Source of the DNA: Candidatus Brocadiaceae bacterium
Lineage (GTDB): Bacteria; Planctomycetota; Brocadiia; SM23-32
Direction of reading: 5' to 3'
Length of the DNA: 64,000 bases
NCBI GenBank assembly: GCA_003551305.1
Contig: PUMJ01000050.1
Location: 12,073 to 76,072 of the forward strand
This document shows positions 1 through 64,000 of this stretch, one piece after another. Under the pieces are notes generated by a model that had not been told where the DNA came from, ran no database searches, and saw only the letters and a list, made by a program, of their open reading frames with translations. Numbering within the stretch: the stretch's first letter is position 1; each line of letters begins with the position of its first letter. Both the position numbers and the translations under genes were made by a program.

Positions 1-452
1 GCCTGCTGGGCGGGCTGGCGGCGGGGTTCATGGTGCCCTCGCTCCACGTCGGCGCCGCCCCCTACCACACCTTCGAGGTACTGACGGGCATCTACCGGCT
101 GGACGGCCTCATCGCCTCGCTCATCGGGGCGCTGGGGGGCGGGCTGATGGTGGTGTTTTTCGCCATCCTCGGCGCCGTCGTCTTCCGCAAGGAGGCGATG
201 GGCTTCGGCGACGTGAAGCTGATGGCGATGATGGGCGCGTTTTTCGGATGGAAGTTCGTCGTGGTCGCCTTCTTCATCGCGCCCTTCGTCGGGCTGCTCT
301 ACGGGATACCCCTGCTGGTGCTGCGCGACGAGCACGTGATGCCCTACGGCCCGTTCCTCAGCATAGGCGCCGTGGTGACCATCATCTTCCGCAGCGAACT
401 GACCCTCTACCTCGAACCGCTGGAGCACCTGGCCGCGACGCTGCTGGGATGA
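1..452 (+). CDS. pilD: Type IV prepilin leader peptidase (A24 family), C-terminal part; 5' end lies outside the window
   Basis: The reading frame is open from position 1. The motif FGDVKLMAMMGAFFGW and multi-pass hydrophobic stretches are typical of PilD/A24 peptidases. The stop codon is at 450-452. Confidence 0.7.
   Translation, partial: LLGGLAAGFMVPSLHVGAAPYHTFEVLTGIYRLDGLIASLIGALGGGLMVVFFAILGAVVFRKEAMGFGDVKLMAMMGAFFGWKFVVVAFFIAPFVGLLYGIPLLVLRDEHVMPYGPFLSIGAVVTIIFRSELTLYLEPLEHLAATLLG
362..442 (+). repeat. Direct repeat copy 1 (81 bp), the native 3' end of pilD
   Basis: Matches 2497-2577 with 2 mismatches. Encodes ...IGAVVTIIFRSELTLYLEPLEHLAAT, then LLG and stop. Confidence 0.85.
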
Positions 453-544
453 GTTGAGGACGGAACGCTTAGGAATCAGGTTCTCAGACAATACGAGAGC
501 TCAGTAACGCCCTTGACGTAATGCCGCACCTATGGTAGTCTGCC

Positions 545-1516
545 TTGCGGACTCGCGGAAAGGAGGGGCACGTGAGCATAGCGCTTCAAGGCGAAAATGA
601 ACGTGACGGACCTGAACCGCTGTACGAAACTGATCTCGGAACGTGCTACGTTGGGGATTCAAGGGACATCCTACCTTATGTGCCTTCTGATTCCATCGAC
701 CTGCTGATCACTTCGCCTCCGTTCGCCCTGACACGGAAGAAGGAGTACGGCAACAAAGACTCGGATCAATACGTGGATTGGTTTCTGACCTTCGTGCCCG
801 AGATTCATCGCGTGCTGAAGCCGAGAGGCAGCTTTGTGCTCGACCTCGGGGGTGCCTATCTTCCCGGGGCTCCGGTTCGGACGATCTACCAGTTCGACCT
901 CTTGGTCAGACTCTGCAAAGATTACGAGTTTTACCTTGCCCAAGAGTTTTTCCACTACAATCCTTCCCGGCTGCCCTCACCGGCAGAATGGGTGAACATT
1001 CGCCGCATTCGAGTGAAGGATGCCGTCAACTTGGTCTGGTGGTTGTCCATTACGGAAAATCCCAAGGCGGACAACACCCGTGTGCTGAAACCGTATAGCG
1101 ACAGCATGGAGACTCTTCTGAAAAACGGCTACAAAACCAAGCGACGGCCCAGTGGCCACAAGATATCGGGGAACTTCGCAAGACGTAACGATGGTGCAAT
1201 TCCTCCGAATCTACTTGAATTACCCAATACACGCAGCAACACGCTGTATCTGCGTCGGTGTCGTGAACGAGGCCTGAAACCACATCCGGCGCGCTTCCCG
1301 GAGGAGTTTCCGGAGTTCTTCATAGATTTTCTGACAGAGCCCGGCGATACGGTCTTGGACATTTTTGCGGGGTCCAACACGACAGGATTCGTGGCCGAAC
1401 GAAAGAGCAGGCAATGGCTGGCCTTCGAGAAGAGTTTGGAGTACGCCAGGGCCAGCGCATTCAGATTTGAAACCCCCGGCGAACTCTTCCCGGACGTGAA
1501 AAATGCGTCAGCTTGA
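545..1516 (+). CDS. DNA methyltransferase, beta-class N4/N6 family (motif IV SPPF precedes motif I FAGSNTTG); probable N4-cytosine MTase
   Basis: Carries DLLITSPPFAL (motif IV) and VLDIFAGSNTTG (motif I) in the beta-class order. An in-frame GTG at 572 behind AAAGGAGGGG is an alternative start. The 3' end overlaps the next gene by 14 nt. Confidence 0.8.
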   Translation: MRTRGKEGHVSIALQGENERDGPEPLYETDLGTCYVGDSRDILPYVPSDSIDLLITSPPFALTRKKEYGNKDSDQYVDWFLTFVPEIHRVLKPRGSFVLDLGGAYLPGAPVRTIYQFDLLVRLCKDYEFYLAQEFFHYNPSRLPSPAEWVNIRRIRVKDAVNLVWWLSITENPKADNTRVLKPYSDSMETLLKNGYKTKRRPSGHKISGNFARRNDGAIPPNLLELPNTRSNTLYLRRCRERGLKPHPARFPEEFPEFFIDFLTEPGDTVLDIFAGSNTTGFVAERKSRQWLAFEKSLEYARASAFRFETPGELFPDVKNASA

Positions 1517-2495
1517 CAAAGAGGGCCTGCTTACACGGGTGCAGCGGGCACTGCGGGAGTGCGGGGCGTGTTTCGAACGGACCTCACCTCGCGGCGAGCA
1601 TCCTGCATACTTTGATCTCTACGAACCTGTTGGACTGAAACTGCGCGTCTACATCTGGAACATCACTCACGGTGGGGCCACGCGTCCTGCTGATGAATAC
1701 CGCATACAAGTTACAGGCGTGGGGAGCCTGCTGGCCAATGATCAGCATAAGACGCTCATCCTCGGCTGGCGCAACGGCTCAGGAATATTCGCCGCCTGGG
1801 ACCCGGTCCGTCACGCTGGGCCGGTGAGCAGTTCGCCCTCCATGCAGATCAAGGAGGAGACTCTCCAGGAGGCTGCCCTGCGGGGAGTATCGCTCTGCTA
1901 CCGGGGTGAGGGCGAGATTACGGTAGCCTTCACACCTTCGATGTTCCTTGCCTATGTTCAGCACCAATCAGGCCTGCATGTGGATGCGCATCCGCCCGAA
2001 TGGGTCCAGGAGGTTAACGAAGCCGTGACCCGAGCGTCGGAGTCGGCTTCGCCGCTTCCTATGCCGGCGGACAAGGCTGATCCGCGCGAGCGGACGGTTA
2101 CAGAGGTGGCGCGCATTGTCAGAGACAGCAGCTTCCGTTCCAGGGTTCTCGGGGCTTATGCCCACAGCTGTGCGGCCTGCGGGCTTCAACTGGACTTGGT
2201 TGAAGCCGCGCATATTGTGCCTGTCCGGCATGCTGAAAGCACGGACGAGACGCCCAATGGGCTGTGCCTGTGTGCTCTACACCACAAAGCGATGGATCAA
2301 GCACTTATCAGGATTGAGGTCGATTACCGGCTTTCCGTGAACCCGGACAGGCTGGAGGATCTGCGCGAGGCGAGAAGGATCAAAGGTCTCAAGGATTTCA
2401 CAGGTGCTTTGCGTGACATGATCAAGCTTCCGCCCGAGCCGAAACTCAGGCCCAATCCGGAGTACATCAAACTTCGCAACTCGCTCAAAACGTAA
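1503..2495 (+). CDS. HNH-motif endonuclease with an uncharacterised N-terminal domain; putative restriction endonuclease partner of the MTase
   Basis: C-terminal HNH signature SCAACG...AAHIVP...NGLCLCALHH. Translationally coupled to the MTase through a 14-nt overlap, and sits in the same low-GC segment. Confidence 0.65.
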   Translation: MRQLDKEGLLTRVQRALRECGACFERTSPRGEHPAYFDLYEPVGLKLRVYIWNITHGGATRPADEYRIQVTGVGSLLANDQHKTLILGWRNGSGIFAAWDPVRHAGPVSSSPSMQIKEETLQEAALRGVSLCYRGEGEITVAFTPSMFLAYVQHQSGLHVDAHPPEWVQEVNEAVTRASESASPLPMPADKADPRERTVTEVARIVRDSSFRSRVLGAYAHSCAACGLQLDLVEAAHIVPVRHAESTDETPNGLCLCALHHKAMDQALIRIEVDYRLSVNPDRLEDLREARRIKGLKDFTGALRDMIKLPPEPKLRPNPEYIKLRNSLKT

Positions 2496-2496
2496 A

Positions 2497-2577
2497 CATA
2501 GGCGCCGTGGTGACCATCATCTTCCGCAGCGAACTGACCCTTTACCTCGAACCGCTGGAGCACCTGGCGGCGACGCT
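2497..2577 (+). repeat. Direct repeat copy 2 (81 bp), a displaced or alternative pilD 3' end
   Basis: Identical to 362-442 except for 2 mismatches. Continues in-frame to a stop after the same number of codons (..ATLFA*). Confidence 0.85.
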
Positions 2578-2750
2578 ATTCGCGTGAGCGTCTGCCCGTT
2601 CCCGCCCTCCGCTCGGACTGACATGCAACGCTCCTCACGCAGCTCACCAGGGGGGAAAGGTCCTCAGCGGCTGCCGGTTGTTTGCTGAGGGTGCGAATTG
2701 AGGGTGGGGCGGCTGCCAACCACCATGATCACCTCGGGCACAGGGGGCGG

Positions 2751-2771
2751 CAAAAGCCCCCTTGCGGGGGC
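2751..2771 (-). terminator. Rho-independent terminator for the minus-strand ABC/ArsR operon
   Basis: On the minus strand, GCCCCC-GCAA-GGGGGC hairpin followed by TTTTG, about 80 nt downstream of the permease stop. Confidence 0.5.
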
Positions 2772-2853
2772 TTCCACAGCCGAGGCTTCGGCCGTGAGCT
2801 CAGCCGAACCGGGCGGCTGTGCCACGGTGGCCTCCTGGCGTCGGTCGGCCGCC

Positions 2854-3627
2854 CTACAGACCCCGGGAGCGCCACATGCGGTGGAAGAAACAGGCGCCCA
2901 GGAACATCACCACGGTGAATCCCACCAGGGCCACCAGCGCCACCCAGACCGGGAAGTAGGGCTCCTGCCCGAAACCCGTCCTGATGAGGTCCGCCGCGTA
3001 GGACAGGGGCGAAATGGGCGATATCCACTGCGCCCAACTCGGCATCTCCGCTATGGGCAGGAAGACGCCGCTGACGAACAGCAGCGGCAGGCGCACCAGG
3101 TTCGAAAGCAGCATGATGTTGGACGGGCTGCTGGCCGGCGGCGACGCCAGAAGCACCCCGAGCGTGGCGAAGCTGAGCGCCCCGAGCACGACGCCGCAGA
3201 TCAGAAGCGGCAGGCTCGTGATGACCGAGTCCGTAAGCGCCAGCCCCAGCACCACGGGCACCACCGAGAGGCACGCCCCGAAGAGCAGCCCGCTGGTGAT
3301 GTCGCCCAGCAGGATGGCGCGCAAAGACAGGGGCGAGGAGATGAGCCGCTCGTAGGTCCGGGCGTTCCGCTCCCACGGGGTCACCAGCGGCCCGACGGCG
3401 CTGGCGGTGAACCACAGCGCCATCGCCACCATGCCCGGCACGATGGCGTCCGCCGCGATGGGCCGGCCCATCAGGAAGGTGAGGAAAAAGAAAACGGGGA
3501 ACAGCACCCCGAAGATCAACACCGGGGGCTTCAGGTAGTAGAGCATCGAGTTCTTCTTGGCGATGACGTAGACGCCGTGGGCCTGCCGGCGCCAGGTCCG
3601 GATTCCTTCGCTCACGGTGTCACTCAT
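2854..3627 (-). CDS. ABC-2 family transporter permease
   Basis: Six hydrophobic helices and ABC-2 type permease architecture. Overlaps the upstream ATPase gene by 8 nt. Confidence 0.75.
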   Translation of the reverse strand: MSDTVSEGIRTWRRQAHGVYVIAKKNSMLYYLKPPVLIFGVLFPVFFFLTFLMGRPIAADAIVPGMVAMALWFTASAVGPLVTPWERNARTYERLISSPLSLRAILLGDITSGLLFGACLSVVPVVLGLALTDSVITSLPLLICGVVLGALSFATLGVLLASPPASSPSNIMLLSNLVRLPLLFVSGVFLPIAEMPSWAQWISPISPLSYAADLIRTGFGQEPYFPVWVALVALVGFTVVMFLGACFFHRMWRSRGL

Positions 3628-4564
3628 TGCGGTCCTCCTCGATCGGCTGTCCTGTCAGTTCCAGGAACACGTCTTCCAGGCTCGGCTTGCAGGTGGCTAT
3701 CTCCGCGATGTCAACTCCGCGGCGCTCGGCGAGCCTGACCACCTCCGTGGCGACCCGGCCGGGCTGCTCCGAGTAGAGGCGGAAGCCGCCGGCCCGGCTC
3801 AGGCGCTTCACCCCCGCCAGCGCGGCAAGCTCATCCTCCGGCGGGAGGCCGTCGGTGAAGCTGACCTGCACGTACTGGCTCGACTTCATCGCGTCGCGGA
3901 GCTGGTCCGGGGTGTCTATGGCGACGATGCGGCCCTTGTTGATGATGGCCACCCGGTCGCAGACCTCCTCGGCCTCGGCCATGTTGTGCGTGGTGAGGAA
4001 GACGGTCAGGCCCTCCCGGTTCATGTCGCGCACGATGTTGCGTATCAGGCGGGCGCTGTGCACGTCGAGGCCGCTGGTCGGCTCGTCCAGGAAGAGTATC
4101 TCCGGCCCGCTCACCAGGGCCGAGCAGAGCATCAGGCGCTGGCGCAGGCCCTTGGAGAGGGCGCGGGCTTTCTGCCCTTTGCGGTCGCCCAGGCCGAGAT
4201 TCTTGAGCAGGCGCTCGCCTTCCTCCTCCCGGCGGGCGCGCGGCACGCCGTGCAACTCCGCCATGAGCATCACGTTGCGCCAGACGCTCAGGTCCAGGTA
4301 AACGTTCGCCTCTTCCGGCACGATGCCCAGGTGTGCGCGGGCGTTGAGCGGGTCCCTGCGGATGTCGTGTCCCTGGATGGTCGCCGTGCCCCCGGTGGGG
4401 TCTATGACGCCCGTGAGCATGCGGACGGTCGTCGTCTTGCCCGCCCCGTTGGGGCCGAGGAAGCCGAAGACCTCGCCTTTGTTGACTTCGAACTCGACCC
4501 GGTCCACGGCGGTCAGTTCCCCGAACCGCCGCGTCAGGCCGCGGACCTCAATGCAGGAGGTCAT
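3620..4564 (-). CDS. ABC transporter ATP-binding protein
   Basis: Walker A GPNGAGKTT, signature LSKGLRQRL, Walker B LFLDEPTSGLD. Confidence 0.9.
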   Translation of the reverse strand: MTSCIEVRGLTRRFGELTAVDRVEFEVNKGEVFGFLGPNGAGKTTTVRMLTGVIDPTGGTATIQGHDIRRDPLNARAHLGIVPEEANVYLDLSVWRNVMLMAELHGVPRARREEEGERLLKNLGLGDRKGQKARALSKGLRQRLMLCSALVSGPEILFLDEPTSGLDVHSARLIRNIVRDMNREGLTVFLTTHNMAEAEEVCDRVAIINKGRIVAIDTPDQLRDAMKSSQYVQVSFTDGLPPEDELAALAGVKRLSRAGGFRLYSEQPGRVATEVVRLAERRGVDIAEIATCKPSLEDVFLELTGQPIEEDRNE

Positions 4565-5217
4565 GTCTGTTGTCTCTCCTTGTCTTTCTCAAAGATGAGC
4601 CACATGCCGAGCCCCGTGTCGGGGTCGTCTTCGGGCAGGGCCCCCTCGCCGACCACCTGGACGCGCTCCAGGCCGGCCTGGCGGGCCCAGCGGCGGAACG
4701 TCTCCGGCTTGCGGACCTCCTCGAAGGCGCGGACCGCCTCAGGACCTTTCTTGCGCACGCTCTGGCGGCGACGGCGGATGAACTCCCGCCGCGCCCACAG
4801 GGGATAGGTTTTGCCCAGCCCCCCGCCGAGCATGGCTTTGCCGCCGGGACGCAGCGCGCGGTGGACCTCTCGCACCCCGGCCGGCGGATCGTCCCAGAAG
4901 TAGATGGAGCCGCGGCTGACGACCAGGTCGGCGCAGCCGCGGGCGAGCGGAAGCGACTCCGCTCGCCCCACGACCGGCACCATTCGTCCCTGCAGGCCGC
5001 GCTCAGCGGCCGTCGCCAGCGCCCGCTGCAGGGCCTCTACGTCGGGGTCCAGCAGGACCAGAACGCCGTCTGTGCGCTCGGCCAGCGCGAAACCCAGCGG
5101 GCCTTCGCCGCAGCCAAGGTCAACCCAGACGCCCTGTTGCGGGCTGCACATCTGCATGACATCATGGACGACACACCGGTAGTAGTCCGGCAGGTCGTCG
5201 GCCTGTTGAGCCGGCAT
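4561..5217 (-). CDS. Class I SAM-dependent methyltransferase (small; possibly ArsM-like)
   Basis: Motif I VDLGCGEG, Rossmann-like MTase fold, several Cys residues before motif I. Its 3' end overlaps the ATPase start by 4 nt. Confidence 0.7.
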   Translation of the reverse strand: MPAQQADDLPDYYRCVVHDVMQMCSPQQGVWVDLGCGEGPLGFALAERTDGVLVLLDPDVEALQRALATAAERGLQGRMVPVVGRAESLPLARGCADLVVSRGSIYFWDDPPAGVREVHRALRPGGKAMLGGGLGKTYPLWARREFIRRRRQSVRKKGPEAVRAFEEVRKPETFRRWARQAGLERVQVVGEGALPEDDPDTGLGMWLIFEKDKERQQT

Positions 5218-5247
5218 GTGGCGTCACCCGAAGCAGTTATCGGCGGA

Positions 5248-5658
5248 TCACACGCAGGGGTGGTCCGCCCCGTCGCCGTGGCATTCCCGGACCTGCTCGG
5301 GGGAGCACTCGGCGGGCTTGCCCTCCAGCTTCTCGGGGTTCTCGCAGTCCCCGAGTATCTCGTCGGCCTCGTCACAGGTGGGCCGCTCCTCGCAGGCCAG
5401 GCATTCAGCCGGTGTGCAATCGGCGGCGTTTTCGACGCAGGGGTGGCCCTGAACGTCGCCGTGGCACTCCCGGATCTGCTCCGGCGTGCAGTCCTCCGGC
5501 TTGCCCTTCAGCTTGTCCGGCTGTTCACAGACGGCAGTTCCGACGCAGGGGTGGTCCTGAACGTCACCGTGGCACTCCCGGATCTGCTCCGGCGTGCAGT
5601 CCTGCGGCTTGCCCTTCAGCTTGTCCGGTTGCCGGCATCCTTCATGTCCGGTACACAT
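5248..5658 (-). CDS. Cys/His-rich tandem-repeat protein (3 units of ~36 aa, each C-x12-C-x7-C-H-G-D-x3-H-P-C); putative metal or metalloid binding
   Basis: Start MCTGHEG is preceded by GGAGGAGG. The repeats are visible at both DNA and protein level. The 5' end overlaps the arsR stop. Confidence 0.6.
   Translation of the reverse strand: MCTGHEGCRQPDKLKGKPQDCTPEQIRECHGDVQDHPCVGTAVCEQPDKLKGKPEDCTPEQIRECHGDVQGHPCVENAADCTPAECLACEERPTCDEADEILGDCENPEKLEGKPAECSPEQVRECHGDGADHPCV
5433..5640 (-). repeat. Intragenic ~108-bp tandem repeat (2 near-identical units, plus a third diverged unit at ~5280-5400)
   Basis: Unit 5433-5540 versus 5541-5640: >90% identical, in-frame, 36 codons each. Confidence 0.8.
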
Positions 5659-5954
5659 GACTCCTCCTCCTTTTCGGCCGGGGGCGTGAGCACGTGGGTG
5701 ATCACGCGCCGGCACTCCTCAAGTCTCTCGCGGTTCACACGATAGTGCGCGAAATTGCCCTGTTTTTCGCGTTCAACCAGTCCGGCGTCGCGCAGTATGC
5801 GCAGGTGCTGGCTGACGGCGGCGGACGTCATGTCCAGCCGGGCCGCCAGCGCCCCGACGCACAGGACGCGTTCCTCCAGCAACTGCACGATCTGAACGCG
5901 TGCGGCGACGCCGAAAAGCTTGAACAGCCGCGCGGCCTCTTCCGGGTCAATCAT
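5616..5954 (-). CDS. ArsR/SmtB family metal(loid)-responsive transcriptional repressor
   Basis: Winged-HTH ArsR signature ...LCVGALAARL...AAVSQHLRILRDAGLV. Strong RBS AAAGGAGGTG before the ATG. Confidence 0.85.
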   Translation of the reverse strand: MIDPEEAARLFKLFGVAARVQIVQLLEERVLCVGALAARLDMTSAAVSQHLRILRDAGLVEREKQGNFAHYRVNRERLEECRRVITHVLTPPAEKEEESCVPDMKDAGNRTS

Positions 5955-5959
5955 CGCGC

Positions 5960-6010
5960 ACCTCCTTTAAGCGCTTGCGTATATGCTAACATACTTAAAG
6001 TCCCTGTCAA
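5960..6010 (-). promoter_or_regulatory. Putative arsR operon promoter with overlapping inverted repeat (candidate ArsR operator)
   Basis: AT-rich stretch with a TTGACA -35 (minus strand; plus-strand tgtcaa at 6005-6010). Inverted repeat TTAAG-N22-CTTAA at 5967-5998, immediately upstream of the arsR RBS. Confidence 0.4.
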
Positions 6011-6372
6011 GTCCCTTCCCCGCGAGATTCCTCATGCGCATCTTAACGCCTTTGCGGCGACCCCGTCGAGACGCCTGCACGGACGGATACGGCCAGACAT
6101 GGGGGACGCCCGGGCTCGCGGCCATGGAGACCGGCAAAAGCAATGTTCAGCCGGAAAGAATGCTGTCATTCTGAGGAGGGACGGAGCTCTGACGAGGAAT
6201 CTTTGCACGGGAGTCCATTGCGCGCCTGAACGGCGAGATTCTTCGCTGCGCCGTTCGGCAAACTCAGAGTGAGCTTTGCCGGGCTCAAGAGCAACCAGCA
6301 ACGAGCACGTGTAAGTTGTCCGTGTCTGCCCGTCGTGCTCGTCGTGGTCGGGCCGCTTTCGGCGCGGAACGG

Positions 6373-6400
6373 TTGACAGGTGCGCGGCCGGGTCTATAAT
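6373..6400 (+). promoter_or_regulatory. Consensus sigma70-type promoter upstream of thrS
   Basis: TTGACA (6373-6378), 16-bp spacer, TATAAT (6395-6400). Lies about 160 nt upstream of the thrS ATG. Confidence 0.55.
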
Positions 6401-6563
6401 GCATTTTCTGTCGGTCACGCGGGGCATTACTCGCGCCACCCTTCCCCGTTGTGGGCAACGGCTGGACTTCCCGTTGTGAGGGAGGTCGGTCCGCCGAAGG
6501 CGGCTGCCGCAGGCGGGCTGCCGCGCCCCCGCACCACACTGACCCGGACCCCGGGACTGTCCC

Positions 6564-8495
6564 ATGAACATTGCGCTCACATTGCCTGACGGCAGCGTCA
6601 TCAAGAGACCCGCCGGCACCACCCCGGCCCAGGTGGCCGCCTCCATCGGCCCCGGGCTGGCGCGCGACGCGCTGGCCGCCCGCGTGGACGGCGCGGCCGT
6701 GGACCTGGACGTGCCCCTGGAGCAGGACGCCGAACTGGCCATCATCACCATAGACAGCCCCGAGGGGCTGGAACTCATGCGCCACAGCGTCAGCCACATT
6801 ATGGCCTGCGCGGTGGGCCGCCTGTTCGACGGCGTCAAGTTCGGCATCGGCCCGGCCATCGAGAACGGTTTCTACTACGATTTCGACGTGGACGGCGCCA
6901 TCAGCGCGGACGACCTGGAGCGCATCGAGGAGGAGATGGCGCGCATCGTCGCCGAGGAGATCCCCTTCGAGCGCGTGGAGATGAACATCGAGGAAGCCCG
7001 CGAGCTGATGCGCCGCAAAGACCAGGTCTATAAGCTCGAGCTGCTGGAGGAGATCGAAGACCACGTCCTCTCCCTCTACCGCACCGAGGGCTTCATTGAC
7101 CTGTGCCGCGGCCCGCACGTGCCGCAGGCGGGCAAGGTCGGCGCCTTCCGGCTGCTGAACGTGGCCGGCGCCTACTGGCGCGGCGATTCCGCCCGGCCCC
7201 AGATGCAGCGCATCTACGGCACAGCCTTCCCGACCGAGAAAGAACTGGAGGAGCACCTGGAGCGCCTGCGCAAGGCCGAGGAGCGCGACCACCGCCGCCT
7301 GGGCCAGGAGCTGGACCTGTTCAGCTTCGATGAGGAGATAGGGCAGGGGCTCGTGCTGTGGCACCCGCGGGGGGAGCGCCTTCGCCAGGTCATCGAGGAC
7401 TACTGGCGCCGGCTCCACGCCGAGCGCGGCTACGAGTTCGTGCGCACCCCGCACATCGCCTCCGAGAAAGTCTTCCGGCGCAGCGGCCACATACCGAAGT
7501 ACGAGGACATGATGTACGCGCCGCTGGTCATTGACGAGGAGCGCTACCGGGTCAAGCCGATGAACTGCCCGGCGCACATCAAGATATTCCAGACCCACAC
7601 CCGCTCCTACCGCGACCTGCCGATCCGCTACGCCGAGCTGGGCACCGTCTACCGCTACGAGCTGAGCGGCGCGCTGCACGGGACGGTGCGGGTGCGGGGC
7701 TTCACCCAGGACGACGCGCACATCTTCTGCACCCCCGAGCAGCTTGTCTCCGAGGTCGAGGACCTGCTGGAACTGGTCGAGGAGATGATGGGGGCCTTCG
7801 GCTACGAATACTCCGTCTATCTGGCCACCCGGCCGGAAGTCTCGCTCGAGACGGCCGGCGATGAGGAGTGGGAACGGGCCACCGAGTCCCTGCGCCGGGC
7901 GCTGGAGGAGAAGGGCGTCGCCTACGAGGTGGACGAGGGCGGCGGCGCCTTCTACGCGCCCAAGATAGACTGCAAGCTGCACGACGCCCTGGGCCGGGAG
8001 TGGCAGGGGCCGACCATCCAGGTGGACCTGAACCTGCCCAAGCGCTTCGAGGTGGTTTACGTCGGGGAGGACGGCCGGGAGCACGAGTGCATCATCGTGC
8101 ACCGCGCCATCCTGGGATCGCTGGAGCGCTTCGTCGGCGGGCTCATCGAGCACTTCGGCGGCTGGTTCCCCGTGTGGCTGGCGCCGGAGCAGGTGCGGGT
8201 GCTGTCCATCACCGACGAGCACGCCGATTACGCCCGCCGGGTGCAGCAGCGGCTGCGGGCGGTCGGGGTGCGCGCCGCCGTGGACGCACGCAACGAGACC
8301 ATGGGCTACAAGGTCCGCGCCGGCACCGTGGACAAGGTGCCCTACCTGCTGATCGTCGGCGACCGCGAGGTGGAGAACGGCACCGTCAGCGTCCGCAGCC
8401 ACGAGCAGGGGGACGAAGGGCCGGCGCCGCTGGACGAGTTCCTCGACCGGATAGGCCGGGAGATAGCGGAAAAGCGCCTGCCGGACGACTTCTGA
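6564..8495 (+). CDS. thrS: Threonine--tRNA ligase
   Basis: N-terminal TGS domain (MNIALTLPDGS...), second additional domain, class II catalytic core and anticodon-binding domain; 643 aa. Confidence 0.95.
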   Translation: MNIALTLPDGSVIKRPAGTTPAQVAASIGPGLARDALAARVDGAAVDLDVPLEQDAELAIITIDSPEGLELMRHSVSHIMACAVGRLFDGVKFGIGPAIENGFYYDFDVDGAISADDLERIEEEMARIVAEEIPFERVEMNIEEARELMRRKDQVYKLELLEEIEDHVLSLYRTEGFIDLCRGPHVPQAGKVGAFRLLNVAGAYWRGDSARPQMQRIYGTAFPTEKELEEHLERLRKAEERDHRRLGQELDLFSFDEEIGQGLVLWHPRGERLRQVIEDYWRRLHAERGYEFVRTPHIASEKVFRRSGHIPKYEDMMYAPLVIDEERYRVKPMNCPAHIKIFQTHTRSYRDLPIRYAELGTVYRYELSGALHGTVRVRGFTQDDAHIFCTPEQLVSEVEDLLELVEEMMGAFGYEYSVYLATRPEVSLETAGDEEWERATESLRRALEEKGVAYEVDEGGGAFYAPKIDCKLHDALGREWQGPTIQVDLNLPKRFEVVYVGEDGREHECIIVHRAILGSLERFVGGLIEHFGGWFPVWLAPEQVRVLSITDEHADYARRVQQRLRAVGVRAAVDARNETMGYKVRAGTVDKVPYLLIVGDREVENGTVSVRSHEQGDEGPAPLDEFLDRIGREIAEKRLPDDF

Positions 8496-8584
8496 GCCCG
8501 GGTTCTCGGCCCGGTAGAACGCGGCTCGCACTGTAGCGCCGCCTATCCGCCGTACAGCGAACGCCCACCTGCCATCTGAAAGCC

Positions 8585-9847
8585 ATGGACTCGCTCGAAC
8601 GCAGCAACGTCATCAAGTGCACCGGCGCCCACGTGCTTTTCGGGTTGGGGGGCGGGCTCACCAGCGCCTTCACCGTGCTGCCGCTGATGCTGAAGGCGCT
8701 GGGGGCGAGCGACCTGGTGCTGGGCGTTGCGTTCAGCCTGGCGACGGCGGGCTGGCTCCTGCTGCAGCCGCTGGCCGTGCTCACCTTCGGGCGGCGCAAG
8801 CGCGGCAAGGGCTTCGTGGTGCCCTGGAGCCTGGCGTTCTCGGTGCCCTGGATAGTGGCTATCGGCGCCGTGGTGGCGCTGCTGGGGCGGGAGCGCCCCA
8901 CCCTGGGCATCGGGCTGGTGCTGGGCCTGCTGGCGGTGCGGGTCGTCGGGGAGGGGATGATATTCCCATTCTGGGACGACTGGTTCGCGCACCTGTTCAG
9001 TCGCCGGTTCCGCGGGCGCGCCCTCGGGCTCGTCTCCGGGTTCATGGGGCTGGGCATCAGCGTCGGGGCGGTGCTGGCGGGCCGGGTGCAGGGGGCGCTG
9101 GAGTTCCCGCTCAGCTACGCCGTGCTGTTCTGGGCGGCGGCGGGCCTGCTGGTGGTCGCCTTCGGGGGCATCTGGTGGATGCGCGATCCGGCCTCGCTCG
9201 CCCGGGACGCCACACAGCACACCTTCGGCGAGTTGCTGAGCAAGTTCGGGCAGTCGTTGCGCGAGGTCAACTTCCGCAACTACCTCATCGGCCGGATCGT
9301 CCTGACGCTCGGCGGCGGCGTGGTGGGCTTCTACGCCGCGCACTTCGGCAGCCCGGCTGGGGGCGACGTCGCACCGGCCACCGTTATCACGCTGGGCATG
9401 TTCATCACGCTGCCGCAGGCCGCGTTCGCCTATCTGCTGGGGCGTCTGGGGGACAGGTCCGGCCACAAGGCCAGCGTCGTGGTGGGCGCCTGCGCGCTGG
9501 CGGCTTCTATCGCCGTGGCATGGCTGGGGCGCGGGACGCTGGCCTGCGGGGTGACCTTCGCCCTGCTGGGGCTCTCGACGGCGGCCGGCTGGGGGCCGCA
9601 CCTGAACATGCTGTATGAGACCTGCCCCCACGACAGCCGCGTGGCCCACATCACGCTCAGCAACCTGGTGCTGAGCCCGTTTCTGCTGGCCGTGCCCGTG
9701 GCGACCGGCTGGCTGCGGGAACTGGCCGGGGTGCACGCCTTCGGGCTGGCGCTTGTGCCCGCCGTCGTCAGCGTCCTGTGGCTTTCCTTCCGCGTCAAGG
9801 AGCCGCGTTCGATAGAGGTGGTGGAGATGGATGAAGGGGCTCGATGA
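8585..9847 (+). CDS. MFS transporter
   Basis: About 12 predicted TM helices and MFS-like organisation. Confidence 0.6.
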   Translation: MDSLERSNVIKCTGAHVLFGLGGGLTSAFTVLPLMLKALGASDLVLGVAFSLATAGWLLLQPLAVLTFGRRKRGKGFVVPWSLAFSVPWIVAIGAVVALLGRERPTLGIGLVLGLLAVRVVGEGMIFPFWDDWFAHLFSRRFRGRALGLVSGFMGLGISVGAVLAGRVQGALEFPLSYAVLFWAAAGLLVVAFGGIWWMRDPASLARDATQHTFGELLSKFGQSLREVNFRNYLIGRIVLTLGGGVVGFYAAHFGSPAGGDVAPATVITLGMFITLPQAAFAYLLGRLGDRSGHKASVVVGACALAASIAVAWLGRGTLACGVTFALLGLSTAAGWGPHLNMLYETCPHDSRVAHITLSNLVLSPFLLAVPVATGWLRELAGVHAFGLALVPAVVSVLWLSFRVKEPRSIEVVEMDEGAR

Positions 9848-9970
9848 GCGGCGCATGGCCACCGCCGGCGCGCCATTGGCCCCGCGGGTTGCCGGTCGTT
9901 CTTGCCGCCGTCCATCTCAGCCATGGACAGGCAACCGGCACAAGGCGCCCGCCGGCCTGCGGCGCCCCGC

Positions 9971-11110
9971 TCAGTCCCGCACGTAGCGCTGGCCGGAGAG
10001 TTGTCGCAGCAGCCCGCGGATCTCAAGCGTCAGCAGGGTGCTGGCGACGATGGAGGTCGGCTGTCCGGTGGCCTCGATGACCTCGTTGATGTGCACGGGC
10101 GTGGGCCCGACCGCTTCGAGGACTTCCTTCTCGCGCTCGTTCAGGGCCAGCACGCGGGGGTCCCGCAAAGGCGGGGCGGGCTGGTCACCTTCCGGGGCGG
10201 GCAGGTCGAGCGGTTCGCTCAAGGGGCCGAGCTCCTCGACGACGTCGCGGGCGTCTTCCACCAGAACGGCGCCGTCCCGGATGAGCTGATGGCAGCCGCG
10301 GCTGCCGGGGCGGTCCACGTCGCCGGGCACGGCGAAGACCTGCCGGCCCTGCTCGCCGGCGTGGCGGGCGGTGATGAGGCTGCCGCTGCGCCGGCCGGCC
10401 TCCACGACCACGACGCCGAGGGACAGGCCGCTGATAATGCGGTTGCGGGGAGGGAAATTCTCGGCGCGGGGCGGCGCATGCATGGGCAGCTCGCTGATGA
10501 CGGCGCCGCTGTCGGCCACTTCGAGCGCCAGTTCGAGCCGGCGACGCGGCAGGTCGCGGGCCAGCCCCTGGCCGAGCACGGCCACGGTGCGCCCGCCGGC
10601 CCGGAGAGCACCCCGGTGGGCCTCCGAATCCACGCCGCGGGCCAGCCCGCTGACCACGGTGAAGCCCATGGAGGCCAGGTCGGCGGCCATGCGCGCGGCC
10701 CGGCGGCGACCGTACTGGGAGCAGCGCCGCGAGCCCACCACGGCGATGGCCAGCCGGTCCTGCTCGGCGAGCCGGCCGCGCACCCGCAGCAGCACGGGGG
10801 CGGCCGAGTCCAGGTGCCGCAGCAGCGCCGGGTAGTCCTCGCTAAAGCACGGCACAAGGCGCACCTGTCGCCTTTCCATCAGGTCCAGTTCCCGCTCGAC
10901 GTCGGCGGGGGACGGCCCCCTGCGGACCGCTTCGGCCAGGCGCCGCCCCACGCCGGGGACGCCGGTGAGGGCGTCTGGCGAAGCCGCCAGCGCCTCCCGC
11001 GCCGAGCCGAAGTGCTCGACGAGCGAGTGTATGGTGCCGCTGCCGATGCCGTCACAGAGCGACAGCCTCAGCAGGGCGAGGGTCTCTTCGCGGTGCTCGC
11101 CTGTTGCCAC
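9971..11110 (-). CDS. dprA: DNA processing protein DprA (Smf)
   Basis: Rossmann-like DprA core with VVSGLARGVDSEAHRGAL, plus a C-terminal winged-helix. Confidence 0.9.
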   Translation of the reverse strand: MATGEHREETLALLRLSLCDGIGSGTIHSLVEHFGSAREALAASPDALTGVPGVGRRLAEAVRRGPSPADVERELDLMERRQVRLVPCFSEDYPALLRHLDSAAPVLLRVRGRLAEQDRLAIAVVGSRRCSQYGRRRAARMAADLASMGFTVVSGLARGVDSEAHRGALRAGGRTVAVLGQGLARDLPRRRLELALEVADSGAVISELPMHAPPRAENFPPRNRIISGLSLGVVVVEAGRRSGSLITARHAGEQGRQVFAVPGDVDRPGSRGCHQLIRDGAVLVEDARDVVEELGPLSEPLDLPAPEGDQPAPPLRDPRVLALNEREKEVLEAVGPTPVHINEVIEATGQPTSIVASTLLTLEIRGLLRQLSGQRYVRD

Positions 11111-11131
11111 GGTGGCAGCTCCGAGGCGGGG

Positions 11132-12024
11132 TCAGTAGTTTTCCAGATATTCGTCCGGTTCCATCCCGTCCATCAGCTCGCGCCAGAACGAGGGGGACGG
11201 TCGGTTGACCTCGACCATGACCTCTTCGGCGTCCTCGAGGAACTCGTGGAGGGCGCGGGTGAGGGGCAGTTCGAAGCCGCGTCGTTCGGCCTCGGCCAGG
11301 TAGTAGGCGAGTTGCCCGGACTTGACGCCCACATCCGTCGCCCTGCCCTGGGGTATCAGGTGGGCGAGGTCGGCCAGTTCCCGGCGCCATCCGTCCTCGC
11401 CGCCGACGCCGCGGATGACGGCCTCCAGCTCTGCGCCGGCCCGCACGCCCAGGGCCAGCGCCTCCAGCAGGGCGGCGCGGCGCAGGCCCATGGCAAGCTG
11501 GTTTACGCCTTTGACGACCTGGCCGCAGCCGCTGGGCCCGCAGTAGACGATGTGGTCGGGCTCGCCGAGCACCTCCAGCAGGGGGCGGTGGCGCTCGAAC
11601 ACGGCCCGCTCGCCGCCGGCGAACATGCGCAACGTGCCGGCCCTGGCCCCGCCGGCCCCCCCGCTGACGGGCACGTCCAGCAACGTGGCGTCGCGCTCGG
11701 CGAACTCGTTGGCCAGCCGGCGCGTCCGGGGTGGCGCCACTGTCCCCAGGTCTATGAATACCTGGTGCGGCCGGGCGTTGGGTACAAGCTCCGCCTCGGC
11801 CACCTCGACGAAGGTCCGGGAATGGGGCAGGGAGGTCAGCACGGGGTCGGCCCGGCAGGCGACATCGGCGGCGGATTCGGCGGGCGCCGCGCCCGCCTCC
11901 ACCGCGACCTCCAGCGCCTCGGGCGCGATGTCGTACGCGATCAGGGGGTAACCTGCGGCGAGGAGGTTGCGCGCCATGGGCCCGCCCATGGACCCGAGTC
12001 CGATAAAGCCGGTTTCCGAGGACA
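11132..12024 (-). CDS. NAD(P)-dependent oxidoreductase, 3-hydroxyisobutyrate dehydrogenase / 6PGDH-like family
   Basis: N-terminal GFIGLGSMGGPMARNL dinucleotide-binding motif. Start taken at MSSETGF (12024), not the upstream extension. Lies 21 nt upstream of dprA on the same strand. Confidence 0.8.
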
Positions 12025-12235
12025 TGTCGGGTTCTCCGATCAGTGAGTAGGTGCGGTTTGCCCGAGCGGGGCCGTGCGGCTCCAGTATACGAGCCGGCGG
12101 CAGGCTTTGCACCCGCCACGGGGAGCGCCGGGTACTTGACACCGACGCCTCGTGATAATAGGGTAAATGGTACGTGGCGGGTCCATTAGGAGCGCGCCAT
12201 GAGGTTCTCGAAGCTTACCGGAGGTTGAGCGGGCC

Positions 12236-13966
12236 ATGATTGCTCTGTCAGATCGTCGCTGGCCGTTTGCTGCCGTTGCTCTGCTGGTGGTGGCCCTGGC
12301 GGTTGCCGTGCTACCTACCGGTTGCGGCAGACCGGATGATCCGGAGTTTTACGTCCAGCAGTTGGCCAGCGAGCGGGACGAGACGCGGCGACGCGCCATT
12401 GAAGAGCTGACGCGGATGCAGGAGCGCGCCATACCCGCCATCGAGGAAGGGCTGCAAAGCGACGATCCCCGGGTGCGTTCCGCCTGCCTGCAGGTGCTGG
12501 GCAGGACGCGCCGGATAAGCTCCCTGCTGACGGCCGGCGAGATGCTGGACGACCCCGACGAGGACGTTCGCCTCCAGGCCATCGAGACAGTGGCCGAACT
12601 GTCCGCCGTCTGGACCGAGAGGAGCACTGAACTGCTGGGCAAGGCGCTGCGCCAGGACAACCCCGAGGTGATCCAGAGAGCCGCCCAGGGTCTGAGGGAA
12701 CTGCACGAAGCCGAGGCCATCGAGGTACTGCGTCAGGAGTATGAACAAGGGGATGGGTTGTCCGCCATCTATGCCGCCCGCCACCTCTACGAGGAAGAAC
12801 CCGCGCCGGAGATCGCGCGCTTCCTGCTGGAATCGGTGCGCGCGGGCGCAGATGATGAAATCGAGGCCGCCCGCTCCGCCCTGAAGGAGCTGCAAGACCG
12901 CATCGTGCCGGAACTGGTCGAGTTCGCCGGCCGGCACGGCGGCCGCCCGGAGGAGTTGCTGATCGAGACCCGCGACGACCTGATAGCCGAACTGAACCGA
13001 ATACTGGATGCCCGACGGGCGCAGGACATCCTGGCCGCCCTCGGCGTGATAGCCGATGAGCCGAGCGTCGAGAAGCTGATCACCGACATGCAGGACACGC
13101 GCCTGCAGAGTTCCTGGCGCGTGGCGGCGGCCGACGCCCTGGGCACGGCGGCCGCCTCCGACCGCAGCACCCGCCCGCTACGGCGCCGCATCACCGAAGC
13201 GCTCAACCAGACGATGGACAGGGGCAGGGAAGACAACCGCGTCCGGATAGCGGCGGCCATCTCCCTGTGCCGGCTGCGCCAGGACTCCGGTGTCGAATAC
13301 CTGCTGACACAGCTCGACCGGTTCCAGGACATCGTCGGCGGCGAGCAGAGGCTCAGCGGTTCGGAACTGGACGCCCTGAAAGAACTGCGCATCCGCGCCC
13401 AGGAAGCCCTGACGGCCTCCGGCGAGTTCGTGGTCGAGCCCCTGCGCCAGAGGCTCACGGCGGATGAAGAACCCGGCCCGATCATCATCTGGGCGGCGGT
13501 CAAGACCTTCGGCGAGCTGAGGGTCGATGACACGGTGCCGCTTATGCGCCGGTTCATCCTGGACCGGCGCGAGCCCACCGAACAGCGTCCGCTCATAGAG
13601 GTCCGGGAAGACGGGCAACTGAGCGTGGAAGTGGTCCTGCCCAACTGGCAGGAACCCGACGAACAGGAAGTCCGGGCTTTGATCGACGAGCTGGAGCCGT
13701 TCAGGTATCCGGAATACGTGCGATGGACGGTGGCCAACGCGCTGCGGCAGATAGGCGGGCAGGAAGCCGAGGACATCCTGGCCGAGGCCGCCGGCGAGAA
13801 GCAGGACTTCGTGGACCGGCTGCGCGCCAACCAGGACCTGCGGGACTACCACATGCGCGCGCCCGTCATCGAAGGGCTTATTGCCCGCCACGAGGATGTG
13901 CTCTTCTACGTGAGGCTGGCGATGGAGCAGCTCGGCATGCCGCTGGTGGCTCAGACGGGGTCGTAA
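12236..13966 (+). CDS. HEAT/PBS-lyase repeat lipoprotein
   Basis: Lipoprotein-type signal (..LPTGCG) followed by many HEAT-like repeats (DP.VR..A...LG). Confidence 0.7.
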
Positions 13967-14199
13967 CCGCCGGGAAACAGCGGGTTGCAGCGCAGTATCC
14001 GCAACAGGCCTTTCAACACCCCGACAACCAGGCCTTTCTTGCGGATGGCCTCTATCATGTACTGGCTGCAGGAGGGCCGGAAGCGGCAGCACGGCGGCAG
14101 CAGGGGCGAGATGCACCTCTGGTAGAACCGCACCAGGCCCACGGCCAGCCCGGCCAGCGCCCGTTCAATCCATCTCAGCGGTTTCAGAAGAGCTTCCAT
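13951..14199 (-). CDS. yidD: Membrane protein insertion efficiency factor YidD
   Basis: Conserved YidD sequence ([24 protein letters not shown]), 82 aa. Overlaps the rnpA 3' end. Confidence 0.9.
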
Positions 14200-14545
14200 G
14201 GTCCGCGTTCAGCCTCTCGACCAGTTCCAGGAACGCTTCGGGCACGCGCCGCACCTCCCCGCCCTCTGCCTCCCACGCCACAGAGACCACCAGGTCGTAG
14301 GGCCGCGCCAGCCGGTGACGGTGCAGCCGGAACGCCTCGCGGATGGCCCGCTTCCAGCGGTTGCGCACCACGGCACCGCCGACCCGGCGGCTGACCGCCA
14401 GCCCCAGGCGGCTGCGGCCTCCCTGGCGCGGCAGGGCGCGCACCCGCAGCGGATGAACGTTCATGCGGCGTCCACGGCGATGCACGCGTGCGAAGTCGCC
14501 GGAGCGGACGATGCGCGCCGTTTTCGGAAAGCCGAACCGTTTCAT
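14165..14545 (-). CDS. rnpA: Ribonuclease P protein component
   Basis: RnpA signature (..[11 protein letters not shown]...[25 protein letters not shown]). Start is the internal MKRF at 14545; the longer ORF extension is rejected. Confidence 0.85.
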
Positions 14546-15243
14546 TCCCAGCGACCGGTTATCGAACGCAGCAGCGAGAGCCACTCGTCCACCTCGAAGA
14601 TAGTCCCGGGCTCTTGCCGCCGGGCGGGCCAGCCGTAGCGGTAAGTGCGCTGCGGCATCTGCAGCATCAGGCACGGGACGTCCCACCACTCGCCCCGCCA
14701 GAAACGGAGCAGGTCCTCCAAAGGATGCTCGTGCTCGCCGGACCGGCCCCAGCCGCTCTCGCCCACGATCTGCAGGCGGGGCTCGAAGCGCACCCTCCGT
14801 TCCGTCAGCACGAGTTCGCCCGTGCTGATCTCGAACCACTCGCACGTGGGATACGGAAAATACCGCACCTCGCTTCGCAGGCGTTCCGGCTCGCGGCGGG
14901 CGGGTTCGGGTTCCGGCGTCCCGGTGGTCTCGACAGCGAACTCGGCGGCGTCAACCTCGATCTCGACCTCCTCGGCCGCTGCGGCAGGGTGCTCTGGCCG
15001 GAGCAGCTCCCGGGCTTCCCGCAACCGGGCCTCGGCCACCTCGCCTTCCGCCCTCAATAGGACGCCCCCCTCGGCGGCCTCCACCGTGATCGCCCCGGCC
15101 AGCGCCGGCCGCCGGCGCTGCAGCCAGCGTCGCACGGCATAGGCCCTCGCCTGCGGGCTCAGGGCTCCCGCAGGAGCCCCCAGCACGCGAGCGGACAGTT
15201 CGGCAGCCGGTATGCGCATCTGCTCCTCGCGGCTCATAGTCAT
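14542..15243 (-). CDS. Hypothetical protein
   Basis: Stop overlaps the rnpA start (ATGA). Start MTMSREEQ (15243) overlaps the apbE stop. No recognisable domain. Confidence 0.45.
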   Translation of the reverse strand: MTMSREEQMRIPAAELSARVLGAPAGALSPQARAYAVRRWLQRRRPALAGAITVEAAEGGVLLRAEGEVAEARLREARELLRPEHPAAAAEEVEIEVDAAEFAVETTGTPEPEPARREPERLRSEVRYFPYPTCEWFEISTGELVLTERRVRFEPRLQIVGESGWGRSGEHEHPLEDLLRFWRGEWWDVPCLMLQMPQRTYRYGWPARRQEPGTIFEVDEWLSLLRSITGRWE

Positions 15244-16313
15244 TCCGCCAGAAACCGCCCAAACCCACTGGAAAGGTGGCGCGAGAGACTGCCGTCCGGC
15301 TCCCGCACCAGCAACATACACTCGACCTCCGGCAGGGACTCGACAAGTTCCAGCCCCGGCTCCGCCCCCACCACGCTCAGCGTCGTGGACAGGGCGTCCG
15401 CCGTCATCGCGTCCGGCGCCACCACCGTCACGCTGGCCATATGCTCGACGGGACGGCCGCTGCGGGGGTCCACGATGTGGGAGAACCACTCGTCGCCGAT
15501 CCGGAATCCGCGCGCATAGTCGCCGCTGGTGGCCACCCCGGCCTCATGAAGCTGCAGAATTGTCACATCAACCCCTCCCTCGGGCGAGCGCACCCCGATG
15601 CGCCAGTGCTGCTCGCCCGCGGGCAGACCGAACAGGCGGATGTCGCCGCCGACGTCCACCAGCCCGGCCTCGGCGCCGGCCTCGATCATCGCCTCCGCCG
15701 CCAGGTCCACGGCGTAGCCCTTCGCTATGCCGCCCAGGTCAACCTTCATGCCGGACTCCAGGAAGCGGCCGCTCCCCTCGCCGACCTCCAGCTTCTGCCA
15801 GCCCACGCGGCGCAGTGTCTGCCGGACGAGTTCATCATCGGGGACCCGGCCGCTACCGGCGGCCTCCCGCCACAGCGTGCGCAGCGGGGCGTAGGTGACG
15901 TCGAAGGCGCCCTCGCTGAGGCGCGAGAACTCCCGGGCCGTCCGCAGCACCGTCACCGTCTCCGCCGAGAGGGCCACCTCCCGCTCCGCCCCGTAGCGGT
16001 TCAGTCGGCTGACCTCGCTCTCCTCCCGAAAGGTGCTCATCAGCGTCTCGACGGACTCGATGGCCCCCGCGGCGGCCATCAGAAACGGGCGGGCCGCTGA
16101 CGCCGAGGGCGCCTCCACAGCCACGCGCGCGTCCGTCCCCATGGCGCTGAAGCGGGTCTCGAAACGCTCCGGCCGCCCACGGGTCGGCTGGATGACGAAC
16201 TCATCCTGCCTCGGCGCATGGGCCGTCCGCTCGCCGCTCAGCCACAGCGCCGCCGCCAGCGCCGCGAGGGCGACGAGCGCTATGGCGGTTTTCATCTTTC
16301 CGGGCATCGTCAT
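15240..16313 (-). CDS. apbE: FAD:protein FMN transferase (ApbE family) lipoprotein
   Basis: ApbE family motifs (..DLGGIAKGYAVD..) and an N-terminal signal peptide. Confidence 0.85.
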   Translation of the reverse strand: MTMPGKMKTAIALVALAALAAALWLSGERTAHAPRQDEFVIQPTRGRPERFETRFSAMGTDARVAVEAPSASAARPFLMAAAGAIESVETLMSTFREESEVSRLNRYGAEREVALSAETVTVLRTAREFSRLSEGAFDVTYAPLRTLWREAAGSGRVPDDELVRQTLRRVGWQKLEVGEGSGRFLESGMKVDLGGIAKGYAVDLAAEAMIEAGAEAGLVDVGGDIRLFGLPAGEQHWRIGVRSPEGGVDVTILQLHEAGVATSGDYARGFRIGDEWFSHIVDPRSGRPVEHMASVTVVAPDAMTADALSTTLSVVGAEPGLELVESLPEVECMLLVREPDGSLSRHLSSGFGRFLAE

Positions 16314-16378
16314 CAGGGCTTCCGGCAGATCTCAGCAAATGGTTCCTCGGGGCAGGACCCGTGCGGCCGCCGGCCCTT

Positions 16379-17730
16379 TCACGCACCCCGGCCGCCGCCG
16401 GAGACCGCCGGCTCGGCCCGCACCGGATGCACCTGGCCGCCCATGCTGCGCGCCATGCCTGCGTACTTCGGCGCCATTTTCACGCGCAATTCCATGGTGG
16501 TCTCGCCGCAGTTCGTCTCCAGCACATGTCCGTTCTCGTGCAGGAACGCGATCAGGCGGCCGTTTTCGACGCCCGCCACGACACGGAAAGCCTCCAGCTT
16601 CCGGTCCAGGGCCCGGCAAACCTCCTCCCGCACCTCGTCCAGCCCCTGGCCGGAGACGGCGCTGGTGCATATGACCTCTCCGACCAGCTTCCGCAGCAGC
16701 GGCAGCTCGGACAGGTCCTCCACCAGGTCCGTCTTGTTCAGCAGGTACAGGGTCGGCTTCCCGCCGCAGTCCACCACGCGCAGGGCCTGCCGGACGGATC
16801 GGACCTCCTTCTCGGCGTTGTGCCGGGAGGCGTCAATGACGTGCAGCAGCAGGTCGGCCTGGCGCGCCTCCTCCAGCGTGGCGTGGAAGGAGGCGACCAG
16901 GTGGTGCGGGAACTTGCGCACGAAGCCGACCGTGTCGCTGATAAGTGCCTTGCGGCCGCCGGGCAACTCCCACTCGCGCGTGCGGGTGTCCAGCGTCTCG
17001 AACAGCCGGTCCCGCACCGAAACCCCCGCGCCGGTCAGCGCGTTCATGATGCTGGACTTGCCGGCGTTGGTATAGCCGACCAGCGCCACCGTGGCGAACT
17101 GGTCGGTGCGGCCCTCGACCATCGTGTGGCGGCGGTCTTCGACCCGGCTCAGCGACTCCTTCAGCTCGTGGATGCGCCGCTGCACCAGGCGGCGGTCCAC
17201 CTCGAGCTGCTTCTCGCCGGGGCCGCGCACGCCGATGCCGCCGCCTGCCGGCCCGCCCAGGGTGCCGCCGGCCGTCCGGTCCAGGTGCGTCCACCTCCGC
17301 TTCAGGCGCGGCAGTTCGTACTCGAGCTGGGCCAGCTCCACCTGGAGTCGCGCCTGCTTGGTGCGCGCGTGCGAGGCGAAGATGTCCAGGATCACCTCGC
17401 TGCGGTCAACCACCTTCAGGTCGAGCTTCTGTTCCAGTTTCTTCACCTGGGCGGGGGAGAGTTCGTCGTCACAGATGACGACGTCCGCATTCCGGGCGTC
17501 GCATAACTGCGCCAGCTCCTCCACCTTGCCCTTGCCGACGTAGCAGGCCGGGTCCGGCTTATTCCTTTTCTGGCGAATGCGCCCCACCACTCTGGCGCGC
17601 GCGGAATGCGCGAGGCTGGCCAGCTCCTCGAAGGCCGCCTCGTGGTCCACCTCGTCCCCCCAACCGGCCACCTGCACAAGGACGGCGCGTTCTGCGCGCA
17701 GCGCCAGGTCCGTTCTTCTCAGCTCTGCCA
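16379..17730 (-). CDS. hflX: GTPase HflX
   Basis: HflX N-domain plus G-domain (VALVGYTNAGKSSIMNALTG, DTVGFVRKFPHHLV). Start taken at MAELRR (~17730). Confidence 0.9.
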
Positions 17731-18160
17731 TGTGGCTCCAATGCTTTGAGTGAGAGGTCAACCCGCTCCCTGCGGGCCTATCCTCATTATATGAGCCCGC
17801 CGCCCGGAACGCCACCCCGTCCGTCCCGACGGACTCGTGTTGTCGGGGCGCCGCCGCCCCAACGGGACGCCGCTCCGAAAGAGCGCCATATACCAGCCCC
17901 GGGCGCAGCCCGGGGTCCCCCGAACGCCCCCGAAACCCGCGCCCTGAATGGGCGCCACAGGGGTTGCAGGAGGAATGCGTGGCATCCGCCTGCCCTGTCT
18001 GCGTGCAAGGCGCAGGCCGGCGCAAACCGGCAGTCGGAAAAAGCGGCGGCAAGCGGCGCGCTCACAGAGCGCGCCGCACTCCAGGGGACGCGGCCCGGAC
18101 GATGCAGGGCTGTGCGACATGCACGAACGGTGATCACTGGAGTCCGGACCGGCGTTTCGT

Positions 18161-18189
18161 TTGATTCCGAGAAAAGAAACGGATACTAT
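18161..18189 (+). promoter_or_regulatory. Promoter-like element in a long, lower-GC intergenic region
   Basis: TTGATT (18161-18166), 17-bp spacer, TACTAT (18184-18189). Lies about 300 nt upstream of the radical SAM gene. Confidence 0.3.
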
Positions 18190-18489
18190 ACGTCTTGATG
18201 GGGCTGCCGCTGAGGCGTGCGACGCTGGGGGCCGGCATGGCCGGGCTGTCCGGTTTGTCCGCCAGTGTCCGAACCGTCCGACCACTGCGAAACGAATCCA
18301 TTTTGACGGTTAACAGCGATGACCGCAGGGCACGCCGAGCCTGCCGCACCGACGGGCGTGCTTGTCTCTGATATCCGGGTCAAAAAGGATATCCCCGGCG
18401 CCCCAACGAGACGCGGCACCGGCCATTGCGCGCTGAGGGCCTCACAACTACACTGGGGTTCAGAGCCTCCACCGCACGGAACACCGCCC

Positions 18490-19335
18490 ATGGCACAGCG
18501 GCACGACACCAGCGCCCGCCCCGTTGTGCGGGAGGTCGAGTGCAAGACCCTCCTGAACCGCGGGAAGCTCGGCTACTCGATAAACTGCTACACCGGCTGC
18601 GAGCACGCCTGCGTCTACTGCTACGCCCGCTTCATGCAGCGCTTCCACCCGCACCCGGAGCCGTGGGGCGAGTTCGTGGACGTGAAGGTCAACGCCGCCG
18701 GGGCCCTGGCGAAGCAACTGAAGCGCGCCGAGCCGGGCGGAGTCTTCGTCAGCAGCGCCTGCGACGCCTGGCAGCCCCTGGAGCGGGAGCGGCGGCTGAC
18801 GCGCGCCTGCTGCCGGCTGCTCATCGAACACGGCTTCAAAGTCAACGCCCTCACGAAGAGCCCCCTGGTGCTGCGGGACCTGGACGTCTTCCGGCCCGGC
18901 CTCACCCGCGTGGGCGCCACCATCACCACGCTCGACGCCGGCCTGCGCCGGCTGTGGGAGCCCTGCGCCTCCGGCGTCGAGGAACGCTGGGGCATACTGG
19001 AGTCGGCGAAGGAGGCCGGGCTGGAGACCGCCGTCATGTTCGGGCCGCTGCTTCCGGAACTCTCCGACGGAGGGGAGTCGCTGGAGGCGCTGTTCGGACG
19101 GGCGGCGGAACTCGGGGTGGACGTCGTCTGGGTGGATGCGATGAACCCGCGCCCGCGCGTCTGGCCGGCTGTCGGGCGGCTGGTGCGGCAGCAGTGGCCC
19201 GCGCTGCACGACCGTTACGCGCGCATCTTCCACCACGAGCCGACGCGGGAGAAATACCTGGCCGCCCTGCGCGCGCGGGTGGAAAAGGCCGCCCGGGCCG
19301 CCGGCATCGAGGACCGCCTGGCGGGCTGCCCCTGA
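18490..19335 (+). CDS. Radical SAM protein, SPL / DNA-photolyase-like family (COG1533-like)
   Basis: CYTGCEHACVYC cluster about 30 aa from the chosen start MAQRHD. A start at 18319 is also possible. Confidence 0.7.
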   Translation: MAQRHDTSARPVVREVECKTLLNRGKLGYSINCYTGCEHACVYCYARFMQRFHPHPEPWGEFVDVKVNAAGALAKQLKRAEPGGVFVSSACDAWQPLERERRLTRACCRLLIEHGFKVNALTKSPLVLRDLDVFRPGLTRVGATITTLDAGLRRLWEPCASGVEERWGILESAKEAGLETAVMFGPLLPELSDGGESLEALFGRAAELGVDVVWVDAMNPRPRVWPAVGRLVRQQWPALHDRYARIFHHEPTREKYLAALRARVEKAARAAGIEDRLAGCP

Positions 19336-19385
19336 GGCGTGACTCCGGACACCTGCTCCACATGGTTGCGCCAGCGGGGCCGGGC

Positions 19386-21241
19386 CTATTCGAGGATGTC
19401 GTAGAGGACGGCCCCGTCGGCATTGCGGGGAACGGGCAGGCCGGCGGCCGTCGCCAGGGTCGGCGCCACGCTGGTTATCAGCGTCGGCCGCTGTCGCCGG
19501 TAGCCGCTGCGGACGCCCGGGCCGGCCACGATGAAGTAGGAGTCGTCCCGGTGCGAGCCGGCGTTCAGCAGGGGCCAGTCCCACGTGCCGGTCTCCTGGC
19601 GGGTGTGTTTGCGCCAGAACTCCTGGCGGGACATGATGTCCTCGGGGTTGCGCGCGGTGGGCCAGAGGAAGATGTCGCCGACGCGGTCGCCGCCCACGCC
19701 GAGCCGGCGGGCCTTCTCCCGCGGCAGCACGGCCCAGTACGAGGGTTGCCCCAGCCGGTTGGTCACCTGCGAGAGGGCGGAGATCATCTCTCGGCGCAGG
19801 GACTCATACTCGGCGCCCGGCTTGACGATGCCGTCCGGGTCGCGGCCCTTCACGTTCAGGAGGACGTAGTGCTTACGGCCGTAGGCGATCGACCGGCTCC
19901 ATTCTATGGCGCCGTCGGGGCCGTCCACGAGCCACCCGTACCCGCGCAGCACGTCGTTGATCTTCGGGTGGGGATGACGCACGGGCAGTTGCGTGTCGCC
20001 GCCGTGGTCGCTGACCAGCGCGACCAGCGCTTCCGGCCCGGCGGCCTCCATCACGCGCCCGACAATCTGGTCCCCCCAGCCCATGATGTCGTCCCACAGC
20101 GCCCAGCCCTCCCCGGCGCGCTCGGGCTCGTACATGGGGTGGCGGGGGTCAATCATGTACATGGTCAGGTGGTTGGTCCAGTCCGGCCCGTGCCATTTGA
20201 GCATGAACAGGTCCCACTCGTGGCTGGTGAGGACGTGGCCGGCGGCCTGGCGCCACCAGCGGGCCAGGTGCTTCTGCTCCTCGAAGTAGGTGGCGATGTC
20301 GCAGGCGCCGGCCTGCACCACCTGCTGGCGGGAGCACTGGATGATGAACGGGCCGCACGCTTCCAGCAGTTCGTCGGTCAGCCCCCGCGGGTGCACGAAC
20401 TCCTCCAGCGGGTATATCTCGCTCAGGTAGAGGTGCACGCGGGAGGCGTCGGGCTCCAGGATGAGCAGCTTGCCGCGCAGGCCGGCGCGCACGTCCCCGC
20501 GGTCGGTGCTGAAGGTGTGGTGGACCCATTCGCTCATCCGGTCGAGTTCGAAGACCAGGAGGGGCTGGTCCCCGCCGCGTCGGGCGTACAGTTCGACGCG
20601 CTCGTAGCCCCCGGCCCCCTCGAGGATGAGGGCGTGGAGCGGCTTGACGCTCTCGTAACGGCTGGCGCGTCCCGGCCGTATGCTGACCTTGAAATAGAGC
20701 GCGCCTTCCGGGGCGCCGGGCCAGTCTTCGGCGGGCTGCGGTGTGACGGGGGTCACGTGGCACTGCACCCGGTAGTCGTCCAGCGAGCGGGGGTGCGTGG
20801 TGTAGGCGCGGGCCTCCTGCAGGGCGCGAATGGCGTTGTCGGGGCGGCCGTCCTCACCCACGTGAACCAGCCCGTCCTCGACGGTGAGGGGCCAGGAATG
20901 GGCCCAGTCGAAGACGACGGACCGGCCCCCCTCGCGGCGGACCGCCTCCCAGAGATGCTCCGCCTTGCAGACGGAGGAAGGGAAGCCCCTCACCCACTCG
21001 TCCAGCGGCCGGCCGGGGAAGTGGGTGCTCATGTTGCAGCCGCTCACCCAGGGGCTGGCGCCGGTGGAGAGGCAGGCCCAGTTCGTGCCTGTCTCGAAAG
21101 GAAAGCACGGCCACGTCTGCGTGGTGCTGCCGCGCTCGATGAGGCGCTTCACGTTCGGCATGACCCCGCGCTCGACGAACTCGAGCAGCGTGGGCAGCGA
21201 GATGGAATCGAACCCGACAACGGCCACTTTTCGGCTCTTCA
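19386..21241 (-). CDS. Alkaline phosphatase superfamily protein (type I phosphodiesterase / nucleotide pyrophosphatase-like)
   Basis: N-terminal metal-site region VAVVGFDS and the LVSDHGG motif. Start taken at MKSRKV (21241). Confidence 0.7.
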
Positions 21242-21535
21242 TTGCTATCGTCTCCCGGGGTGATTGCCTTTCGGCGCGTATCAACAGGGTCTCGGCGGGG
21301 TTGAGTCGACGTGCGGCGGATTGCCGAGTGCGTCGCCGTGCACGCCGAACAGAGCATTGCGGTCTCCCGTTCCGGAACCGGTTGCCTTCCGCTATGTCAT
21401 TCCTGAGCCACGCATTGGCGGCAAGAAGGGTCTGCGACCCGGAACCGCCGCGGTGCACGGTCCGCCTGCCAGGGGCGTCAAACCTCCAGAACCCCACGCG
21501 AGGAGACCATGGCACGGGCGCCCGGGGCCTGCGCC

Positions 21536-23017
21536 TCAGTGCCGCCCACGGTTGTTCCAACCCGTGCGGGCGCGCGCCTGCTCCAGGTCCACCTCCCGCA
21601 GGTTGGGGCGCAACCGGCCGTCCCGGGCGTGCTCGTCTCCCTGGCGTTCAAAATAGCTGATCAGCCTCTCCCGCCACATCTCCAGCGTGTCTCTGCAGTC
21701 CGGGTCATCGGCCAGATCATGGCAATCGTTCGGGTCGTTCTCCTGGTCAAACAGAAACTCGTAGTCGTCCTGAGCGAACCACATGTACTTCGTGCGGCCG
21801 TCGCTCATGCCGAACACTTCGGCGCACCGGCCGAACGTATAGCTGCGGAACGGCGCCCCGTCGTCCAGAAGCTGCGGCACGAGGCTGCGGCCCTCGACCG
21901 AGTCCGGCACATCGAGGCCGCAGACCTCCAGGATGGTCGGCATGATGTCCATCAGGTCCACCGGCGCGGTGTCGTTGGCCCGACCGGGGCGGAAACCGCG
22001 CTCGGCCGCCCATGGGCGCGGCGGGCGCACGATGAACGGCACGTTCGTGGAGCCGCGGAAGAAGTCGCCCTTCGCCAGGTTGCCGTGGTCGAAAAGCTGG
22101 TCCCCGTGGTCGCTGGTGAAGATGATGAGCGTGTTCCCCAGCAGGCCGTGCTCCCGCAGGTGGCCCAGCAGGACGCCGACGGTGCTGTCTATGTGGGTGA
22201 CCAGCGCCGCGTAACCGCGCAGGCTCTGTTGGATCATCAGCGGGTGGTCGGCATAGTCGTCGTAGTTGTTGCGCAGTTGCAGCGCCCGCACGCGTCCCGG
22301 CAGCTTTCGGTCCACCCAGTCCCCGCGCGCCGGCTCGGGCATCGACGCGTCGCGGTAGAGTTCATAGTAGTCGCGCGGCGGGGTGAGGGGCGGGTGCGGC
22401 TTGTCGAAGGAGACGTGCAGGAAGAAGGGGCGCGTGGGGTCGCGGCGGTCTATGAACTCCATGGCGCGCTGGCCGGTCCAGTGCGTGGTGGTGAACTTCT
22501 CCGGCAGCGGGCTCATCCGAACGCCGTACTCGTTGTTGCCCAGCCCGTGGGTGTAGGCCAGGTGCCCGTAGCCGTTCTCGTCCAGGAACGCCTCGTAGTC
22601 GTCCTTCAGCATGCCTGCGTGGCGGCGGCCTTCCTCGTTGAGCTGGACGTCCTCGAAGCCGATGCGGTTGCGCTGCGGGTGGGTGTGCAGCTTGCCGGAC
22701 GCGAATGTCTGGTAGCCGGCGCGGGTCATCACTTCGGCCAGCTTCGGGCCCTCGGGGAAGGGCTGCTCACTGTTGCGGTCCATGTGGATCGAGTAGGTGC
22801 CCAGGCCGGTCATCATGATGCGGCGGGCGGGCACGCAGACCGGGCACTGGCTGAAGGCGCGCCGGAAGTTGACACCTTCATAGGCTAACTGGTCAATCTG
22901 CGGGGTCATCATCGTAGGATGCCCCCCGACCCCCAGCCAGTCGGCGCGCAGGTGATCGCAGCATATCAGCAGAACGTTCGGTCTCGCGGGGTCCCGCGCC
23001 GGGTCCGGCATGTTCAC
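21536..23017 (-). CDS. Sulfatase (formylglycine-dependent; C-x-P-x-R = CVPAR)
   Basis: LLICCDHLRAD...CPVCVPARRIMMTGL, the classic sulfatase N-terminus. Confidence 0.9.
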   Translation of the reverse strand: MNMPDPARDPARPNVLLICCDHLRADWLGVGGHPTMMTPQIDQLAYEGVNFRRAFSQCPVCVPARRIMMTGLGTYSIHMDRNSEQPFPEGPKLAEVMTRAGYQTFASGKLHTHPQRNRIGFEDVQLNEEGRRHAGMLKDDYEAFLDENGYGHLAYTHGLGNNEYGVRMSPLPEKFTTTHWTGQRAMEFIDRRDPTRPFFLHVSFDKPHPPLTPPRDYYELYRDASMPEPARGDWVDRKLPGRVRALQLRNNYDDYADHPLMIQQSLRGYAALVTHIDSTVGVLLGHLREHGLLGNTLIIFTSDHGDQLFDHGNLAKGDFFRGSTNVPFIVRPPRPWAAERGFRPGRANDTAPVDLMDIMPTILEVCGLDVPDSVEGRSLVPQLLDDGAPFRSYTFGRCAEVFGMSDGRTKYMWFAQDDYEFLFDQENDPNDCHDLADDPDCRDTLEMWRERLISYFERQGDEHARDGRLRPNLREVDLEQARARTGWNNRGRH

Positions 23018-23065
23018 GCTCCCAGGTAAATGGCCGCTCCATGATACGCCTCTTCGCCTGGCGTG

Positions 23066-23509
23066 TCACGTCCGGCGGCTACAGGCTACGGAGACGACGA
23101 TAATGCGCATGTCCTCGTCCGAGGTGTTCGCCAGCCCGTGTTCCCCACCCGGGAAGACGGCCCCGATGTCGCCGGGGCCCACCTCGTGCCGCTCGCCGTC
23201 CAGAGTCATCACGCCCCGGCCGGAGATGATGAAGTAATACTCCTCGTCGCCCTCGTGGCGGTGTACGCCGATGGAGGCGCCGGGCGGGATGACGTCGTCG
23301 TGGAAGAACCGCAGGTGGCGTCCCTCCAGGTCCCCGTGGTCCAGCACCCGCACCCAGTCCAGCTCTCCCTCTCCGCCGTGGCATTCCGGCAGGGGCGCGC
23401 GGGGCATCTCCTTGCGCGTTCTCAGCAGGCTTGTGCACTGCATGGCACTCTGCTCCTCATGTCTCGCGGCAATGGCGCGTGCAGGGCCCGGGCTGGGTGC
23501 CTCCGGCAC
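23066..23509 (-). CDS. Cupin domain protein
   Basis: Cupin motifs G(X)5HXH... and P-G-X5-H. True start may be the internal MQCTSL (~23443). Confidence 0.7.
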   Translation of the reverse strand: MPEAPSPGPARAIAARHEEQSAMQCTSLLRTRKEMPRAPLPECHGGEGELDWVRVLDHGDLEGRHLRFFHDDVIPPGASIGVHRHEGDEEYYFIISGRGVMTLDGERHEVGPGDIGAVFPGGEHGLANTSDEDMRIIVVSVACSRRT

Positions 23510-23527
23510 CGAGGCCCCCGGGCCATT

Positions 23528-24889
23528 TTAGCTGTGGTGGGGCTTGTCGTCACCGGCCGGCCGTTTCATCCTGAAGGCGCTGACGAGGTAGAGCAGACCG
23601 CCGGCCGCGACGACTGAGAACAGGGCCGTCATCCCCACCGACTCGGCCAGCCAGGCGCCGGCCAGGGGCAGCAGAGTCAGCGGGCTGGTCAGGGTGTTGA
23701 GGAAAGCGATGTAGGAGGGGCGGCGCTCGGCCGGGGCGCTGGTTATCAGGAAGCGGTATCCTCCCAGGCCGTTCGCCTGTAAGCCGATACCGATGCACGC
23801 CAGCCCCACCAGGTAAACGACGAACGGCAGGTCGAGGCCGTAGGTGACACCAGGCACAGGAATCTCAAACAGGGGGGGAAGAAGCGGGGCCAGCAGGGCG
23901 AGCGCGGGCGCGCTGAACATGAACGCACCCGCTCCAATCAGGGCGGCACGGGACCCCCACACGTCCGCCACCTTACCCCAGACGCCACCGGAGACGACCC
24001 GGCTCAACTTGACCGTCGCCACCATGATGCCGCCCAGCACGGCAACCTCGGCCCCCTGCTGGAGGCGTTGTGTTCCATAGGGGATGAAGAAGGCCATCAT
24101 GAGGTAGTTGATCCGAAAGGCCACGCGCATCCACATGTAGCAGCGGTAGTTGTGTCGGTCCTTCAGCCACTCGAATCCCCGCCGGAGCGCCTCACGAAGG
24201 TTCGTTCTGTTCTCGGCGCTGGGGCCGGGTTCTTCCCGGCACAAAGACCAAGTACTCATGTCGATGGCGACCAGAACGGTGCCGATGGCCGCCAACAGGA
24301 CGTAGTTGGGTGGGAGCGGGAGATTGCTCAGAATGGGCTGGATGACCAGCAGGCCGACGACGATGGAGGCCGTCCCACCCAGGAGCTTCCGCATGCCCAG
24401 AAAGGAGCCGACCCGCCCGGGTGGGATCAACCGCCCCACCATGTCCATGAAGATGACATGGGCCACGCCGCCGGCCACGTAGGCCACCAGATACGTGCCG
24501 TAGAAAAGGGTCAGCGACAGGGCATCCGGATTCTGGCTGACCAGCCACATGGCGCCCACAAACGCGGTGAACGCCACAGAGCGCACGACGGTCATCGCGA
24601 TGAAGTAGGGGCGCCGCCGGGGCAGGTGTTCCAGGAAGCCGCTGGCGATCAACTGGGGGGCCAGAACGCCCGCTTTGCTGATGATGGGGATGATGGCCAC
24701 CAGGAGGGTGCTGCCGGTCACCGCGTAGATGAAACCGGCCAGCACGAGAGTGGGATCGCGGAAGTTCAGCGCCATGTCCGCAAAGACGCCCGCCACCACG
24801 CCGAGCACGTGGTTGCGGCGCGTGTGGGAGGCGTTGGCGCCCAGTTCGTGGGCCTGTGATTCGTCGAGTGTCGCCGTCGCTTCACCCAT
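23528..24889 (-). CDS. MFS transporter
   Basis: Twelve or more TM helices and MFS-like topology. Confidence 0.7.
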   Translation of the reverse strand: MGEATATLDESQAHELGANASHTRRNHVLGVVAGVFADMALNFRDPTLVLAGFIYAVTGSTLLVAIIPIISKAGVLAPQLIASGFLEHLPRRRPYFIAMTVVRSVAFTAFVGAMWLVSQNPDALSLTLFYGTYLVAYVAGGVAHVIFMDMVGRLIPPGRVGSFLGMRKLLGGTASIVVGLLVIQPILSNLPLPPNYVLLAAIGTVLVAIDMSTWSLCREEPGPSAENRTNLREALRRGFEWLKDRHNYRCYMWMRVAFRINYLMMAFFIPYGTQRLQQGAEVAVLGGIMVATVKLSRVVSGGVWGKVADVWGSRAALIGAGAFMFSAPALALLAPLLPPLFEIPVPGVTYGLDLPFVVYLVGLACIGIGLQANGLGGYRFLITSAPAERRPSYIAFLNTLTSPLTLLPLAGAWLAESVGMTALFSVVAAGGLLYLVSAFRMKRPAGDDKPHHS

Positions 24890-24954
24890 GGTGAGCGGGC
24901 CACCCCTTCGGTTTTGCTCTGCTCGCGGGAGTGGTTCGGCCCGAGGGCCGGCGA

Positions 24955-25755
24955 TCAGCCGGTGAGTATATCCTCGAGGAGGGCTTTCAGGCGGGCAATA
25001 CTGACCTTGACGTCGAGTTCGCCCCCGGCCAGGTATTCGATCGAGTAGCGGCCTTCGTAGCCTCGCTCAGCGAAGGCGTCCAGCACCCACTCGAAGTCCA
25101 CCTTGCCCTCGCCCGTGGGGGCCTGCATGGCGTCGGCGTCGGCGTCGCGCAGGTGCACGTGCACCGCCCTGTCCAACAGCGGCTCCGTCTGGCGCACGTC
25201 CATGCCCTGCATCACGAAGTGGCTGGGGTCGTAGCCGATGCGCATCTGCGGCGCGGCCTCGAACAGACGCTCGCACTGCTCTATCGTCTCGAACGGGGTG
25301 TTGTAGTGAAGCTCGACGGCAAATGTAACCCCGGCCTCCGCGGCCACCTCCATCATCTCGCGCCAGGTGGCGGCCGTGTCGGCCAGCAGGTCCTCCCAGG
25401 GCCGATCCTCGACCTTGACGCCGGGGTAGAAAGTCGCGACCTCCACGTCCAGCTCGTTCATCAGGCCGGCGACGGCACGCGCCTGGCGCAGCCGCTCGGC
25501 GTTTGTCTGCTCGTCGCGCTGGTGCAGGTGCGGCAGGGCGACGTTCATGGCCACGGGAGTGAGTTCGTACTGCGCCAGCAGCTCCTTGACGCGCCCGGCG
25601 ACGGCATCCGGCTCCTCGGCCAGTTCGCCCGGCACGATGTGGTTCCAGGATTCGATGGTGATCAGGTCAACCAGCTCGAAACCGAGGCGACTGACCTCGG
25701 CCAGGGCCGTTTGCAGCGACCCTCTGAAGGCACTTGTGGAACAGGCTATGGCCAT
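24955..25755 (-). CDS. Sugar phosphate isomerase/epimerase (xylose-isomerase-like TIM barrel)
   Basis: AP-endonuclease 2 / xylose isomerase-like TIM family, with conserved E/H/D metal ligands. Confidence 0.75.
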   Translation of the reverse strand: MAIACSTSAFRGSLQTALAEVSRLGFELVDLITIESWNHIVPGELAEEPDAVAGRVKELLAQYELTPVAMNVALPHLHQRDEQTNAERLRQARAVAGLMNELDVEVATFYPGVKVEDRPWEDLLADTAATWREMMEVAAEAGVTFAVELHYNTPFETIEQCERLFEAAPQMRIGYDPSHFVMQGMDVRQTEPLLDRAVHVHLRDADADAMQAPTGEGKVDFEWVLDAFAERGYEGRYSIEYLAGGELDVKVSIARLKALLEDILTG

Positions 25756-25925
25756 GGCGCTCTCTCCTTACTGCCCCCTGTGGACGTGCTTCCTATTGAG
25801 GATAGGCAACAATAACCCGCCCTTCAAGGCGCCGCGCGCTTTTGCGCAGGTTCTGGCGGAAGGCGTGTTGCGTTTCGTCGCCGGGGGCTTAGAATGGCGC
25901 CCTGCCGGCATTCAACCCACCCGAG

Positions 25926-27056
25926 GTGCCCATGAACGCCCGTGAACGCTTCATCGAGACGCTGACGTTCGGAACCCCCGACAAGGTCCCCTTCTCCCCG
26001 GGCTGGCCGCGGGAATCAACCCGTGCCAACTGGCGCACACAGGGCCTGCCCGAGGGCCGCAACTGGTTCGAAGTCCTCTGTGAAGAGATAGGCGTCGAGC
26101 GCGAGCCCACGAAGGACCGGGTCAGCCACGGCGTGGACTTCCGGATGATACCGCAGTTCGAGGAGAAGACCCTCGAACACCGCGACGGCCATTACGTGGT
26201 GCAGGACTGGAAGGGCAACATCTGTGAGATATCGGACCAGTTCGACCCGCGCTACCTGCGCCAGGCCATAGATTTCGTGACGCGCAAGTGGATCAAGCTG
26301 CCGGTCGAGAACCGCGACGACTGGGAGGATATGAAGCGCCGCTACGACCCTGAGGCGCCGGGCCGGTTCCCCGAGGACTTCGAGGAGCGCTGCCGGCGGC
26401 TGCGCGAGCGGGATTACCCCTGCACGGTACACTTCTCCGGCCCGTTCTGGCAGATACGCGAGTGGGTCGGCTTCGAGCGGCTGTGCATGATGTTCATCGA
26501 GGAGCCCGACTTCCTGGCCGAGATGGTCGAGTTCTGGACGGAGTTCGTCTCGCGCACCCTGGCCCCCATCCTCGAGGCCGGCGTGGCCGACAGCGTTTAC
26601 ATCAGCGAGGACATGGCCTTCAAGGAACGCCCGATGGTCAGTCCGGTGATGGCGCGGGAGTTCCTCAAGCCGGCCTACGACCGCTGGGGCGGCCAGGTCC
26701 GCCAGGCCGGCGTGCCCGTCTATGACATGGACTCCGACGGCAAGATCGAGGAGCTGATCCCCGTCTGGATGGAGGCCGGCATCAACGTCTGCGACCCCGT
26801 CGAGGTGGCGGCCGGCAACGACATCGTCCGCTACCGGCAGGAGTTCGGACGCCAGATGGCCTACCGCGGCGGCGTGGACAAGCGCGCCATGGCGAAAGGC
26901 GGGGAGGTCATCGAGGCGGAGCTGGAGCGCGTCGCCCCCGTGGTGCAGGACGGCGGCTACATCCCGAGCTGCGACCACGGCGTGCCGGCGAACGTCTCCT
27001 GGCCGGACTTCGTCCACTACTCCCGCCTGCTGGCGGGGTTGACCGGCTGGCTGTGA
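25926..27056 (+). CDS. Uroporphyrinogen decarboxylase (URO-D) family protein
   Basis: URO-D/MtaA-like fold throughout. Confidence 0.7.
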   Translation: MPMNARERFIETLTFGTPDKVPFSPGWPRESTRANWRTQGLPEGRNWFEVLCEEIGVEREPTKDRVSHGVDFRMIPQFEEKTLEHRDGHYVVQDWKGNICEISDQFDPRYLRQAIDFVTRKWIKLPVENRDDWEDMKRRYDPEAPGRFPEDFEERCRRLRERDYPCTVHFSGPFWQIREWVGFERLCMMFIEEPDFLAEMVEFWTEFVSRTLAPILEAGVADSVYISEDMAFKERPMVSPVMAREFLKPAYDRWGGQVRQAGVPVYDMDSDGKIEELIPVWMEAGINVCDPVEVAAGNDIVRYRQEFGRQMAYRGGVDKRAMAKGGEVIEAELERVAPVVQDGGYIPSCDHGVPANVSWPDFVHYSRLLAGLTGWL

Positions 27057-27099
27057 GTGAACCCTGAACTGCCCCGAGCTCCCTCTGGGCACTGCCGCC

Positions 27100-28215
27100 T
27101 CATAGGCGTTTGAACTCGGCGGCGACGGCGCGGGCTTTCTCGAAGGAGACCGGCGGAGGCAGCACGCCCGCTGAGGTGAGGAATATCCCGCGCCTGTCCG
27201 GGCACCGCTCCAGGTCGGCTGACACCTCGGCCACTATCTGCTCGACCGGCGCCAGCCAAAGCGCGGCGTTGGTGCCGCCGATGAGGGCCTTTGACGGCAT
27301 GCGCGCCCGCCCCTCGGCCAGGGTCGTGTCGCCGACCGGGGGCGTCGTGTACGCCTCGTTGGCCTGGGCGGGCAGCTCGTCTATCATCTCCAGCAGGGCG
27401 TTGAGCGTACCGCACATGTGGTGGACGGCGATCTTGCCGTGTTCGATGATGATATCCCCGTATTCGCGAAGCTGCGGCATGCAGAACTCGCGGAACATGG
27501 CCGGGCTGATCAGCGTGGTGCTCGTGTTCTCCGAGAGCCAGAAGCTATCGGCCGCCACCCGGGGCAGCAGGGCCTCGAGCTCGCGCACGCGGTCGCGGTG
27601 CATCAGCTCCACCACCTCGCGGAAAAGCTCCGGTTCGTCGTGCAGAAGGTAGGTGGTGTTCTGCGGCCCGCACTGGTGCTCGACCAGGTCCATCAGGGGG
27701 GAGGGGCCGATGCCCGTCATGGTGAAGGCGTCCCGCGCCTCGAGATCTTTCCGGCGAGCGGCCCACTCCTCGGCCTTCTCGGTCGGCACCGCGAAGGTCG
27801 TATCTTTGAACAGCCAGCGCAGGCGCCGGAGGTTCTCGGCGCTGTCGGCGGGGAACTTCGTCGGGTGCCAGCTCTCCGTATAGGGGTCGTAGGTCTGCTC
27901 AGCCACCAGGGGGCCGTCGGGCGTCTCCATGGTCTTGCGGCGCACGCCGTCTTTCTCGGAGGTCGTTATCTCGACGTGCGGCGTCTGTTTGCGCGCCCCT
28001 CCCCAGCAGCCCAGCATCAGGTCACAACCGGCCGCCCGGAGCAGTTCCTCGGCGCCCATGTCGCAGTAGGGCCCGGGCTGGGAGGATTGCCAGGTGCGGT
28101 TGGTCATCTTCAGCCAGACGGGGAAGCGGTCCACCTCCTCGCCCCGGATGGTGGCGAAGATGCGCTCCCGGTTGGTCATCGTCTCGGTGCTGCTACCTGC
28201 CTCTGCGGCCGCCAT
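27100..28215 (-). CDS. Uroporphyrinogen decarboxylase (URO-D) family protein (paralog)
   Basis: URO-D-like. Convergent with the previous gene. Confidence 0.7.
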   Translation of the reverse strand: MAAAEAGSSTETMTNRERIFATIRGEEVDRFPVWLKMTNRTWQSSQPGPYCDMGAEELLRAAGCDLMLGCWGGARKQTPHVEITTSEKDGVRRKTMETPDGPLVAEQTYDPYTESWHPTKFPADSAENLRRLRWLFKDTTFAVPTEKAEEWAARRKDLEARDAFTMTGIGPSPLMDLVEHQCGPQNTTYLLHDEPELFREVVELMHRDRVRELEALLPRVAADSFWLSENTSTTLISPAMFREFCMPQLREYGDIIIEHGKIAVHHMCGTLNALLEMIDELPAQANEAYTTPPVGDTTLAEGRARMPSKALIGGTNAALWLAPVEQIVAEVSADLERCPDRRGIFLTSAGVLPPPVSFEKARAVAAEFKRL

Positions 28216-28299
28216 GGGCCCGCGCTCCTTCCCGAATCCGGTCCACCGTCAGGCGGAGTTTAGCCCATTCGGGGTCTTTCGCCAACTGCCGGTCACCGG

Positions 28300-29499
28300 C
28301 TATTGCGCAGCCCAGGAGATCGAGAGCACGTGGACCCCCCGTCCCGACATCTGCCGCACGCACTTGCGCTCCAGAACCCCCGAGCGCACGACGTCGGAGA
28401 CGAGCAACGCAGACTGGCCGGCCTGAACCGCGGCGTCCAGGACCGGCTCGACGTGGCGATCATCCGGCCCGCCGGGCCTCGCCCGGAACAGGTCCCGGCA
28501 GGGCACGCCGAGCAGCCGGGCCACTTGCCGCGCCAGGGGCCGGCAGTCGCTATGCCTGTCAGCCGGCGGGTGCGTTACGAAGTCGAACGTGCCGAGTTCG
28601 GCCCGCTCATCCAGCAGGCGGACGGTGTCGGCGGCCATCTGCAGGCCAAATTCGTCATCAAGCCCCCGTGACCACTTGCCGAACGAACTTCGCTCCGCCT
28701 CGCTTAGCGCGTCCCACTGCCGCGCCGCGAAGGCCCCGAGGGTCACCCGCGGCACGTGGCAGTAGCGTTCATTCTCGGCAAACGAGCCGGAGAACTCCCA
28801 GGCGAGCGTGGACTCGCGGGCGGCTTTCATGGTCTCCCGCAGAGGTTCGACTTCCGGCCGGTAGGGCGTGTAGCTGACCACGACCTTCAGCGCCGCCGCG
28901 TGTTCGCCCCGCGATGGGTCCTGCCGGAACGCCTCGATCTCAGCCTCCAGCGACGAGGCCACCGAGCGCGCCTCGCCCTCGTCGGCATCCGGCAGGGCAA
29001 CCATGAACTCCCCGGGCCCGATGCGCCCGACGGCGTATCCGCCACCCAGCCGGGTGCGCAGAAGGCGCGCAACGTGCTTGACCAGCGCGTCGCCGACCGC
29101 GTAGCCGTACTCGTGGTTGAGCTTGTTCAGGTTCATCAGGGCCACATTCACCAGCCATGCCCGCCGGCCGACGTCGCCCGACTCCATGCGCCACTGGTCA
29201 AGCTCGCAGATAATGCCACTGCGGTTGGGCAGCCCCGTCAGGTCGTCAATCATCCCGTCTCTGTCCTCCAGCAGGCGGCGCGCTCGCCAATGGCCCTGCG
29301 CCGCCAGCACCGAAACGGGTACTGACAGGACGAATCCGCCCCAGATGCCGATGCGCATCAACGGGCCCGCACCGCTCCTGAGGGCGGACAGGGCCATCAA
29401 AAACAGGAATCCGCTGAGCGCCAGCGTAACGAACAATATGCGCCGGCTGGACCGGCGCATCCTTGCGCCCGCGCCGTCCGCCTGCACGGCCACATCCAT
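28300..29499 (-). CDS. Membrane protein: 2 TM + degenerate GGDEF (GPGEF) domain + C-terminal ComF-like phosphoribosyltransferase domain
   Basis: RIGPGEFMVALPD is the GGDEF-core position. C-terminal ALLVSDVVRSGVL is a type I PRTase PRPP-loop-like signature. Start MDV follows GGAGGAGGGAAG. Confidence 0.7.
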   Translation of the reverse strand: MDVAVQADGAGARMRRSSRRILFVTLALSGFLFLMALSALRSGAGPLMRIGIWGGFVLSVPVSVLAAQGHWRARRLLEDRDGMIDDLTGLPNRSGIICELDQWRMESGDVGRRAWLVNVALMNLNKLNHEYGYAVGDALVKHVARLLRTRLGGGYAVGRIGPGEFMVALPDADEGEARSVASSLEAEIEAFRQDPSRGEHAAALKVVVSYTPYRPEVEPLRETMKAARESTLAWEFSGSFAENERYCHVPRVTLGAFAARQWDALSEAERSSFGKWSRGLDDEFGLQMAADTVRLLDERAELGTFDFVTHPPADRHSDCRPLARQVARLLGVPCRDLFRARPGGPDDRHVEPVLDAAVQAGQSALLVSDVVRSGVLERKCVRQMSGRGVHVLSISWAAQ

Positions 29500-30083
29500 A
29501 CTTCCCTCCTCCCTCCGCCACGTGCCGGCAGCGCCCCGGCGCCCCCCGTCCGCTGGGTCGCCGGCGTTTCCCGAACCTGCACTCGCTTCGTGGCTGATGC
29601 ACCAGCTCACCGCAAGCCCGAAACGGCATGGCCCCGGTGGGCTCCGTCACACCGCAAATATTACGAAAAATCGCGCCCCATTTGCAAGACATTGCGCGCG
29701 GTGGCCCTATTCAGGGAGCCGGGCCACCGGGTGCGGCCTGCTATCTTGCCGGTTACAGGAGATCGGTCCACCCCCTGATTTCTCAGGGCAGGTCGCTCGC
29801 CGGAGTGGGCGGGATTGCGAGCGCAAGGGCCAGGGTAACCACAACGACCACCACGAGGACGGGCTTCCTTCGTCCGACAGGAGGCGAACTTCGGCGCCGG
29901 GGCGACGAGGGGACCGTCCGGACGCGTCGGCGGCTAACTTCGCTATCGGAGCGGAAGACGACTCGGCGCGAACATGGCGACAGGGCCAGGGCCGGCCAAC
30001 AGCCGGTCGCTGTCGGGCACATTCTCCCCAAAGAGGCAGGCGCACATGCGCAGCGGCGCACCCTGCACTTCTACCGCGAGGCG

Positions 30084-30092
30084 TGCTATAGT
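30084..30092 (+). promoter_or_regulatory. Extended -10 element (TGcTATAGT) upstream of the membrane protein gene
   Basis: TATAGT at 30087-30092 with an upstream TG. Lies about 60 nt upstream of the candidate GTG start. Confidence 0.3.
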
Positions 30093-30149
30093 GGGTGGTC
30101 TGGCCCGCACGGGTCGGACCGCAATCCGCTCCCTACCCCACTGGCCGTC

Positions 30150-31493
30150 GTGGATTCCATTCAACGTCGCTATCTGAGGTTTTACTGGCCCCTGGCCCTG
30201 ATGGGCGTGGTGTTGCTGACGGGTCGGCTGGCGCAGAACTTCGTGCTCCTGCATTACGAGGCCGGGGTGGAGGAGCTGGCCGTATATGCCCTGGCGCTGG
30301 CCGTGTTCGGGCCCTTCCGCGCCGCGCTGATATTCGTCTCCCAGATGACCAACGTGCTGGTGCGCGGGCCGAAGTCCTTCCGGCACAGCCTGCGGTTCGT
30401 GACCGGCATTTCGCTGGTGCTGACCCTTCCCATAGCGCTGCTGGCCTGGACCCCGCTGGGCCCGATGCTGCTGCCCTTCATCTACGACGTGCCGCCGGCA
30501 CGCATAGCGCGCATAGTGCTTTACATGCGGTTTTTCACGCCGCTGATCCTGCTGGAAGGGCTCAGTCGCTTCGGGGAAGGGCTGCTGGTGCAGGCGCACC
30601 GCACGGCAACCGTCACGGTGATGCACGCGCTCGAACTGGCGCTCCTGGCGGGGGTGCTGGCAACCGGTATGTGGCACGGCTGGGACCCCGTGCTCACCAT
30701 CAGCCTGTCGCTCATTCTGCCGCGCGTCCTCTACCTGGTCCTGGCCGCCGGGCTGGCGGCTCTCTTCCATCACCACCGGCATCCGGAAGAGGACAGCGCA
30801 CTGAGCCTGCGGGAGATGCTGGCCTTCTTTCTGCCCATGGCCGGCACGTCCATCCTTTTCTCCCTGACGCGGCCCATCATCTACGGATTCGTCACAGCGC
30901 TGAACCCCACGGGTGACCCTGCGCTCCCCAACGTGGACGTCATCGTTGCCGTCGTCAGCCTGGCCTCCACCTTCGAGGCCATCTTCCTGGGCGCCGTCAA
31001 CCAGTTCCGCCACCTGATGGTGACGTTCGGGCGGGACGAGCTGGCGCAACTGCGGCGCTTCATGGTGCGGACGACGGCCGTTATCACGGGCCTGATGCTG
31101 GTGGTGGTGGCCACCCCCCTGGCCGAACTGTTCTTCCGCTACCTGCAGGGCGCCACGGGGGAGACGCTCCGCATGGTGCGGCAGGCCGTCTGGGTCACGC
31201 TCGTGGTGCCGGGGGCCATCTGCTGGCGCAACTACTACCACGGGCAGGTCATGGTGCATCGCCGCACGGGCGGCATGCTGGTGGGCGCCCTTATGCGCGA
31301 CCTGTCGGTGCTGGTCGGCGCGGCGGCGCTCTCGGCCGTCGGCCTCTACAACCACGTCACGGCCACGGCCATGCTCCCCCTGGCCTTCAGTTCCGAGGCC
31401 GCTACGGTCATGCTCCTCACCCGCTCCTGGCTGCGGGCCGCCGGCCAGCCCGGCCGGGACCGCCAGCCGGAGGCCGAGCCCGCCCCCGATTGA
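30150..31493 (+). CDS. Multi-pass membrane protein, MOP-superfamily (MATE/Wzx-like flippase) candidate
   Basis: About 12 TM helices. Start assigned to GTG 30150 after the -10 element; the frame is open upstream, so the start is uncertain. Confidence 0.45.
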   Translation: MDSIQRRYLRFYWPLALMGVVLLTGRLAQNFVLLHYEAGVEELAVYALALAVFGPFRAALIFVSQMTNVLVRGPKSFRHSLRFVTGISLVLTLPIALLAWTPLGPMLLPFIYDVPPARIARIVLYMRFFTPLILLEGLSRFGEGLLVQAHRTATVTVMHALELALLAGVLATGMWHGWDPVLTISLSLILPRVLYLVLAAGLAALFHHHRHPEEDSALSLREMLAFFLPMAGTSILFSLTRPIIYGFVTALNPTGDPALPNVDVIVAVVSLASTFEAIFLGAVNQFRHLMVTFGRDELAQLRRFMVRTTAVITGLMLVVVATPLAELFFRYLQGATGETLRMVRQAVWVTLVVPGAICWRNYYHGQVMVHRRTGGMLVGALMRDLSVLVGAAALSAVGLYNHVTATAMLPLAFSSEAATVMLLTRSWLRAAGQPGRDRQPEAEPAPD

Positions 31494-31656
31494 CCCTCCG
31501 CCGCCGAGCGGACATGCATACCCGCTCATGCTGTCGCCGTCATACCGCTCCGTTCCGACTCACCTTATGCTCGCGGTGCCTGTTGTGGTTAGATTCGGCG
31601 GGCCGGTTGTCTTATCATGACGGCAGGCAAGGCGAAAGGACACGTGAGGTGCCCGC

Positions 31657-33531
31657 ATGGCGGTCGAGGTCTCAGATCAACTGCGCCGGAAGATAGACCG
31701 GCTGCCCCGCAAACCGGGCGTCTACCTGATGAAGGACGTCCGCAAGGAGGTCATCTACGTCGGCAAGGCGAAGGACCTCCGCGCCCGGGTGCGCAGCTAC
31801 TTCCAGGAAGGCCGCCAGGAGTGGCGGCTCATCTCCGAGCGCATCGAACAGGTGCGGGACGTGGACGTGGTGGTGACCGCCTCCGAGAAGGAAGCGCTGC
31901 TGCTGGAGAGCAACTTCATCAAGCAGTTCCGCCCCCGTTACAACGTCAACTTCCGCGACGATAAGAGCTTTGTCAGCATCAAGATAGACCGCACCGAGCC
32001 CTGGCCGCGCCCTGTGGTCACCCGCCGGCTGGAGGACGAGGATGCGCTCTACTTCGGCCCGTACGCCAGCGCCCGCGCCGCCCGCAAGACGCTGAAGGTG
32101 CTGCAGGACGTCTTCCCGCTGCGCCGCTGCAGCATCCGCCAGTGCCGCGAGCGCCGGCGCCCCTGCCTCTACGGTGAGATGGGCAAGTGCGCCGCCCCCT
32201 GCTGTTCGGACATCTCCCGCGAGGAATACGACCGCATCATTGACCAGGTGGTGATGTTCCTGAAGGGCCGGGCCGACGAGCTGCTGGATGAACTGCGGCG
32301 GCAGATGGAGGCGGCCGCCCGGGAGTTGAACTTCGAGAAAGCCGCCAACATCCGCGACCGCATCAGGGCCGTCGAGGAGACCCTGGAGGCCCAGCACGTG
32401 GCGGACTCCGCCGCCGACGCGGACCGCGACGTCTTCGGCATCTGCACGCTGGACAGATACGTCTCCATCGCCGTGCTGTTCGTGCGGGACGGCAACGTGC
32501 GGGACGTGGCCACCTATCGCTTCCCGGCCGAGCTGGACAGCGAGGAGGCGATTTTCGGCTCCTTTCTGAACCAGTTCTACGCCGCCAACCGCTTCGTGCC
32601 TGAGCAGGTGCTGGTGCCCGTGGAGACGCCCGATGCCGGGGTGCTGGAGTCCTGGCTCGGCGAGAAGAAGGGCCGGCGCGTGCGCATCCTGCACCCCCAG
32701 AGAGGCGCCAAGCGGCGGCTGATCGAACTGGCCAACCGCAACGCCCGCCAGGCGGAGCGGACGGCCACCTCCGCCGAGGAAAGGCGCCGCCTCCAGATGG
32801 AGTCCCTGCAGCGCATCCTGGACCTGACCGAGCTGCCCCGCACCATCGAGTGCTTCGACATCTCCACCACCCAGGGCCGCGAGGCCGTCGGCTCGATGGT
32901 CGTCTTCCGGGACGGCGAACCGGACAAGTCCTCCTACCGCCGCTACCGCATCCGCGACATCGAAGGGCAGGACGACTTCGCCATGATGGAGCAGGTGCTG
33001 CGCCGCCGCTACGGGCGGCTGGTCGAGCAGGACGCCGACCCCCCCGAACTCGTCCTCGTAGACGGGGGCAGGGGGCAGTTGGGCGTGGCACTGCGGGTGC
33101 TGCGCGAGCTGGGGGTTGAGGCCCCGGACGTGGCGGCCCTGGCGAAGGCCCGTGCGGCCGGGGGACGGCAGGTGCGCGCCGAACGTGTCTTCCAGCCATC
33201 GGAGGACCGGCTCGGCGTGCGCGAAGCCCCCGTCGAGGTGCCAGAGGACAGCTACGGGTTCCGTCTGATCACGCGCGTGCGGGACGAGGCCCACCGCTTC
33301 GCCGTGCAGTACCACCGCCGTCTGCGGCGCAAGGCTTCGATGGAGTCCCCCCTGATAGAGGTCCCGGGCATCGGCAAGCAGAAAGCGCGCCGCCTGATGG
33401 ACCACTTCGGCGGGCTCAATAAGGTCCGCCGGGCCACCGTCGAGGAGCTGAAGGCCGTCCCGGGCATCTCCGATGCCCTGGCCGCCGCCATCATCAAGCA
33501 CTTCCGCCCTGAAAGCGGCGACGCGGATTGA
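31657..33531 (+). CDS. uvrC: Excinuclease ABC subunit C
   Basis: N-terminal GIY-YIG (GVYLMKDVRKEVIYVGKAKDLR), UvrBC-interaction region, RNaseH-like domain and C-terminal HhH. Confidence 0.95.
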   Translation: MAVEVSDQLRRKIDRLPRKPGVYLMKDVRKEVIYVGKAKDLRARVRSYFQEGRQEWRLISERIEQVRDVDVVVTASEKEALLLESNFIKQFRPRYNVNFRDDKSFVSIKIDRTEPWPRPVVTRRLEDEDALYFGPYASARAARKTLKVLQDVFPLRRCSIRQCRERRRPCLYGEMGKCAAPCCSDISREEYDRIIDQVVMFLKGRADELLDELRRQMEAAARELNFEKAANIRDRIRAVEETLEAQHVADSAADADRDVFGICTLDRYVSIAVLFVRDGNVRDVATYRFPAELDSEEAIFGSFLNQFYAANRFVPEQVLVPVETPDAGVLESWLGEKKGRRVRILHPQRGAKRRLIELANRNARQAERTATSAEERRRLQMESLQRILDLTELPRTIECFDISTTQGREAVGSMVVFRDGEPDKSSYRRYRIRDIEGQDDFAMMEQVLRRRYGRLVEQDADPPELVLVDGGRGQLGVALRVLRELGVEAPDVAALAKARAAGGRQVRAERVFQPSEDRLGVREAPVEVPEDSYGFRLITRVRDEAHRFAVQYHRRLRRKASMESPLIEVPGIGKQKARRLMDHFGGLNKVRRATVEELKAVPGISDALAAAIIKHFRPESGDAD

Positions 33532-33641
33532 GGGAACAGCGCAGCCAACCCTTTCGCGCCTCGCCCGCGCCGGGCCCCACGAGGTCCGCTTGTGAGCGGA
33601 GGCGCCGGCGAGCAACGAATCACAAGCAACGAGCAACGATC

Positions 33642-34133
33642 TCACGCTCCGGCCGGCCGCCGCACGATGCCCACGCCGCTGCACAGGGCGAACAGGAAGG
33701 GCGCCAGGGCGGTGGTGAAGAGCGCCTGCCCCGCCGCAAGCGGCACCAGGTCCGAGAGGCGCGCCCGGGTTACGGCGGCGGTCCCCCCGGCCCACAGCAA
33801 GCCGACGGCCAGAGTGTAGGCGAACGTCAGCAGCAGGTCGGTCCAGGGTGACTCCCGCACCAGGCGCGTCTTCAGGTGCCAGAGCAGCGCCGTGACCGGC
33901 ACCATCGCCAGCGGGGCGGCCCCCAGCGCCCCGGCCGAGCCGAAGTCGCGCAGCAGCCCCACGATGAAGACCCCCCAGAGCGCCGTGCGGAGGTCCCCAT
34001 CGAGCGTCAGGAACGCCGCCGCGGCCAGCAGCAGGTCCGGCCGCAGGAAGCGGTAGCTGAACCGGTGCATGACCGTCGCCTGCAGCAGATAGAGCGCGAC
34101 GACGCACAGGGCGAAACGTCCTTTGCGCAGCAT
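33642..34133 (-). CDS. Small polytopic membrane protein (MreD-like)
   Basis: About 160 aa with 4-5 hydrophobic helices. Start taken at MLRKGRF (34133). No mreB or mreC nearby. Confidence 0.35.
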   Translation of the reverse strand: MLRKGRFALCVVALYLLQATVMHRFSYRFLRPDLLLAAAAFLTLDGDLRTALWGVFIVGLLRDFGSAGALGAAPLAMVPVTALLWHLKTRLVRESPWTDLLLTFAYTLAVGLLWAGGTAAVTRARLSDLVPLAAGQALFTTALAPFLFALCSGVGIVRRPAGA

Positions 34134-34515
34134 GGGAGGGTCTCCGGCTGAACCGGGGTCGATTCTCCCACAAGCCGCCGCCCCGCTGCAAGGCGCCCGG
34201 GCGTCTTTGCCAGGACATCGCACCCAGCCCCTGGCAGTGCTGAGCACGGCGTTCAGCTCTCAGCGCCTGGCGCAAGCAACCGGCAGCCGCTTTTCGTCTT
34301 GTCTCTTGATTCAAGCCGCGGAACGAATACCATAGGTTTCGGCCAGCGGAAGGTGCCTTACGCCCGATATGTCCGCTGCCGTCTCGTTTGGGCGGCGACG
34401 ACCGGTATGGACGTGCTGCGCAAGCCGCTTCCTGCGAAACGAACCCACTTCGGGGTCGGCCTGACCCGAACTCAACCGGGGACACTGCGACGCCAGAGCG
34501 ACAGAAGGGACCAAC

Positions 34516-37179
34516 ATGACAAGCCGGCAGAGAGACGGCGCCGGGGCGCCGATGCAACTGCGATGTGAATACCTGACCGACCCCCTGGGCATCGAGGAGC
34601 GCGTGCCGCGCCTGTCGTGGGTTGTCAACGACGAGCGCCGGGGCGCCATCCAGACCGCTTACCAGATCCTGGTGGCCGCCTCCCGGGAGTCCCTGGCCGC
34701 CGGAGACGCCGACGTTTGGGACAGTGGCCGGGTCGAGTCCGACCGCTGTGCCCACGTCGAGTACGACGGACCGGTGCGCGAGTCCCGCCGCCGCTACTGG
34801 TGGAAGGTGCGCACCTGGGACGCCGAAGGCGCCGCTTCCCCCTGGAGCGAGCCCGCCTGGTGGGAAATGGGGCTGCTGGAGCCGGCCGACTGGACGGCCG
34901 AGTGGATAGGGATGCGGGACGAGCGCCGCCCCCAGCCTGCCACTTACCTGCGGCGCGAATTCCGCCTGGAGCGCCCCGTGCGGCGCGCGCGGCTCTATGC
35001 CACCGCGCTCGGCCTCTACCTGCTTCGCCTGAACGGCCGGGCGGTCAGCGATGACGTCCTGGCGCCGGGCTGGACCGACTACCGTAAGAGAGTGATGTAC
35101 CAGACCTATGACGTGACGGACATGCTGCAGGACGGCGCGAACGCGCTGGGTGCCGTGCTGGGAGAAGGCTGGTACTGCGGCCAGATAGGGTGGGGCCAGG
35201 GGGAGGACCAGTTCGGTGAGCATCCCCCGCGCCTGCTGGCGCAACTGGAGGTGGAGTTTGAGGACGGCGTCACCCAGCGGGTGACCACCGACGGCACATG
35301 GCGCTGCGGCGAAGGCCCCATCCGCCGCTCCCAGTTCTACGACGGGGAGCGCTACGACGCACGCCGCGAGATGCCCGGCTGGGACCGGGCGGGTTTCGAC
35401 GACGCCGACTGGCAGCCGGCCGAGACCTTCGAGGACGCCGGCGCCGAGCGCAACGCCCGGCAGCACCCGCCCATCCGCGTCACCGAGGAACTGCGCCCTG
35501 TGGGCGTAGAGGAGATTGAGCCGGGCAAGTACGTCTTCGACATGGGTCAGAACCTGGTCGGCTTCTGCCGCCTGCGCGTGAGGGGGCCGGCCGGCACGGA
35601 GGTGACGCTGCGCCACGCCGAGGTGCTCAACGACGACGGCACCCTCTACACGGAGAACCTGCGCAAGGCGAAGGCCACCGACACCTACGTGCTGCGGGGC
35701 GGGGAGGAGGAGACTTTCACGCCGCACTTCACCTACCACGGGTTCCGCTACGTCGAGGTGACCGGCTACCCGGGCACGCCCGACGAGGACGACCTGACAG
35801 GCCTGGTTGTGCACAACGACTGCGCGCCGGCCGGCCGCATCGAGACGTCTTCCGAGATGGTCAACCGCCTGCAGCGCAACATCGTGTGGGGGCAGCGCGG
35901 CAACATGCACAGCGTGCTGACCGACTGCCCGCAGCGCGACGAGCGGCTGGGCTGGATGGGTGATGCGCAGATGTTCGCGCCCACGGCCTGCTACAACATG
36001 GACATGGCGGCGATGCTGACGAAGTTCGCCCGCGACATGATGGACGAGCAGACCCCCGAGGGCGCCTTCCCCGACGTCTGCCCCTACCTGAGCCCGAAGG
36101 GCCTGCTGCCCCCGGCCGGCGCCCCCGCCTGGATGGACGCCGGCGTCATCGTGCCCTGGACCGTTTACCAGTTCTACGGCGACCGGCGCATCCTGGAGCG
36201 GCACTTCGAGAGCATGTGCCGCTACGTGGACTACGTCAGCGGCGAGAACCCGGAGGGCATCTGGGAGAACGCGCGCGGCAACGACTACGGCGACTGGGTG
36301 CCGGCGGGCGAGCAGACGGACAAGACGATGTTCGCCACGCTGAACCACTTCTACTCCACCACGCTCACCGCGCGGACGGCCCGGGTGCTGGGCCGCGAGG
36401 AGGCCGGCGAGAAATACGAGGCCCGCGCGCGGGCGGTGCGCGACGCGTTCAACGAGCGCTACCTGCGCGAGGACGGAACCTACGAGAACGCCACCCAGAC
36501 CGTCTGCGCCCTGGCCCTTGCGTGGGGCGTTGCGCCGGAGGAGCACCGCGCGTCCGTGGCCGACGACCTGGTGGCCAACATCGAGGGGCGGGGCGGGCAC
36601 CTGTCCACCGGTTTCGGCGGCACGCAATGGCTGCTGCCGGCCCTGTGCGGGACGGGGCACGAGGACGTGGCCGTGCGCCTCCTTCTGCAGCGCGAGCAGC
36701 CCTCCTGGGGCTACATGATCGAGAAGGACGCCACCACCATCTGGGAACTGTGGGACAGCGACACCGCCGGGCCGAGCATGAACTCGCGCAACCACTTCGC
36801 CTACGGCTCGGTGGGACAGTGGCTGTTCGGCTGGCTGGCCGGCATCCGCACCGAGGCCGACGACTGGGCGCAGTTCAGCGTCACGCCGTGCCCCGCCCCT
36901 GCCGGGGGCGAACTGACCCGCGTTAGGGCGACCTATGCCTCCATCCGGGGCGAGATAGTGACCGAGTGGCAGGTGAACGACGAGGGACTGGAAGTGACGG
37001 TGCGTGTGCCGGCCAACAGCCGGGCGACGCTCAGTCTGCCCGCGTCCGACCCCGAAGCGGTTACCGAGAGCGGCCGGCCAGCGGCCGACGCGGAGGGCAT
37101 AAGCGCCGTTCGAGCAGAAGACGGGCGCGTCATATATGGTCTATCCGCAGGCACTTACATGTTCACTGTGCGGGAGTAA
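34516..37179 (+). CDS. Alpha-L-rhamnosidase (GH78)
   Basis: GH78 N-terminal motif (LRCEYLTDPLGIEERVPRLSWV) and an (alpha/alpha)6 catalytic domain; 887 aa. Confidence 0.9.
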   Translation: MTSRQRDGAGAPMQLRCEYLTDPLGIEERVPRLSWVVNDERRGAIQTAYQILVAASRESLAAGDADVWDSGRVESDRCAHVEYDGPVRESRRRYWWKVRTWDAEGAASPWSEPAWWEMGLLEPADWTAEWIGMRDERRPQPATYLRREFRLERPVRRARLYATALGLYLLRLNGRAVSDDVLAPGWTDYRKRVMYQTYDVTDMLQDGANALGAVLGEGWYCGQIGWGQGEDQFGEHPPRLLAQLEVEFEDGVTQRVTTDGTWRCGEGPIRRSQFYDGERYDARREMPGWDRAGFDDADWQPAETFEDAGAERNARQHPPIRVTEELRPVGVEEIEPGKYVFDMGQNLVGFCRLRVRGPAGTEVTLRHAEVLNDDGTLYTENLRKAKATDTYVLRGGEEETFTPHFTYHGFRYVEVTGYPGTPDEDDLTGLVVHNDCAPAGRIETSSEMVNRLQRNIVWGQRGNMHSVLTDCPQRDERLGWMGDAQMFAPTACYNMDMAAMLTKFARDMMDEQTPEGAFPDVCPYLSPKGLLPPAGAPAWMDAGVIVPWTVYQFYGDRRILERHFESMCRYVDYVSGENPEGIWENARGNDYGDWVPAGEQTDKTMFATLNHFYSTTLTARTARVLGREEAGEKYEARARAVRDAFNERYLREDGTYENATQTVCALALAWGVAPEEHRASVADDLVANIEGRGGHLSTGFGGTQWLLPALCGTGHEDVAVRLLLQREQPSWGYMIEKDATTIWELWDSDTAGPSMNSRNHFAYGSVGQWLFGWLAGIRTEADDWAQFSVTPCPAPAGGELTRVRATYASIRGEIVTEWQVNDEGLEVTVRVPANSRATLSLPASDPEAVTESGRPAADAEGISAVRAEDGRVIYGLSAGTYMFTVRE

Positions 37180-37456
37180 GGGCGAGCAGCGGCGGACTGC
37201 CGGGCGCGTGGGCCCCAGCCGCCCCGCCCCGGGCGAGTAAGCCCCGGCTTAGGAAGTGTGGCACATCCGTTCCCCGGATGCCGAACTGGGAATGGCGCGC
37301 GACGGCCCGGCTTCGCGTCCATCGTATCCCGCCGTGCGAACGGGGGGACAAGGGTCGCGATCAGCCGACCGGAGGCGCTCCAGGTTGCGCGGCCGCGCCC
37401 CGCATGATATAAAGGTTTGCAGGAACCTACCTTGAACGCAGGGACATGCCTTCCTC

Positions 37457-38014
37457 ATGAACTGGAAGAAGCACATCATCATCTTCCTGGTTGTTTTCCT
37501 GCTCGGCGGCCTGCTGATGCGGCCGGGCGGGTGCGCGCCGGCCGGCGTCGGGCACCCCGAGGACGCGGTGTTTGTGGAACTGAGCGTGCCGGAAGCGCCC
37601 CGCGTCGAACACCAGGCCGCCGTCTCCTACACCATCCGGGCCGAAGTGGCCGACACGCCCGAGAAGCGGCAGCAGGGGCTGACCGGTCGGCGAGGACTGG
37701 AGCCCGGCTACGGGATGCTCTTCGTCTATCCCGAACCGTCCGAGCCCCGGATGAGCCAGGCAGAGACGCCCTTCCCCCTCTCGGTGGCCTTTGTGACCGA
37801 GGACGGCGAGATCATCGGCATCAGGGACACCGAGCCGAACGACTCGACCATCTTCACGCCGCCTGAGCCGGTTCCCTACGTGCTGCAGGTGCGGGGGGGC
37901 TGGTTCGCGGACAGGGGGCTGGAGGAGGGCGACCGGCTCGAAATCGGCGGGCTCCCCGAAGAGCGCCCGGCCGGCCCCGAGGGTGAAGCGCCCGAACAGC
38001 CCCTCACCGGGTGA
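37457..38014 (+). CDS. DUF192 (COG1430) family protein, secreted
   Basis: Signal/TM N-terminus. Motifs ...RQQGLTGRR..GYGMLFVY...FPLSVAFVTEDGEIIGI...YVLQVRGGW match DUF192. Confidence 0.65.
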   Translation: MNWKKHIIIFLVVFLLGGLLMRPGGCAPAGVGHPEDAVFVELSVPEAPRVEHQAAVSYTIRAEVADTPEKRQQGLTGRRGLEPGYGMLFVYPEPSEPRMSQAETPFPLSVAFVTEDGEIIGIRDTEPNDSTIFTPPEPVPYVLQVRGGWFADRGLEEGDRLEIGGLPEERPAGPEGEAPEQPLTG

Positions 38015-40025
38015 CCTCGGAGTCGGTCTCTTCCAGATCCTCACGCTCCTGCAGGCTCAGGCCCGCCATGTGGTGCGTCTTGACGGCGACCCAGATGCAG
38101 GCGGTCAGCCCGCCGAACAGCAGGGCGGCGGCCACGGCGGCCATCGCCGCGGGTGCCACCACCTGGCCGGCCGATCGCCCCGTGGCGATGCCCAGCCAGG
38201 CGAGAAACACCAGGAACAGCACCCCCGTTCCACCGATGGCGACCACCATGCGGTTGTGGCGCGCCAGCAGCAGCGCCACGCAGAACAGGAAACCGAACCA
38301 CCCCCATCCGGCCAGCGTCACCGAGTGGGGCAGTATCGCGTCGTAGCCGCCATAGACCTCGGTCACGTCGGTGAGGAACTGGTTGGCCAGCAGGAAGATG
38401 AGGATCGCCGGCGTGATGACCTTCACGAACGCGTCGAACCAGTTGTGGACCTTTATCTCGCTGTGCTCGTTGATATAGTCCTTCAGCTCGTCTAAATGGA
38501 AGAAGTAGCCCACGGCGATGCACTGCAGCAGGCCGACCAGCACCAGCCCGTAGTTGCTCATCCAGCGGTCCACGATGTCCAGCCACATCAGGCCGCTGCG
38601 CGTGCAAAACACCAGGCTGCCCAGGAATCCGATGATGCACAGAGCGGCGGTCATGACGGGCCGGCTCACCCAGGCCAGGCGGTCGCGCAGACCCGTCACG
38701 GCGCCCTCGATGAGGCTGAAGGCACTGTCAATGCCCAGAGTGATGAGGCAGGCGAAAAAGACAAATGACAGGGCGCCGATGGCCCAGCCGGCCATGGGCA
38801 TCTTGGCCAGAGCGATGGGATAGGTGATGAACACGAGGCCCGGCCCGCCGGCCACCACGTCCTCCACGCTCTGGCCCTGCACGAAGGCCAGGTAGCCGAG
38901 CACGCTGAAGACGGCCAGGCCGGCTATGAAGCTAATGGCGCAGTTGCCGAAGCTCGTGATGAAGGCGCTGTTGGTGACGTCGCTCTCGGGCGGCATGTAG
39001 CTCGCATAGGCTATCAGGATGCCGAACCCGAGGCTGAGGCTGAAGAAAATCTGGCCGTAGGCGGCTATCCAGACCGACGGGTCTTTGAGCATCTCCCAGT
39101 TCGGCCTGAGGTAGTAGAACAGCCCCTCGGCCGAGCCCGGCAGCGTCACGCCACGCAGAAGCATCACCAAGAGCAGCAGGATGGGCAGCGGCACGGTGAC
39201 CATGACGACCTTGCCGACGCTGTGGACGCCCTTGAAGATGATGAGGAAGATGGCCAGCCACGTTACGAAGGCGCCTATCAGCAGCCCGGGGGTCAGGCGG
39301 AAGAGCCGCGGCGGGGCGCGCTCCGCCTGCCCGCCCCCCTCCTCGGCGGCGGCCTGCACCCAGTAGCCGGGGCGGAAGCCGCCGAGCACGACCTCGTTGA
39401 AGTAGTTCTCCACGTTCTCGGTGAGGGAGACGAACCGGACGTCGCGGTTCTCGGGCCGGGCCTGCCGTTCTTCGACTTCGGCGGGGCTCAGCACGGGCAG
39501 GCGGTCCTCGGGGGCGCGGCGCTGCTGGGCGGCCTCCTCGCGGGCGCGCTGCCGCTCGTCGCGCGCCAGGATGTAAAGGCTCACCCTCTCGGCCGGGAAC
39601 TCCGTCAGCACCGCTTCGCCGTCCACGACATCCACCTCGTGCGTGGGGGCGGGCCGCGTCCAGGCGACGTTCCAGGAAGCGGCCGCGTAGTGCCAGGCGT
39701 AGGCCATCACGACCACGTAATAAAATGTGATGGTGGTGGCGACCAGGAGGGCGAACCACCCGACCCACCGGAAGTGCTCGGTGACGGCGGCCATGGCCTT
39801 CGGCGCGCCGCCCTGGAACTTCTGACCCAGGGCGTACTCGACGATCATCAGCGGTATGCCGGCGCTGAAGAGAGCGACGAAATAGGGGATGAAGAACGCG
39901 CCCCCGCCGTGCTGGTAGGCGATAGTGGGGAAGCGCCACAGGTTGCCCAACCCCACCGCGCTGCCGATGGCGGCCATGATGAAGGCGGTGCGGCTGATCC
40001 ACCTGTCCCGGGGTTGCTGCGCCAT
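38004..40025 (-). CDS. Sodium-dependent transporter, NSS (SNF) family, with a long charged insertion
   Basis: N-terminal AIGSAVGLGNLWRFP is the NSS hallmark. Start taken at MAQQPR (40025). Confidence 0.85.
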   Translation of the reverse strand: MAQQPRDRWISRTAFIMAAIGSAVGLGNLWRFPTIAYQHGGGAFFIPYFVALFSAGIPLMIVEYALGQKFQGGAPKAMAAVTEHFRWVGWFALLVATTITFYYVVVMAYAWHYAAASWNVAWTRPAPTHEVDVVDGEAVLTEFPAERVSLYILARDERQRAREEAAQQRRAPEDRLPVLSPAEVEERQARPENRDVRFVSLTENVENYFNEVVLGGFRPGYWVQAAAEEGGGQAERAPPRLFRLTPGLLIGAFVTWLAIFLIIFKGVHSVGKVVMVTVPLPILLLLVMLLRGVTLPGSAEGLFYYLRPNWEMLKDPSVWIAAYGQIFFSLSLGFGILIAYASYMPPESDVTNSAFITSFGNCAISFIAGLAVFSVLGYLAFVQGQSVEDVVAGGPGLVFITYPIALAKMPMAGWAIGALSFVFFACLITLGIDSAFSLIEGAVTGLRDRLAWVSRPVMTAALCIIGFLGSLVFCTRSGLMWLDIVDRWMSNYGLVLVGLLQCIAVGYFFHLDELKDYINEHSEIKVHNWFDAFVKVITPAILIFLLANQFLTDVTEVYGGYDAILPHSVTLAGWGWFGFLFCVALLLARHNRMVVAIGGTGVLFLVFLAWLGIATGRSAGQVVAPAAMAAVAAALLFGGLTACIWVAVKTHHMAGLSLQEREDLEETDSEVTR

Positions 40026-40338
40026 GACTCTCGGGCCCCTGCCGGATGGAGGTAGCTGGGAAAGATGCGGCACCATACGCCAGGTGGCAGCATTCTACAG
40101 GAGGCGCCCCGAACGAATCAACTGGGCAAGGGACTGCCAAAGCGGCAGACGCCCGGTGCGCCATGCCATATTGGCAGTGTCGTGGGTGGGTGCCGGGACG
40201 AGAGCCGGACCGCGTGAGGCTGTATGATGTTTTATATAAGGCGTTTAGCGCACAGGTTGACCTCCTGGCATGGTCGTTGCTCAAACATAGAGTGAACGGA
40301 CAGAAGGTAGTGAGACTCTTGGACAAGGGGGTAGAGCC

Positions 40339-40791
40339 ATGGCTGACATAATGAGAAGGCCGACGTCTCTGAGCAGGTACTTTGGCATGCCGTTCCAGCG
40401 TCTGTTCGAGGAATTCTTCGAAGACCTCGAGGGCGAGACAGGGCTGACCCAGATGCGGCGCACCGGCCGCTTCATCCCGGCGGTTGACGTGACCGAAGAT
40501 GAGAACTCGGTCGTGCTGACGGCCGAAGTGCCAGGGATGGAGAAGGAGGACCTGGAAGTCTCGATCGACAACGGCGTCCTCACCCTGAGGGGTGAGAAGA
40601 AAGAAGAGGACGTCGCAGAAGAGGCCGGTTACCACAGGGTCGAGCGGCGGTTCGGCCAGTTCGAGCGGCGGCTCCGTCTGCCCGACTACGTGGACACCGA
40701 GAAGGTCGACGCCTCCTACGAGAACGGCGTGCTGAAGCTGACGCTGTCGAAGACGGAGACCGCCAGGGCGAGGTCCATCGAGATCAAATAA
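40339..40791 (+). CDS. Hsp20/alpha-crystallin family small heat shock protein
   Basis: Alpha-crystallin domain, ...GVLKLTLSK... C-terminal region; 150 aa. Confidence 0.9.
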   Translation: MADIMRRPTSLSRYFGMPFQRLFEEFFEDLEGETGLTQMRRTGRFIPAVDVTEDENSVVLTAEVPGMEKEDLEVSIDNGVLTLRGEKKEEDVAEEAGYHRVERRFGQFERRLRLPDYVDTEKVDASYENGVLKLTLSKTETARARSIEIK

Positions 40792-40864
40792 AGGCGGCTC
40801 TCAGCGAGGACGTGCAGCGGCCGGCCGGGACTGCTCCCGGCCGGCCGTTCCCGTTTCGGGGCGG

Positions 40865-41905
40865 TCAGAGGTCAGCGGGTTGCCTCTTGCGGGCGGAGCG
40901 TTCCATGGCGAGGATGACGCGTGTGACCTCCCGGCCGTCCTCGAACCCGACCAGGGGCTGGTCGCCGGAGGCGACGCAGTCCACGAAGTGGCGGATGCTC
41001 TCGGTGGCGAAGCCGACGCGCCGGCCGTGCACGGTGGGGGAGATGAATGTGTCCGGGCAGTGTGGCCCGTCCTGTGCGATGTGCACCAGCCTGTGCGGGC
41101 TGCCGTCGAAGTGGAAGGCCCCCCGCTCACCGACGACCTCCAGCTTGAAGTCCACCAGGCTCGGGCTCGCCTCGGGCAGTATCCAGCACGTCTCCAGCAG
41201 CGCCCGCGCGCCGCGGCGGAACTCGATGATGGACATGTAGTAGTCGGGCGTCTTGATGTCCATCCCCGCCAGCACGCGGCTGTCACTGACGGTGTAAACC
41301 CGGCTTGCCTGGTCGTCCAGCAGCCAGAAGAGCGTGTCCAGGCAATGGCTGCCCAGGAACCAGTTGACGCTTGAGCGCCCGGCCCAGGGCAGCATCTGTG
41401 TGGGCACGAACAGGGTATCCGACAGGCGGCAGTAAACCATCCTCACCTCCCCGAGCAGGCCGGCCGCGACGTCCCGACGTATCTGCACCACGCCGGGGCT
41501 CCAGCGGTTGTGGAAGTCCACCATGAAGGGGACGGGGTTGCGGCTCAGGGCCTCGCCGATGCGGTCGCAGTCTTCCAGGGTGGTGGCCAGGGGCTTTTCA
41601 ACCAGGACGGCTTTGCCGGCTTCAACGGCGGCCAGGACGATGTCGGCGTGGGTGAAATCGGGGGTGACCACGGAGACGGCGTCCACGTCGTCCCGCCGCA
41701 TCATCTCACGGTAGTCGCGGTGTGTGGCCACGGTTCCGGTCCGCGCCGCGGCCTCCTGCAGGCGGTCGGCGTTCATGTCGCACAGGGCGGTGAGGCGGGC
41801 GCGCGGGTGGTCCAGGTAGGTCTCCAGGTGCACTTGCCCCCAGGTGCCGAGTCCGATGACGCCGAAACGTGCCCTCTGCATTGCGGCCCTCCCTTGCCGA
41901 AGCAC
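40865..41905 (-). CDS. Gfo/Idh/MocA family oxidoreductase
   Basis: N-terminal Rossmann fold (RFGVIGLGTWGQVH) plus the GFO_IDH_MocA C-terminal domain. Confidence 0.85.
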   Translation of the reverse strand: MLRQGRAAMQRARFGVIGLGTWGQVHLETYLDHPRARLTALCDMNADRLQEAAARTGTVATHRDYREMMRRDDVDAVSVVTPDFTHADIVLAAVEAGKAVLVEKPLATTLEDCDRIGEALSRNPVPFMVDFHNRWSPGVVQIRRDVAAGLLGEVRMVYCRLSDTLFVPTQMLPWAGRSSVNWFLGSHCLDTLFWLLDDQASRVYTVSDSRVLAGMDIKTPDYYMSIIEFRRGARALLETCWILPEASPSLVDFKLEVVGERGAFHFDGSPHRLVHIAQDGPHCPDTFISPTVHGRRVGFATESIRHFVDCVASGDQPLVGFEDGREVTRVILAMERSARKRQPADL

Positions 41906-41908
41906 AGG

Positions 41909-43156
41909 TCAGTAGGCGGCCCAGGCGGCCACCTGCAGATGGGCGCCGGCGGCGGAGAGCTTCTTTACGCACCGGCGCTCCAGGATTCCGGAGCTGATGA
42001 CGTCGGAGATGAGCAGGGCGCCTTCGCCCTTGTCAATGACGGCGTCCACGGCCGGTTCGATGCTCCTGCTCTCGGGACCGCTGCTGTCGGCGCGCATGAC
42101 GTCGCGGTAAGGGACGCCCAGTTGCCTGGCGACGGCCTCGGCGAGCTGACGGGCCGGATACGTGCGGCCGCCGCCGGCCCCGCCGGGCGCCGGCACGGCG
42201 GTGACGAAGTCCACCCAGTTGGTCTCGGCTTTCTCGTCCAGCAGTTTCACGATGTCGTTGCACATCGTCTCGGTCACGACATCGCTCAGCTCGCGTTTCC
42301 AGAGCTTGAAAGCCTCCTGCTGGGGTTTGCTCAGGCTCTGCCAGCGGTGCGCGGCGAAGGCGCCGAGGGTCACCCGCGGCACGTGGTAGTAGGTCTCTGT
42401 CTCGTCCCCGGCGGTCTCGGGCAGCTTGCCGTGGGCGGTGGCCTCCTTGGCGCTGGTAACGGTCTCGTGCAGCGATGCGCGTTCCGGCACGTAGTCGGCG
42501 ACGCTGACGCGGGCCTTCAGCGAATGGACCTCGCCGCGCTCGCCCAGGCTCAGCCGATAGTCGGAGACGACCTGCTTGAGGGTATCTGCGAGGGACTCGG
42601 CCTCCGAGACGCTGGCGTTCGGCAGGATGACCAGGAACTCGTCCCCCCCTAAGCGCCCGACAATGTAATCCTCTGAGGCGGCCTCGCGGATGAGGCCGGC
42701 CAGGTCCTGCAGGACGGCGTCGCCAACCATCTGGCCGTACTCGTAGTTGACGCGGTTGAGGTTCTCCAGGTCAACGTCCACCAGTCGGATTCTCTTGCCG
42801 AACTCCTGGGGGCCAAGCTCGTAGCGCTCCAGCGCCGCCACCAGCCCTTTGCGGTTGGGCAGGCCCGTCAGGGTGTCGGTCACGCCGAGTTCGGAGGACT
42901 TGCGCCGGGAGTAGCGGCGCGCCTGCCAGTAGGTGCTCACCGCGTAGGCCGCCACCACCAGCGCCCAGACGGGCATCGCCCACAGCAACGCCCTGGGCCA
43001 GATACCCAGGGTGTCCGCGCGACCCAGGCCGACCGCTGCCGTCAGCATCATGCCGAACAGCACCAGCAGCGTGAGGGCCGCCCGGCGGGAGTGGCGATGG
43101 ATGCTGCGCGTTATGACCTCTTCTTCGGTGTCCGACTCATGCCACATCAGACCCAT
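41909..43156 (-). CDS. Membrane protein: 2 TM + GGDEF domain (canonical GGDEF) + C-terminal ComF-like phosphoribosyltransferase domain; paralog of 28300-29499
   Basis: RLGGDEFLVILP, shared linker motif YHVPRVTLGAFAA, C-terminal ALLISDVISSGIL. Start MGLMW follows a GGAGG RBS. Separated from the downstream oxidoreductase gene by 3 nt. Confidence 0.75.
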   Translation of the reverse strand: MGLMWHESDTEEEVITRSIHRHSRRAALTLLVLFGMMLTAAVGLGRADTLGIWPRALLWAMPVWALVVAAYAVSTYWQARRYSRRKSSELGVTDTLTGLPNRKGLVAALERYELGPQEFGKRIRLVDVDLENLNRVNYEYGQMVGDAVLQDLAGLIREAASEDYIVGRLGGDEFLVILPNASVSEAESLADTLKQVVSDYRLSLGERGEVHSLKARVSVADYVPERASLHETVTSAKEATAHGKLPETAGDETETYYHVPRVTLGAFAAHRWQSLSKPQQEAFKLWKRELSDVVTETMCNDIVKLLDEKAETNWVDFVTAVPAPGGAGGGRTYPARQLAEAVARQLGVPYRDVMRADSSGPESRSIEPAVDAVIDKGEGALLISDVISSGILERRCVKKLSAAGAHLQVAAWAAY

Positions 43157-43404
43157 GGTTCGGCCTCCGGAAAACGTGACACACCTACCGCTTCTATGCG
43201 GGGCCTTCACAACGTGCCGGTGGGGGTTCTGCTGGCCAGCAACCGCTGAGAGCATAACCGGAAAGGCCCGGATATGCAAGCCGGTTCGGGTGCCGCCCGG
43301 GGCATCCAGTGTTTGCGCGCCGATACGAGTCGGCACCCCCCCGCATGGCCGGCCCCGCTGCGGCAGAAACAGGAGGGATTCCGGCGTTACAGCCACTGCG
43401 GGGA

Positions 43405-44556
43405 TCAGTTCATGCTGCCGCGGGGCTCGAGGTCTATCTTGATGGCCAGGAACCGCAGCAGGTCACGCAGGCTGAGCATGCCGACGGCCCGGTCGTGTTC
43501 CACGACCACGGCCCGGTTCTCGTCGCGCTGCCGCAGGAACGACAGGGCGTCCACCGCGTCCATGTCCGGGTGGATGGTCACGCACTGGTCCAGACCCTTC
43601 ATCAACTCGTCAACCAGCTTGTCGGCCCATTCTTCCCTGTCCAGTTCCCGGGGGGCGCGGGAGCTGACCATGCCCAGCAGCCGGCCCTCCTCGTCAACCA
43701 CGGGGTAGTAGCTGAAGCGGTGATGGAAGACGAACTCGTTCACGAAGTCCTGGACGGTCAGATCACGCGGGACCACCACGACGTCGGTGGTCATGAAACG
43801 CCGCACGGTCTCCCCCTGAAGCTGCTGGCGGATGACCACCATCTGCAGGCTGCTCATGGCCGCCTGCCGCAGGAAGAAGCCGATGATGATAAACCAGAGC
43901 CCGCCCAGTACGTCCACCTGCAGGGTCATGATGACTCCGAGCACGATGAGGGCGATGCCGAAGAACGCCCCGATGTTGGCGGCGACGTTCGTGGCGGCGC
44001 GCAGGTTGTTCGTCAGGGCCCACAGCACGCTGCGCACCACGCGTCCGCCGTCCAGCGGGAAGGCCGGCATCAGGTTGAAGGCCGCCAGCACGAAATTGAT
44101 GATCCACAGGTAGTGGGCCAGCGCGACGATGGCGGGGTCCCAGCCGACCGCGGAGCCCAGAAACCACAGAATCAGAAACCCGATGCCCAGGAAGATGCTG
44201 GAAGCCGGCCCGACGATGGCCATGAAGAACTCCGCCGGCGCCGTCGGCGGCTCGTCCTGGAGCTGGCTGACGCCCCCGAAGATAAACAGCGTGATCCCCG
44301 CCACCGGCATCCCGGTCCGCCGCGCCACCAGGCTGTGGGCAAGTTCGTGGATCAGCAGGCAGGCAAACAGCCCCATTGTGCCCACAAACCCCAGCAACCA
44401 CCGCAGCCCCACAGACGGTTCCTCCAGGTGCTGGGGAAACCAGCCCTCGGCCAGCGTAAACATGACCAGCGCGACCAGAAAGAGCCACGACAGGTTCACG
44501 TTGACGGGTATGCCGAAAACCTTGAACAGCGTGCGGTCTTTGCCGAAAAATGCCAT
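43405..44556 (-). CDS. Site-2 protease family (M50) zinc metalloprotease with a C-terminal CBS pair
   Basis: HELAHSLVAR (HExxH) within TM helices, plus two CBS motifs at the C-terminus. Confidence 0.85.
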   Translation of the reverse strand: MAFFGKDRTLFKVFGIPVNVNLSWLFLVALVMFTLAEGWFPQHLEEPSVGLRWLLGFVGTMGLFACLLIHELAHSLVARRTGMPVAGITLFIFGGVSQLQDEPPTAPAEFFMAIVGPASSIFLGIGFLILWFLGSAVGWDPAIVALAHYLWIINFVLAAFNLMPAFPLDGGRVVRSVLWALTNNLRAATNVAANIGAFFGIALIVLGVIMTLQVDVLGGLWFIIIGFFLRQAAMSSLQMVVIRQQLQGETVRRFMTTDVVVVPRDLTVQDFVNEFVFHHRFSYYPVVDEEGRLLGMVSSRAPRELDREEWADKLVDELMKGLDQCVTIHPDMDAVDALSFLRQRDENRAVVVEHDRAVGMLSLRDLLRFLAIKIDLEPRGSMN

Positions 44557-44760
44557 CAGCCCCTCGCGAGCTTGTGTTCAGGTCCCGGAAAAGTCACCAC
44601 TATCATTATGGCCTACGGGCCGGGCTGCGCCAAGGGGCGCCGGCGGGCGCCGCCTCCAGCCCTCAGCATCTGCGGGCCTCCGACAAAGCAGGGCCACCGC
44701 GGCCCGTGCACGCCGCAGACACCTCCGGGCGGCTGGTGTGCTACGGTTCAGGGGACTCCT

Positions 44761-47397
44761 TCAGGCGGTCTGCGCCGCGGCGAGGGCCCGGCAGATGGCC
44801 CGGCCCGCCCGTAGACCTTCGGCCACGGCCCTCACGGCGGTGGTGCCGCCGTTGACCACGTCCCCTGCGGCGTAGACGCCCGGCCGTGACGTCTGCATCG
44901 TTTCGGTCTCGACGGCAACCAGCCCTCGCTCGTTCAGCTCGACGCCCGGCAGCTCGGCCAGCAGTCCGGACGGCCTCTGCCCGATGGCCTCGACGGCCAT
45001 CTCCACGGCTATGACCGCTTCGCTGTCGGGCATCTCCTCCGGGCGGCGCCGGCCCGAGTCGTCGGGCTCTCCCAGCTCCGTTCGCACGGTGTGCACGCCG
45101 CTCAGCCGGCCGTCAGAGACGCGGTAGCCGGTGGGCTGGGTGAGCAGGACGAAGTGCACCCCTTCCCGCAGGGCTGCGTCCCGCTCCTCCGGCCAGGCGG
45201 GCATCTCAGTGAAAGAGCGTCGGTAGATGAGGTAAACGTCCCGCGCGCCGCGGCGGCGCGCCACCAGGGCGGCATCCATCGCCGTGTTGCCGCCGCCCAG
45301 GACGGCCACGCGGTCCGGCATCGTCGCCTCGGGCGCATCCTTCATGCGCCGCAGGAAGGGCAGCGCCGCCTCGACTCCCTCGATGTTCCGCGCCTCGTCC
45401 CCGAGTGTCACGGGTTCCGTCAGGCCCAGGGCCAGCACCACGGCGTCGTGGCCGGCCAGCAGTTCATCCAGGGAGACGTCCTGCCCCAGGGCCGTCTCGA
45501 ATCGCCACTGCAGCCGGTCTTCGGGGGCCTCGCCCAGGCGGGCCTGCAGTTCGGCTTCCACATCTTCGTCCTGGAGCCGCTCGGAGGGGATGGTTCGGCG
45601 CGCCAGGCCGCCGGGTTCCTCGGCGGCCTCGATGATGGTGACCCGGTGGCCGGCCTCCAGTAGTTGAAGGGCGCAGGCCATGCCCGCCGGGCCGGCGCCC
45701 ACCACGGCAATGCGGCCGTCCGTCGGCTCTTGCGGCAACTGCAGTCCGGCCCAGCCCTGCTTGCGGGCCTCTCGGCAGACGTAGAGCTGGATCTCGCGAA
45801 TGGGCACCGGATCGCCCGTCATCGTGCCCTCGATGCACTCCCCCTCGCACTGGACCTCGACGGGGCAGATGTAGGCGCAGAGTTCGGGCAACGGGTTGCA
45901 GCGCCGCAGCACGTCGTAGGCTTCCCGCAGTCGGCCATCGGCGACGGCCCGCACGAAGGCCGGCACGTCCACGGTGGCCGGGCAGCCCTGCTGGCAGGTG
46001 GGGGCCGCGCAGTCCCGGCAGCGCTCGGCCTGCCGGCGGACGGTGTCCGGCGCCAGGCGACGCCCCTGGCGGAACAGCGGGCCATAGACCTCCTTGTCGC
46101 GGACGACGCAGCCGGCCGGCTGGCCGTCCCGCATCATCTGGGTGCAGCAACTACAGGTGATGCAGCTCTTCAGCGGCTCCATCCGGCCGTTCTGCAGGAT
46201 GTCACGGGGGAAGTCCGGATAGGCGAAGCCCTGCCGGCCCAGGCCGATCATCGTGGCCCAGCCCTCCCGCACGACGCCCGCCGCCACGTGGGGCATGAAC
46301 TGACGCAGGTAGGAGTAGCCGGACCCCAGGGTGACCAGGTCCGGATATGCCTGCTGGATGCGGCGGGCGATGCCGATGATGCGACCGACGCCGACCAACG
46401 GGTGCTCCTCGGGCGGGGTGAAGCCGGCGATCGGGTAGTCGTAGGGGCGGTTGTAGTGCGGCTGCCAGTAGGGATTACCGGCGGTCACGTTCAGCAGCGG
46501 CGCCCCCTGCCTGCGCAGCATGCCGACCAGCTCCAGCGGCTCGGCCAGGTCCACTGCACTGGGGTCCTGCCGATCCACCCCCCAGCCGTAGGGGTGGGGG
46601 ATGGCATCGTAGGTGTTGAGCCGGCTTGTGGGGATGAGTTCAGGGAACTCGGCGGCCACCTTCTCATGCACCTCCCGCAGCAGGCGTGTGCGGTCGGCCA
46701 GTTCCGGGCCGCCGTAGCGACTGTCGGGGCGGGTGAAGGACTCCAGCAGTTCCGCGATCAGGTAGCCGTGGCATGCCTTCACGTCCACGCCGTCGAAGCC
46801 GGCCCGCCGGGCCAGTTCGGCCGTGCGCAGGTAGTCGTCCTGGAGCCGGTCGAGCTCCTCGTCCGTGATCAGGGGGTAGTCTTCGGTCAGGCCGTGCTTG
46901 GGTGCCAGGATGGGCGAGTGGTGGGCGATGATGGGCGCAGGCTCGCCCTCGGGGCGGCTGTAGCGGCCGGAGTGCGTCATCTGCAGGATGAGCAGCGGCT
47001 CGTGCTCGGGCCCCATGGTGTCGCGAGCGGCCCGGCGGACCTCCTCCAGCAGGCGGCTTATCTCGCCGAGGGTCTTTTCGGTGAGCTGCATCTGGCCGGG
47101 GTTGGCGCGGCCCTCGGGCACGACGGCGCAGGCCTCGAACCAGAGCAGCCCCGCCCCGCCGGACGCGAAGCGCAGGTAGCGGCGGCGCGTCAGATCCCCG
47201 GGGGCGCCCGCCGGGGTGCAGTCGCAGCCCTCCATGGGCTGTATGGCCAGGCGGTTGGGGGCAAGCCTGTCGCCTATCCGCACCGGCTCGCCCAGCACGT
47301 CGAAGTCATCGCTGACGGGCAGTTCGACGCCCAGCGCGTCCAGCTTGCTCAGCAGGTCATCCAGGGTCTTGTAGTGGAATCGCTCGAAGTCGCTCAT
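44761..47397 (-). CDS. Fused flavin oxidoreductase: OYE-like NADH:flavin oxidoreductase N-domain + GltD-like FAD/NAD(P)-binding Fe-S domain
   Basis: OYE TIM-barrel region in the N-terminal half. Cys clusters (CITCSCC, CRDC..C..C) and GAGPAG dinucleotide motifs in the C-terminal half. Start taken at MSDFERF (47397). Confidence 0.75.
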   Translation of the reverse strand: MSDFERFHYKTLDDLLSKLDALGVELPVSDDFDVLGEPVRIGDRLAPNRLAIQPMEGCDCTPAGAPGDLTRRRYLRFASGGAGLLWFEACAVVPEGRANPGQMQLTEKTLGEISRLLEEVRRAARDTMGPEHEPLLILQMTHSGRYSRPEGEPAPIIAHHSPILAPKHGLTEDYPLITDEELDRLQDDYLRTAELARRAGFDGVDVKACHGYLIAELLESFTRPDSRYGGPELADRTRLLREVHEKVAAEFPELIPTSRLNTYDAIPHPYGWGVDRQDPSAVDLAEPLELVGMLRRQGAPLLNVTAGNPYWQPHYNRPYDYPIAGFTPPEEHPLVGVGRIIGIARRIQQAYPDLVTLGSGYSYLRQFMPHVAAGVVREGWATMIGLGRQGFAYPDFPRDILQNGRMEPLKSCITCSCCTQMMRDGQPAGCVVRDKEVYGPLFRQGRRLAPDTVRRQAERCRDCAAPTCQQGCPATVDVPAFVRAVADGRLREAYDVLRRCNPLPELCAYICPVEVQCEGECIEGTMTGDPVPIREIQLYVCREARKQGWAGLQLPQEPTDGRIAVVGAGPAGMACALQLLEAGHRVTIIEAAEEPGGLARRTIPSERLQDEDVEAELQARLGEAPEDRLQWRFETALGQDVSLDELLAGHDAVVLALGLTEPVTLGDEARNIEGVEAALPFLRRMKDAPEATMPDRVAVLGGGNTAMDAALVARRRGARDVYLIYRRSFTEMPAWPEERDAALREGVHFVLLTQPTGYRVSDGRLSGVHTVRTELGEPDDSGRRRPEEMPDSEAVIAVEMAVEAIGQRPSGLLAELPGVELNERGLVAVETETMQTSRPGVYAAGDVVNGGTTAVRAVAEGLRAGRAICRALAAAQTA

Positions 47398-47729
47398 GGT
47401 CTGTCCTGGCAGCGGATTGGGATAGTCAGGGGGGAACGGGCCAGGCAAAGCTCCGGAACAGTCATTCTACCCGCGCACGCCCCGGTGTTCAATAGGGTCG
47501 CCCGGGCCCGCGCCCGGCGACGGGCCGGCACACGTCCCGGCAGCAAACGCTCTCATCCGGCCGCCCCTCGGGCGTTGCGTGTTGGGCAACGCGGCAGGCG
47601 GCGGCGGATTGACACGCGGATGCCCTTGAAAGGTTGCGGGAGCCGTTGCCCTTTCCGAGGGGCGTCGCGGCCGGTAGAATGCCCTCGTTTCAGGCCACCT
47701 GCCGGCGAGAGCCCTCAAGAGGACCGGAC

Positions 47730-48999
47730 CATGCAGATAAGCGCCGCCTTCCCGAGATACGAGTCTTTCTCCCCCCTCGTCCCGGTCTGGTGCGTCACGC
47801 CCGGGCGCCCGGGATGCATTCACCGCTTCTTCGACACCTCCCCTGTCAGCCCGTCGGGGCGTTACCTGGCCGTCTTCCAGTTGCCTTACGAGGACCGGCT
47901 GCCGACCCCTGGCGACGCCGGCCGCGTGGTGGTCATTGACCTGCAGACCGGCGAGGACCGGCTCGTCACCGAAACGCGCGGCTGGGAGACGCAGATGGGG
48001 GCCAACATCAACTGGGGCGGCTCCGATACCGAACTCTACTTCAACGATGTAGATACCGAGACCTGGATCCCCTTCGCCTGGAAGCTCGACCCCCTCTCGG
48101 GCCGCAAAACGCGCCTGGAGGGCACCGTTTACCACGCCTCGCCGGACGGCCGCCGGCTCATCTCGGCCAACATGACCACCATGCGCCGCACGCAGCCCGG
48201 CTACGGCGTGGTGGTCCCCGACGAGCACGTGCGGCGCAACGTCGGCCCCGCCGGCGACGACGGCTTCCACCTGACCGACACCCGCACCGGCCGGCGGCGC
48301 CTGCTGGCCTCCATACGCGAACTGCTGGCCGAGGCTGACCCGCCCGTCCTCATGGACGAGCCCGGCCGGCAGGCCATCTACGGCTTCCACGGCAAGTTCA
48401 ACCCGGCCGGCGACTGGCTGATGCTGAGCCTGCGCTGGTTCACGGCCCGCGAAGAGCCCGTCTTCGACGCGTTCTCGCGTGACGACGTGGAGGTCCGCTT
48501 TGCCTGGGTCACCATGCCGCTGGAGGGAACCCGCAGGCACTGCGCCATCGGCCCCGAGCTGTGGGAGAGGGGCGGGCACCACGCCACGTGGCGTCCGGAC
48601 GGCCGCCGCATCTCCATGAACCTCAACATAGACCGGGACGTCATGCGTTTCTGCGAGGTCAACGCGGACGGCAGCGGGCTGCGCAAGATGCGCGAGGACC
48701 TGACCGGCTCGGGCCACCCGACGGTGCATCGCGACGGACGCCACCTGATAACGGACACCTATACGTGGGAGGAGGTCTCCTTCGGCGACGGCACGGTGCC
48801 CCTGCGCTGGGTGGACCTGCGGACCGGGCAGGAACAGGTGGCGGTGCGCATCAACACCCGGCCGCGTAGCGGGATCAGCGCGCTACGCGTGGACCCGCAC
48901 CCCGCCTGGGACCGCTCATGGCGCTACGTGACGTTCAACGGATTCGTGGACGGCACGCGCCGCGTTTACATCGCGGATATGAGCGGGCTGCTCGGGTGA
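47730..48999 (+). CDS. Beta-propeller protein, oligogalacturonate lyase-like (PL22-like)
   Basis: N-terminus MQISAAFPRYESF...TPG resembles the OGL-family N-terminus; WD40/TolB-like repeats follow. The long upstream ORF extension is rejected. Confidence 0.55.
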
Positions 49000-49141
49000 G
49001 CCTGCTCACCCGGGCTGTGGCCCCGCACGATTGAGCAGCCCGCCCCGCATGCAAAGCCCCTGGCAGGGGCGGCTCAGGGAGTATCCGTCTGATTCTCCCC
49101 CTCCGGGGGCCATCCCGCGCCCCTTCACTGCGCAGGCGGCG

Positions 49142-50470
49142 TCAGACGATGTCAGCGGCCGGGGTTGTCTTGCGCCCGCTGATATCTTTCAGCAGGGTGG
49201 GTCCGTCCTCCACAAGGGGGTCGGGGCGGCCCCAGCGGGCCTGCATCTGCTCCAGCCACCGGTCCAGGCGGCGTTCCAACTCGGCGGCCACCTCCGGCTC
49301 GGTGTGTATCAAGTTGCCCTGCTCCTCGGGGTCCCGGGCCAGGTTGTAGAGTTCCTTCGGCGCGCTGCCGTGCCAGTTGTGGCGGTAGGTGTCGGAGGCC
49401 GCGCGGATGAACTTCCACTCCCGCGTGCGCACGCCGCGCTTGACCTGCCAGGTGGCCTCCCCCAGGAAGAGGCTCTCGTGGGGGCCGTCTTCCGGCGCGG
49501 GCCCTATGGCCAGCAGGTCGGCGCCTTCCATCGGCTCGGGCACGGGCAGGCCGGCGCGCCTCAGCAGGGTCACCGGCAGGTCGGTCATCTGCGTCAGGCC
49601 TTTCACGCGCTCGCCGGCTCGCTCCGCGCCGGGCAGCTTCATGATGAGCGGCACGTGCAGGTTGGCGTCGTAGAGGCCGTGGTGGTCGAAGGCGCCCTCG
49701 TGCTCGGTCAACACCTCGCCGTGGTCGGAGAAGGCCACGATGAGCGTCTCGTCGTAGAGGCCGCGCTCTTTGAGCGCCTCGAACAGGCGCCAGAGTTGCT
49801 CGCCGTTGTAGGCGATCTCGGCGTCGTACTGGGCCACGACGTAATCGGCGTCGGCAATATCGTCGTCCACCCAGCCAACACCGGGGCTGCCCTGGGCCCG
49901 GCAGCGGCGCATCGAACTGTGCCGGGGGTCGGTCGGGTCGCCCTCGTAGTAGAGTCCGTTATAGGGGCCGGGGGGGAAGTACGGCGTGTGGGGGTCCCAG
50001 TAGTGCAGGAACACCAGGAAAGGGTCGGCGGCGGACAGTTCGTCCATCAGATCGGTGGCGGCGCCGGTGACCAGTTCGCCGTTTCTTTTCTCTCGCTTCT
50101 TTTTGTCGCGGCCCATGTCGGGCCAGGAGTATTGCTCCCACCCGCGGCGGAAGAACTCGGCGTGCCCCTGCAGATTGTCCAGGGCGCAGGTCTGGTAGCC
50201 GGCCGCGGCGAAAAGCTCCGGCAGCCACGGGGCCTCCTCGGGCAGCCCGCGCGGGGGTATGACGCCCGCGATGGCGTGCCCGTAGTCGGGCAGACCGGTG
50301 AACAGCGAGGTGAAGGATGGGTCGGTGGGGATGGAGGGGGCGAAGAAGTTCTCGAACAGCACGCCGTCCTCGGCCAGCGCCTGAAGGGCCGGGCTGGTCG
50401 CCCTCTCGTAGCCGTAGCAGTCCAGGTGGTCGGCACGCAGCGTGTCAACCGCTATAAGAATGATGTTCAT
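49142..50470 (-). CDS. Sulfatase-like hydrolase/transferase (alkaline phosphatase superfamily; no C/S-x-P-x-R formylglycine motif)
   Basis: IAVDTLRADHL N-terminus; the position of the FGly motif reads SIPTD. Confidence 0.7.
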   Translation of the reverse strand: MNIILIAVDTLRADHLDCYGYERATSPALQALAEDGVLFENFFAPSIPTDPSFTSLFTGLPDYGHAIAGVIPPRGLPEEAPWLPELFAAAGYQTCALDNLQGHAEFFRRGWEQYSWPDMGRDKKKREKRNGELVTGAATDLMDELSAADPFLVFLHYWDPHTPYFPPGPYNGLYYEGDPTDPRHSSMRRCRAQGSPGVGWVDDDIADADYVVAQYDAEIAYNGEQLWRLFEALKERGLYDETLIVAFSDHGEVLTEHEGAFDHHGLYDANLHVPLIMKLPGAERAGERVKGLTQMTDLPVTLLRRAGLPVPEPMEGADLLAIGPAPEDGPHESLFLGEATWQVKRGVRTREWKFIRAASDTYRHNWHGSAPKELYNLARDPEEQGNLIHTEPEVAAELERRLDRWLEQMQARWGRPDPLVEDGPTLLKDISGRKTTPAADIV

Positions 50471-50507
50471 AGGCGTTTCCTCTCGGGGTTTGCGATCGGC
50501 ATGGGGC

Positions 50508-51824
50508 TCATCTATCGGTGATGCGCTCTCCGCCGGCGGGGATGCTCAGCCCCCCGCAACAGCAGAACATGTCGTCGGGCTTCATCATCAGCCTGTCGGC
50601 GAGCATTTCCCAAAGGTCCGGGTGTTCGCTGCACAGGGCGAAGGGGGTGTCCGGGCTGATGCGGCGGGCTTCCTCGATGTAATGGGCGTAAATCTCGGCC
50701 CGCACGCCGAGCGGAAAAGGCGCGTGGCGCAGCCCGGCCAGCTCATCCGCCGTCTCGCGCATGCGGCGCATGAAGTCCTGGTCCATGGCGTTCACGTCGA
50801 AGATGCGCTCGAACTCCGAGGCCTCCATCATGGCCAGCACCCATCCGCGCAGGACCTCCGGGGTAACCCGGTCAAACAGGAGTTCCAGCATCTGCGTGGT
50901 CTGCTCGCGCCAGTCGGCGATGGGGATGATGGGGGAGAAGCCGGCCCGCACCGGGAACCCCTCCCGCTGGCAGAAACGCATGGCCTCGATGCGCCGCTGA
51001 AGCGAGGGGGTGCCGGGTTCACTCTGGCGCACCTGCCCGTCCATGCAGAGTGTCCAGTTGATGGGCACGTGCTCGCGATAGGACAGGTCTGCCAGCCATC
51101 GCACGTTGTCGCTGCGGGTGTAGAGCAGCAGGTATTTGCCGTGCTCGGCAAAGCAACGAGCCAGCGTCTCGGAAGCGCCGTATTCCGGCTCGAACGCCAG
51201 CACGTCGCTGTAAAGGTCATAGCGATAGAGGAGCTGCTCGGGGCGGCGTTCGAACATGGCCGCCAGATGCCGGCAGAAATCCTCGATGTCCAGCATCAGG
51301 TTGACCACGAAGCCGTTGCCGCAGTAAGCGCATTTATGCACACAGCCGCTGACTGTGTGCACTCCCCAGCCGCCCTGGCAGACGAAATGGCGGTTGGGGG
51401 TCAGCAGCTCGCGTTGGCTGAAGGCGAAGTCCTCCCCGACCCCGCAGAAATGGTTCTGCAGGCGGCGGGCGTGCGGGTTCCTCAGTTGCCGGGGTTGCGG
51501 CAGCCGTTCCGACTCGTCCCACACAAAGGTGTTAAACACGATGACCGGGTCGCCGGGCATGTCGAAGTAGCCCTGGCGGACGCGGCCGTGGCCTCCCCCG
51601 ATTCTCTCCTCCGTGGCAATCTCTTCTGTGGCGCCGGCCGCCTCGATCACCTGCGGCAGATCCTCCAAACCCACGACCGGCACGTCGGCGCGGCTCACAC
51701 CCATGGCGTCCAGCATGCGCTCCATGCGCTCGACAGCTTCCGGGTTGTCGAAGACGCGTTCATGGGCGAAAAGAGCGGCTGGTTCCAGCTCATACACGGT
51801 ATCTTGCCTCAGATCGGCAGGCAC
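50508..51824 (-). CDS. Radical SAM protein (CxxxCxxC: CVHKCAYC), SPL-like
   Basis: Radical SAM cysteine triad at about aa 165. C-terminal CCCGG. Confidence 0.6.
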   Translation of the reverse strand: MPADLRQDTVYELEPAALFAHERVFDNPEAVERMERMLDAMGVSRADVPVVGLEDLPQVIEAAGATEEIATEERIGGGHGRVRQGYFDMPGDPVIVFNTFVWDESERLPQPRQLRNPHARRLQNHFCGVGEDFAFSQRELLTPNRHFVCQGGWGVHTVSGCVHKCAYCGNGFVVNLMLDIEDFCRHLAAMFERRPEQLLYRYDLYSDVLAFEPEYGASETLARCFAEHGKYLLLYTRSDNVRWLADLSYREHVPINWTLCMDGQVRQSEPGTPSLQRRIEAMRFCQREGFPVRAGFSPIIPIADWREQTTQMLELLFDRVTPEVLRGWVLAMMEASEFERIFDVNAMDQDFMRRMRETADELAGLRHAPFPLGVRAEIYAHYIEEARRISPDTPFALCSEHPDLWEMLADRLMMKPDDMFCCCGGLSIPAGGERITDR

Positions 51825-51877
51825 GGTTGCTCAGTCCGCCGTAGCGTCCGTGGGGCATCCGGTTCTCGGGACCCCTA

Positions 51878-53611
51878 TCAGGGGTGCGAGCCATGCGCCT
51901 CCACTCTCTCGATGCCGAAGCCGGCGCGGATGTAGTCGTTGACGGCCCTGGCGGTGTATTGCGGCCGCCAGTTGGCCCTGGACTGCTCGCGCACCTCGGC
52001 CACGAACGCCTCGAAAGTCGGCTCCCCGCCCACCGCCGCATTGTAACGGGCGACGGTGCGCTCGGGGTCGGCGAAGCTGACCTCTTGCGCCACGGCTCCC
52101 CTCTCCCCGGCCCGCTCGACCCAGCCGTCCAGCCCGTAGCTCTGGTCGCCGATCCTGAACCACCGCTCCGGCTCGCCGACGCCGTGGTATATGTTCTGCG
52201 CCAGGCGGTAGGGCGCCAGGTTGCCGGCGGCGTGCACCAGGGCCGCTTCAGTGGCGGTGGACTGAACCACGTTCCGCGAGATCAGGATGCTCTGCTGGCG
52301 GGCGCCCCCGGGCAACTGTACCATGGCGGAGGTGCTGTGCAGTCCGTGAATGAGGTTGCCGTGGATGCGCACGTTGCGGGTCGAGCCGCCCCCGACGCGG
52401 ATGCCGTAGACGTTGCCGACCTCCGGGTTGTCCTGGTGGATGATGCAGTTACCGGCCAGCACCCCTCCGTCCCAATCACTGATGCCGATGTACCAGCCCA
52501 GGGTGCGGCCGGTGGGCCGGGTGCGCCCGACGCCGGCCAGGACGTTGTTGATGATGGTGACGTTCTGAAAGCGGAGCGGTTCGTCCGTGTTGCCGCCGAT
52601 GCCGATGCCGATCTCGCCCTCGACGTAGAGGTTGTCGTCTATCAGCAGGTCGCTCGAGGCGCCGGGATTGTCGGCGCGCCACTTGTTGCCCATGCTGGCC
52701 GCGCGCAGGAACATGTTGCCGCGGAAGACGACGTTCCGGCACCGGCTGAAGTAGGTATTATGGTTGAACATCGTGGCGCGGCCTTCGCTGCGATTACGTC
52801 CTCCGTCGCCCTGGATGCGCCAGCCGTTATGGTCGAAGATGTTCTCCTCCAGCAGCATTCCGTCCAGCCCGGCGGCAAAGAACCCGTTGGAGTGGCCGGT
52901 GACCGAGTAGGTGTTCAGCACCAGGTTACGCCGCACAACCGCGCCCCGGAAACTGCCCCGTCGGGTCTGCATGACCAGGGACCCGAACTCGATGCGGCAG
53001 TCTTCCACAAGGATGTGACGGCCGGCGCCGTCGGGGCCTACAAGGAAATGGAAACCGCTGTTGCCGGCGTAGGACTCGAACTCAGGGCTCTCCGTGTCGC
53101 GGGTGTGCGCGTGGAAGTGCAGCCCGACGATGGCCATGTTCTCGAACGAGCCGTAGAGGAAGATGGCCCCGCCCACGCGGCCCGTCTTCAACAGGGGGCG
53201 GGCCTCATCCGGCCCGTAGGTAGCGAGCAAGAAGCGCTCGGACGGGGAGCGGCCGTCCGGCAGGGAGCGGATCGTCTCGCGCTGATACCATGTGTCGCCG
53301 CGCCGCAGCAGCACCCAGTCCGCAGCGCCGGAACGCGCGTGCTCCAGGGCGGCCTCCACGGTGCGGAAGGGGCGGACCTGCCCGGCGGGCAGGAAGGGGT
53401 CCGCACCCACGGCGGCGTCCCCCGGTGAGTGGGGGCGGCCCATCTCGTCGTCACCGTGGCTGCTGCTGACGTAGATGAGGCGGGTGTCCCGCGACGGGGT
53501 GAACACCGTCCATCCTTCAGCGTCCCTTGCCAGACCTTCGGCCCCCTCGGCAGGGGCGCACAGCACACCGGCGACCAAAAGCGCCGCGAGAGCGCAACCG
53601 GGTATCCTCAT
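51878..53611 (-). CDS. Secreted right-handed parallel beta-helix repeat protein (pectate-lyase-fold)
   Basis: Signal peptide; repeated N-x-V/I-x-x-N beta-helix rungs. Confidence 0.65.
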   Translation of the reverse strand: MRIPGCALAALLVAGVLCAPAEGAEGLARDAEGWTVFTPSRDTRLIYVSSSHGDDEMGRPHSPGDAAVGADPFLPAGQVRPFRTVEAALEHARSGAADWVLLRRGDTWYQRETIRSLPDGRSPSERFLLATYGPDEARPLLKTGRVGGAIFLYGSFENMAIVGLHFHAHTRDTESPEFESYAGNSGFHFLVGPDGAGRHILVEDCRIEFGSLVMQTRRGSFRGAVVRRNLVLNTYSVTGHSNGFFAAGLDGMLLEENIFDHNGWRIQGDGGRNRSEGRATMFNHNTYFSRCRNVVFRGNMFLRAASMGNKWRADNPGASSDLLIDDNLYVEGEIGIGIGGNTDEPLRFQNVTIINNVLAGVGRTRPTGRTLGWYIGISDWDGGVLAGNCIIHQDNPEVGNVYGIRVGGGSTRNVRIHGNLIHGLHSTSAMVQLPGGARQQSILISRNVVQSTATEAALVHAAGNLAPYRLAQNIYHGVGEPERWFRIGDQSYGLDGWVERAGERGAVAQEVSFADPERTVARYNAAVGGEPTFEAFVAEVREQSRANWRPQYTARAVNDYIRAGFGIERVEAHGSHP

Positions 53612-53802
53612 GTCCTCATCCTCCGTTCAGCAGGGCGCAACGCGGTCGGGGCCCTCCCTGGCACCGACCCGGAGGGCATTGTACGGGCGCCGGGACGGCC
53701 GGTCAACGCGCCGTGGGGGGGAGGGCAGGCCCCTCGCCTTCGGTTTGCAGGTATGGCTCCGCGGTGTATCATGGTCACTTACCCCCTCTTTCCGGAGAGA
53801 CC

Positions 53803-55125
53803 ATGAGACTCAACTGTGCCCGCAGTAGACTGACCCTCTGCGCGGCGGCGCTGATGGCCCTCGTGCTGGCTGCGCCGGTGCGCGCCGACCGCGCCTCCAC
53901 GCAGGAACGGGACCGCGCCGTGCGCCGGCTGATGCGGGAGCACCTGGAGACGAACCTGATGCTCTGGTGGCTGGAGCACAGCCCGGATTGGCAATATGGC
54001 GGGTTCCTGCTGGAGCTGGACCGTTACGGCCGCCCGCGCCGCGGCCGCAAGATGCTGGTCACGCAGACGCGGCAGATATGGTCCTTCGCCCGCCTGTGGC
54101 GGGCCGGCTACCGCGACCCCCGCCTGCGGGAAGCCGCCGAGCGGGGGCTGGACTTCCTGGAAGAGCACTTCTGGGACGAGGAGCACGAGGGCTGGTTCCT
54201 GCGCACGGACCGGGCGGGCGAGCCGACCCAGACCCAGAAGAGCACCTACGCCCACGCGTTCGTGATCTTTGCCGGGGCCGAGTATTACCGCGCCTTCGGC
54301 GACGAGCGGGGGCTGCAGGTGGCCGAGCGGACTTTCCGAGTGCTGGAGGAGCATGCGGCCGACCCGGACCACGTGGGCTACTTCAACGAGTTCCGCCGGG
54401 ACTGGAGCCCGCCGCGGTGGGGGGGCCGCACCAAGAGCATGAACACCCAGCTCCACCTGATGGAGGCTCTGGCGGAACTCTACCGCGCCACCGGCGATGA
54501 GGTCCACGCACAGAGGTTGCGCGAGATACTGGATGCCATGGTCGAGAACGCCTACCTGCCCGAGCACAGGGTCTGCCTTGAATACTTCGGGCCGGACTGG
54601 ACGCCCGTGACCGAAGGTCGGGCCGGGTGGCGCAACCGCCACACCTCCTACGGGCACAATGTGGAATTCGCCTGGCTGATGCAGGAGGCGGTGGAGGTGC
54701 TCGACCTGCCGCCGGAGCCCTATCGGGAGATCGGCCTGGCCCTGGTGGACCGGGCGCTGGAGAGCGCCTGGGAGCCCATGACCGGCGCCCTTTACAACGC
54801 CGGTCCCCTGGAGGGCAGGGCCACAGACCACCAGGTGAGCTGGTGGCCGCAGGCGGAGAGCCTGGTGGCGCTGGACTGGGCCTGGCGTACCACGGGCGAG
54901 GAGCGCTACCTGACAGCCCTGGAACGCCAGGCACGATGGGTGGTGGACCACCAGGCTGACGGCGTCTACGGCGGCTGGTGGGATACGCTCGCCCCGGACG
55001 GCACCGTTATCGGGCCGCGGAAAGCCCACGAATGGCACGGCGCCTACCACGAGGTGCGCGGCGTGCTGAAAGTCGCCGAGGACGTCTGGAACGACGGCGA
55101 GAACCGGGCCGAGAGCCGACCCTGA
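53803..55125 (+). CDS. N-acylglucosamine 2-epimerase (AGE) family protein, secreted
   Basis: Signal peptide MRLNCARSRLTLCAAALMALVLAAPVRA, then an AGE-family (alpha/alpha)6 barrel. Confidence 0.75.
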   Translation: MRLNCARSRLTLCAAALMALVLAAPVRADRASTQERDRAVRRLMREHLETNLMLWWLEHSPDWQYGGFLLELDRYGRPRRGRKMLVTQTRQIWSFARLWRAGYRDPRLREAAERGLDFLEEHFWDEEHEGWFLRTDRAGEPTQTQKSTYAHAFVIFAGAEYYRAFGDERGLQVAERTFRVLEEHAADPDHVGYFNEFRRDWSPPRWGGRTKSMNTQLHLMEALAELYRATGDEVHAQRLREILDAMVENAYLPEHRVCLEYFGPDWTPVTEGRAGWRNRHTSYGHNVEFAWLMQEAVEVLDLPPEPYREIGLALVDRALESAWEPMTGALYNAGPLEGRATDHQVSWWPQAESLVALDWAWRTTGEERYLTALERQARWVVDHQADGVYGGWWDTLAPDGTVIGPRKAHEWHGAYHEVRGVLKVAEDVWNDGENRAESRP

Positions 55126-55156
55126 CCGGCACGTTTCGCGGCCACTGCCCGCGCCG

Positions 55157-55195
55157 CTGCCGCCGGCCAACCTTGCCGTGTATAGCCGGCGGCAG
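55157..55195 (+). terminator. Strong stem-loop (11-bp stem) downstream of the AGE gene; possible terminator
   Basis: CTGCCGCCGGC-N17-GCCGGCGGCAG. No clear T-tract follows. Confidence 0.3.
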
Positions 55196-55360
55196 TTGGC
55201 CGCGCACCGGGCGCCGAAGACTGCATCCCCGCCTGCCCCCGGCCCGCCTCCCGCGGCGGCGGCATTCTTTCCCGCTGGGCAGAGCCGAGCCATTCGGTTA
55301 AAATGGATACAGGACGGTCAAGGCTTCAGACAGCACCCACACCCGAAACGGGACGCCCTG

Positions 55361-55951
55361 ATGAATGAAGAAGAGAGACAGAGAAGCACTTTCATGGGGC
55401 CGATCGCGCTGGTCTTCTTCGTACTGCTCATCATCGGGACGGTGCTCTACATCGCCCTGGTTCTCCCAGAAGAGGGTTTCCAAGCAGGCGTGCTGCCGAC
55501 TCCGCGCATCCCCGCCGAGCCGCAGGATACGGACCTGACCATGGAGTACGAATGGCGGGTCTACGACGCCGACGGGGAAGAGCTCGACGTGGGCGCCTTC
55601 CGGGGAAAAGCGCTCTTCGTCAACATCTGGGCCACCTGGTCCCCGCTGGCCGTGGAGGAGATACCGGCCATCCAGAGGCTCTATGACCAGGTCGCCGACG
55701 AGGAGGGGATCGCCGTGCTGGCCATCGCCATGGACAGCCCGAACTCGGTGCGCCACTTCGCCGAGCGCAACAACATCACCATGCCCGTATACAGCACGCG
55801 GCACATCCCGGACAAGCTGGATACCCAGACGATACCGACCACCTACGTGGTGGCGCCGGACGGCCGGGTCGTCTTTGAGCATACCCGCGCGGCAGCATGG
55901 GATGAGCCGGTTGTGGTCGAGTTCCTGCGCCAGCTCGCACCGGCACCGTGA
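55361..55951 (+). CDS. Thioredoxin-like (TlpA/redoxin) membrane-anchored protein lacking the CxxC motif
   Basis: N-terminal TM, then NIWATWSPLAVEE where TlpA has WCxxC. Confidence 0.55.
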   Translation: MNEEERQRSTFMGPIALVFFVLLIIGTVLYIALVLPEEGFQAGVLPTPRIPAEPQDTDLTMEYEWRVYDADGEELDVGAFRGKALFVNIWATWSPLAVEEIPAIQRLYDQVADEEGIAVLAIAMDSPNSVRHFAERNNITMPVYSTRHIPDKLDTQTIPTTYVVAPDGRVVFEHTRAAAWDEPVVVEFLRQLAPAP

Positions 55952-56145
55952 GGGCGGACGGCTCAGCGCGACGACATGACGGGCACCACGAACCACACCG
56001 GCGGCGGGATGAGGACCCACGGGCGGAGTTTCAACCCCGGCGGGCAGCCTTGTTGTGAACTGCGTGGAGAGTTGGAGGGAGAGGGTCCGAATCCGTCCCT
56101 ATTGGTGCGGGGGAAGAGCGGACCAGTGACGCAGGAGGACGCCGG

Positions 56146-57492
56146 ATGAAGGTGCAGACGGCCGTTGTGCTGCTTGCCGCCGGGTTGTTGCAGGCGTGCG
56201 CGGGCCTGCCGCAAGAGCCCGTCGCGGGGATGGACCTCGAGGCGGAGGCGAGGGGTTTTGTGGAGGAGATGCACGTGGGCGAGTTCGAGGCGGCCGCGCG
56301 CCGCTTCGGCCCGGAGATGGACGAGGCCATGCCGCCCGCCCGCCTGCAGGAGAGCTGGAGCCTGCTGACCGGCCAGGTCGGCGCCCTGGAGCGCGTCACG
56401 GCCGTCCGGCAGGAGGAGGTGGGACAGTTCCGGGCCGCCATCGTCGCGTCCCGTTTCGAGCGGGCCACCATAGACATCAAAATGGTCTTCGACGCCCGGG
56501 GCCACATAACGGGCTTGTGGTTCCTGCCCGGCCTGTCGGAGGATGTGGCCGGGCCGCCGGCCTACGCCGAGCCGGACAGGTTCGAGGAGGTCGAAGTGAC
56601 CGTCGGCCGGGGCGAGTGGGCCGCGCCCGGCACCCTGTCGCTGCCGGTCGGGGAGGGGCCGTTCCCGGCCGTGGTGCTCGTGCACGGCTCCGGGCCACAG
56701 GACCGCGACCAGACAGTCGGCGGCGTCAAGCCGTTCCGCGACCTGGCCTGGGGGCTGGCCTCGCGCGGCGTCGCCGTGCTGCGCTACGAGAAGCGCACCT
56801 ACGCCCACCGGGACCGGCTCTTCGCCCTGCAGACGGCCATCACGGTGAGGGAGGAGACCATTGACGACGCCCTGGCCGCCGCTGAACTGCTGCGGGGACA
56901 CGAGCGCGTTGATCGCGACCGCATCTTCTTGCTCGGCCACAGCCTGGGAGCCATGCTGGCACCGCGCATCGCCGCAGAAGACGAGGGGATAGCGGGCTTC
57001 ATATTGATGGCCGCCCCCGCCCGCCCGCTGGAAGACGCCATCCTGCACCAGACGGCCCACGTGTTCGGGCTGGACGGGGAGCTTTCAGAGACCCAGCAGA
57101 GCCACCTGCGGCAGATCGAGCAGCAGGTAGCCCGCATCAAGCGGCTGCGCCCGACGGACGCAGACTCCGGCGAGGTGCTGCTGGGCGCCGCCCCCGCCTA
57201 CTGGCTGGACCTGCGGGGCTATGACGCCCCCCGCCGCGCCGCCGACATGCGGCGCCCGCTGCTGGTGCTGCATGGGGGGCGCGACTACCAGGTCACGGAC
57301 GAGGACTTCAGCCGCTGGCACCGCGCCCTGCACCGCCGCGACAACGTCACCCTCAGGGACTACCCTGACCTGAACCACCTGTTCATCTCCGGCGAAGGCC
57401 GCAGCACCCCGGCTGAATACCAGCAGCCCGCCAACGTCTCGGAGGTCGTGGTGCGCGACATCGCCCGCTGGATCCGTGAGACCGGAAGGTAA
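56146..57492 (+). CDS. Alpha/beta hydrolase lipoprotein (dienelactone hydrolase / S9-like)
   Basis: Lipoprotein signal (LLQACAG), GHSLG nucleophile elbow, and VVLVHGSG. Confidence 0.75.
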   Translation: MKVQTAVVLLAAGLLQACAGLPQEPVAGMDLEAEARGFVEEMHVGEFEAAARRFGPEMDEAMPPARLQESWSLLTGQVGALERVTAVRQEEVGQFRAAIVASRFERATIDIKMVFDARGHITGLWFLPGLSEDVAGPPAYAEPDRFEEVEVTVGRGEWAAPGTLSLPVGEGPFPAVVLVHGSGPQDRDQTVGGVKPFRDLAWGLASRGVAVLRYEKRTYAHRDRLFALQTAITVREETIDDALAAAELLRGHERVDRDRIFLLGHSLGAMLAPRIAAEDEGIAGFILMAAPARPLEDAILHQTAHVFGLDGELSETQQSHLRQIEQQVARIKRLRPTDADSGEVLLGAAPAYWLDLRGYDAPRRAADMRRPLLVLHGGRDYQVTDEDFSRWHRALHRRDNVTLRDYPDLNHLFISGEGRSTPAEYQQPANVSEVVVRDIARWIRETGR

Positions 57493-57620
57493 GCGGGACG
57501 CCGAGGAGCCCCGCCCCCCTGCGGCGGGAACGCGGAGGACTGCAGACATGCGGCCACCTCATGCCGTCGATCCGCCGCCGCCCGGCAGGCAGATCCAGCG
57601 TCTGTGGCTGTCGTCCCTTT

Positions 57621-58799
57621 TCAGTCCGTCTTCCGGCGGCGAACTTCCTCCAGGAACGGCGTGCGGCCGGTTTCGACGCACCTGGCGGCATAAAGGTACA
57701 TGGCCGCCGACCAGGTCTGCCAGTCCTGCCCGGCGACCTGCGCGTCCTGGGCGCGGAACCACTCGTTGAAACCGAACTCGACGTCGTGGTCGCGGGCGGG
57801 CCTGACCAGCCGGGTCAGGGCCTCGAAGTTCCGCTCAGCGATGCGCGGGCGTCCGGCAGCGACGGCCGCTGCCACGTAGAAGCCGCATATGAACGGCCAG
57901 ACGCCGCCGTTGTGGTATTCGCCGGGCCGGCCGTAAGTCTCGTAGCGGGGGCGCCAGTCAGGGTCCTCCGGGCGGATGTAGGGGAAGAAATTCGGCGGCA
58001 GGTCAAGCGCCAGGTCGCCGCCCGCGCGCAGGACCTTGCACTCGGCCTCGACCCAGGCGATGAGCCGCTGCGCCCGCGTCGGCGAGGCAATGCCCAACAG
58101 CACCGCCAGGCTGTTGCCCAGCAGGTCGAACCGCTCGCTGTTGTATGCCTTGTAGGACCAGAGGGCGTAGTAGGGCTTGTGCGGCACCGCCAGCCCCTCG
58201 TGCACGTGCCGCTGGCGGCGGCCGCCCCGCACGTCGAACCTGTTCATAAGCGCTCGCAGTCTGTCGGCGCGCTCGTGACAGCCGAACAGCCGCAGGTGCC
58301 CGTGCACCAGCGAGTTGACGTAAAGCCCGTAGCCCTGCACCCACTGCTCGTCGCGCCAGTCGCTGGTGGGCTGCTGGGCCACCATAACCTCGTCGTCCGG
58401 CGCCTGGTACTCCATCCACCTGAGGGCCTTGCGGGCGGCCTCTTCCAGGAAGCCCCGCTGCCCGGACGCCTGCCGATAGGCGGCCAGGCCGATGAGGAAC
58501 AGCGGGGTGGTGTCGCTGGCCCCTCGCTCGTCCCGGTCATGGGCCAGGGACGGGATGTGGCCCAGGGGGCTCTGGTTGTGGGCCAGCGCCTCCAGGGTGC
58601 GCCGCACGGCGTCGTGCAGCCGTTCACTGTCGCTGGTCAGCATGCCGAGTGCGGCGATCATGATGTCGCGCGTGTAGGGCTCGGGGTATCCCCACCCGGC
58701 CGTGCGCGGCAGGCCCCGGCAGGGCCCGCGGGCATTGTGCAGCAGGACCTCCAGCGCCGCCTCTCTGGCTTCTTGGGCGGGGCGGTCGAGCTTCGCCAT
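57621..58799 (-). CDS. (alpha/alpha)6-barrel glycoside hydrolase (GDE_C / GH63-GH100-like)
   Basis: GWGYPEPYTRDIMIA and further (alpha/alpha)6 hydrolase motifs. Lies 2 nt after the GT4 stop. Confidence 0.6.
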   Translation of the reverse strand: MAKLDRPAQEAREAALEVLLHNARGPCRGLPRTAGWGYPEPYTRDIMIAALGMLTSDSERLHDAVRRTLEALAHNQSPLGHIPSLAHDRDERGASDTTPLFLIGLAAYRQASGQRGFLEEAARKALRWMEYQAPDDEVMVAQQPTSDWRDEQWVQGYGLYVNSLVHGHLRLFGCHERADRLRALMNRFDVRGGRRQRHVHEGLAVPHKPYYALWSYKAYNSERFDLLGNSLAVLLGIASPTRAQRLIAWVEAECKVLRAGGDLALDLPPNFFPYIRPEDPDWRPRYETYGRPGEYHNGGVWPFICGFYVAAAVAAGRPRIAERNFEALTRLVRPARDHDVEFGFNEWFRAQDAQVAGQDWQTWSAAMYLYAARCVETGRTPFLEEVRRRKTD

Positions 58800-58801
58800 A
58801 G

Positions 58802-59944
58802 TCAGTCTATCCCCAATCGGTCGGAAATGATCTCGGTAAAACGCCTGGCCACGGCGCGGTAGTCGTATCTCTCGGCGGCCCTCCTGCGGCCGGCCTCGCC
58901 CATGCGGCGGCGCAGTTGCGGGTCTTCCATCAGTTTCAGCAGGTAGTCGGCCAGGTCGTGGACGCTGGCGCGGTAATCGGCCGTGCGGGGCGGGTCGAAC
59001 ACGATGCGGTGTTCCCGCTCATAGCCGGACTCCTCCCCCACGACGGCCTCGCCGACGCGGATTTCCTGGGCGATGCCGGCCAGGAACGCCGTCTCCCCGT
59101 GCACCAGGGTGTCCAGCATGGCCATCGCCCGTATGCCGAGCACGGGCCGGCCGCAGGCGCCGGCCTCCACCTGCGGCATGCCGAACCCCTCCAGCCGCGA
59201 GGGCCCGGCGTAGATGTCACACGCAGCCAGCAGGTAGGGCATGAAGGTGCGGGAGAACATACCGGCCGTGTAAACGACGTTCTTGTCAATGCCGAGCTGG
59301 GTGGCCAGATGCATGTCATAGAGGTTCTGCTGGACGGTTCGAGGCTGGGGCCAGACCTTGCAGACGTACTTCCAGTCGGGCGCGCGGGTGTCTATCAGGG
59401 CGAGCGCCTGCATGACCTCCTGGGCGCCTTTGCTGGCGGCGTCCCCCCCGACGGTCAGGATCATGATCTGGTCCGGCCCGATGCCCAGCGTATCGCGCAC
59501 GGCCGCAACCTTCGGGTCGCTACGTTCCCGCGGTGTGAACGAGTCCGTGTCGCAGCCCACCGGCAGGACCTCCAGGATGTCCTCCTTCAGGCCGTCGCGC
59601 ACGTAGACCTCCTTGACCCAGTTGCTGGTCACCAGGATGAGCGGCAGGTTGTTGAGCACTTCCATGTAGTTGGCTATGTAGCCGTCGGCCACCAGCCAGG
59701 GCACGGGGCGGGCGCCGTAACGCTGAGGGTGCAGCACCAGGTGCGGCGTATGGCCCCAGTAGCCGACCCCCACCACCACGTCCGGCTCGAACCAGCGGTA
59801 GTACCACTCCTTCTCCTGGCTGGACTCGAAGTGGGCCGCCTGCGCCTCGACCCCCATCTCCCGCAGACCCCGGTAGAGCAGGTCGCCCTGCGTGGCCAGC
59901 CCGCCCGGTGAGGGCGGGTAGTCGTAGAGCATCAGCACTTTCAT
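58802..59944 (-). CDS. Glycosyltransferase family 4 (GT4)
   Basis: GT-B fold with the EGFG motif. Start MKVLML (59944) overlaps the LmbE stop as ATGA. An upstream ATG at 59971 is also possible. Confidence 0.8.
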   Translation of the reverse strand: MKVLMLYDYPPSPGGLATQGDLLYRGLREMGVEAQAAHFESSQEKEWYYRWFEPDVVVGVGYWGHTPHLVLHPQRYGARPVPWLVADGYIANYMEVLNNLPLILVTSNWVKEVYVRDGLKEDILEVLPVGCDTDSFTPRERSDPKVAAVRDTLGIGPDQIMILTVGGDAASKGAQEVMQALALIDTRAPDWKYVCKVWPQPRTVQQNLYDMHLATQLGIDKNVVYTAGMFSRTFMPYLLAACDIYAGPSRLEGFGMPQVEAGACGRPVLGIRAMAMLDTLVHGETAFLAGIAQEIRVGEAVVGEESGYEREHRIVFDPPRTADYRASVHDLADYLLKLMEDPQLRRRMGEAGRRRAAERYDYRAVARRFTEIISDRLGID

Positions 59945-60672
59945 CGCTCCGTCCCCCTTTCCTTCTGCCATGTGCGCAAGCTTCCCGGCGAGTCGAAGGC
60001 GAAAAACGCCTCGATGCCGGGGGTGGTCCGCGCCTCGAAACTTCCGGGTCCGAACCCGTACACCTCGGTGACTATGCGCCGTTTCTCCCGCCGGACCGGC
60101 TCGGGCAGCCTCAGCTTCGCATGGGCCGACGGCTCGGCCCGCGGCAGGCGCCGGCCCCCGGCGTCCGCGTAGGCGAACAGCCGCAGGGCCCGGGCCGTCA
60201 GGTCACCCGCCTGCCAGAGCGAGGTCACCGCGCGGCTGACCTCTTCGTGGCGCCGGTGGCGGGTGTATTCACCGCGCGGGCCGTGGGTGAACACCACGTC
60301 GAAGCGCCGCCCCCCGAGCAACCTCACGACGGCCTCCTCGACCGCAGCAGGCTCCAGTGGCGTCTGCTGCGGCCCGTCATCCAGGTCTTCCATCCGCCCC
60401 TCAGCCCCCAGGGCCTCGAGCGCGCGGCCGAACCTGGGCGCCCGGTCCGGGTCGCCGGCCCGACACAGCGTCACTATCCACCAGCGGCATTGCGGGTGCA
60501 GCAGAACCGTCCCGCCGACCCAGAGTGTCTCGTCGTCCGGATGGGCCACCACCACCGCGCCCTCCGAAGTCCCCTCCGGCATGACCTTCCTGTGGTCCGC
60601 TGCCATGGCGTTCCCCCCGGCCGTCCGTAGGCCCGCGTGCAACAATCCCCATGATATCACAAGCCCCGCCAC
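59941..60672 (-). CDS. PIG-L/LmbE family N-acetylglucosaminyl deacetylase
   Basis: VVVAHPDDETL motif. The start may be internal (MAADH or MPEG). Confidence 0.8.
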   Translation of the reverse strand: MAGLVISWGLLHAGLRTAGGNAMAADHRKVMPEGTSEGAVVVAHPDDETLWVGGTVLLHPQCRWWIVTLCRAGDPDRAPRFGRALEALGAEGRMEDLDDGPQQTPLEPAAVEEAVVRLLGGRRFDVVFTHGPRGEYTRHRRHEEVSRAVTSLWQAGDLTARALRLFAYADAGGRRLPRAEPSAHAKLRLPEPVRREKRRIVTEVYGFGPGSFEARTTPGIEAFFAFDSPGSLRTWQKERGTER

Positions 60673-60742
60673 TGCAACACGGATTTAGCCCGGGTCCCCG
60701 GTTTTCGGAACCCGGGGTTCCGGGGCCCGCCGCGCAGGGGGC

Positions 60743-62215
60743 TCAGAGCGGCGGCAGCGTGAGCTCGTCGGCGACTTCCTCCTGCCAGGCGCGTATGCGC
60801 TCGGCGAGCCGCCGCATAAGCGGCCGCATCTCGGCCGAGACGGCCAGGTTGCGCGTCTCGCCGGGGTCTTCCTGCAGGTTGTAGAGTTCGTGGTCGCCCC
60901 GCATGCTCCAGTTCAGCTTCCAGCCGTCGGGGGTGATGACAGTGCGGACGGGGTCGGAGGCGGCCTCCTCGGCTTCCTCAATGGTGGCGATTTCGGCCAG
61001 GGGTTCGGGCAGTTCGTCCTCCGCCGCCACCCGTCCCATGATGCTGGCGTTGGCGCCGTTCCACGCAATACAGACGTCCTGCCGGGGCGGGGCGGCGCCC
61101 TCCTTGAGCGCGCCCCTCAGGCTGACCCCCTCCAGGTGGTCGGGCGCCGGGTGGCCCATCAGGTCCAGCAGGGTGGGCACCAGGTCCACCTGGCTGACGG
61201 GCCGGGCGATGCGCCGCGCCGTGGACTGGCCCGGCAGACGAACCAGCAGGGGCACCCTGACCGCCTCCTGGAACATCACGCACTTGGCCAGAAGCTGGTG
61301 GCTGCCCATCATATCCCCATGGTCGGAGGTATAGACCACGATGGTGTTTTCGTCCAGCCCGCAGTCCTCCAGTGTGGCCAGGATGTCGCCCACGTAGGTG
61401 TCCACCAGGCTGCACAACCCCCAGTAGTTGGCGATCAGGCGGCGCCAGTCGGCCTCCGTCTTCAGCGGCAGCCCGCTGTGACCGTAGATGCGGTAGGCGC
61501 GCTGCATCAGGCGCACAAGCAGGGGCTGGTCCTCGGTGGGGACGGCCTCGAAGTTGTCTGGCAACCTGACCTCGGACGGCTCATGCTGCTCGTCGCGGGG
61601 GCCGTAGAACGGACTGTGCGGTTCCAGGAAGTTGACGTAGGCCACCCACGGCCGGCCGCGGTTCTGGCGTATCCAGCGACACGTTTCCCGCGCCAGGAAG
61701 GCCGGCTTGCTGTACTGCTCCGGCAGGCGCGCCGTCTGGCCCCGCCCGAAGACCGTCCCGTTCTTCGGCTCGAACCCGTTCTCCACCAGGAAGTGGTGGT
61801 ATGAGGAGCGCGCCTCCCGGTCCCGTCCTTCGCTGTAGTGGGGGATGTACATGTCCTCGATGCTCACCCACTGCTCGAAACCGTGCTGAGGGAATATCTC
61901 GTCCCCCAGGTGCCACTTGCCGAAGTAGCCGGTGGCATATTCCCCCTGCGGCAGCATCTCCGGCAGGCAGGGCACGTCTTCGGGCAAGGGGATGTTATTC
62001 GCCACGCAGCCGTTCGTGTGCGGGTATAGCCCCGTCATGATGGTGGAACGGGAGGGGGTGCAGACGGGCTGGGTCACGTAGGCGTTCTCGAAAACCGCGC
62101 TTTCCCGGCCCAGGCGGTTCAGGTTCGGCGTCTCGATGCGGTCGTTGCCGTAGGCGGCCATGGTGTCGGCGCGCTGCTCATCGGTAAACAGGAAAAGCAC
62201 GTTCGTCTTCGCCAT
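60743..62215 (-). CDS. Sulfatase (formylglycine-dependent; CTPSR)
   Basis: LFLFTDEQRAD...CTPSRSTIMTGL. Confidence 0.9.
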   Translation of the reverse strand: MAKTNVLFLFTDEQRADTMAAYGNDRIETPNLNRLGRESAVFENAYVTQPVCTPSRSTIMTGLYPHTNGCVANNIPLPEDVPCLPEMLPQGEYATGYFGKWHLGDEIFPQHGFEQWVSIEDMYIPHYSEGRDREARSSYHHFLVENGFEPKNGTVFGRGQTARLPEQYSKPAFLARETCRWIRQNRGRPWVAYVNFLEPHSPFYGPRDEQHEPSEVRLPDNFEAVPTEDQPLLVRLMQRAYRIYGHSGLPLKTEADWRRLIANYWGLCSLVDTYVGDILATLEDCGLDENTIVVYTSDHGDMMGSHQLLAKCVMFQEAVRVPLLVRLPGQSTARRIARPVSQVDLVPTLLDLMGHPAPDHLEGVSLRGALKEGAAPPRQDVCIAWNGANASIMGRVAAEDELPEPLAEIATIEEAEEAASDPVRTVITPDGWKLNWSMRGDHELYNLQEDPGETRNLAVSAEMRPLMRRLAERIRAWQEEVADELTLPPL

Positions 62216-62320
62216 CGGTCGGGCTCCTTCGGGGGAAACACCACGGTTCCCGGACGGCTAACATCCTACCGCCCGCTCCTGCGAACGCAACGCGCAGCCG
62301 GCCGGCGGCCCGTGACGACC

Positions 62321-63607
62321 TCATTGCCCGGACAGTGAGTGCCGGGCTCGCTGGAGTTCACGGGCGCGGTCGCCGAGTTGCTCGGCGCGAACCGGGCCTC
62401 GCTCCGTGACGATCTCAGAGACAAGATCGGCGGGGACGGTCTCGAAGCAGGGGTTCCGCACGTTCACCCCGGGCAGGCTCTCGCCGAGCTCGGAAGGATC
62501 CATCGTCTCCATCTCGGGACGGTGGCCGACGGGCAGCACCTTGCTCTCGGAGGCCACGACCAGCGTCCGTGCCCCGCCCCACGCGGCGCCGCAGCAGAGG
62601 GCGAAAGTGCCCGTCTTGTTCACCACGGAGCCGTCCGGCAGGAGGCTGTCCGCGCCGGTGAGCACGAGGTCGGCCTCAGCGGCGGTGCGCACGGCGGCGG
62701 CGTCGGTGACGAGTTCGGCGGGGATGGCGAAGGAAGCAGCCAGCTCAGCCGTGCGCCGGCCCTCGCGCGCGGGTCGGGATTCCGCGACGCTCAGCCGTCC
62801 GATGCGACCGGCGGCCCCGCGCAGAGTGGCCAGCACCGAGAAGGAGTAGCTCAGAGTGACGACGTGGCTTCCGTCGGGGATACGCCCTGCGGCACACTCC
62901 GCTGCGCGAAGGGGGGCCAGCTCCCGCCGGGCGATCAGGTCCTCCAGCGCCTGGACCAGCCCCCCGCCCCGGCCGGTGTCGCGGGCAAGGGCCCCGGCCT
63001 CCAGCCCCGCGCTCAGCACGGGCGCCATGCTGGGGCGCAGGGAGAGCGCGGCGCGGCACAGTTCGCGGAAGCGTTCCCGGGGGCCTTCGGCCGCCCACCT
63101 GAGCGCCGTCAGGGTCCGGAGCCCCAGCTCCTCGGCGCCGTGTTCGCGGTCGGCCCGCACCTGCTGGAAGACCGCCCCGGGGTCCGGCCGGCCGTCATGC
63201 CGGGCTACCGCCTGCCAGGTCTCGGTCAGTCGGGGGACGGTCTCCCGTTGCGGGATGTGGTCCGGCTCGGTCCAATCGAAGCGGATGTGCTCCCAGTCAC
63301 GCCGCACCCGTTCGGGGGCCAGGCAGCGGAAGCGGTAGGGATGGACCACCCAGAGGGTGTTCAGGTCCCAGTCGGCGGACCGGACCGGCAGCCCTTCGGC
63401 TGCCAGTTCGACGTCGGAGCGCCGCAGCCCGGTCTCCTCCTTGATCTCGCGGAATGCCTGCTTGCGGGGCCCGGCCTCCTCGACGGATCCGCTCACGGCG
63501 GCCCACCGGCCGGGGTAGGTGCCCACGTCCTCGCTTCGCTCGCCGAGCAGGACCCGTCCGTCCCCGGGGCGCACCAGAAAGCACGTAACCACGTGGCGGA
63601 GTTCCAT
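62321..63607 (-). CDS. Fusion protein: N-terminal Nudix hydrolase + C-terminal eIF-2B alpha/beta/delta-like domain (ribose-1,5-bisphosphate isomerase / MtnA family)
   Basis: Nudix box ..REIKEETGL in the N-terminal ~150 aa. GADSLLPDGSVVNKTGTFALC, the e2b2/MtnA hallmark, in the C-terminal part. Confidence 0.7.
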   Translation of the reverse strand: MELRHVVTCFLVRPGDGRVLLGERSEDVGTYPGRWAAVSGSVEEAGPRKQAFREIKEETGLRRSDVELAAEGLPVRSADWDLNTLWVVHPYRFRCLAPERVRRDWEHIRFDWTEPDHIPQRETVPRLTETWQAVARHDGRPDPGAVFQQVRADREHGAEELGLRTLTALRWAAEGPRERFRELCRAALSLRPSMAPVLSAGLEAGALARDTGRGGGLVQALEDLIARRELAPLRAAECAAGRIPDGSHVVTLSYSFSVLATLRGAAGRIGRLSVAESRPAREGRRTAELAASFAIPAELVTDAAAVRTAAEADLVLTGADSLLPDGSVVNKTGTFALCCGAAWGGARTLVVASESKVLPVGHRPEMETMDPSELGESLPGVNVRNPCFETVPADLVSEIVTERGPVRAEQLGDRARELQRARHSLSGQ

Positions 63608-63619
63608 GAGGCGTGGGGG

Positions 63620-64000
63620 TCAGAACTCGGGGGGGATGTCTATGGGGCGGCCTTCGTGGACCTCGGCGTTGGCGGCGCGGTAAGCCTCGTAGTACTGGCC
63701 CGCTATGACCTCCCAGCTCACCACGTCCATCAGGTAGCGGTAGAGCCTGAAGCCGAGTTCCCAGCGCAGCCCCTCGTCGGTGGCGAGCCTGACGATATTC
63801 TCGTGAAGCATACGGCGGTTTGTGAACAACAGACCGCCGCCGTTCTCGAGCGTCTGGGCCGTCAGCCCCTCCAGGGGCGCCGTGGTGACGTAAGGCTTGT
63901 TCAGCGCAATAATGCGGGCCAGCGTGCCGGACTGCGTCTCGTCCACCGTGGGCAGGACGATGAAGTCGCAGATGCCCATCACCTTGTAATAGACGTCCCC
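63620..64000 (-). CDS. Glycosyltransferase (GT-B, GT4-like), C-terminal part only; gene continues beyond the window end
   Basis: Typical GT4 C-terminal helix region; ORF open to position 64000. Confidence 0.5.
   Translation of the reverse strand, partial: GDVYYKVMGICDFIVLPTVDETQSGTLARIIALNKPYVTTAPLEGLTAQTLENGGGLLFTNRRMLHENIVRLATDEGLRWELGFRLYRYLMDVVSWEVIAGQYYEAYRAANAEVHEGRPIDIPPEF

Follow-up and report, generated by a model that had tools for sequence, protein, structure and literature searches.

The means by which restriction–modification (R-M) systems move when they encode no recombinase have yet to be explained. One mode of movement, R-M insertion with long target duplication (Nobusato et al. 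2000, as cited in Furuta, Abe & Kobayashi 2010, NAR 38:2428, PMC2853133), has been documented by comparative genomics only, and its mechanism is unknown. In those sections of the 2010 survey that define the class, such insertions are recognized by a restriction (R) and a modification (M) gene in the insert, a size of <20 kb, a repeat of >30 bp and the lack of other mobile genes, and the repeats are described as often spanning a stop codon (PMC2853133). Our analyses of a stretch of planctomycete DNA, 64 kb in its entirety and hereafter called the window, revealed a locus that is best read as an instance of this class. An R and an M gene lie inside an insert of 2043 to 2054 nt, the flanking repeat measures 81 nt in its core and 92 nt in full, and no mobility genes were found among the proteins scanned in the 64-kb window. 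It is reasonably probable, in our view, that a Type II R-M cassette arrived by horizontal transfer to occupy 443/454 to 2496, and that recombination anchored in the prepilin peptidase gene, pilD, inserted it and gave rise to the long target duplication.

The window opens within the 3′ part of pilD (positions 3 to 452, plus strand; its 5′ part lies outside the window), whose product belongs to the Peptidase_A24 family (PF01478, E 1.4e-11) and is 71% identical to the PilD proteins of loci L002, L003 and L164. The GC content of the gene at third codon positions (GC3) is 0.93, and the intact ORF ends in ...EPLEHLAATLLG followed by the stop codon. A preliminary description of the locus had reported 81-bp direct repeats with two mismatches at 362 to 442 and 2497 to 2577. 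Our repeat search agreed, placing this 81-nt core (79/81 identical) within a 92-nt direct repeat, 362 to 453 versus 2497 to 2588, with 92% identity (85/92 nt). The copies differ at repeat positions 46, 73, 82, 83, 85, 87 and 88, and the two differences in the core are both synonymous changes at third codon positions. The 11-nt tail that follows the core has diverged, and each copy ends with TGA in the pilD frame; from the sequence and the ORF list, copy 1 reads ...EPLEHLAAT-LLG-stop and copy 2 ...EPLEHLAAT-LFA-stop, which bears out the earlier observation that both continue in frame to a stop after an equal number of codons. The duplicated part corresponds to the last 27 to 30 codons of pilD, and third positions are G or C in 23 of 26 codons in both copies (counted by eye), that is, codon usage is host-like. 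The local alignment of the pair scored 75, compared to a maximum of 12 with shuffled flanks as the null. Only these two copies were found in the 64-kb window, even with 16 mismatches tolerated, so that the dispersed element considered beforehand as an alternative to a pilD-end duplication was not seen within the window.

Copy 1 (362 to 453, plus strand), with its core at 362 to 442 and its tail at 443 to 453 encoding LLG and the stop, is attached to pilD and translated; since the repeat spans the pilD stop codon, pilD stays intact. Copy 2 (2497 to 2588, plus strand) is a displaced, untranslated pilD 3′ end (...ATLFA-stop) that lies outside every ORF, starts 1 nt past the R stop codon (TAA, 2493 to 2495) and is joined to high-GC native downstream DNA. 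The hallmark of 3′-end displacement is thus present, with copy 2 an orphan on native DNA and the copy 1 tail running into a low-GC leader, and the joints can be read at 361/362 and 442/443. Intergenic DNA with a GC of 0.68-0.72 (2589 to 2853) extends from the displaced pilD end to a convergent ABC-2 operon, where a native gene encodes an ABC-2 type transporter permease (2854 to 3627, minus strand; PF01061, E 1.4e-20; GC3 0.93). A hairpin read from the sequence of this interval, AAGCCCCC-TTGC-GGGGGCTT (~2747-2773), is followed on the minus strand by TTTT and probably ends transcription of the ABC operon; it is absent from the list produced by a consensus promoter and terminator scan.

The repeat copies enclose only a leader, a gene for an M.PvuII-like N4-cytosine methyltransferase (M) and an overlapping gene for an MTaX1-HNH nuclease (R). 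Pfam matches (PF01555, PF20296 and PF13391) corroborate the initial account, in which a methyltransferase and an HNH endonuclease were the only genes between the repeats. The insert spans 2043 nt (454 to 2496), or 2054 nt with the tail counted. Its reduced GC, likewise pointed out before, is evident at 56.6% (M 54.0%, R 59.2%) compared to 68.1% for the window, a smaller contrast than the range of 50–55% first given would imply. GC3 is 0.63 for M and 0.66 for R versus 0.91-0.93 for host genes; no other gene in the 64 kb has a genuinely low GC3, and the edges in composition are sharp, with low GC starting right at the tail and leader. The putative cassette leader (454 to 571, plus strand; coordinates read from the sequence) contains a promoter-like TTGACG (513 to 518), a 17-nt spacer and TAGTCT (536 to 541), then the ribosome-binding site AGGAGG (561 to 566) and a GTG start at 572. 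This TTGAC-N17-TAnnCT plus AAGGAGG layout upstream of M is conserved in L162 and L164; outside this promoter and ribosome-binding-site block, the leader showed no significant similarity to the 290-nt spacer at L164. The consensus promoter and terminator scan gave nothing useful at the cassette edges, and no Rfam elements were found near the islet.

The M gene (572 to 1516, plus strand) encodes a Type II DNA methyltransferase (PF01555, N6_N4_Mtase, E 3.7e-35) that aligns with M.PvuII (PDB 1BOO) over residues 13-300 with an E value of 1.8e-112 and ~60% identity, carries TSPPF and FAGSNTTG motifs and matches the PADLOC model MTase_II (E 2e-127). Its target, as judged from sequence, is predicted to be CAGCTG. 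The R gene (1503 to 2495, plus strand) follows in the order M to R, with a 14-nt overlap and one promoter, and encodes a 330-aa candidate restriction endonuclease with an N-terminal MTaX1 domain (PF20296, E 1.4e-28) and a C-terminal HNH_2 domain (PF13391, E 1.1e-10). For the HNH domain, a match to TagI was obtained (6GHS, E 2.8e-4), the protein matches the PADLOC model for an HNH Type II restriction enzyme, its length of 330 aa is that of its homologs, and R homologs always adjoin an M gene. Based on the N-terminal MTaX1 domain and the operon with a methylase, R is presumed to cut unmodified sites.

CAGCTG is strongly depleted from the surrounding DNA. Specifically, the 64-kb window contains one CAGCTG, compared to 27.4 ± 5.1 in shuffles and 23.6 under a Markov model, and this sole site (2165 to 2170) lies inside the R gene. 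Clade loci contain 3 against 40.7 expected, while the observed/expected ratio in other high-GC loci is 0.53. The clade-wide avoidance thus points to a long association of the clade with CAGCTG specificity. Such an association fits awkwardly with the unameliorated GC3 of the cassette unless cassettes turn over, and the near-elimination of CAGCTG together with a compositionally foreign cassette suggests recurrent turnover of isospecific cassettes.

Consistent with the preliminary description, no integrase or transposase was detected among the ~46 window proteins scanned for domains, and no tRNA was found in the 64-kb window. The cassette ends lack terminal inverted repeats. An insertion sequence, transposon or MITE was rejected as an identity for the element, given no inverted repeats, no transposase domain and a duplication of 81 nt rather than 2-14 bp.

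A PilD-fragment search of genome contigs, metagenome contigs and proteins returned no empty site in a close relative, the best match being 71% identical, and tblastn revealed no conserved synteny downstream of pilD homologs. Because the nearest PilD homologs are at most 71% identical and have other downstream genes, we infer, rather than observe, the single-copy target state. In at least seven distant clade loci, the pilD end is present once, no such cassette lies behind it and the downstream genes differ. At L164, the same cassette family stands directly behind pilD, without repeats; relative to the window, its PilD and HflX are each 71%, its M 75% and its R 48% identical. The cassettes of L162 and L164 show the same foreign GC contrast as that of the window. 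A distribution in which all relatives carry the two genes at native GC, which had been set against an insertion at the outset, is thus not what we found: not all relatives carry the genes, and the GC at L164 is non-native. Flanking repeats were absent from all six sister cassettes inspected (6/6; L162, L164, L166, L169, L172 and L173), and their absence from L164 and L162 indicates that a long duplication is no constant feature of insertion in this cassette family. At L084, a methylase cassette lies between copies of a duplicated 3′ end of the neighboring radical-SAM gene, and its stop codon abuts the displaced radical-SAM copy (z ~10.7). Across phyla, >7900 M homologs have 65-70% identity; vertical co-divergence, considered on the basis of the 75% M identity, was dropped because the family is already this similar across phyla. 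The cassette family also occurs on two small plasmids and in integrase- or defence-island contexts, the member at L169 adjoining a tyrosine integrase. No further pilD-linked cases were found, the R homologs P0005, P0006, P0023 and P0039 sitting elsewhere, and a search for phage carriage of the family gave partial HNH-domain matches only.

The differences between the repeat copies are informative about the joint. Five of the seven mismatches fall within 7 nt of the tail (P ~4e-4 under uniform mismatches), and this clustering is better suited to two different pilD ends having recombined at 442/443 than to a fresh duplication decaying uniformly. The tail of copy 1, CTG CTG GGA TGA, is close to the L002 PilD end, CTG CTG GGC TGA, and its LLG-stop resembles the G-stop endings of most clade orthologs. 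Together with the identical stop codon position, these likenesses suggest that the copy 1 tail came from a donor, where it was the genuine end of pilD. The tails of copies 1 and 2 share 6/11 nt, which is not significant alone (P ~0.06).

In the scenario that we favor, the cassette would have entered at the very end of pilD without integrase or transposase, leaving pilD whole through copy 1 and pushing the old pilD end aside as copy 2, on native downstream DNA. The incoming DNA, probably acquired via natural transformation, would have come from a relative with the cassette already behind pilD. The donor pilD 3′ homology would have paired on the left side, with a crossover at or before 442, and the right end at the R stop codon would have been joined illegitimately 81 nt further upstream, at 362. 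The overall route would be homology-facilitated illegitimate recombination, or 3′-end displacement. Homologous recombination between pilD alleles during transformation, put forward in the preliminary description, comes close to this. DprA and PilD are both encoded in the 64-kb window. L164 shows that the pilD-M-R arrangement occurs in the clade, and its divergence (R 48% identical) is too great for it to be the donor. Once installed, the M-R operon would methylate and restrict its predicted CAGCTG target and act as a defence and addiction module, and recombination by RecA between the 81-nt repeats could excise it, amplify it or transfer it again.

Other routes could produce a cassette between two pilD ends. 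Staggered breaks 81 nt apart (361/362 and 442/443), joined to a linear R-M fragment and filled in, would give a transposon-like long target duplication; the foreign DNA would then begin with the 11-nt tail of copy 1, its left end, and supply three codons and a stop by chance. The sharp 5′ repeat edge, the near-perfect 81-nt core with its host-like codon usage and the onset of low GC directly at the tail and leader all suit such breaks, chance could account for the 6/11 tail similarity (P ~0.06), and a mechanism of this type is sketched for the R-M insertion class in a section of PMC2853133. We nevertheless regard it as unlikely, since both copies stop at exactly the same codon and the copy 1 tail nearly matches the L002 PilD end in a clade where most orthologs end in G-stop. 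Campbell-type integration would instead involve a circle with one pilD 3′-end copy, M and R, for example excised via the repeats in an earlier host, and a RecA crossover with the resident pilD end. A single crossover of this kind yields repeat-cargo-repeat, copy 1 receiving the tail of the element and copy 2 keeping the native one, and the 81-nt homology is above the RecA minimum. A virus-like cycle of excision and amplification via such repeats, hypothesised by Kobayashi, is outlined in part of PMC2853133, and transformation-triggered duplications by alternative repeat pairing are documented (PMC3784515). However, neither a circular form nor a second repeat-flanked occupied genome was found among the sister cassettes, the donor must be near-identical over 81 nt yet differ in the tail, and natural transformation imports linear single-stranded DNA, which together make this route improbable.

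The preliminary description had interpreted the locus as an element integrated site-specifically together with a gene end of its own, an interpretation that gained no support from the host-like codons of the repeat, the 2-kb size and the six sister cassettes without repeats. Direct repeats that re-encode a gene 3′ end are the classical signature of integration by an integrase, and the repeats could be attL and attR of a decayed island, or of a cis-mobilisable element served by an integrase elsewhere; the occurrence of the same family behind pilD in L164 and the tyrosine integrase beside the L169 member would agree with this. We consider it a distinctly poor prospect, as there is no integrase in the 64 kb here or in 13 kb of L164, no att-like repeat occurs at L164, and an islet of just 2 kb is bounded by 81 nt of near-identity with host codon usage, not by a short conserved core. 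In addition, L084 has the same architecture with another gene and other cargo, which counts against a single att specificity. Still less credible is an R-M pair that was ancestral at the locus and vertically inherited since the common ancestor with L164, with the repeat arising later by local duplication or rearrangement. The pilD-M-R order common to L164, the 75% M identity near the 71% of PilD and HflX and the clade-wide avoidance of CAGCTG speak for vertical descent. It is very unlikely, though, given that GC3 values of 0.63-0.66 versus ~0.9 in three genomes are far from equilibrium, that an M identity of 75% tells little when unrelated phyla show 65-70%, that at least seven clade loci have no cassette behind pilD, and that two extra events would be needed to set a pilD end precisely behind the R stop. 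Finally, the locus derives from a metagenome-assembled contig and the GC of the cassette deviates, so a contig mis-threaded through the 81-nt repeat in a mixed population, with the cassette between pilD and the ABC-2 operon in no genome, had to be weighed. A Logan unitig of SRR490150 is 100% identical to window positions 861-2526, which confirms the R stop/repeat junction in an independent read assembly; this support covers the right junction only, the unitig breaking 30 nt into the repeat. That 1.7-kb unitig, identical to the window, was the sole match of the exact R sequence, and exact-sequence look-ups of M and of the ABC-2 permease returned no record. The copies differ at two core positions and in the tail, so that assemblers can tell them apart, and any placement still needs pilD-end sequence on both sides of the cassette. 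We consider an assembly artefact highly improbable.

The locus adds a clean example of R-M insertion from a distant phylum in which the joint positions can be read. The pattern of differences favors recombination of two pilD ends over a simple staggered cut, and the relatives add a second occupied pilD site (L164) and a parallel methylase insertion at a neighboring gene (L084). A speculative and rather doubtful extension is that addiction cassettes without an integrase (R-M systems, lone methylases and toxin-antitoxin pairs) land preferentially at the convergent pilD/radical-SAM pair of the clade and would share an undescribed mechanism that targets the last codons, re-supplies the stop and leaves the final stop of the cargo flush against the displaced end. 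If so, a cassette with a conserved gene end duplicated on either side would become self-transferable among transformable relatives, and its place behind the competence-pilus gene pilD might link restriction to DNA uptake.

Turning to the known systems, the partner of the M.PvuII-type methylase at this locus is an HNH nuclease. The PvuII system itself has a small PD-(D/E)XK endonuclease, R.PvuII, and a controller (C) protein. The window shares with PvuII a methylase aligned over 288 residues, the SPPF N4-cytosine motif and a predicted CAGCTG target, which is almost purged from the host DNA; it differs in its 330-aa MTaX1-HNH partner and in the M to R order with a 14-nt overlap, and neither a PD-(D/E)XK R nor a C protein was seen. 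TagI and ScoMcrA enzymes are modification-dependent and carry SRA or SBD reader domains. The C-terminal HNH_2 domain of R is homologous to that of these nucleases (PDB 6GHS; NCBIfam NF045808), whereas its N-terminal domain is MTaX1 and its gene is in an operon with a methylase.

Regarding the mode of insertion, integrative and cis-mobilisable elements at gene 3′ ends share flanking direct repeats that restore the target 3′ end, but the present locus departs from them in having no integrase in the window, a size of 2 kb, a host-like 81-nt repeat and sister cassettes without att-like repeats. Closer in form is the 3′-end displacement of Rhs/T6SS effector-immunity genes (Kirchberger et al. 2017, PMC5361080), which likewise uses the conserved 3′ portion of the gene upstream as its anchor, orphans the resident end downstream, involves no integrase and has natural transformation invoked for it. 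In contrast to those loci, the end displaced here comes from a housekeeping gene and not from a polymorphic toxin tip, an R-M pair serves as cargo, and there is one displaced end, not an array. With long-target-duplication insertions, as characterized in portions of PMC2853133, the locus shares R and M cargo, a stop-spanning repeat that leaves the gene intact and competence genes in the host; orphan methylases, too, are known from the same source to insert likewise, a parallel to L084. The present locus departs from the class as portrayed there in several ways: the 11-nt tail has diverged, a sign that two pilD alleles were joined; the host belongs to the planctomycetes, a group not represented among the taxa that those portions of the 2010 survey name; and the same convergent pilD/radical-SAM locus has been occupied repeatedly within the clade. 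The locus is thus best read as a known, integrase-free mode of insertion, here in a planctomycete; it does not overturn current ideas or constitute a new kind of element, and it provides a case in which they can be tested.

The 81-bp direct repeat that a preliminary description had placed on either side of the islet, with two mismatches and with both copies reaching a stop in the pilD frame, was borne out by the sequence and by a repeat finder. Copy 1 (362-453) is the genuine end of the pilD ORF (30-452, Peptidase_A24; ORF list and Pfam) and translates as ...EPLEHLAATLLG. Copy 2 (2497-2588), which reads ...EPLEHLAATLFA in the pilD frame, is part of no ORF and begins one base past the TAA that ends the nuclease gene ahead of it. 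Local alignment of the cassette flanks scored 75, compared with at most 12 for shuffled flanks, and no third copy was found within the 64-kb window, in keeping with the initial reading of the repeat as a duplicated pilD end and not a dispersed element. Both mismatches in the core (the first 81 nt) are synonymous third-codon-position changes, while the 11-nt tail has five mismatches, after which TGAG closes both copies. The mismatches are clustered: a 7-nt stretch of the 3′ tail accounts for five of the seven (P about 4e-4). The codon usage of the core is host-like, indicating that it is host or close-relative sequence and did not come from a low-GC source. The cassette-attached tail of copy 1 is CTG CTG GGA TGA, the pilD end at L002, a locus from a related genome, is CTG CTG GGC TGA, and most PilD orthologs end in ...G*; the copy 1 tail has the look of an authentic PilD end of this clade. 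The displaced copy 2 has a different tail and continues directly into high-GC native DNA.

The DNA between the repeat copies has a GC content of 56.6%, compared with 68.1% for the whole window, which upholds the reported lower GC of the islet relative to its flanks, although the 50-55% originally quoted is slightly too low. No other 2-kb bin of the window has a GC below 0.65. As had been noted, only two genes lie between the repeats: a DNA methyltransferase gene, M (572-1516, PF01555), and an HNH nuclease gene, R (1503-2495), in which Pfam finds an N-terminal MTaX1 ("methylase-associated X1") and a C-terminal HNH_2 domain. The two genes overlap, and both are full length. Their GC3 values of 0.63 and 0.66, compared with 0.91-0.93 for neighbouring genes, make them the only genuine low-GC3 genes in 64 kb. 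M aligned with M.PvuII (PDB 1BOO) over 288 residues (E 1.8e-112) and contains a TSPPF motif of the N4-cytosine type; the likeness of R to solved structures is limited to its HNH part, which resembles TagI. The M family is very large and highly conserved, with more than 7900 proteins below E 1e-60, typically at 65-70% identity, and is spread across Nitrospirota, Chloroflexota, Pseudomonadota and others; small plasmids carry it as well. The order M then R is found in every homologous locus retrieved except L173, where a PLD-family gene lies between them. The three closest cassettes share a TTGAC-N17-TAnnCT / AAGGAGG block ahead of M, suggesting that the cassette brings its own expression signals.

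If M has kept the specificity of PvuII, its predicted target would be CAGCTG. The 64-kb window has a single copy of this hexamer, at 2165-2170 within the cassette's own R gene; dinucleotide-preserving shuffles predict 27.4 ± 5.1 copies, and a maximal-order Markov model predicts 23.6. The 11 same-clade loci (88 kb), whose PilD identity is 58% or higher, contain 3 sites versus 40.7 expected, and 73 other high-GC loci contain 186 versus 351 (ratio 0.53). The depletion supports the predicted CAGCTG specificity of M, indicates real restriction pressure and shows that the clade has long been exposed to CAGCTG-specific restriction. For the cassette as a whole, nuclease activity of R and CAGCTG specificity remain predictions. 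A clade-wide depletion, together with a cassette far from host codon composition, suggests that isospecific cassettes have been lost and regained repeatedly. Other sites are depleted as well. CTAG is absent from the window (0 observed versus 70 expected under the Markov model) and nearly absent from the clade loci L002, L003, L082, L084, L162 and L164 (9 versus 104 expected); for other high-GC loci the observed/expected ratio is 0.43. The window also lacks ATCGAT (0 versus 5.5) and is poor in GTCGAC (2 versus 15.6). Additional restriction specificities or biases in repair may lie behind these depletions.

The host, kin to MAGs labelled Brocadiia, is a planctomycete of high GC. Its closest PilD anywhere, among genome contigs, metagenome contigs and proteins, is about 71% identical, and hence there is no strain-level empty site for comparison. 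At least seven loci of the clade lack such a cassette and have just one pilD end, so the relatives do not all carry both genes behind pilD. L164 (GCA_964510315.1), whose PilD and HflX are each 71% identical to those of the window, has the same cassette family directly behind pilD (M 75% and R 48% identical), the GC of the cassette being about 57% and that of the genome about 67%. The stop codons of R and of a convergent radical-SAM gene are 9 nt apart there, and no flanking repeat was found around this cassette. Upstream of pilD, L164 also has a second low-GC stretch (2000-4000, 0.51-0.54) with a PDDEXK_3 nuclease-family gene (2897-3274) and 142-nt direct repeats (3500-3641 / 3678-3819, 92% identical, given as 178 nt apart). 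At L002, orthologous pilD and radical-SAM genes (63% identity) are separated by a lower-GC patch with a 571-aa ORF (1715-3430, minus strand), which had no Pfam or PADLOC matches; in L164 this slot houses the R-M pair.

The same interval of L084 (7650-10412) contains a hicB-like ORF, a methylase and a displaced radical-SAM 3′ end. This methylase (HTH_17 + N6_N4_Mtase) differs from M and has native GC3 (0.89). Directly after its stop codon, 85 nt of the radical-SAM 3′ end are repeated at about 75% identity (z about 10.7), and this copy still encodes ...GKCFHCFTPIPSA*; 617 nt separate the methylase from the radical-SAM gene. L084 and the window share one architecture, in which a gene end is followed by the cargo with its stop and then by a displaced gene end; target gene and cargo differ. 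By eye, the ORF resembling a hicB-like antitoxin is followed by a putative hicA-like remnant. A third close cassette, at L162, lies behind a DUF2207 gene, where no flanking repeat was found, and more distant members of the family neighbour an SMC-like ATPase or belong to an island that also encodes an integrase and an SNF2 helicase. The cassette is compositionally foreign in three genomes.

The route we propose begins with a donor in which, as in L164, pilD already preceded the cassette; its pilD end would have met the resident pilD. The clustering of mismatches, the clade-type tail of copy 1 and the continuation of copy 2 into native DNA point to a joint between donor and resident pilD at or before 442/443. 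The right joint, from the R stop to resident position 362, would be illegitimate, so that the overall route would combine one-sided homology with illegitimate joining. What we infer is a horizontal origin of the cassette, with its timing, together with the recombination route, the identity of the donor, a role for transformation and a putative capacity for excision. Full-length DprA (9971-11110, minus strand; DNA_processg_A, DprA_WH and DprA_N domains) and PilD are compatible with natural transformation but do not prove it; the scan of roughly 46 window proteins showed no further pilus or com genes.

Other origins were weighed. An assembly artefact is unlikely because an independent Logan unitig (run SRR490150) matches 861-2526 exactly, which also shows that the nuclease stop really is joined to the repeat. 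Vertical inheritance followed by local duplication is likewise unlikely, given the GC3 of the cassette genes and the patchy distribution of the cassette. It is possible that the duplication arose from a simple staggered break, or that a circle integrated in the manner of Campbell. Insertion by an integrase acting in trans is possible too. The absence of integrase, transposase and tRNA from the window, remarked on at the outset, was substantiated by a Pfam scan of about 46 window proteins, which are products of normal chromosomal genes (ThrRS, DprA, HflX, UvrC, sulfatases and transporters among them), and by a tRNA search; an Rfam search gave no relevant element, and no inverted repeat was found at the cassette ends. 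A more novel reading, a dedicated insertion mechanism or hotspot targeting gene ends, is backed by only two or three loci and has a low probability.

The scans recorded several further features. A permuted tmRNA called by ARAGORN (518 nt, 11813-12330, plus strand) is probably a false positive, as Rfam has no tmRNA there and a dehydrogenase ORF (11132-12142) takes up part of the same stretch. An Rfam match to the Acido-Lenti-1 sRNA (17871-17915, minus strand), barely at the gathering threshold (37.3 bits versus 37), directly precedes the coding sequence of the HflX GTPase. A 155-aa Cys/His-rich protein (5248-5715, minus strand), which may bind metal, has three tandem copies of a ~30-aa motif, PDKLKGKPxDCTPEQIRECHGDxxxHPCV; its ORF overlaps or adjoins that of a putative ArsR-type regulator (5616-5954) and neighbours a SAM methyltransferase (4561-5217, Pfam).

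The islet is a real, well-delimited R-M islet of an already known class. It adds readable joints, repeated occupation of a single convergent gene pair in a clade that has received little study, and a striking avoidance of the cassette's predicted site. According to Furuta, Abe and Kobayashi (PMC2853133), the class comprises inserts below 20 kb that contain both R and M, are flanked by a repeat above 30 bp and have no other mobile genes, and under these operational criteria the window structure qualifies as an "R-M insertion with long target duplication." It also agrees with three remarks in that paper: the repeats often cover the stop codon and thereby spare the target gene; orphan methylases, too, enter with long target duplication; and most cases come from naturally competent species. 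The same paper leaves the mechanism of insertion open. Transformation-triggered duplications have been shown experimentally in pneumococcus (PMC3784515), and C-terminal displacement by the same logic as our proposed route has been put forward for Rhs and T6SS effector-immunity arrays (PMC5361080).

Follow-up and report, generated by a model that had tools for sequence, protein, structure and literature searches.

The PvuII system of Proteus vulgaris combines M.PvuII, an N4-cytosine methylase for CAGCTG, with R.PvuII, a PD-(D/E)XK enzyme of ~157 aa, and the controller C.PvuII, and its gene organisation is divergent. The N-terminal domain of TagI (SRA-HNH) and of VcaM4I (EVE-HNH) reads DNA and has no nuclease role; these two and the phosphorothioate-dependent ScoMcrA-type enzymes belong to the stand-alone Type IV enzymes that depend on modification, in which an N-terminal DNA-reading domain (SRA, EVE or SBD) is joined by a helical connector to a C-terminal HNH_2 domain. 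HNH-type nucleases are also found among Type II restriction enzymes, as in KpnI, Hpy99I and PacI. [quoted passage not shown] Searching the literature for an HNH enzyme that cuts CAGCTG and for MTaX1 yielded a single relevant sentence, and no biochemical characterisation of any member of the MTaX1-HNH family was found there.

We analysed a 64-kb stretch of DNA, referred to below as the window, that contains an M.PvuII-like methylase gene followed by a nuclease gene. We consider it most probable, at roughly 0.72, that the two genes form a mobile Type II R-M cassette (about 454–2496), most probably specific for CAGCTG, in which the methylase protects the DNA, the HNH domain cuts it and the MTaX1 domain reads it. 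The cassette is a further member of a family that is known computationally and is biochemically uncharacterised. The features of the locus are as follows.

30–452: prepilin-peptidase ORF, with a Peptidase_A24 match
362–453, + strand: left 92-nt direct repeat, in frame as the 3' end of this prepilin-peptidase ORF, ending ...LEHLAATLLG and stop
454–571, + strand: cassette leader, with a Shine-Dalgarno sequence AAGGAGG at 560–566
513–541: candidate weak promoter in the leader, seen by eye only (TTGACG 513–518, 17-nt spacer, TAGTCT 536–541)
545–1516, + strand: M.PvuII-like methylase ORF, 323 aa from TTG as the longest ORF; likelier start GTG 572
1503–1516, + strand: 14-nt overlap of methylase and nuclease genes (nuclease ATG 1503–1505, methylase stop TGA 1514–1516)
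1503–2495, + strand: partner nuclease ORF, 330 aa, ATG start
1503–1982, + strand: MTaX1 domain, aa 1–160 (Pfam match aa 46–152), predicted PD-(D/E)XK fold
1650–1676, 1695–1718 and 1833–1847: conserved MTaX1 motifs YIWNITHGG, EYRIQVTG and SPSMQ, respectively
1983–2117, + strand: helical linker, aa 161–205, poorly conserved and of lower pLDDT
2118–2372, + strand: HNH (beta-beta-alpha-Me) nuclease domain, aa 206–290
2165–2170: sole CAGCTG of the window, in the nuclease gene at codons H221-S222-C223
2497–2588, + strand: right 92-nt direct repeat, starting one base past the nuclease stop; an orphan second copy of the prepilin-peptidase 3' end

The insert is 2,043 bp long and of atypical GC content (0.566 vs 0.685), and the two repeat copies that bound it are 92% identical by repeat search and alignment. 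No other ORF inside it has a Pfam match, and a transposase or integrase is absent. The locus thus has the composition described for such inserts by Furuta et al. (2010): the R and M genes lie inside, the insert is shorter than 20 kb, the direct duplication exceeds 30 bp and there are no other mobility genes. The cassette would have inserted at the prepilin-peptidase 3' end, duplicating 92 nt of its target, and was apparently acquired recently. When metagenome contigs were scanned for exact matches to the repeat core, neither an empty site nor a near-identical contig came up. Flanking direct repeats were rejected as a family-wide trait, since comparable ones are present in only 2–4 of 75 related loci.

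A sequence-only reading of this DNA had described the two ORFs as a compact pair overlapping by 14 nt, with no controller (C) protein nearby. Both ORFs are present and the overlap agrees with the coordinates given above. The small ORFs flanking the pair gave zero Pfam matches, and no helix-turn-helix controller of the C.PvuII type was found among them, in keeping with that reading and in contrast to the PvuII system. The gene order also differs from the divergent PvuII arrangement, as the cassette genes are co-directional and overlapping, M then R. Across 72 related loci the two genes overlap in 41 and are separated by 0–30 nt in 26, so that the junction is tight in 67/72. We discarded a division into 'tight' and 'gapped' layouts with a C protein in the gap, because what fills the gap is the extended C-terminus of a longer methylase (L002, 422 aa). 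A scan for consensus promoters and terminators gave nothing convincing for the cassette and did not report the TTGACG/TAGTCT candidate. For the methylase, the GTG start at 572 (314 aa) is more likely than the TTG at 545, because AAGGAGG ends 5 nt before the former whereas the latter has no such signal.

In the methylase, motif IV (SPPF; aa 57–60, nt 713–724) lies upstream of motif I (FAGSNTTG; aa 274–281, nt 1364–1387). The protein matches PF01555 at E=4e-35 (122 bits vs a gathering cut-off of 26.7), and the motif coordinates bear out the beta-class order recognised earlier. M.PvuII (PDB 1BOO) shares this order and is 57% identical over 291 aa (E=2e-112, 379 bits), with methylase residues 22–309 aligned to 1BOO residues 5–295, which amounts to full-length homology. 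The PADLOC MTase_II model PDLC03323 matches as well (E=2.5e-127). The initial leaning towards N4mC, drawn from the SPPF motif, is backed by the 57% identity to an N4-cytosine methylase, and on this ground the beta-class enzyme is almost certainly N4-cytosine-specific. With 379 bits against M.PvuII for the methylase and 100 bits against MTaX1 for the nuclease, these features do not reflect chance.

The Pfam profile search proposed with the sequence-only reading matched both proteins, the nuclease consisting of MTaX1 (PF20296) and HNH_2 (PF13391) with no other domain in it. R.PvuII is unrelated to this 330-aa protein, and a tblastn search of the window and 80 loci with an R.PvuII sequence gave chance matches only. 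We take the cassette to be a Type II R-M system, with CAGCTG its probable target and a nuclease not homologous to R.PvuII. It shares the beta-beta-alpha-Me (HNH) active site with the Type II nucleases KpnI, Hpy99I and PacI, which differ in being without an MTaX1 domain; among solved structures, no sequence match of the cassette nuclease to enzymes of this type was obtained. More than 600 proteins have the whole MTaX1 + HNH_2 architecture, and the family is widespread (408 cluster representatives). An exact-protein match was seen only on a 1.7-kb Logan contig from SRR490150. In 75 of the 80 genomic loci, from many phyla, the homolog lies directly downstream of an M.PvuII-like gene, mostly overlapping it. 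A pair of C5 methylases stands beside the nuclease in four others (in L058 degraded and on the opposite strand), so that a methylase of either kind neighbours the nuclease in 79/80. The pairing kept in 75/80 loci supports the compact Type II R-M pair proposed at the outset.

The hexamer counts of the window bear on the target sequence. CAGCTG occurs once, against about 24–27 sites expected, a stronger depletion than for any other of the 2,728 testable hexamers; the single copy falls within the cassette, leaving the surrounding host DNA with none. The lone site appears to be incidental. We had considered it as a conserved, possibly regulatory site and rejected this, as its position is not common to homologs; the CAGCTG sites of the homologs cluster at the conserved Q229-L230 codons, which indicates a coding by-product. 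CAGCTG is also the top depleted palindrome pooled over 46 independent loci with this cassette type from diverse phyla, and shows no depletion in the 5 loci without an M.PvuII-like gene (30 observed vs 35 expected). The target is very probably CAGCTG, as for M.PvuII. In the 26 loci with longer methylases (51–59% identity) the CAGCTG ratio is 0.58, no stronger than for other palindromes, an observation that counts against this assignment.

The same loci, without special CAGCTG depletion, would fit a pair whose methylase has drifted from M.PvuII to another specificity, the host purge being due to a different, unseen system. Identical specificity is not guaranteed by 57% identity, and GTCGAC (2 vs 15.6 expected) and CTCGAG (17 vs 46 expected) are also depleted in the window, which implies further systems. 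The purge must be old whereas the low-GC cassette looks recent; a second CAGCTG system, whether former or current, could thus have produced it, and a recent-looking insertion in an already purged genome is likewise at odds with our preferred reading. We nevertheless regard a different specificity as quite improbable, given the rank of CAGCTG over the 46 pooled loci and its lack of depletion in the 5 loci where the M.PvuII-like gene is missing.

The C-terminal HNH motif noticed in the initial reading belongs to an intact predicted domain that passes the Pfam HNH_2 threshold (41.7 bits vs a cut-off of 21). It comprises CxxC (aa 223–226), AAHIVP (aa 235–240) and NGLCLCALHH (aa 252–261), and the conserved general-base His, the Asn, the metal-binding His and the Cys zinc ligands are all present; 34 sequences share C223, C226, H237, N252, C257, H260 and H261 without exception. 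When the family profile was compared with solved structures, the HNH domains of TagI (E=3.7e-7) and VcaM4I (E=1.4e-3) emerged as homologous, and the module also resembles the phosphorothioate-dependent family NF045808. The PADLOC Type II HNH model matched aa 192–285, the HNH part only.

That the nearest solved HNH relatives, TagI and VcaM4I, are modification-dependent runs counter to our best explanation. Taken with the resemblance to NF045808, it would suit a Type IV-like nuclease directed at foreign modified DNA, in which case the methylase would have another role, for example placing a self mark that blocks the nuclease. The Aravind passage on MTaX1 would fit such an enzyme, as would a plasmid protein of Hymenobacter cellulosilyticus (WP_311136816.1) that has the same N-terminal MTaX1 (E=1.6e-28) and, in place of HNH, a GmrSD_N/DUF262 module, a Type IV module. 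Its next gene encodes a HEPN protein and no methylase is adjacent, making it an exception to the methylase association of MTaX1. We believe this possibility to be very improbable. The cassette nuclease resembles the TagI, VcaM4I and ScoMcrA type in overall layout, but its reader is predicted to be MTaX1; domain searches found MTaX1 and HNH_2 only, and no SRA, EVE or SBD domain. Unlike those stand-alone enzymes, it has a protective methylase as its near-constant genomic companion (75 M.PvuII-like and 4 C5 pairs in 80 loci), with the genes usually overlapping, and the near-total CAGCTG purge of the host DNA is a prediction of restricting unmethylated sites, not of a modification-dependent enzyme. 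The strict methylase linkage and the purge also make unlikely the methyl-directed or homing nuclease that had been raised as an alternative in the sequence-only reading.

The N-terminal domain had been called novel, but it is already catalogued in Pfam as PF20296, MTaX1 ('Methylase-associated X1'), which it matches over profile positions 2–111 of 111 (E=1.4e-28, 100.1 bits vs a cut-off of 25). Mean identity among homologs is 39% in MTaX1 and 52% in HNH, compared with 13% in the linker. In the predicted structure of the nuclease (model pLDDT 81), MTaX1 has the alpha-beta-beta-beta-alpha-beta core of the PD-(D/E)XK nuclease superfamily, and its closest structural neighbours are I-Ssp6803I, Hjc, the RecU-like PrfA and the SPARDA nuclease subunit; a profile alignment with Hjc (hhalign) gave a probability of <1%. 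The D...(D/E)xK pattern is absent among the conserved MTaX1 columns and on the predicted strands, and the canonical catalytic positions appear to be held by H33, Y50 and W52, as placed by secondary-structure register only. MTaX1 thus appears, on the predicted model, to be a PD-(D/E)XK fold that has lost its canonical catalytic residues. Three acidic residues (E65, D100 and E138) and several polar ones (among them R67 and H104) are invariant across the family.

These invariant residues may be viewed in another way, as a non-canonical PD-(D/E)XK-type site in an R-M cassette with two active nuclease domains, where MTaX1 and HNH would cut one strand each or MTaX1 would cut with HNH assisting. The structures closest to MTaX1 all belong to active nucleases, the residues are kept in C5-paired members too, and Pfam finds no separate nuclease domain in the Hymenobacter MTaX1-GmrSD_N protein. 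We consider two active nuclease domains unlikely, because the usual catalytic pattern is not visible in MTaX1, the HNH active site is complete and invariant, and the N-terminal domain of the related HNH_2 enzymes TagI and VcaM4I is a reader. MTaX1 is an uncertain candidate for the specificity domain that had been presumed. It also occurs fused to GmrSD_N where no methylase is present. The C5-paired members are not more diverged in MTaX1 than the others (0.38 vs 0.39 identity) and keep all its invariant residues, so these residues cannot simply encode a read-out specific to M.PvuII; this too is an observation against our best explanation.

Returning to the CAGCTG-specific R-M cassette, we infer the following course of action. 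The M.PvuII relative would methylate a CAGCTG cytosine at N4, thereby protecting host DNA. The product of the second gene would be the restriction enzyme, its zinc-stabilised C-terminal HNH domain cleaving unmethylated CAGCTG while MTaX1 binds the target and refuses methylated sites. Because the target is palindromic, the enzyme would presumably act as a homodimer. The methylase gene comes first, the nuclease start, preceded by a weak ribosome-binding site, lies within the methylase 3' end, and there is no controller; translational coupling of this kind may give methylase-first, low nuclease expression.

The MTaX1-HNH cassette does not overturn current understanding. For annotation, a bare 'HNH endonuclease' label downstream of an M.PvuII-like methylase can be taken to mark the restriction partner in a probable CAGCTG system, and for enzymology the cassette offers a candidate PvuII isoschizomer of different architecture, in which HNH is joined to a nuclease fold that looks inactivated. 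We tentatively suggest, at somewhat less than even odds, that MTaX1 is a former PD-(D/E)XK nuclease fold that now reads DNA in a methylation-sensitive way and permits a generic HNH cutter to act. If so, the family would be a structurally new Type IIP class and a non-homologous isoschizomer of R.PvuII, and one scaffold would be silenced by N4mC, with an M.PvuII-like partner, or by 5mC, with tandem C5 partners. Silencing by either mark would mean that the scaffold responds to whether the cytosine is methylated and not to a particular methyl position. The family already shows a single nuclease scaffold that swaps N4mC and 5mC methylase partners, a convenient natural experiment in methylation read-out by restriction enzymes.

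The Type II R-M cassette at about 454-2496 is genuine, as the core of the sequence-only reading had it. Its two genes, a methylase gene (M) and a nuclease gene (R), are laid out as follows.

545-1516, forward strand: methylase ORF, 323 aa counted from TTG
713-724, forward strand: SPPF motif of the methylase (aa 57-60)
1364-1387, forward strand: FAGSNTTG motif of the methylase (aa 274-281)
1503-2495, forward strand: nuclease ORF, 330 aa, ATG start; HNH elements CxxC (aa 223-226), AAHIVP (aa 235-240) and NGLCLCALHH (aa 252-261)

Both ORFs lie where that reading had placed them and overlap by 14 nt, the nuclease ATG being at 1503 and the methylase TGA stop at 1514-1516. The reported motif order in the methylase, SPPF first and FAGSNTTG after, and the HNH motif were likewise found in the translated ORFs. 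The methylase probably starts at GTG 572 (314 aa), because AAGGAGG occurs at 560-566, 5 nt ahead of this codon, and no AAGGAGG-like signal stands in front of TTG 545. The protein passed Pfam N6_N4_Mtase with 122 bits and aligned over nearly its full length with M.PvuII (PDB 1BOO; E=2e-112, 57% identity over 291 columns), an N4-cytosine methylase whose target is CAGCTG. This homology lends good support to the earlier assignment of a putative beta-class, N4mC-type enzyme.

A Pfam search placed MTaX1 ("Methylase-associated X1", PF20296) at aa 46-152 of the nuclease, with 100 bits vs a cut-off of 25, and HNH_2 (PF13391) in its C-terminal part. The description of the N-terminal domain as novel is thus wrong, since Pfam already lists the domain and the complete architecture is common: MTaX1 plus HNH_2 was found in >600 proteins of about 330 aa with 38-53% identity, and MTaX1 alone as query returned 408 cluster representatives among 1.84 billion, most of 325-345 aa. 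In the representative library, 30 separate stretches of one 2,817-aa protein (P0121) matched MTaX1 query residues 122-157 (E=6e-54); this is a repeat protein, and the match is possibly a spurious helical-repeat one. In an alignment of 34 homologs, the residues that did not vary were the zinc ligands and catalytic residues of HNH (C223, C226, H237, N252, C257, H260, H261) and H33, P34, Y50, W52, G57, G58, R61, E65, R67, Q69, H104, S111-P112-S113, Q115 and E138 of MTaX1. The AlphaFold2 model built from this alignment had a mean pLDDT of 81, about 90 over the first 170 residues, and its Foldseek matches were the SPARDA nuclease subunit (prob 0.97-0.99), VcaM4I and I-Ssp6803I. Sequence-level matches to solved structures were limited to the HNH module and the preceding helix (TagI, E=3.7e-7; VcaM4I, E=1.4e-3). 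No D…(D/E)xK signature was seen among the conserved MTaX1 columns of the 34 homologs, and a profile alignment of MTaX1 with Hjc was uninformative. MTaX1 is inferred to be a catalytically dead reader; that it is also an active nuclease appears unlikely.

A homolog scan that sampled each species by a single genome gave 80 loci, spread over Chloroflexota, Planctomycetota, Verrucomicrobiota, Bacteroidota, Acidobacteriota, Pseudomonadota and further groups. In 75 of them the nuclease gene adjoined an M.PvuII-like gene (51-74% identity to the window methylase), which in 72 lay upstream on the same strand. The two genes overlapped in 41 of these 72, frequently by 14, 17 or 23 nt, and 0-30 nt separated them in a further 26, so a tight M-then-R junction characterises the family. 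At L002 (8341-9609) and 25 similar loci the methylase was 51-59% identical to the window methylase and exceeded it by about 100 aa through N- and C-terminal extensions that carry no annotation; no extra gene was present there. No controller protein accompanied the pair, which bears out the earlier remark on its absence, and neither did an R.PvuII-like gene (searched for with an approximate R.PvuII sequence). In four of the remaining five loci the nuclease was preceded by an orthologous pair of C5-cytosine methylases, and in the fifth (L080) there was no methylase beside it. The variant cassettes, two tandem C5 methylases followed by the MTaX1-HNH nuclease, were:

L060, 7817-11020
L071, 7551-10855
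L070, 4609-9950, where an Mrr_cat and an HhH-GPD protein separate the nuclease from the methylases
L058, 2338-6001, with the methylase pair on the opposite strand and apparently degraded

In a neighbour-joining tree the C5-paired nucleases were scattered among the M.PvuII-paired ones; their MTaX1 was no more diverged and kept every invariant residue. MTaX1 is a modular domain, because a Hymenobacter plasmid encodes it as a fusion with GmrSD_N, away from any methylase. On a Paracoccus plasmid (NZ_CP102356.1; L084, 2964-6365) a distant MTaX1-HNH protein (27% identity) was flanked by a C5 methylase and an Eco57I-like methylase, the group being inserted between phage terminase and portal genes.

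CAGCTG occurred once in the window vs 27.4 ± 5.1 expected from dinucleotide-preserving shuffles, or 23.6 from a maximal-order Markov model, and was the most under-represented (z=-6.6) of the 2,728 hexamers expected at least 10 times. AGCT was not depleted (336 vs 391), and one-step neighbours were in excess (CAGCTC 75 vs 45.8; CAGCTT 39 vs 27.4). The sole site (2165-2170, codons His221-Ser222-Cys223 of the nuclease gene) appears incidental, and the roughly 62 kb of host DNA outside the cassette had none. Restriction of unmethylated CAGCTG predicts such avoidance, which argues against a modification-dependent nuclease; this alternative is very unlikely. In the pooled 46 compact-methylase loci no other of the 64 palindromic hexamers was as depleted as CAGCTG (39 vs 168.5, ratio 0.23), and the 5 loci lacking an M.PvuII-like gene showed no depletion of it (30 vs 35). 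The 26 long-methylase loci gave a ratio of 0.58, no lower than other palindromes. It is very unlikely that the specificity is other than CAGCTG and the purge owed to another system. Sites in the homologs' nuclease genes (L004, L010, L013, L016, L030, L033, L035, L055, L059, L079) clustered at the conserved Gln229-Leu230 codons (CAG-CTG), a coding by-product. Per kb, M contained 0.28 and R 0.18 CAGCTG sites vs 0.086 in flanking host DNA, a 2-3 times higher density that is consistent with a cassette younger than the host purge. Other palindromes were also strongly under-represented in the window by the Markov model (GTCGAC 2 vs 15.6, CTCGAG 17 vs 46.1, GAGCTC 10 vs 22.1, ATCGAT 0 vs 5.5), which suggests that this genome or lineage has further restriction systems, of SalI-, XhoI-, SacI- or ClaI-like specificity.

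The GC content of the cassette was 0.566 vs 0.685 in the rest of the window, and a 92-nt direct repeat, 92% identical between its copies, bracketed it exactly:

362-453: left copy, the in-frame 3' end of a prepilin-peptidase gene (Peptidase_A24)
2497-2588: right copy, beginning one base past the nuclease stop codon and closing, in register with the left copy, with a stop codon

An "insertion with long target duplication" is defined by R and M within an insert of <20 kb, a duplication of >30 bp and no other mobility genes (Furuta et al. 2010, PMC2853133). The cassette and its repeats show these sequence features and would fit such an insertion. Our search found no empty insertion site for comparison, and few of the related loci had comparable flanking repeats (L040, 149 nt; L073, 59 nt). 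Small Thiothrix and Roseivivax plasmids also carried copies of the cassette, annotated there merely as "site-specific DNA-methyltransferase" and "HNH endonuclease".

Elsewhere in the window, a Cys- and His-rich ORF was found:

5248-5715, reverse strand: 155 aa, with a 108-nt tandem repeat at 5433-5628

Its peptide unit is roughly C..QPDKLKGKP.DCTPEQIRECHGDVQ.HPC, and a Pfam search assigned it to no family. The ORF starts inside the terminal part of an ArsR-family regulator gene (5616-5954, reverse strand), it adjoins a SAM methyltransferase gene (4561-5217, reverse strand), and its product may be a metal-binding protein. An Rfam match to the Acido-Lenti-1 sRNA (17871-17915, reverse strand) lay right at threshold (37.3 vs a gathering score of 37 bits) and hints at a host, of ~68% GC, of Acidobacteriota or Lentisphaerota type. 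A 518-nt permuted 'tmRNA*' called by ARAGORN at 11813-12330 (forward strand) is probably a false positive, because Rfam gave no tmRNA match there and long ORFs cover the stretch.

Alongside the observed gene structure, family membership, synteny, site avoidance, flanking repeat and predicted folds, we infer the following activities for the two proteins. The methylase would be translated first and mark CAGCTG with N4mC; the nuclease, its start codon buried in the methylase 3' end, would be made at a low level. MTaX1 would read the CAGCTG site and reject methylated DNA, and the HNH domain would cut, presumably as a homodimer on the palindrome. The cassette belongs to a family that is known computationally and uncharacterised biochemically. 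Mildly new are its probable CAGCTG specificity, with an M.PvuII relative paired with a nuclease non-homologous to R.PvuII, the PD-(D/E)XK-like fold predicted for MTaX1, and the evidence for swapping of the nuclease scaffold between N4mC and 5mC methylase partners.

Follow-up and report, generated by a model that had tools for sequence, protein, structure and literature searches.

An operon that encodes an ArsR-type repressor together with a Cys/His-rich protein, a methyltransferase and an exporter raises the question of what its products sense and what they do with the species that is sensed. Such a locus is present in the window (i.e., the whole stretch of 64,000 nucleotides that was analysed) and had been read in a preliminary description as a module for sensing, sequestration, methylation and export of a thiophilic metal or metalloid. 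The results support a reading of the five genes as one operon, headed by arsR and preceded by a conserved operator, that brings together genes for a Cys/His-rich protein, for a small SAM methyltransferase of class I and for an ABC-2 exporter. All five minus-strand open reading frames were found where the preliminary description had placed them. The arsR gene (5616 to 5954) encodes a 112-residue ArsR/SmtB-family winged-helix repressor and has a ribosome-binding site, AAAGGAGG, 7 nt 5' of its ATG. It is followed on the same strand by the Cys/His repeat gene (5248 to 5658; 136 residues, including 17 Cys and 7 His), the gene for a class I SAM-dependent methyltransferase (4561 to 5217; 218 residues), that for an ABC transporter ATP-binding subunit of the DrrA subfamily (3620 to 4564; 314 residues) and that for an ABC-2 type permease (2854 to 3627; 257 residues). 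The methyltransferase and ATPase genes share 4 nt (ATGA) and the ATPase and permease genes share 8 nt (ATGAGTGA), both as described earlier. Between the Cys/His gene and the methyltransferase gene lie 30 nt in which no clear Shine-Dalgarno sequence is seen.

The first junction had been described as an arsR stop overlapping the start of the Cys/His gene. By contrast, an overlap of 43 nt was measured, with the arsR TGA at 5618-5616 and the Cys/His gene in the -1 frame relative to arsR. The start of the latter gene is most plausibly, on sequence grounds, the ATG at 5658, which is 5 nt downstream of a strong Shine-Dalgarno sequence (AAGGAGGAGGAG). Overlaps of this type (43, 46, 49 or 52 nt, repeat gene in the -1 frame) were detected in 36 of 57 split loci, and an AAGGAG Shine-Dalgarno-like element lies within the overlap region. 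Programmed -1 ribosomal frameshifting at this 43-52-nt overlap, yielding some ArsR-repeat fusion in split loci, would be in keeping with these features and with the 'MC' of the former start that in-frame fusions elsewhere retain. We nevertheless consider it very improbable. A conserved X XXY YYZ slippery heptamer is absent from the window and its relatives, and in several loci a stop in the -1 frame one to eight codons ahead of the ATG leaves little room. The arsR frame simply runs to a TGA created where the repeat motif encodes a conserved Leu-Lys or Leu-Thr pair (CTGAAG or CTGACG), so the overlap length is trivially explained, and the Shine-Dalgarno element is simply the ribosome-binding site of the repeat gene.

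Upstream of arsR, a sigma-70-type promoter was identified on the minus strand (5983 to 6010), composed of TTGACA (6010-6005), a 16-nt spacer and a TG-extended TAGCAT (5988-5983). It matches the consensus at 10 of 12 positions, and the 4.1-kb region gave two promoter-like matches compared to 0.1 expected from shuffled sequences. The same arrangement, TTGACA followed by a TAG(T/C)AT -10 element, recurs 5' of arsR in related loci. Abutting the -10 element and spanning the likely transcription start is a putative ArsR operator (5966 to 5983, minus strand), the inverted repeat TATACG-CAAGCG-CTTAAA, which departs by one mismatch from the family motif T[AT]AG-N6-CT[AT]A. Of 64 related loci, 31 carry an exact copy of this motif just 3' of the -10 element, upstream of arsR (shuffled sequences gave a mean of 0.8 and at most 3; none in 63 control windows), and the consensus across these loci is TTAGTATATTAGCnnnnrCTAAA. 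The promoter with an inverted repeat noted earlier was thus confirmed, and ArsR presumably binds the repeat as its operator. At the other end of the operon, 79 nt 3' of the permease stop, is a GC-rich hairpin of 10 bp (GGAAGCCCCC-GCAA-GGGGGCUUUU; 2752 to 2775, minus strand). The fold of 2740-2830 has an energy of -51.8 kcal/mol (z = -3.9), and none of 200 shuffled sequences was as stable. The hairpin at 2775-2752 was not called in a consensus terminator scan of the region because its U tract comprises just four bases, some of them within the stem. Of the 'clean hairpin-T terminator' first described, the hairpin therefore stands, its T run being short, and the element probably terminates transcription.

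The repressor assignment was confirmed (HTH_5 of Pfam, E = 1.8e-15; NF033788 of NCBIfam, 84 bits against a cut-off of 55), as had been proposed. It has a single alpha-3 Cys, C32 (in LCVGAL), and C81 and C100 in the tail, and its recognition helix carries SQHL. Among 67 orthologues, C32, S48, Q49 and H50 are 100% conserved, compared to 6% for C81 and 78% for the tail Cys. ArsR of the window has no CXC alpha-3 site, as only one Cys is present, and no evident alpha-5 site.

The protein encoded next to it consists of three 31-residue repeats (residues 8-38, 44-74 and 105-135) and a 5-Cys linker, and 18% of its residues are Cys or His. The repeat follows the motif C-x2-P-[DE]-K-L-[KE]-G-K-P-x-[DE]-C-[TS]-P-E-Q-[IV]-R-E-C-H-G-D-x3-H-P-C, in which the C, C, C-H, H and C positions are invariant or near-invariant among relatives. 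Like C32 of ArsR, these are residues of the kind employed in metal or thiol chemistry. No family in Pfam or NCBIfam, no sequence relative in the PDB at E<=10 and no match in the literature were found; as far as these searches can tell, the 31-residue Cys4His2 repeat is a new, undescribed domain. The earlier label 'metallothionein-like' is accordingly dropped, as no metallothionein homologue was matched. A total of 350 relatives, either standalone or fused to ArsR, were collected, and 348 clusters were found among 1.84 billion representatives. Fusion to the C-terminus of an ArsR helix-turn-helix domain accounts for about 40% of the protein matches listed and for 9 of the 66 genome loci with an adjacent ArsR match; in the longer representative matches, ArsR is the only other domain on repeat proteins. 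The fused proteins keep 'MC' ahead of the first repeat as well as a conserved linker Cys, and overall the repeat gene adjoins or is fused to an ArsR gene in 63 of 76 loci. Since the repeat occurs either beside arsR or fused to it, we interpret it as a companion through which the repressor senses its ligand and not as a passive sink; by its sequence associations, the protein looks like part of the sensor. AlphaFold predicted the ArsR fold with confidence and left the repeat region disordered (pLDDT below 55), a prediction that would fit a domain folding only around its ligand.

Taken literally, the preliminary description would make ArsR by itself the sensor of a thiophilic cation or of arsenite, the Cys/His protein a metallothionein-like sink, and the methyltransferase an ArsM-like metalloid methylase whose product leaves the cell through the ABC-2 pump. 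The Cys plus His content of the repeat protein, its co-transcription with the repressor and an additional His/Cys-rich N-terminus in one relative (P0383) agree with this proposal, and smtA is known to be under the control of SmtB. As in SmtB-SmtA, an ArsR/SmtB repressor whose putative operator lies at the promoter of its own gene would here control a small cytosolic Cys/His-rich protein. By contrast to the divergent smt genes, however, the genes here are co-directional and overlapping, a pump and a methyltransferase are co-transcribed, and the repeat protein is unrelated to SmtA/BmtA by sequence (no Pfam match) and is often fused to the repressor, an arrangement that recurs across many lineages and is difficult to reconcile with a pure sink. 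With the alpha-5 and CXC alpha-3 sites also missing from ArsR, and with the methyltransferase and transporter results given below likewise opposed to it, this proposal appears improbable.

The methyltransferase was confirmed as a small class I SAM enzyme (Methyltransf_11 and Methyltransf_25, E about 1e-16), with 3DLC as its closest solved structure. The family signature comprises LPDYY, C24, motif I DLGxGxG, SRGSxxFW and GGGLGxxYPxWARxEFIRRR. ArsM membership did not survive the profile and flanking-Cys checks: PRK11873 scored 25.5 bits (cut-off 263), and the family has a single near-invariant Cys in place of a conserved set. The housekeeping alternative raised earlier, UbiE/MenG, was also rejected (NCBIfam equivalogs at 24-25 bits against cut-offs of 158-351; in 25 loci the gene is syntenic with arsR and the pump genes), and TehB and TPMT in Pfam gave no match at E<=0.01. 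Pfam, NCBIfam and PDB searches revealed no diagnostic similarity to methyltransferases of known metalloid or chalcogen substrate, and by sequence comparison the family is uncharacterised. Parallels to this pairing of enzyme and exporter are the ArsR-ArsM-ArsP operons, in which arsenite is methylated and organoarsenicals are effluxed, and TehAB, a tellurite methyltransferase with a membrane carrier. A small SAM methyltransferase and an exporter in a 'methylate and expel' logic are common to all, an ArsR-type regulator is shared with the ars operons, and a few loci (L086, L140, L168) have ArsP_1-like permeases and a Thioredoxin_3 gene beside the cassette. The enzyme of this operon differs in failing the ArsM and TehB/TPMT comparisons, the exporter is an ABC-2 pump, and the methyltransferase is dispensable in most loci.

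This last point emerged from the distribution of the operon. The same gene order, on the same strand, recurs in dozens of MAGs from Planctomycetota, Lentisphaeria, Kiritimatiellia and others; one locus (L001) has the identical five genes in identical order, and many others keep the order with inserted genes. As loci from many different MAGs share order and strand, the arrangement is far beyond chance, and the operon is conserved in many uncultured anaerobic sediment bacteria. Among 58 genome loci with enough downstream sequence, the ABC pump follows the repeat gene in 41: the methyltransferase and pump occur together in 25, the pump alone in 16 and the methyltransferase alone in none. These and the other locus counts cover related MAGs and do not represent phylogenetically independent cases. 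The methyltransferase gene, where present, is directly 3' of the repeat gene or of a DsrE-like gene. The genes for three fused single-repeat proteins each have an ABC ATPase gene and an ABC-2 permease gene immediately after them, and in a metagenome sample of the fused subfamily this pair is directly 3' in 29 of 41 loci. With a methyltransferase in only 25 of 58 split loci and none of the 41 fused loci, methylation is an add-on; the enzyme is accessory, and the conserved core is ArsR, repeat protein and ABC-2 pump.

The exporter assignment also held. The ATPase matched ABC_tran (E = 1.6e-30), passed the DrrA subfamily cut-off (TIGR01188, 316.4 bits against 312.45) and has a DrrA1-3_C C-terminal domain; orthologues at the same position in related loci are 63-81% identical. 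The permease is a six-helix ABC-2 protein (PF01061, E = 1.4e-20; PF12698, 3e-17) with orthologues of 60-80% identity in related loci, no invariant Cys or His among 23 aligned permeases and no PDB relative by sequence. Compared with the exporters DrrAB and NodIJ, the permease fell far below the DrrB (62 against 223) and NodJ (49 against 207) cut-offs, and the antibiotic or Nod-factor biosynthetic context of those systems is missing. ABC-2 pumps are not known as metal or metalloid exporters, which, like the permease without invariant Cys or His, counts against the reading favored below. The DrrA-type ATPase, the multidrug models that best fit RND pumps found at the cassette, the MacB- and MdlB-type pumps that also occur there and the natural-product methyltransferases (such as MitM and YtkW) that are, with weak E-values, the other PDB relatives of the methyltransferase would suit an operon unrelated to metals or sulfur that exports drugs, lipids or natural products and whose methyltransferase serves in tailoring or resistance, in which the repressor is a generic winged-helix protein and the Cys/His domain binds structural zinc only. 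This is quite unlikely. Biosynthetic genes are absent from the surroundings of every locus inspected, and a purely structural zinc module would leave the invariant alpha-3 Cys of ArsR unexplained. The anion carriers ChrA, TauE and MOT1 and the DsrE-like proteins that accompany the cassette also speak against it.

Across 162 loci, this cargo (confirmed by Pfam/NCBIfam) included DsrE-like genes in 20 (15 directly downstream of the cassette, 5 divergent), ChrA in 15, cupin-like in 14, TauE in 11, MOT1 in 11, RND in 9 and ArsP_1-like in 4. On inspection, as opposed to a systematic query, of the genes around these loci, no P1B-ATPases, CDF, ArsB or Acr3 were noticed. To judge from MAG isolate names, most of the loci come from sediments (sulfidic soda-lake, hypersaline, Zodletone and Guaymas), habitats that are anoxic and apparently sulfidic. 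The cargo (ChrA, TauE/SafE, MOT1, ArsP_1-like, RND/MacB, DsrE-like) and these habitats point to a soft species over a free divalent cation, and the anion-type cargo without noticed cation pumps argues against simple Cd/Zn cation efflux. Of the ligands first suggested, the metalloids As and Sb are thus retained and Cd and Zn disfavored; the ligand is most likely an anionic or neutral soft species, either a metalloid/chalcogen (As, Sb, Se, Te, thio-oxyanions) or sulfane sulfur. Given cargo this diverse, the cassette could also sense a general condition (thiol or redox stress) and not the transported ligand.

The DsrE-like genes in two arrangements, the TauE/SafE genes and the sulfidic provenance of the loci (judged, as above, from isolate names) also speak for a reactive-sulfur or redox switch. 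In such a switch, each repeat would be a Zn-thiolate or free-thiol module. Sulfane sulfur, polysulfide or electrophiles would persulfidate, bridge or oxidise its Cys and so release ArsR, by analogy with BigR/SqrR or with RsrA, an anti-sigma factor that contains zinc; the DsrE-like carrier, TauE, methyltransferase and pump would then dispose of sulfur in strict anaerobes without a usable persulfide dioxygenase. BigR and SqrR act in sulfide or sulfane-sulfur stress, and ArsR-family persulfide sensors with TauE-like genes in the operon are known (BigR). Both are Cys-using ArsR-family repressors. However, their cysteines are placed differently, they lack the repeat domain and its conserved His residues, and ArsR of the window scored far below the persulfide-sensor equivalogs of NCBIfam (BigR, 40 against 155; TsoR, 35 against 115). 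The conserved His and the rigid spacing within C-H...H-x-C point instead to coordination of a metal, the ChrA, MOT1, ArsP_1-like and RND cargo is atypical for sulfur detoxification, and no rhodanese-type sulfurtransferase or SQR was noticed in the loci. A switch of this kind appears unlikely.

We favor, at a probability of roughly 0.55, a self-contained stress-response operon in which a two-part sensor, the ArsR/SmtB repressor plus the Cys4His2-repeat protein, switches on the methyltransferase and ABC pump. Without ligand, an ArsR dimer would occupy the inverted repeat abutting the -10 element and silence its own operon. The Cys and His of the repeat module would bind or react with a thiophilic species, probably in concert with the single alpha-3 Cys of ArsR, a protein with which we infer that the module interacts, and this capture would cause ArsR to leave the DNA. 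Derepression would supply the SAM methyltransferase, the DrrAB-like ABC-2 pump and additional repeat protein that could act as a buffer or carrier. The pump would expel the species or a derivative, methylated first in the window and in about 40% of split-type loci. 'Sense, modify, export' is still the best reading; that part of the original proposal is kept, whereas a pure sink (given the fusions to ArsR) and methylation as a core step (given 25 of 58 loci) are not. Sensing that joins an alpha-3 Cys with an appended, flexible Cys-rich segment would resemble the alpha-3N site of CadC/SmtB, in which N-terminal arm ligands combine with alpha-3 cysteines; here, by contrast, only one alpha-3 Cys is available and the appended part is a 31-residue Cys4His2 repeat that is either C-terminal or on a separate protein. 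The order of repressor, small soft-ligand-binding protein and exporters is also that of Enterococcus hirae copYZAB, where CopZ passes Cu(I) to CopY, and the small protein here could similarly hand its ligand to repressor and pump. The components differ (ArsR, not CopY; a Cys4His2 repeat, not the ferredoxin-like CopZ; an ABC-2 pump, not P-type ATPases), and nothing in the analysis points to copper.

In three loci (L016, L022, L030), no ArsR neighbour was detected and the repeat gene lies directly 3' of a gene for an RND pump, so a role independent of ArsR is conceivable, and the protein may, for example, serve as a chaperone for pumps. In L016, the RND pump operon that carries the repeat gene starts with an ECF sigma factor.

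The ArsR-headed unit was found to comprise five ORFs on the minus strand between 6010 and 2752, in agreement with the preliminary description. These ORFs encode ArsR (5954-5616, 112 aa), a Cys/His repeat protein (5658-5248 with an inferred start; 136 aa, 17 Cys and 7 His), a SAM methyltransferase (5217-4561, 218 aa), an ABC ATPase (4564-3620, 314 aa) and an ABC-2 permease (3627-2854, 257 aa). Pfam/NCBIfam profile search confirmed four of the five, with matches of ArsR to HTH_5/ArsR, of the methyltransferase to generic class I profiles, of the ATPase to ABC_tran and DrrA1-3_C and of the permease to PF01061 and PF12698; the Cys/His ORF was the exception. A TG-extended promoter, TTGACA-16-TAGCAT, was located by promoter scan at 6010-5983 (minus strand). 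At the distal end, 79 nt past the permease stop, a GC-rich 10-bp hairpin (2775-2752, minus strand) folded 3.9 sd more stably than shuffled sequence; its U tract is short, and it was not called by a consensus terminator scan. The tight coupling of genes reported earlier was borne out by sequence reading for the methyltransferase and ATPase (4-nt overlap, ATGA) and for the ATPase and permease (8-nt overlap, ATGAGTGA). The arsR stop, by contrast, does not fall on the start of the Cys/His gene as had been described; the two genes overlap by 43 nt, from the ATG at 5658 to the arsR TGA at 5618-5616. This ATG, positioned 5 nt downstream of AAGGAGGAGGAG and in the -1 frame relative to arsR, was the best start for the repeat gene.

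The Cys/His protein was found to be built from a 31-residue repeat, C-x2-P-[DE]-K-L-[KE]-G-K-P-x-[DE]-C-[TS]-P-E-Q-[IV]-R-E-C-H-G-D-x3-H-P-C, present in three copies (residues 8-38, 44-74 and 105-135) together with a 5-Cys linker. Conservation of the ligand-type positions (C, C, C-H, H and C) is complete or almost complete in each repeat. Among 5.8 billion proteins searched, 350 relatives were recovered, either as two-repeat standalone proteins of about 75-85 aa or as ArsR-family proteins of 155-200 aa with one or two repeats at the C-terminus. When 1.84 billion cluster representatives were searched exhaustively with the repeat profile, only 348 clusters were detected, mostly mini-proteins of 41-90 aa, and the ArsR HTH was the sole other Pfam domain on the longer matches. 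No Pfam or NCBIfam family matched the Cys/His protein at E<=0.01, no PDB sequence matched the repeat profile at E<=10, and no match was detected in the plasmid collection. Likewise, a full-text literature search that included motif strings and covered ArsR C-terminal extensions returned no description of the repeat domain or the operon. AlphaFold2 modeling of the window protein (60-sequence alignment) gave a mean pLDDT of 56.6 with the PEQIRECH helices alone defined, and in the fused relative P0064 the ArsR domain was confident (winged helix-turn-helix pLDDT >90); the repeats themselves were below 55 in both fused and standalone forms. Low model confidence of this kind is what one would expect if a small domain folds around a ligand, although it leaves no fold for comparison. 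Bacterial metallothioneins of the SmtA/BmtA type are defined by a Cys9His2-type Zn4 cluster motif. The metallothionein-like identity suggested earlier was not borne out, as the protein lacks a Pfam, NCBIfam or PDB match and its motif, C-x12-C-x7-CH-x5-H-x-C, is different.

Several features of individual repeat genes were also observed. At the DNA level, copies 1 and 2 of the window gene are 93% identical over 100 nt (5424-5523 and 5532-5631), which suggests recent internal duplication or gene conversion, and repeat 3 (5241-5340) is 76% identical to the reference copy. The arrangement of three repeats and a Cys-rich linker is also found in the relative P0001, most relatives having two repeats. 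In another relative, P0383 (124 aa), a single repeat is preceded by an N-terminus in which His and Cys are highly enriched (MCGNRKSVCHDHHGHHRVNHCCCK...GCHHHGHYTTHEYHCECH), the sole non-ArsR elaboration among the relatives examined. A secreted, RiPP-like Cys-rich peptide that a tailoring methyltransferase would modify and an ABC pump export was considered and rejected because ArsR fusions exist and because modifying enzymes and a leader were not noticed.

Among bacterial sensors of metals, metalloids and persulfide, the ArsR/SmtB repressors have been studied most thoroughly; sensing sites in this family are classed by place within the core fold. The window ArsR was assigned to this family by winged-helix profile (PF01022, 57 bits vs a cut-off of 22, E=1.8e-15; NF033788, 84 bits vs 55). 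In place of the canonical alpha-3 As(III)/Cd site (ELCVCDL, with two or three Cys) the protein has VLCVGAL, in which C32 is the only Cys. Across 67 aligned ArsR orthologues, C32 (alpha-3, LCVGAL) and the recognition-helix SQH were 100% conserved, and the second Cys position of the classical CXC site was occupied by Gly or Asn. C81 was conserved in just 6% of orthologues, and a tail Cys was present in 78% of the aligned sequences. By inspection, the alpha-5 interprotomer pattern D-x-H ... H-x2-E was not found in residues 70-95 (HYRVNRERLEECRRVITHVL). The ArsR-like regulator described in work on hgcAB has a four-Cys site inside the ArsR core and is distinct from the window system. Since a lone Cys cannot form a sensing site by itself, the repeat module is proposed to supply ligands beyond C32.

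Directly 3' of the -10 element, the inverted repeat T[AT]AG-N6-CT[AT]A was detected in exact form upstream of arsR in 31 of 64 loci; shuffled sequence gave 0.8, and none of 63 control windows contained it. The related loci also share a TTGACA -35 and a TAG(T/C)AT -10 upstream of arsR, with an operator-region consensus of TTAGTATATTAGCnnnnrCTAAA. The window copy (TATACG-CAAGCG-CTTAAA, 5983-5966, minus strand) has one mismatch to the family repeat and, judged by sequence, represents a putative imperfect inverted-repeat operator at the arsR promoter. Its position over the transcription start would fit an autorepressor, by analogy with known ArsR/SmtB operators.

Overlap of arsR with the repeat gene, which spans 5616-5658 in the window, was found to be a family trait, occurring in 36 of the 57 loci in which arsR and repeat are separate (split) genes (relatives L009 to L086); the overlap is 43, 46, 49 or 52 nt and the repeat gene is always in the -1 frame. 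The arsR frame ends at a TGA that arises where the repeat motif has its conserved Leu-Lys or Leu-Thr codons (CTGAAG or CTGACG), and the ATG-TGY start of the repeat gene is read in the arsR frame as a Cys codon, which provides the tail Cys. 'MC' is also kept ahead of the first repeat in the fused ArsR-repeat proteins. A conserved out-of-frame overlap of this kind might reflect programmed -1 frameshifting that joins the two products; however, no conserved slippery heptamer was found, a -1-frame stop just ahead of the ATG leaves little open -1 frame in several loci, and the overlap itself is trivially explained. On these grounds frameshifting was rejected as the main reading and is considered highly improbable.

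The repeat profile was scanned against one genome per species and contigs were looked up, and 80 of 507 matching loci were examined along with 80 of more than 550 metagenome loci. The genome loci were all on MAGs, of Planctomycetota (Phycisphaerae and Brocadiia), Lentisphaeria, Kiritimatiellia, Syntrophomonadaceae, Anaerolineales, Desulfobacterales, Acetothermia, WOR-3, TA06 and WS1; the system is so far restricted to uncultured anaerobes. Many of these MAGs presumably come from soda-lake, hypersaline, Zodletone, Guaymas and estuarine sediments, to go by their isolate names. With the window proteins as tblastn probes on the genome loci, ArsR was found adjacent or fused to the repeat in 63 of the 76 loci for which upstream sequence was available, and an ABC ATPase, usually with a permease, followed on the same strand in 41 of the 58 that had 2.5 kb or more downstream. 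Methyltransferase and pump occurred together in 25 of these 58 loci, the pump alone in 16, the methyltransferase alone in 0 and neither in 17. One locus (L001) carries exactly the five genes of the window in the same order, and the nearest, on a Candidatus Brocadiia MAG (L015), has ArsR and ABC proteins of 85% and 81% identity. Fused ArsR-repeat genes were likewise followed directly by an ABC-2 pump (P0064, P0105, P0110 and P0087), and in the single-repeat fused subfamily the pump came directly after in 29 of 41 metagenome loci and the methyltransferase in 0. Absence of the methyltransferase from fused loci and many split loci reveals that the core is ArsR, repeat and ABC-2 exporter, and that the methyltransferase belongs to one branch as an accessory module.

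The window methyltransferase matched only generic class I families by profile search, and its best 120 relatives were all at least 52% identical and about 183-268 aa in length. Conserved in 28 aligned members were LPDYY, C24, motif I (D33, G35, G37 and G39), D57, S101-R-G-S104, F107-W108, G131-G-G-L-G135, Y138-P139 and W141. C24, N-terminal to motif I, was the sole near-invariant Cys in this set; C15, C36 and C95 are unconserved, and no Cys is present past residue 95. In ArsM enzymes As(III) is bound by three or four conserved cysteines, of which two lie C-terminal to motif I. The ArsM-type chemistry considered in the preliminary description was not upheld, as PRK11873 scored 25.5 bits vs a cut-off of 263 and the As(III)-Cys set is absent; models of ArsM selenoprotein variants scored 22-30 bits vs cut-offs of 510-575. 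A housekeeping UbiE/MenG function with unrelated synteny fared no better: the equivalogs were below cut-off (TIGR01934, 24.8 bits vs 158; PRK00216 models, 24 vs 216-351), PF01209 scored 27 bits vs 20.1 over the generic SAM-binding core only, and the neighbors in 25 loci were ArsR, the repeat gene and the ABC-2 pump. Neither TehB (PF03848) nor TPMT (PF05724) appeared in a Pfam scan at E<=0.01. The best NCBIfam match was the DVU_1556 family (40 bits vs 155), and the only match in a PDB search, and thus the nearest solved structure, was the uncharacterised 3DLC (E=1.2e-20). Taken together, these results support in part the metal(loid) sensing, sequestration, methylation and export first proposed: the ArsR-controlled operon stood, and the metallothionein and ArsM identities fell. 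A literal model in which a metallothionein and an ArsM act under ArsR control is therefore regarded as improbable.

The pump was identified as a DrrAB-type ABC-2 exporter based on the ATPase subfamily (TIGR01188, 316.4 bits vs 312.45; PF13732 DrrA1-3_C, 31.9 vs 27.4) and an ABC2_membrane permease (PF01061, 74.2 vs 26.9). The permease did not reach the DrrB subfamily level (TIGR01247, 62 bits vs a cut-off of 223) and had no PDB relative by sequence.

Where the ABC-2 pump was lacking, other transporters were found after the repeat gene. The genes placed as cargo beside or after the ArsR-repeat cassette include carriers (ChrA-family chromate transporters in 15 of 162 loci, TauE/SafE in 11 and MFS_MOT1 in 11), pumps (MFP with RND, MFP with MacB-type, two MdlB-type ABC exporters and one BtuCD-like importer; RND in 9 loci and MFP in 7), and split ArsP_1-like permeases with a cupin-like protein (ArsP_1-like in 4 loci, cupin-like in 14). 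One locus (L086) combines ArsP_1-like permeases with a second ArsR, a further putative permease and a Thioredoxin_3 gene. Most frequent, at 20 of 162 loci, was a DsrE-like 106-aa protein, 15 copies lying directly after the repeat gene and 5 divergent upstream. By inspection of genes at the 162 loci, which was non-systematic, no P1B-ATPase, CDF, ArsB or Acr3 was noticed. A cargo spectrum of anion carriers, MDR-like pumps and DsrE-like proteins, in which cation pumps were not seen, makes Zn/Cd/Cu-type cation efflux unlikely; it would instead point to metalloid or chalcogen anions or sulfane sulfur as the ligand. A link to heavy-metal RND pumps (CzcA/CusA) was also tried and gave no support for cation efflux, the multidrug models scoring better for the RND pump of L016 and both sets being below cut-off.

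The order of cargo genes varied. TauE/SafE followed by the molybdate-transporter-like MFS_MOT1 was observed downstream of ArsR-repeat genes in L079, L122 and L157, a MOT1 match lay upstream on the opposite strand in L073, and a small cupin-like protein preceded ChrA in L098 and L099. In L033 a BtuCD/FecCD-type ABC system (4869-6667) is directly after the repeat gene, and in L002 and its duplicate L003 an MtaA/CmuA-like URO-D gene is inserted between methyltransferase and pump (6969-8057 and 5677-6765, respectively; TIGR01463, 67 bits, below cut-off). A corrinoid or heme link was set aside, each gene type being present in one locus only.

The repeat gene was also found with RND pumps. It comes immediately after an RND pump gene in L016, L022 and L030, whereas in L008, L011 and L014 an RND match is located about 0.5 kb upstream. 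In L016 (389-10632), an operon that runs, in order, ECF sigma factor, zf-HC2 anti-sigma, Metal_resist (PF13801), TolC, MFP and RND is directly upstream of repeat, methyltransferase and ABC-2 genes, with no ArsR detectable near the repeat gene; RND placement in the other five loci suggests a similar linkage. Thus, the repeat gene can serve pumps under a different regulator.

The DsrE/DsrF-like protein (PF02635, E=4e-8) has a CGAC motif. Its gene either separates the repeat gene from the methyltransferase or ABC ATPase gene that comes next downstream or is divergent, upstream of fused ArsR-repeat genes. Cassette-linked copies were detected in L022 (1288-1626), L028 (4763-5083) and L048 (204-596), and divergent ones in L093-L095, L126, L136 and L089. 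Such a partner hints at sulfur or selenium transfer chemistry, which bears on the main rival explanation, that the cassette acts as a reactive-sulfur or redox switch. BigR/SqrR persulfide sensors rely on a Cys pair in alpha-2 and alpha-5; the window ArsR scored 40 bits vs a cut-off of 155 with NF040642, and its sole invariant Cys is in alpha-3. The conserved His of the repeats would favor metal coordination, possibly a structural Zn with reactive thiolates. For this reason a reactive-sulfur or redox switch is kept as a less probable alternative.

To judge from sequence, the operon appears to be of the ArsR-controlled detoxification/efflux type, organized around an undescribed repeat domain and an uncharacterised methyltransferase family. 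ArsR and repeat probably form a sensor cassette for a thiophilic species. This is supported by the fusion/split pattern, by the repeat's exclusive pairing with ArsR and its invariant ligand-type residues, by conservation of the operator and by regular placement before membrane exporters; in the window this cassette would drive the methyltransferase and ABC-2 pump. Our tentative reading, to which we assign a probability of about 30%, is that the repeat is a new sensory/carrier domain that acts with ArsR, in trans or in cis, as a portable cassette before many exporters, coupled here to a 'methylate and pump' pathway, composed of the new methyltransferase family and the ABC-2 exporter, for a chalcogen or metalloid (sulfane sulfur, Se, Te or thio-arsenic/antimony). 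If this is true, ligand-type residues located in a separate, undescribed repeat domain, even on a distinct polypeptide, would represent a new way to build ArsR specificity. Hundreds of loci carry the cassette, in phyla predominant in anoxic, saline sediments, where As, Se, Mo and sulfur cycling and volatile methylated products are geochemically important. Action of the methyltransferase and pump on a chalcogen or metalloid would provide an unrecognised biomethylation route in anaerobes, and metagenomic surveys would gain a new set of marker genes. With ordinary zinc as the ligand, or a purely structural role for the module, the repeat would be no more than a new domain family on a common regulator.

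The operon is flanked by unrelated genes. Downstream and convergent with it, an N6_N4 DNA methylase gene (545-1516, plus strand) overlaps an MTaX1 and HNH_2 gene (1503-2495, plus strand); GC content is 53-60% over this pair (545-2495) vs 66-70% in the operon, and the pair is probably an acquired restriction-modification-like module. Upstream is the divergent thrS (6564-8495), 164 nt before which a perfect consensus promoter, TTGACA-16-TATAAT (12/12 matches; 6373-6400, plus strand), points away from the arsR promoter. Within the permease coding region, a terminator-like hairpin followed by TTTTCTTTTT was observed at 3495-3511 (minus strand); this stretch encodes FPVFFFLTF, and the hairpin is probably coincidental to a Phe-rich membrane segment of the permease.

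Follow-up and report, generated by a model that had tools for sequence, protein, structure and literature searches.

Introduction

Repressors of the ArsR/SmtB family are the textbook model of bacterial metal sensing, and their sensing sites, canonically an α3 C-x-C(-x2-C) motif, an α3N site or an α5 D/H-x-H-x10-H-x2-E/H site, have been catalogued in detail. In the CopY/CopZ system of Enterococcus hirae, a winged-helix repressor with a C-terminal Cys cluster receives its metal from a small metallochaperone, and ArsD is a metallochaperone that feeds an ATPase and is also a weak repressor. Control of a Cys-rich metal-binding protein by an ArsR/SmtB repressor is likewise an established arrangement (PMC8790569).

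Here we analyse a gene for a Cys4His2-repeat protein, which we call CR, that follows an arsR gene in a 64,000-nt stretch of DNA from a Candidatus Brocadiaceae bacterium (the window). Like SmtB-SmtA and AzuR-NmtA, the locus places a small Cys/His-rich cytosolic protein, with His alongside Cys, beside an ArsR/SmtB repressor that presumably controls it. In contrast to SmtA, CR gives no sequence or profile match to BmtA (PF02069) and repeats a 32-aa module in which many residues other than the ligands are conserved. Its gene is predicted to be co-transcribed with arsR, which it often overlaps, whereas SmtB and SmtA are divergent; in addition, many genomes encode the CR module and ArsR as one fusion protein, an exporter lies within the operon, and the partner ArsR has one Cys and no α5 site.

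CopY/CopZ offers a precedent for both the fused and the trans-acting free forms of such a module, but CopY belongs to the BlaI/MecI family and carries CxCx4CxC, CopZ has an HMA fold with MxCxxC, and CR matches neither HMA nor CopY. The order of repressor, small Cys-containing protein, transport ATPase and membrane transporter recalls arsRDAB; however, there is no match to ArsD (PF06953) or ArsA, the transporter here is a DrrA-type ABC ATPase with an ABC-2 permease, and the canonical ArsR CVC site for As(III) is down to a single Cys. The closest structural logic is that of the CadC α3N site and of Acidithiobacillus ArsR, in which an α3 Cys is joined by Cys from a terminal extension, sometimes of the other protomer. 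Those extensions are short tails with 2–3 Cys, whereas here they would be one or two autonomous Cys4His2 domains, which can also be encoded by a gene of their own. The tandem HMA domains of P1B-ATPases also present a variable number of small autonomous metal-binding modules to an efflux system, but their fold and motif are unrelated, and CR modules attach to the regulator rather than to the pump. Since every profile test failed, we place CR in none of these protein families.

The addition to the ArsR/SmtB catalogue is thus an unannotated, apparently autonomous Cys4His2 candidate sensing module that occurs fused or free. Naming the family would allow hundreds of 'hypothetical proteins' and 'ArsR family regulators' to be annotated consistently, and the family points to a conserved, uncharacterised ABC-2 efflux system. 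The unit is also a compact candidate metal-binding tag or biosensor part. No principle is overturned, as the logic of repressor, thiolate-rich binder and exporter is already familiar.

Results and discussion

The CR gene is probably translated into a cytoplasmic protein

The gene and its strong putative ribosome-binding site are as follows.

5248..5658, minus strand: CR gene, encoding a 136-aa Cys4His2-repeat protein with three units and a Cys4 linker (open reading frame and translation)
5661..5672, minus strand: Shine-Dalgarno sequence AAGGAGGAGGAG, 2 nt 5' of the CR ATG and within the 3' end of arsR (read directly from the sequence)

The open reading frame runs on the minus strand from an ATG at 5658-5656 to a stop codon at 5248-5250, and its 136-aa product contains 17 Cys and 7 His. 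A first-pass annotation of this DNA had described a Cys/His-rich repeat protein with about 16 Cys and 8 His in about 137 aa; the counts needed slight correction, while the protein itself is genuine, with approximately 350 homologues keeping the same residues. Several features make the frame look translated. The Shine-Dalgarno sequence has a counterpart at the equivalent position in nearly all CR relatives, GC content by codon position (0.72/0.46/0.84) resembles that of the adjacent genes, and a Met-Cys start is common to hundreds of homologues. A long antisense open reading frame at 4570-5745 lacks the codon-position GC signature of CR. No exact database record was found for the CR protein or the window ArsR.

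The N-terminus, MCTGHEGC, has no hydrophobic signal segment when read by eye, without a predictor. We considered c-type haem attachment through a CXnCH motif and rejected it, since CR has no export signal and many genomes encode its module as part of a protein with a cytoplasmic DNA-binding domain.

Two of the three CR units appear to be recently duplicated

Each CR unit spans 32 aa with the spacing C-x12-C-x7-CH-x5-H-x-C, and the window protein has three of them. A search with the unit pattern proposed in the first-pass annotation gives exactly three hits, at aa 8-39, 44-75 and 105-136.

5542..5637, minus strand: unit 1, aa 8-39, CRQPDKLKGKPQDCTPEQIRECHGDVQDHPCV (pattern match)
5434..5529, minus strand: unit 2, aa 44-75, CEQPDKLKGKPEDCTPEQIRECHGDVQGHPCV (91.7% DNA identity to unit 1)
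5377..5421, minus strand: linker mini-module C-x4-C-x2-C-x5-C, aa 80-94, CTPAECLACEERPTC (Cys4, between units 2 and 3)
5251..5346, minus strand: unit 3, aa 105-136, CENPEKLEGKPAECSPEQVRECHGDGADHPCV (76-77% DNA identity to units 1 and 2)
5433..5628, unstranded: tandem DNA repeat beneath units 1 and 2, period 108 bp, 1.8 copies (Tandem Repeats Finder score 371, 96% matches)

Units 1 and 2 share 91.7% DNA identity across the 96-nt unit, with only 3 differences in a core of 87 nt; in strict 108-nt register the identity falls to 87% because the 21-nt spacer has diverged. As unit 3 is only 76-77% identical to either of the others, the more than 90% DNA identity earlier ascribed to the units is valid for one pair only. 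To place this pair in context, 48 distinct two-unit genes were compared, within which the two units share 60-87% DNA identity (median 71%). Their usual unit spacing of 36 aa equals the 108-bp period of the window. At 92%, units 1 and 2 exceed the maximum of 87% among these relatives, and this outlying value argues for the recent duplication that had been proposed, or for conversion. The pair is thus recent, having arisen by duplication or conversion with the canonical spacing on a backbone of a rare type, that with the linker.

The suggestion that the locus is prone to repeat expansion or contraction found no support among the relatives: none of 266 homologous proteins and none of 154 related loci had three or more units. 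Copy number among the relatives is one or two and changes only across deep evolutionary distances, and among the 266 proteins and 154 loci compared the form with three units and a Cys4 linker is confined to the window. The linker spacing recurs only in two proteins (P0001 and P0011), and a search for the linker motif across the 154 loci returned none. The best metagenome relative of CR is 72% identical and has two units.

Such a singular architecture raises the question of whether the third unit is an artefact, with units 1 and 2 misassembled as a tandem pair from two strain alleles of an otherwise real open reading frame. Repeats of 108 bp at 92-96% identity are difficult for short-read assemblers, and no relative has three units. 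Moreover, an independently assembled Logan contig (L155, run SRR490150), which equals window positions 4448-5488 with zero mismatches, stops within the repeat. We nevertheless consider misassembly highly improbable. The boundary of this contig coincides with the first unit-2-specific k-mer. A de Bruijn assembly is expected to break in this way at a true repeat, and the break implies that both versions of the unit are present in the reads. Units 1 and 2 also differ at defined sites, in frame and at the canonical 36-aa spacing of the family, and the spacers that precede them differ, which is not the pattern of alleles.

CR units define a widespread family of predicted mini-domains

Alignment of 287 units gave the consensus C-[EQ]-x-P-E-K-L-K-G-K-P-E-[ED]-C-[ST]-P-E-Q-I-[RK]-E-C-H-G-D-x3-H-P-C. 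The four Cys and the His of the CH pair never vary, and 96% of units have the second His; in 54 two-unit proteins and in 118 units, the C, C, CH, H and C positions were invariant or at least 90% conserved, and P4, L7, P11, E17, Q18, I19, G24 and P30 reached the same level. Non-ligand residues P4, L7, P11, P16, E17, Q18, I19, G24 and P30 are 82-97% conserved, and conservation this strong indicates that the unit is probably a discrete folded mini-domain rather than a loose metallothionein-like or thiol-rich peptide.

The domain had been described as matching no named one, and we reached the same result with Pfam, NCBIfam and PDB sequence searches and with a predicted model that had no fold match. 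Searches with the window protein, 54 homologues and the fused proteins returned only sub-threshold noise from Cys composition (LRRCT, RGM_N, IMUP) and the ArsR helix-turn-helix, and a PDB profile search with CR was empty. A BmtA/SmtA-type metallothionein (PF02069) was rejected, as the window protein gave no match at E ≤ 1 and the 54 homologues none at E ≤ 0.1, and neither ArsD (PF06953) nor HMA (PF00403) was among the Pfam results. Structure models of CR were of low to moderate confidence (pLDDT 58 and 71), and the fold was predicted in one model as a loop with one helix. Zinc ribbons and knuckles are marked by paired CxxC knuckles on β-hairpins. The units contain no CxxC, and together with the loop-and-helix model this speaks against the zinc-ribbon or knuckle-like fold that had been suggested.

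A word-indexed search found 350 CR homologues. With an exhaustive HMM search the yield was 355 clusters at 50% identity, of which 66 scored E ≤ 1e-10. A scan with one genome per species found a CR relative in at least 523 species-level genomes. The best 80 genome loci all come from metagenome-assembled genomes of uncultured bacteria, with no cultured organism among them, and many are from sediments, including soda-lake and hypersaline sites. Their labels cover Planctomycetota (Brocadiia, Phycisphaerae), Lentisphaerota and other PVC-group bacteria, as well as Syntrophomonadaceae, Desulfobacterota, Chloroflexota, Acetothermia, TA06, WS1, Fibrobacterota and Armatimonadota. We found no description of the family in the literature, and the cluster names and accessions of the fused homologues were uninformative.

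Four architectures other than that of the window were observed: free single-unit proteins of approximately 45-60 aa; free two-unit proteins of approximately 76 aa, the commonest form; the arrangement unit, Cys4 linker, unit in the two proteins noted above; and regulators of the ArsR family, 155-200 aa long, that carry one or two C-terminal units and whose N-terminal portions match PF01022 at E = 1e-11 to 1e-17. The CR unit is thus the C-terminal domain of an ArsR subfamily, and in the window it stands free as the product of the operon's second gene.

The partner ArsR retains a single conserved Cys

The gene upstream of CR, with which it shares 43 nt, and the elements that precede it are listed below.

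5616..5954, minus strand: arsR, encoding an ArsR/SmtB-family repressor of 112 aa (PF01022, E = 1.8e-15; NF033788, 84 bits against a cutoff of 55)
5983..6010, minus strand: promoter-like TTGACA-16-TAGCAT, TG-extended, 5' of arsR (10 of 12 matches; 0.1 sites expected in shuffles)
5979..5994, minus strand: imperfect palindrome GTATGTTAGCATATAC, a candidate ArsR operator overlapping the -10 hexamer

The product belongs to the ArsR/SmtB family, with a winged helix-turn-helix of the HTH_5/NF033788 type. We examined whether it carries a complete canonical metal(loid) site and rejected this, since the α3 CVC motif is reduced to LCVGAL and there are no conserved α5 ligands among 66 partner ArsRs. The Cys of this motif, Cys32 in helix α3, is conserved in all 66 and is the sole invariant Cys. 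Among the 16 ArsRs whose gene does not overlap that of CR, it is the only Cys of the whole protein in 12. To our knowledge, one thiol per protomer is insufficient for any known ArsR-family sensing site. The single-Cys repressor, together with the fusions of ArsR to CR units, is our main argument that the Cys4His2 module may supply the effector-binding function. The ArsR associated with hgcAB in published work is a different ArsR from this partner; the HgcA cap-helix motif is absent from the window and from every locus examined.

The same observations bear on the simplest alternative, that CR is only a metallothionein-like sink that sequesters excess metal, as SmtA does under SmtB, while ArsR senses alone. 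CR is small and acidic, contains 12.5% Cys plus His, varies between one and three units, and adjoins an ArsR-family gene as in SmtB/SmtA and AzuR/NmtA (PMC8790569). However, a pure sink would have no need of the fusion to ArsR seen in many lineages, and an ArsR with one conserved Cys, often its only one, would have no sensing site of its own to work with. The strong conservation of many non-ligand residues is also unlike metallothioneins, as is the lack of a PF02069 match. We therefore regard a sink alone as unlikely, with some chance of being correct, and prefer a role for CR in effector binding on behalf of ArsR.

Upstream of arsR, the relatives of the locus show TTGAC(A), a -10-like hexamer and a TTAG(C/T)-N4-10-(A/G)CTAA palindrome just before the start codon. 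Palindromes in this position are consistent with autoregulation.

CR genes are followed by a conserved ABC-2 exporter

On the minus strand of the window, the gene order is arsR, CR, SAM methyltransferase, ABC ATPase and ABC-2 permease.

4561..5217, minus strand: class I SAM-dependent methyltransferase, 218 aa, 30 nt 3' of CR (PF08241, E = 2e-16)
3620..4564, minus strand: ABC transporter ATPase, DrrA-type (TIGR01188, 316 bits against a cutoff of 312), with a 4-nt overlap with the methyltransferase gene
2854..3627, minus strand: ABC-2 type permease (PF01061, E = 1.4e-20), with an 8-nt overlap with the ATPase gene

The window order is repeated in three further loci (L001, L002 and L003) and in many genome loci. 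Downstream genes were counted in the 49 genome loci with at least 3 kb of downstream sequence: an ABC ATPase is present in 42 (86%), an ABC-2 permease was detected in 35, and the SAM methyltransferase in 23 (47%). Where arsR and CR are fused, the genes for the ABC ATPase and the ABC-2 permease come immediately afterwards (L004-008, L156-158). Other loci have alternative exporters, namely split ArsP_1 permease halves (L009-011) or an AcrB-type RND pump (L016). In approximately 15 loci no ArsR was found directly upstream of CR, and in L016 its place is taken by a membrane-anchored MarR-like protein.

The methyltransferase was considered as an ArsM and rejected, since its scores with ArsM models are 22-30 bits, where the cutoffs are 263-575. 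C24 is its only conserved Cys in 35 orthologues and the catalytic Cys set of ArsM is lacking. Its best solved structure is 3dlc, of unknown function, and there were no ArsM structures among its PDB matches at E ≤ 1e-3. Its position 30 nt downstream of CR and its presence in 23 of the 49 loci bring up the idea that CR is a substrate or carrier, either an Ada-like methyl-accepting Zn-thiolate protein for the methyltransferase or a modified Cys-rich peptide for which the ABC-2 pump is the exporter. A URO-D/MtaA-family gene inserted in L002 and L003 would fit the same idea. Yet half of the loci lack the methyltransferase and still have ArsR, CR and the ABC-2 exporter, CR lacks a leader or signal sequence, many genomes join it to a DNA-binding domain that is cytoplasmic, and there are no conserved RiPP maturation enzymes. 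A substrate or carrier role thus seems very unlikely, and an effector-binding module for ArsR remains the reading we favour.

No Cys, His or Met is conserved in an alignment of 45 orthologues of the ABC-2 permease, which therefore does not look like a pump for soft-metal cations. This property is one of several that would fit a sensor of redox state, persulfide or electrophiles, in which a structural Zn or Fe-S site in CR is lost on oxidation, persulfidation or alkylation and the signal passes to ArsR Cys32, for example as a mixed disulfide or polysulfide. Such signalling has precedents in BigR and SqrR, both sensors of the ArsR family. Hosts from sulfidic anoxic sediments, the single Cys of ArsR at a reactive position, a weak similarity of ArsR to BigR (40 bits) and a small DsrE-like gene adjoining L008 all point the same way. 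Against this, 40 bits is far under the BigR cutoff of 155, the BigR C-terminal Cys is not conserved, and the loci examined contain no recurring sqr, pdo, rhodanese or other sulfur-oxidation genes. Metals are favoured by the neighbourhood, as ECF sigma, zf-HC2 anti-sigma and Metal_resist genes recur near CR in two unrelated loci. On balance we judge a redox or persulfide sensor to be rather improbable, and continue with the effector-binding module that serves ArsR.

CR may act as a detachable effector-binding module for ArsR

Taken together, the data lean towards a reading, to which we give somewhat better than even odds, in which CR is a detachable module that binds a metal or a thiol-reactive effector on behalf of a single-Cys ArsR repressor of efflux genes. 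In its favour are the fusion or adjacency of the unit and ArsR, the conserved ligands, the single-Cys partner, the downstream exporter, the metal-stress neighbours, the promoter-like site with its palindromes, and the known pairing of ArsR/SmtB repressors with Cys-rich metal-binding proteins. Counting against it are the modest confidence of the structure models, the permease without metal ligands, a methyltransferase that occurs in only about half of the loci and lacks an ArsM signature, the loci in which no ArsR lies directly upstream, and the absence of cultured organisms from the 80 best genome loci.

On this model, CR would consist of cytoplasmic, independent 32-residue Cys4His2 mini-domains and would represent the free-standing version of the C-terminal effector-binding domain of the ArsR subfamily, with arsR, CR, the methyltransferase and the ABC-2 exporter co-transcribed from an ArsR-controlled promoter. 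Each unit would use its four Cys and two His to capture a thiophilic ion, whether of a metal or a metalloid, or some other thiol-reactive effector. The loaded module would then engage the ArsR dimer, in cis where the two are fused and in trans where CR is free, completing or feeding a site at the lone Cys32 of helix α3, a contribution that would be needed because Cys32 cannot form a sensing site by itself. Release of the repressor from the operator that overlaps the -10 hexamer would switch the exporter on, and free, abundant, thiolate-rich CR might also buffer the effector. In the window, the duplicated unit and the Cys4 linker would take each molecule from approximately two binding sites to approximately four. 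The sequence data establish the gene, its repeats and family, the fusion or adjacency with ArsR, the operon and the single-Cys ArsR. From composition and context we infer metal binding by CR; ligand binding more generally, the interaction with ArsR, derepression and the nature of the effector are likewise inferences. For the last of these, a soft divalent metal or Cu(I) takes roughly half of the weight, As/Sb a much smaller share, reactive sulfur or redox a share somewhat smaller again, and Fe-S the least.

A more specific proposal, which we put forward tentatively and regard as doubtful when all its parts are taken jointly, is that the locus encodes a split, two-protein metalloregulator. Here the single-Cys ArsR would depend on a separate Cys4His2 protein to capture the effector and complete the α3 site, lineages with a fused gene would still make the free module from an internal ribosome-binding site and start, and the cell would adjust both the sensor-to-buffer ratio and the unit number, with three units only in this genome. 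The internal starts described below suggest that fused genes also yield free module; since the fused loci are not phylogenetically independent, we treat internal initiation as a lead and not as a result.

Overlap and fusion of arsR and CR genes

Of 73 loci with an ArsR gene upstream of CR, 12 have the two fused, 44 have them overlapping, and in 17 CR follows closely. The overlap spans 43-52 nt in these 44 loci and is congruent to 1 modulo 3 in 40 of them, with CR in the -1 frame relative to arsR. The arsR stop codon is a TGA that arises within the conserved Leu-Lys codons (CTG AAR) of unit 1. This geometry led us to consider a programmed -1 frameshift from arsR into CR. Among 38 distinct overlapping loci, 8 contain X XXY YYZ heptamers, whose positions are scattered, and the window contains none; without a conserved slippery heptamer, we regard programmed frameshifting as unlikely.

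All 13 distinct fused genes contain an in-frame Met immediately before the module, and in 11 an SD-like motif lies 5-17 nt upstream of this internal Met, compared with 4.5% of 5027 internal ATGs used as a control. The motif is encoded by differing amino acids across lineages (ERR, GKE, QKE and EE).

Overlap of arsR and the CR gene

In 44 of 73 loci, arsR and the gene for the Cys/His-rich repeat protein (CR gene) were found to overlap by 43–52 nt, and in 40 of these 44 the CR gene is read in the −1 frame with respect to arsR.

Window 5616-5658, and related loci L009-L011, L013, L017, L021-L044 and others: arsR/CR gene overlap

The TGA that ends arsR lies within CTG AAR, the conserved Leu-Lys codon pair in the first repeat unit. 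As the ATG-TGY (Met-Cys) start of the CR gene is read as Cys in the arsR frame, every overlapping ArsR therefore carries a Cys in its tail. No conserved slippery heptamer was found in the overlapping loci.

In other loci the Cys/His module is fused to the ArsR C-terminus.

L004:6001-6591, L008:6001-6471, L045, L048, L058, L089, L103, L107, L153, L154 and L156: fused ArsR-CR genes

An in-frame Met immediately 5' of the module is retained in all 13 distinct fused genes, which are not phylogenetically independent of one another, and in 11 of the 13 this Met is preceded at 5–17 nt by an AGGAG-like motif (4.5% for control internal ATGs). These sequence features suggest that translation of the fused genes also initiates internally, such that the free module would be made too.

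Upstream region of arsR and loci with no ArsR before the CR gene

Window 5979-6010, minus strand: promoter-like TTGACA-16-TAGCAT with an overlapping palindrome
L001, L011, L026, L028, L041, L065, L072, L076 and others: arsR upstream regions with the inverted repeat

The inverted repeat, TTAG(C/T)-N4-10-(A/G)CTAA, is common to relatives and ends only a few nt 5' of the arsR ATG; judged from this spacing, many of their mRNAs may therefore be leaderless or almost leaderless. In some Brocadiaceae-type loci (L016:1489-5309; also downstream in L067) no ArsR is encoded ahead of the CR gene; found there instead are an RND pump of the AcrB family and a protein of 118 aa that combines a MarR-like winged helix with a transmembrane segment at its N-terminus.

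Methyltransferase

The methyltransferase family (window 4561-5217, minus strand) has an N-terminal LPDYY...C24 motif and, at the C-terminus, a basic segment that is very well conserved (GGGLG..YP.WARREFIRRR). The closest solved structure to the window protein, an identical copy of which (P0276) is recorded in NCBI and Logan, is the uncharacterised 3dlc (MMP1179). In one lineage, another gene lies between those for the methyltransferase and the ABC ATPase.

L002:6969-8057 and L003:5677-6765: inserted URO-D/MtaA-family gene (PF01208)

Other features of the window

Window 545-2495 (plus strand): probable restriction-modification pair abutting the operon end
Window 30-452: prepilin-peptidase fragment (PF01478)

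The pair's DNA methylase, of the N6/N4 type (PF01555, E = 4e-35), overlaps the second member, which carries MTaX1 and HNH_2 endonuclease domains. ARAGORN called a permuted tmRNA of 518 nt at 11813-12330 (plus strand), with a tag of 15 protein letters; Rfam at the gathering threshold gave no tmRNA there, and the call is probably a false positive. At 17871-17915 (minus strand), the Acido-Lenti-1 sRNA family (RF01687) was matched barely at threshold (37.3 bits, cutoff 37; E = 7e-5).
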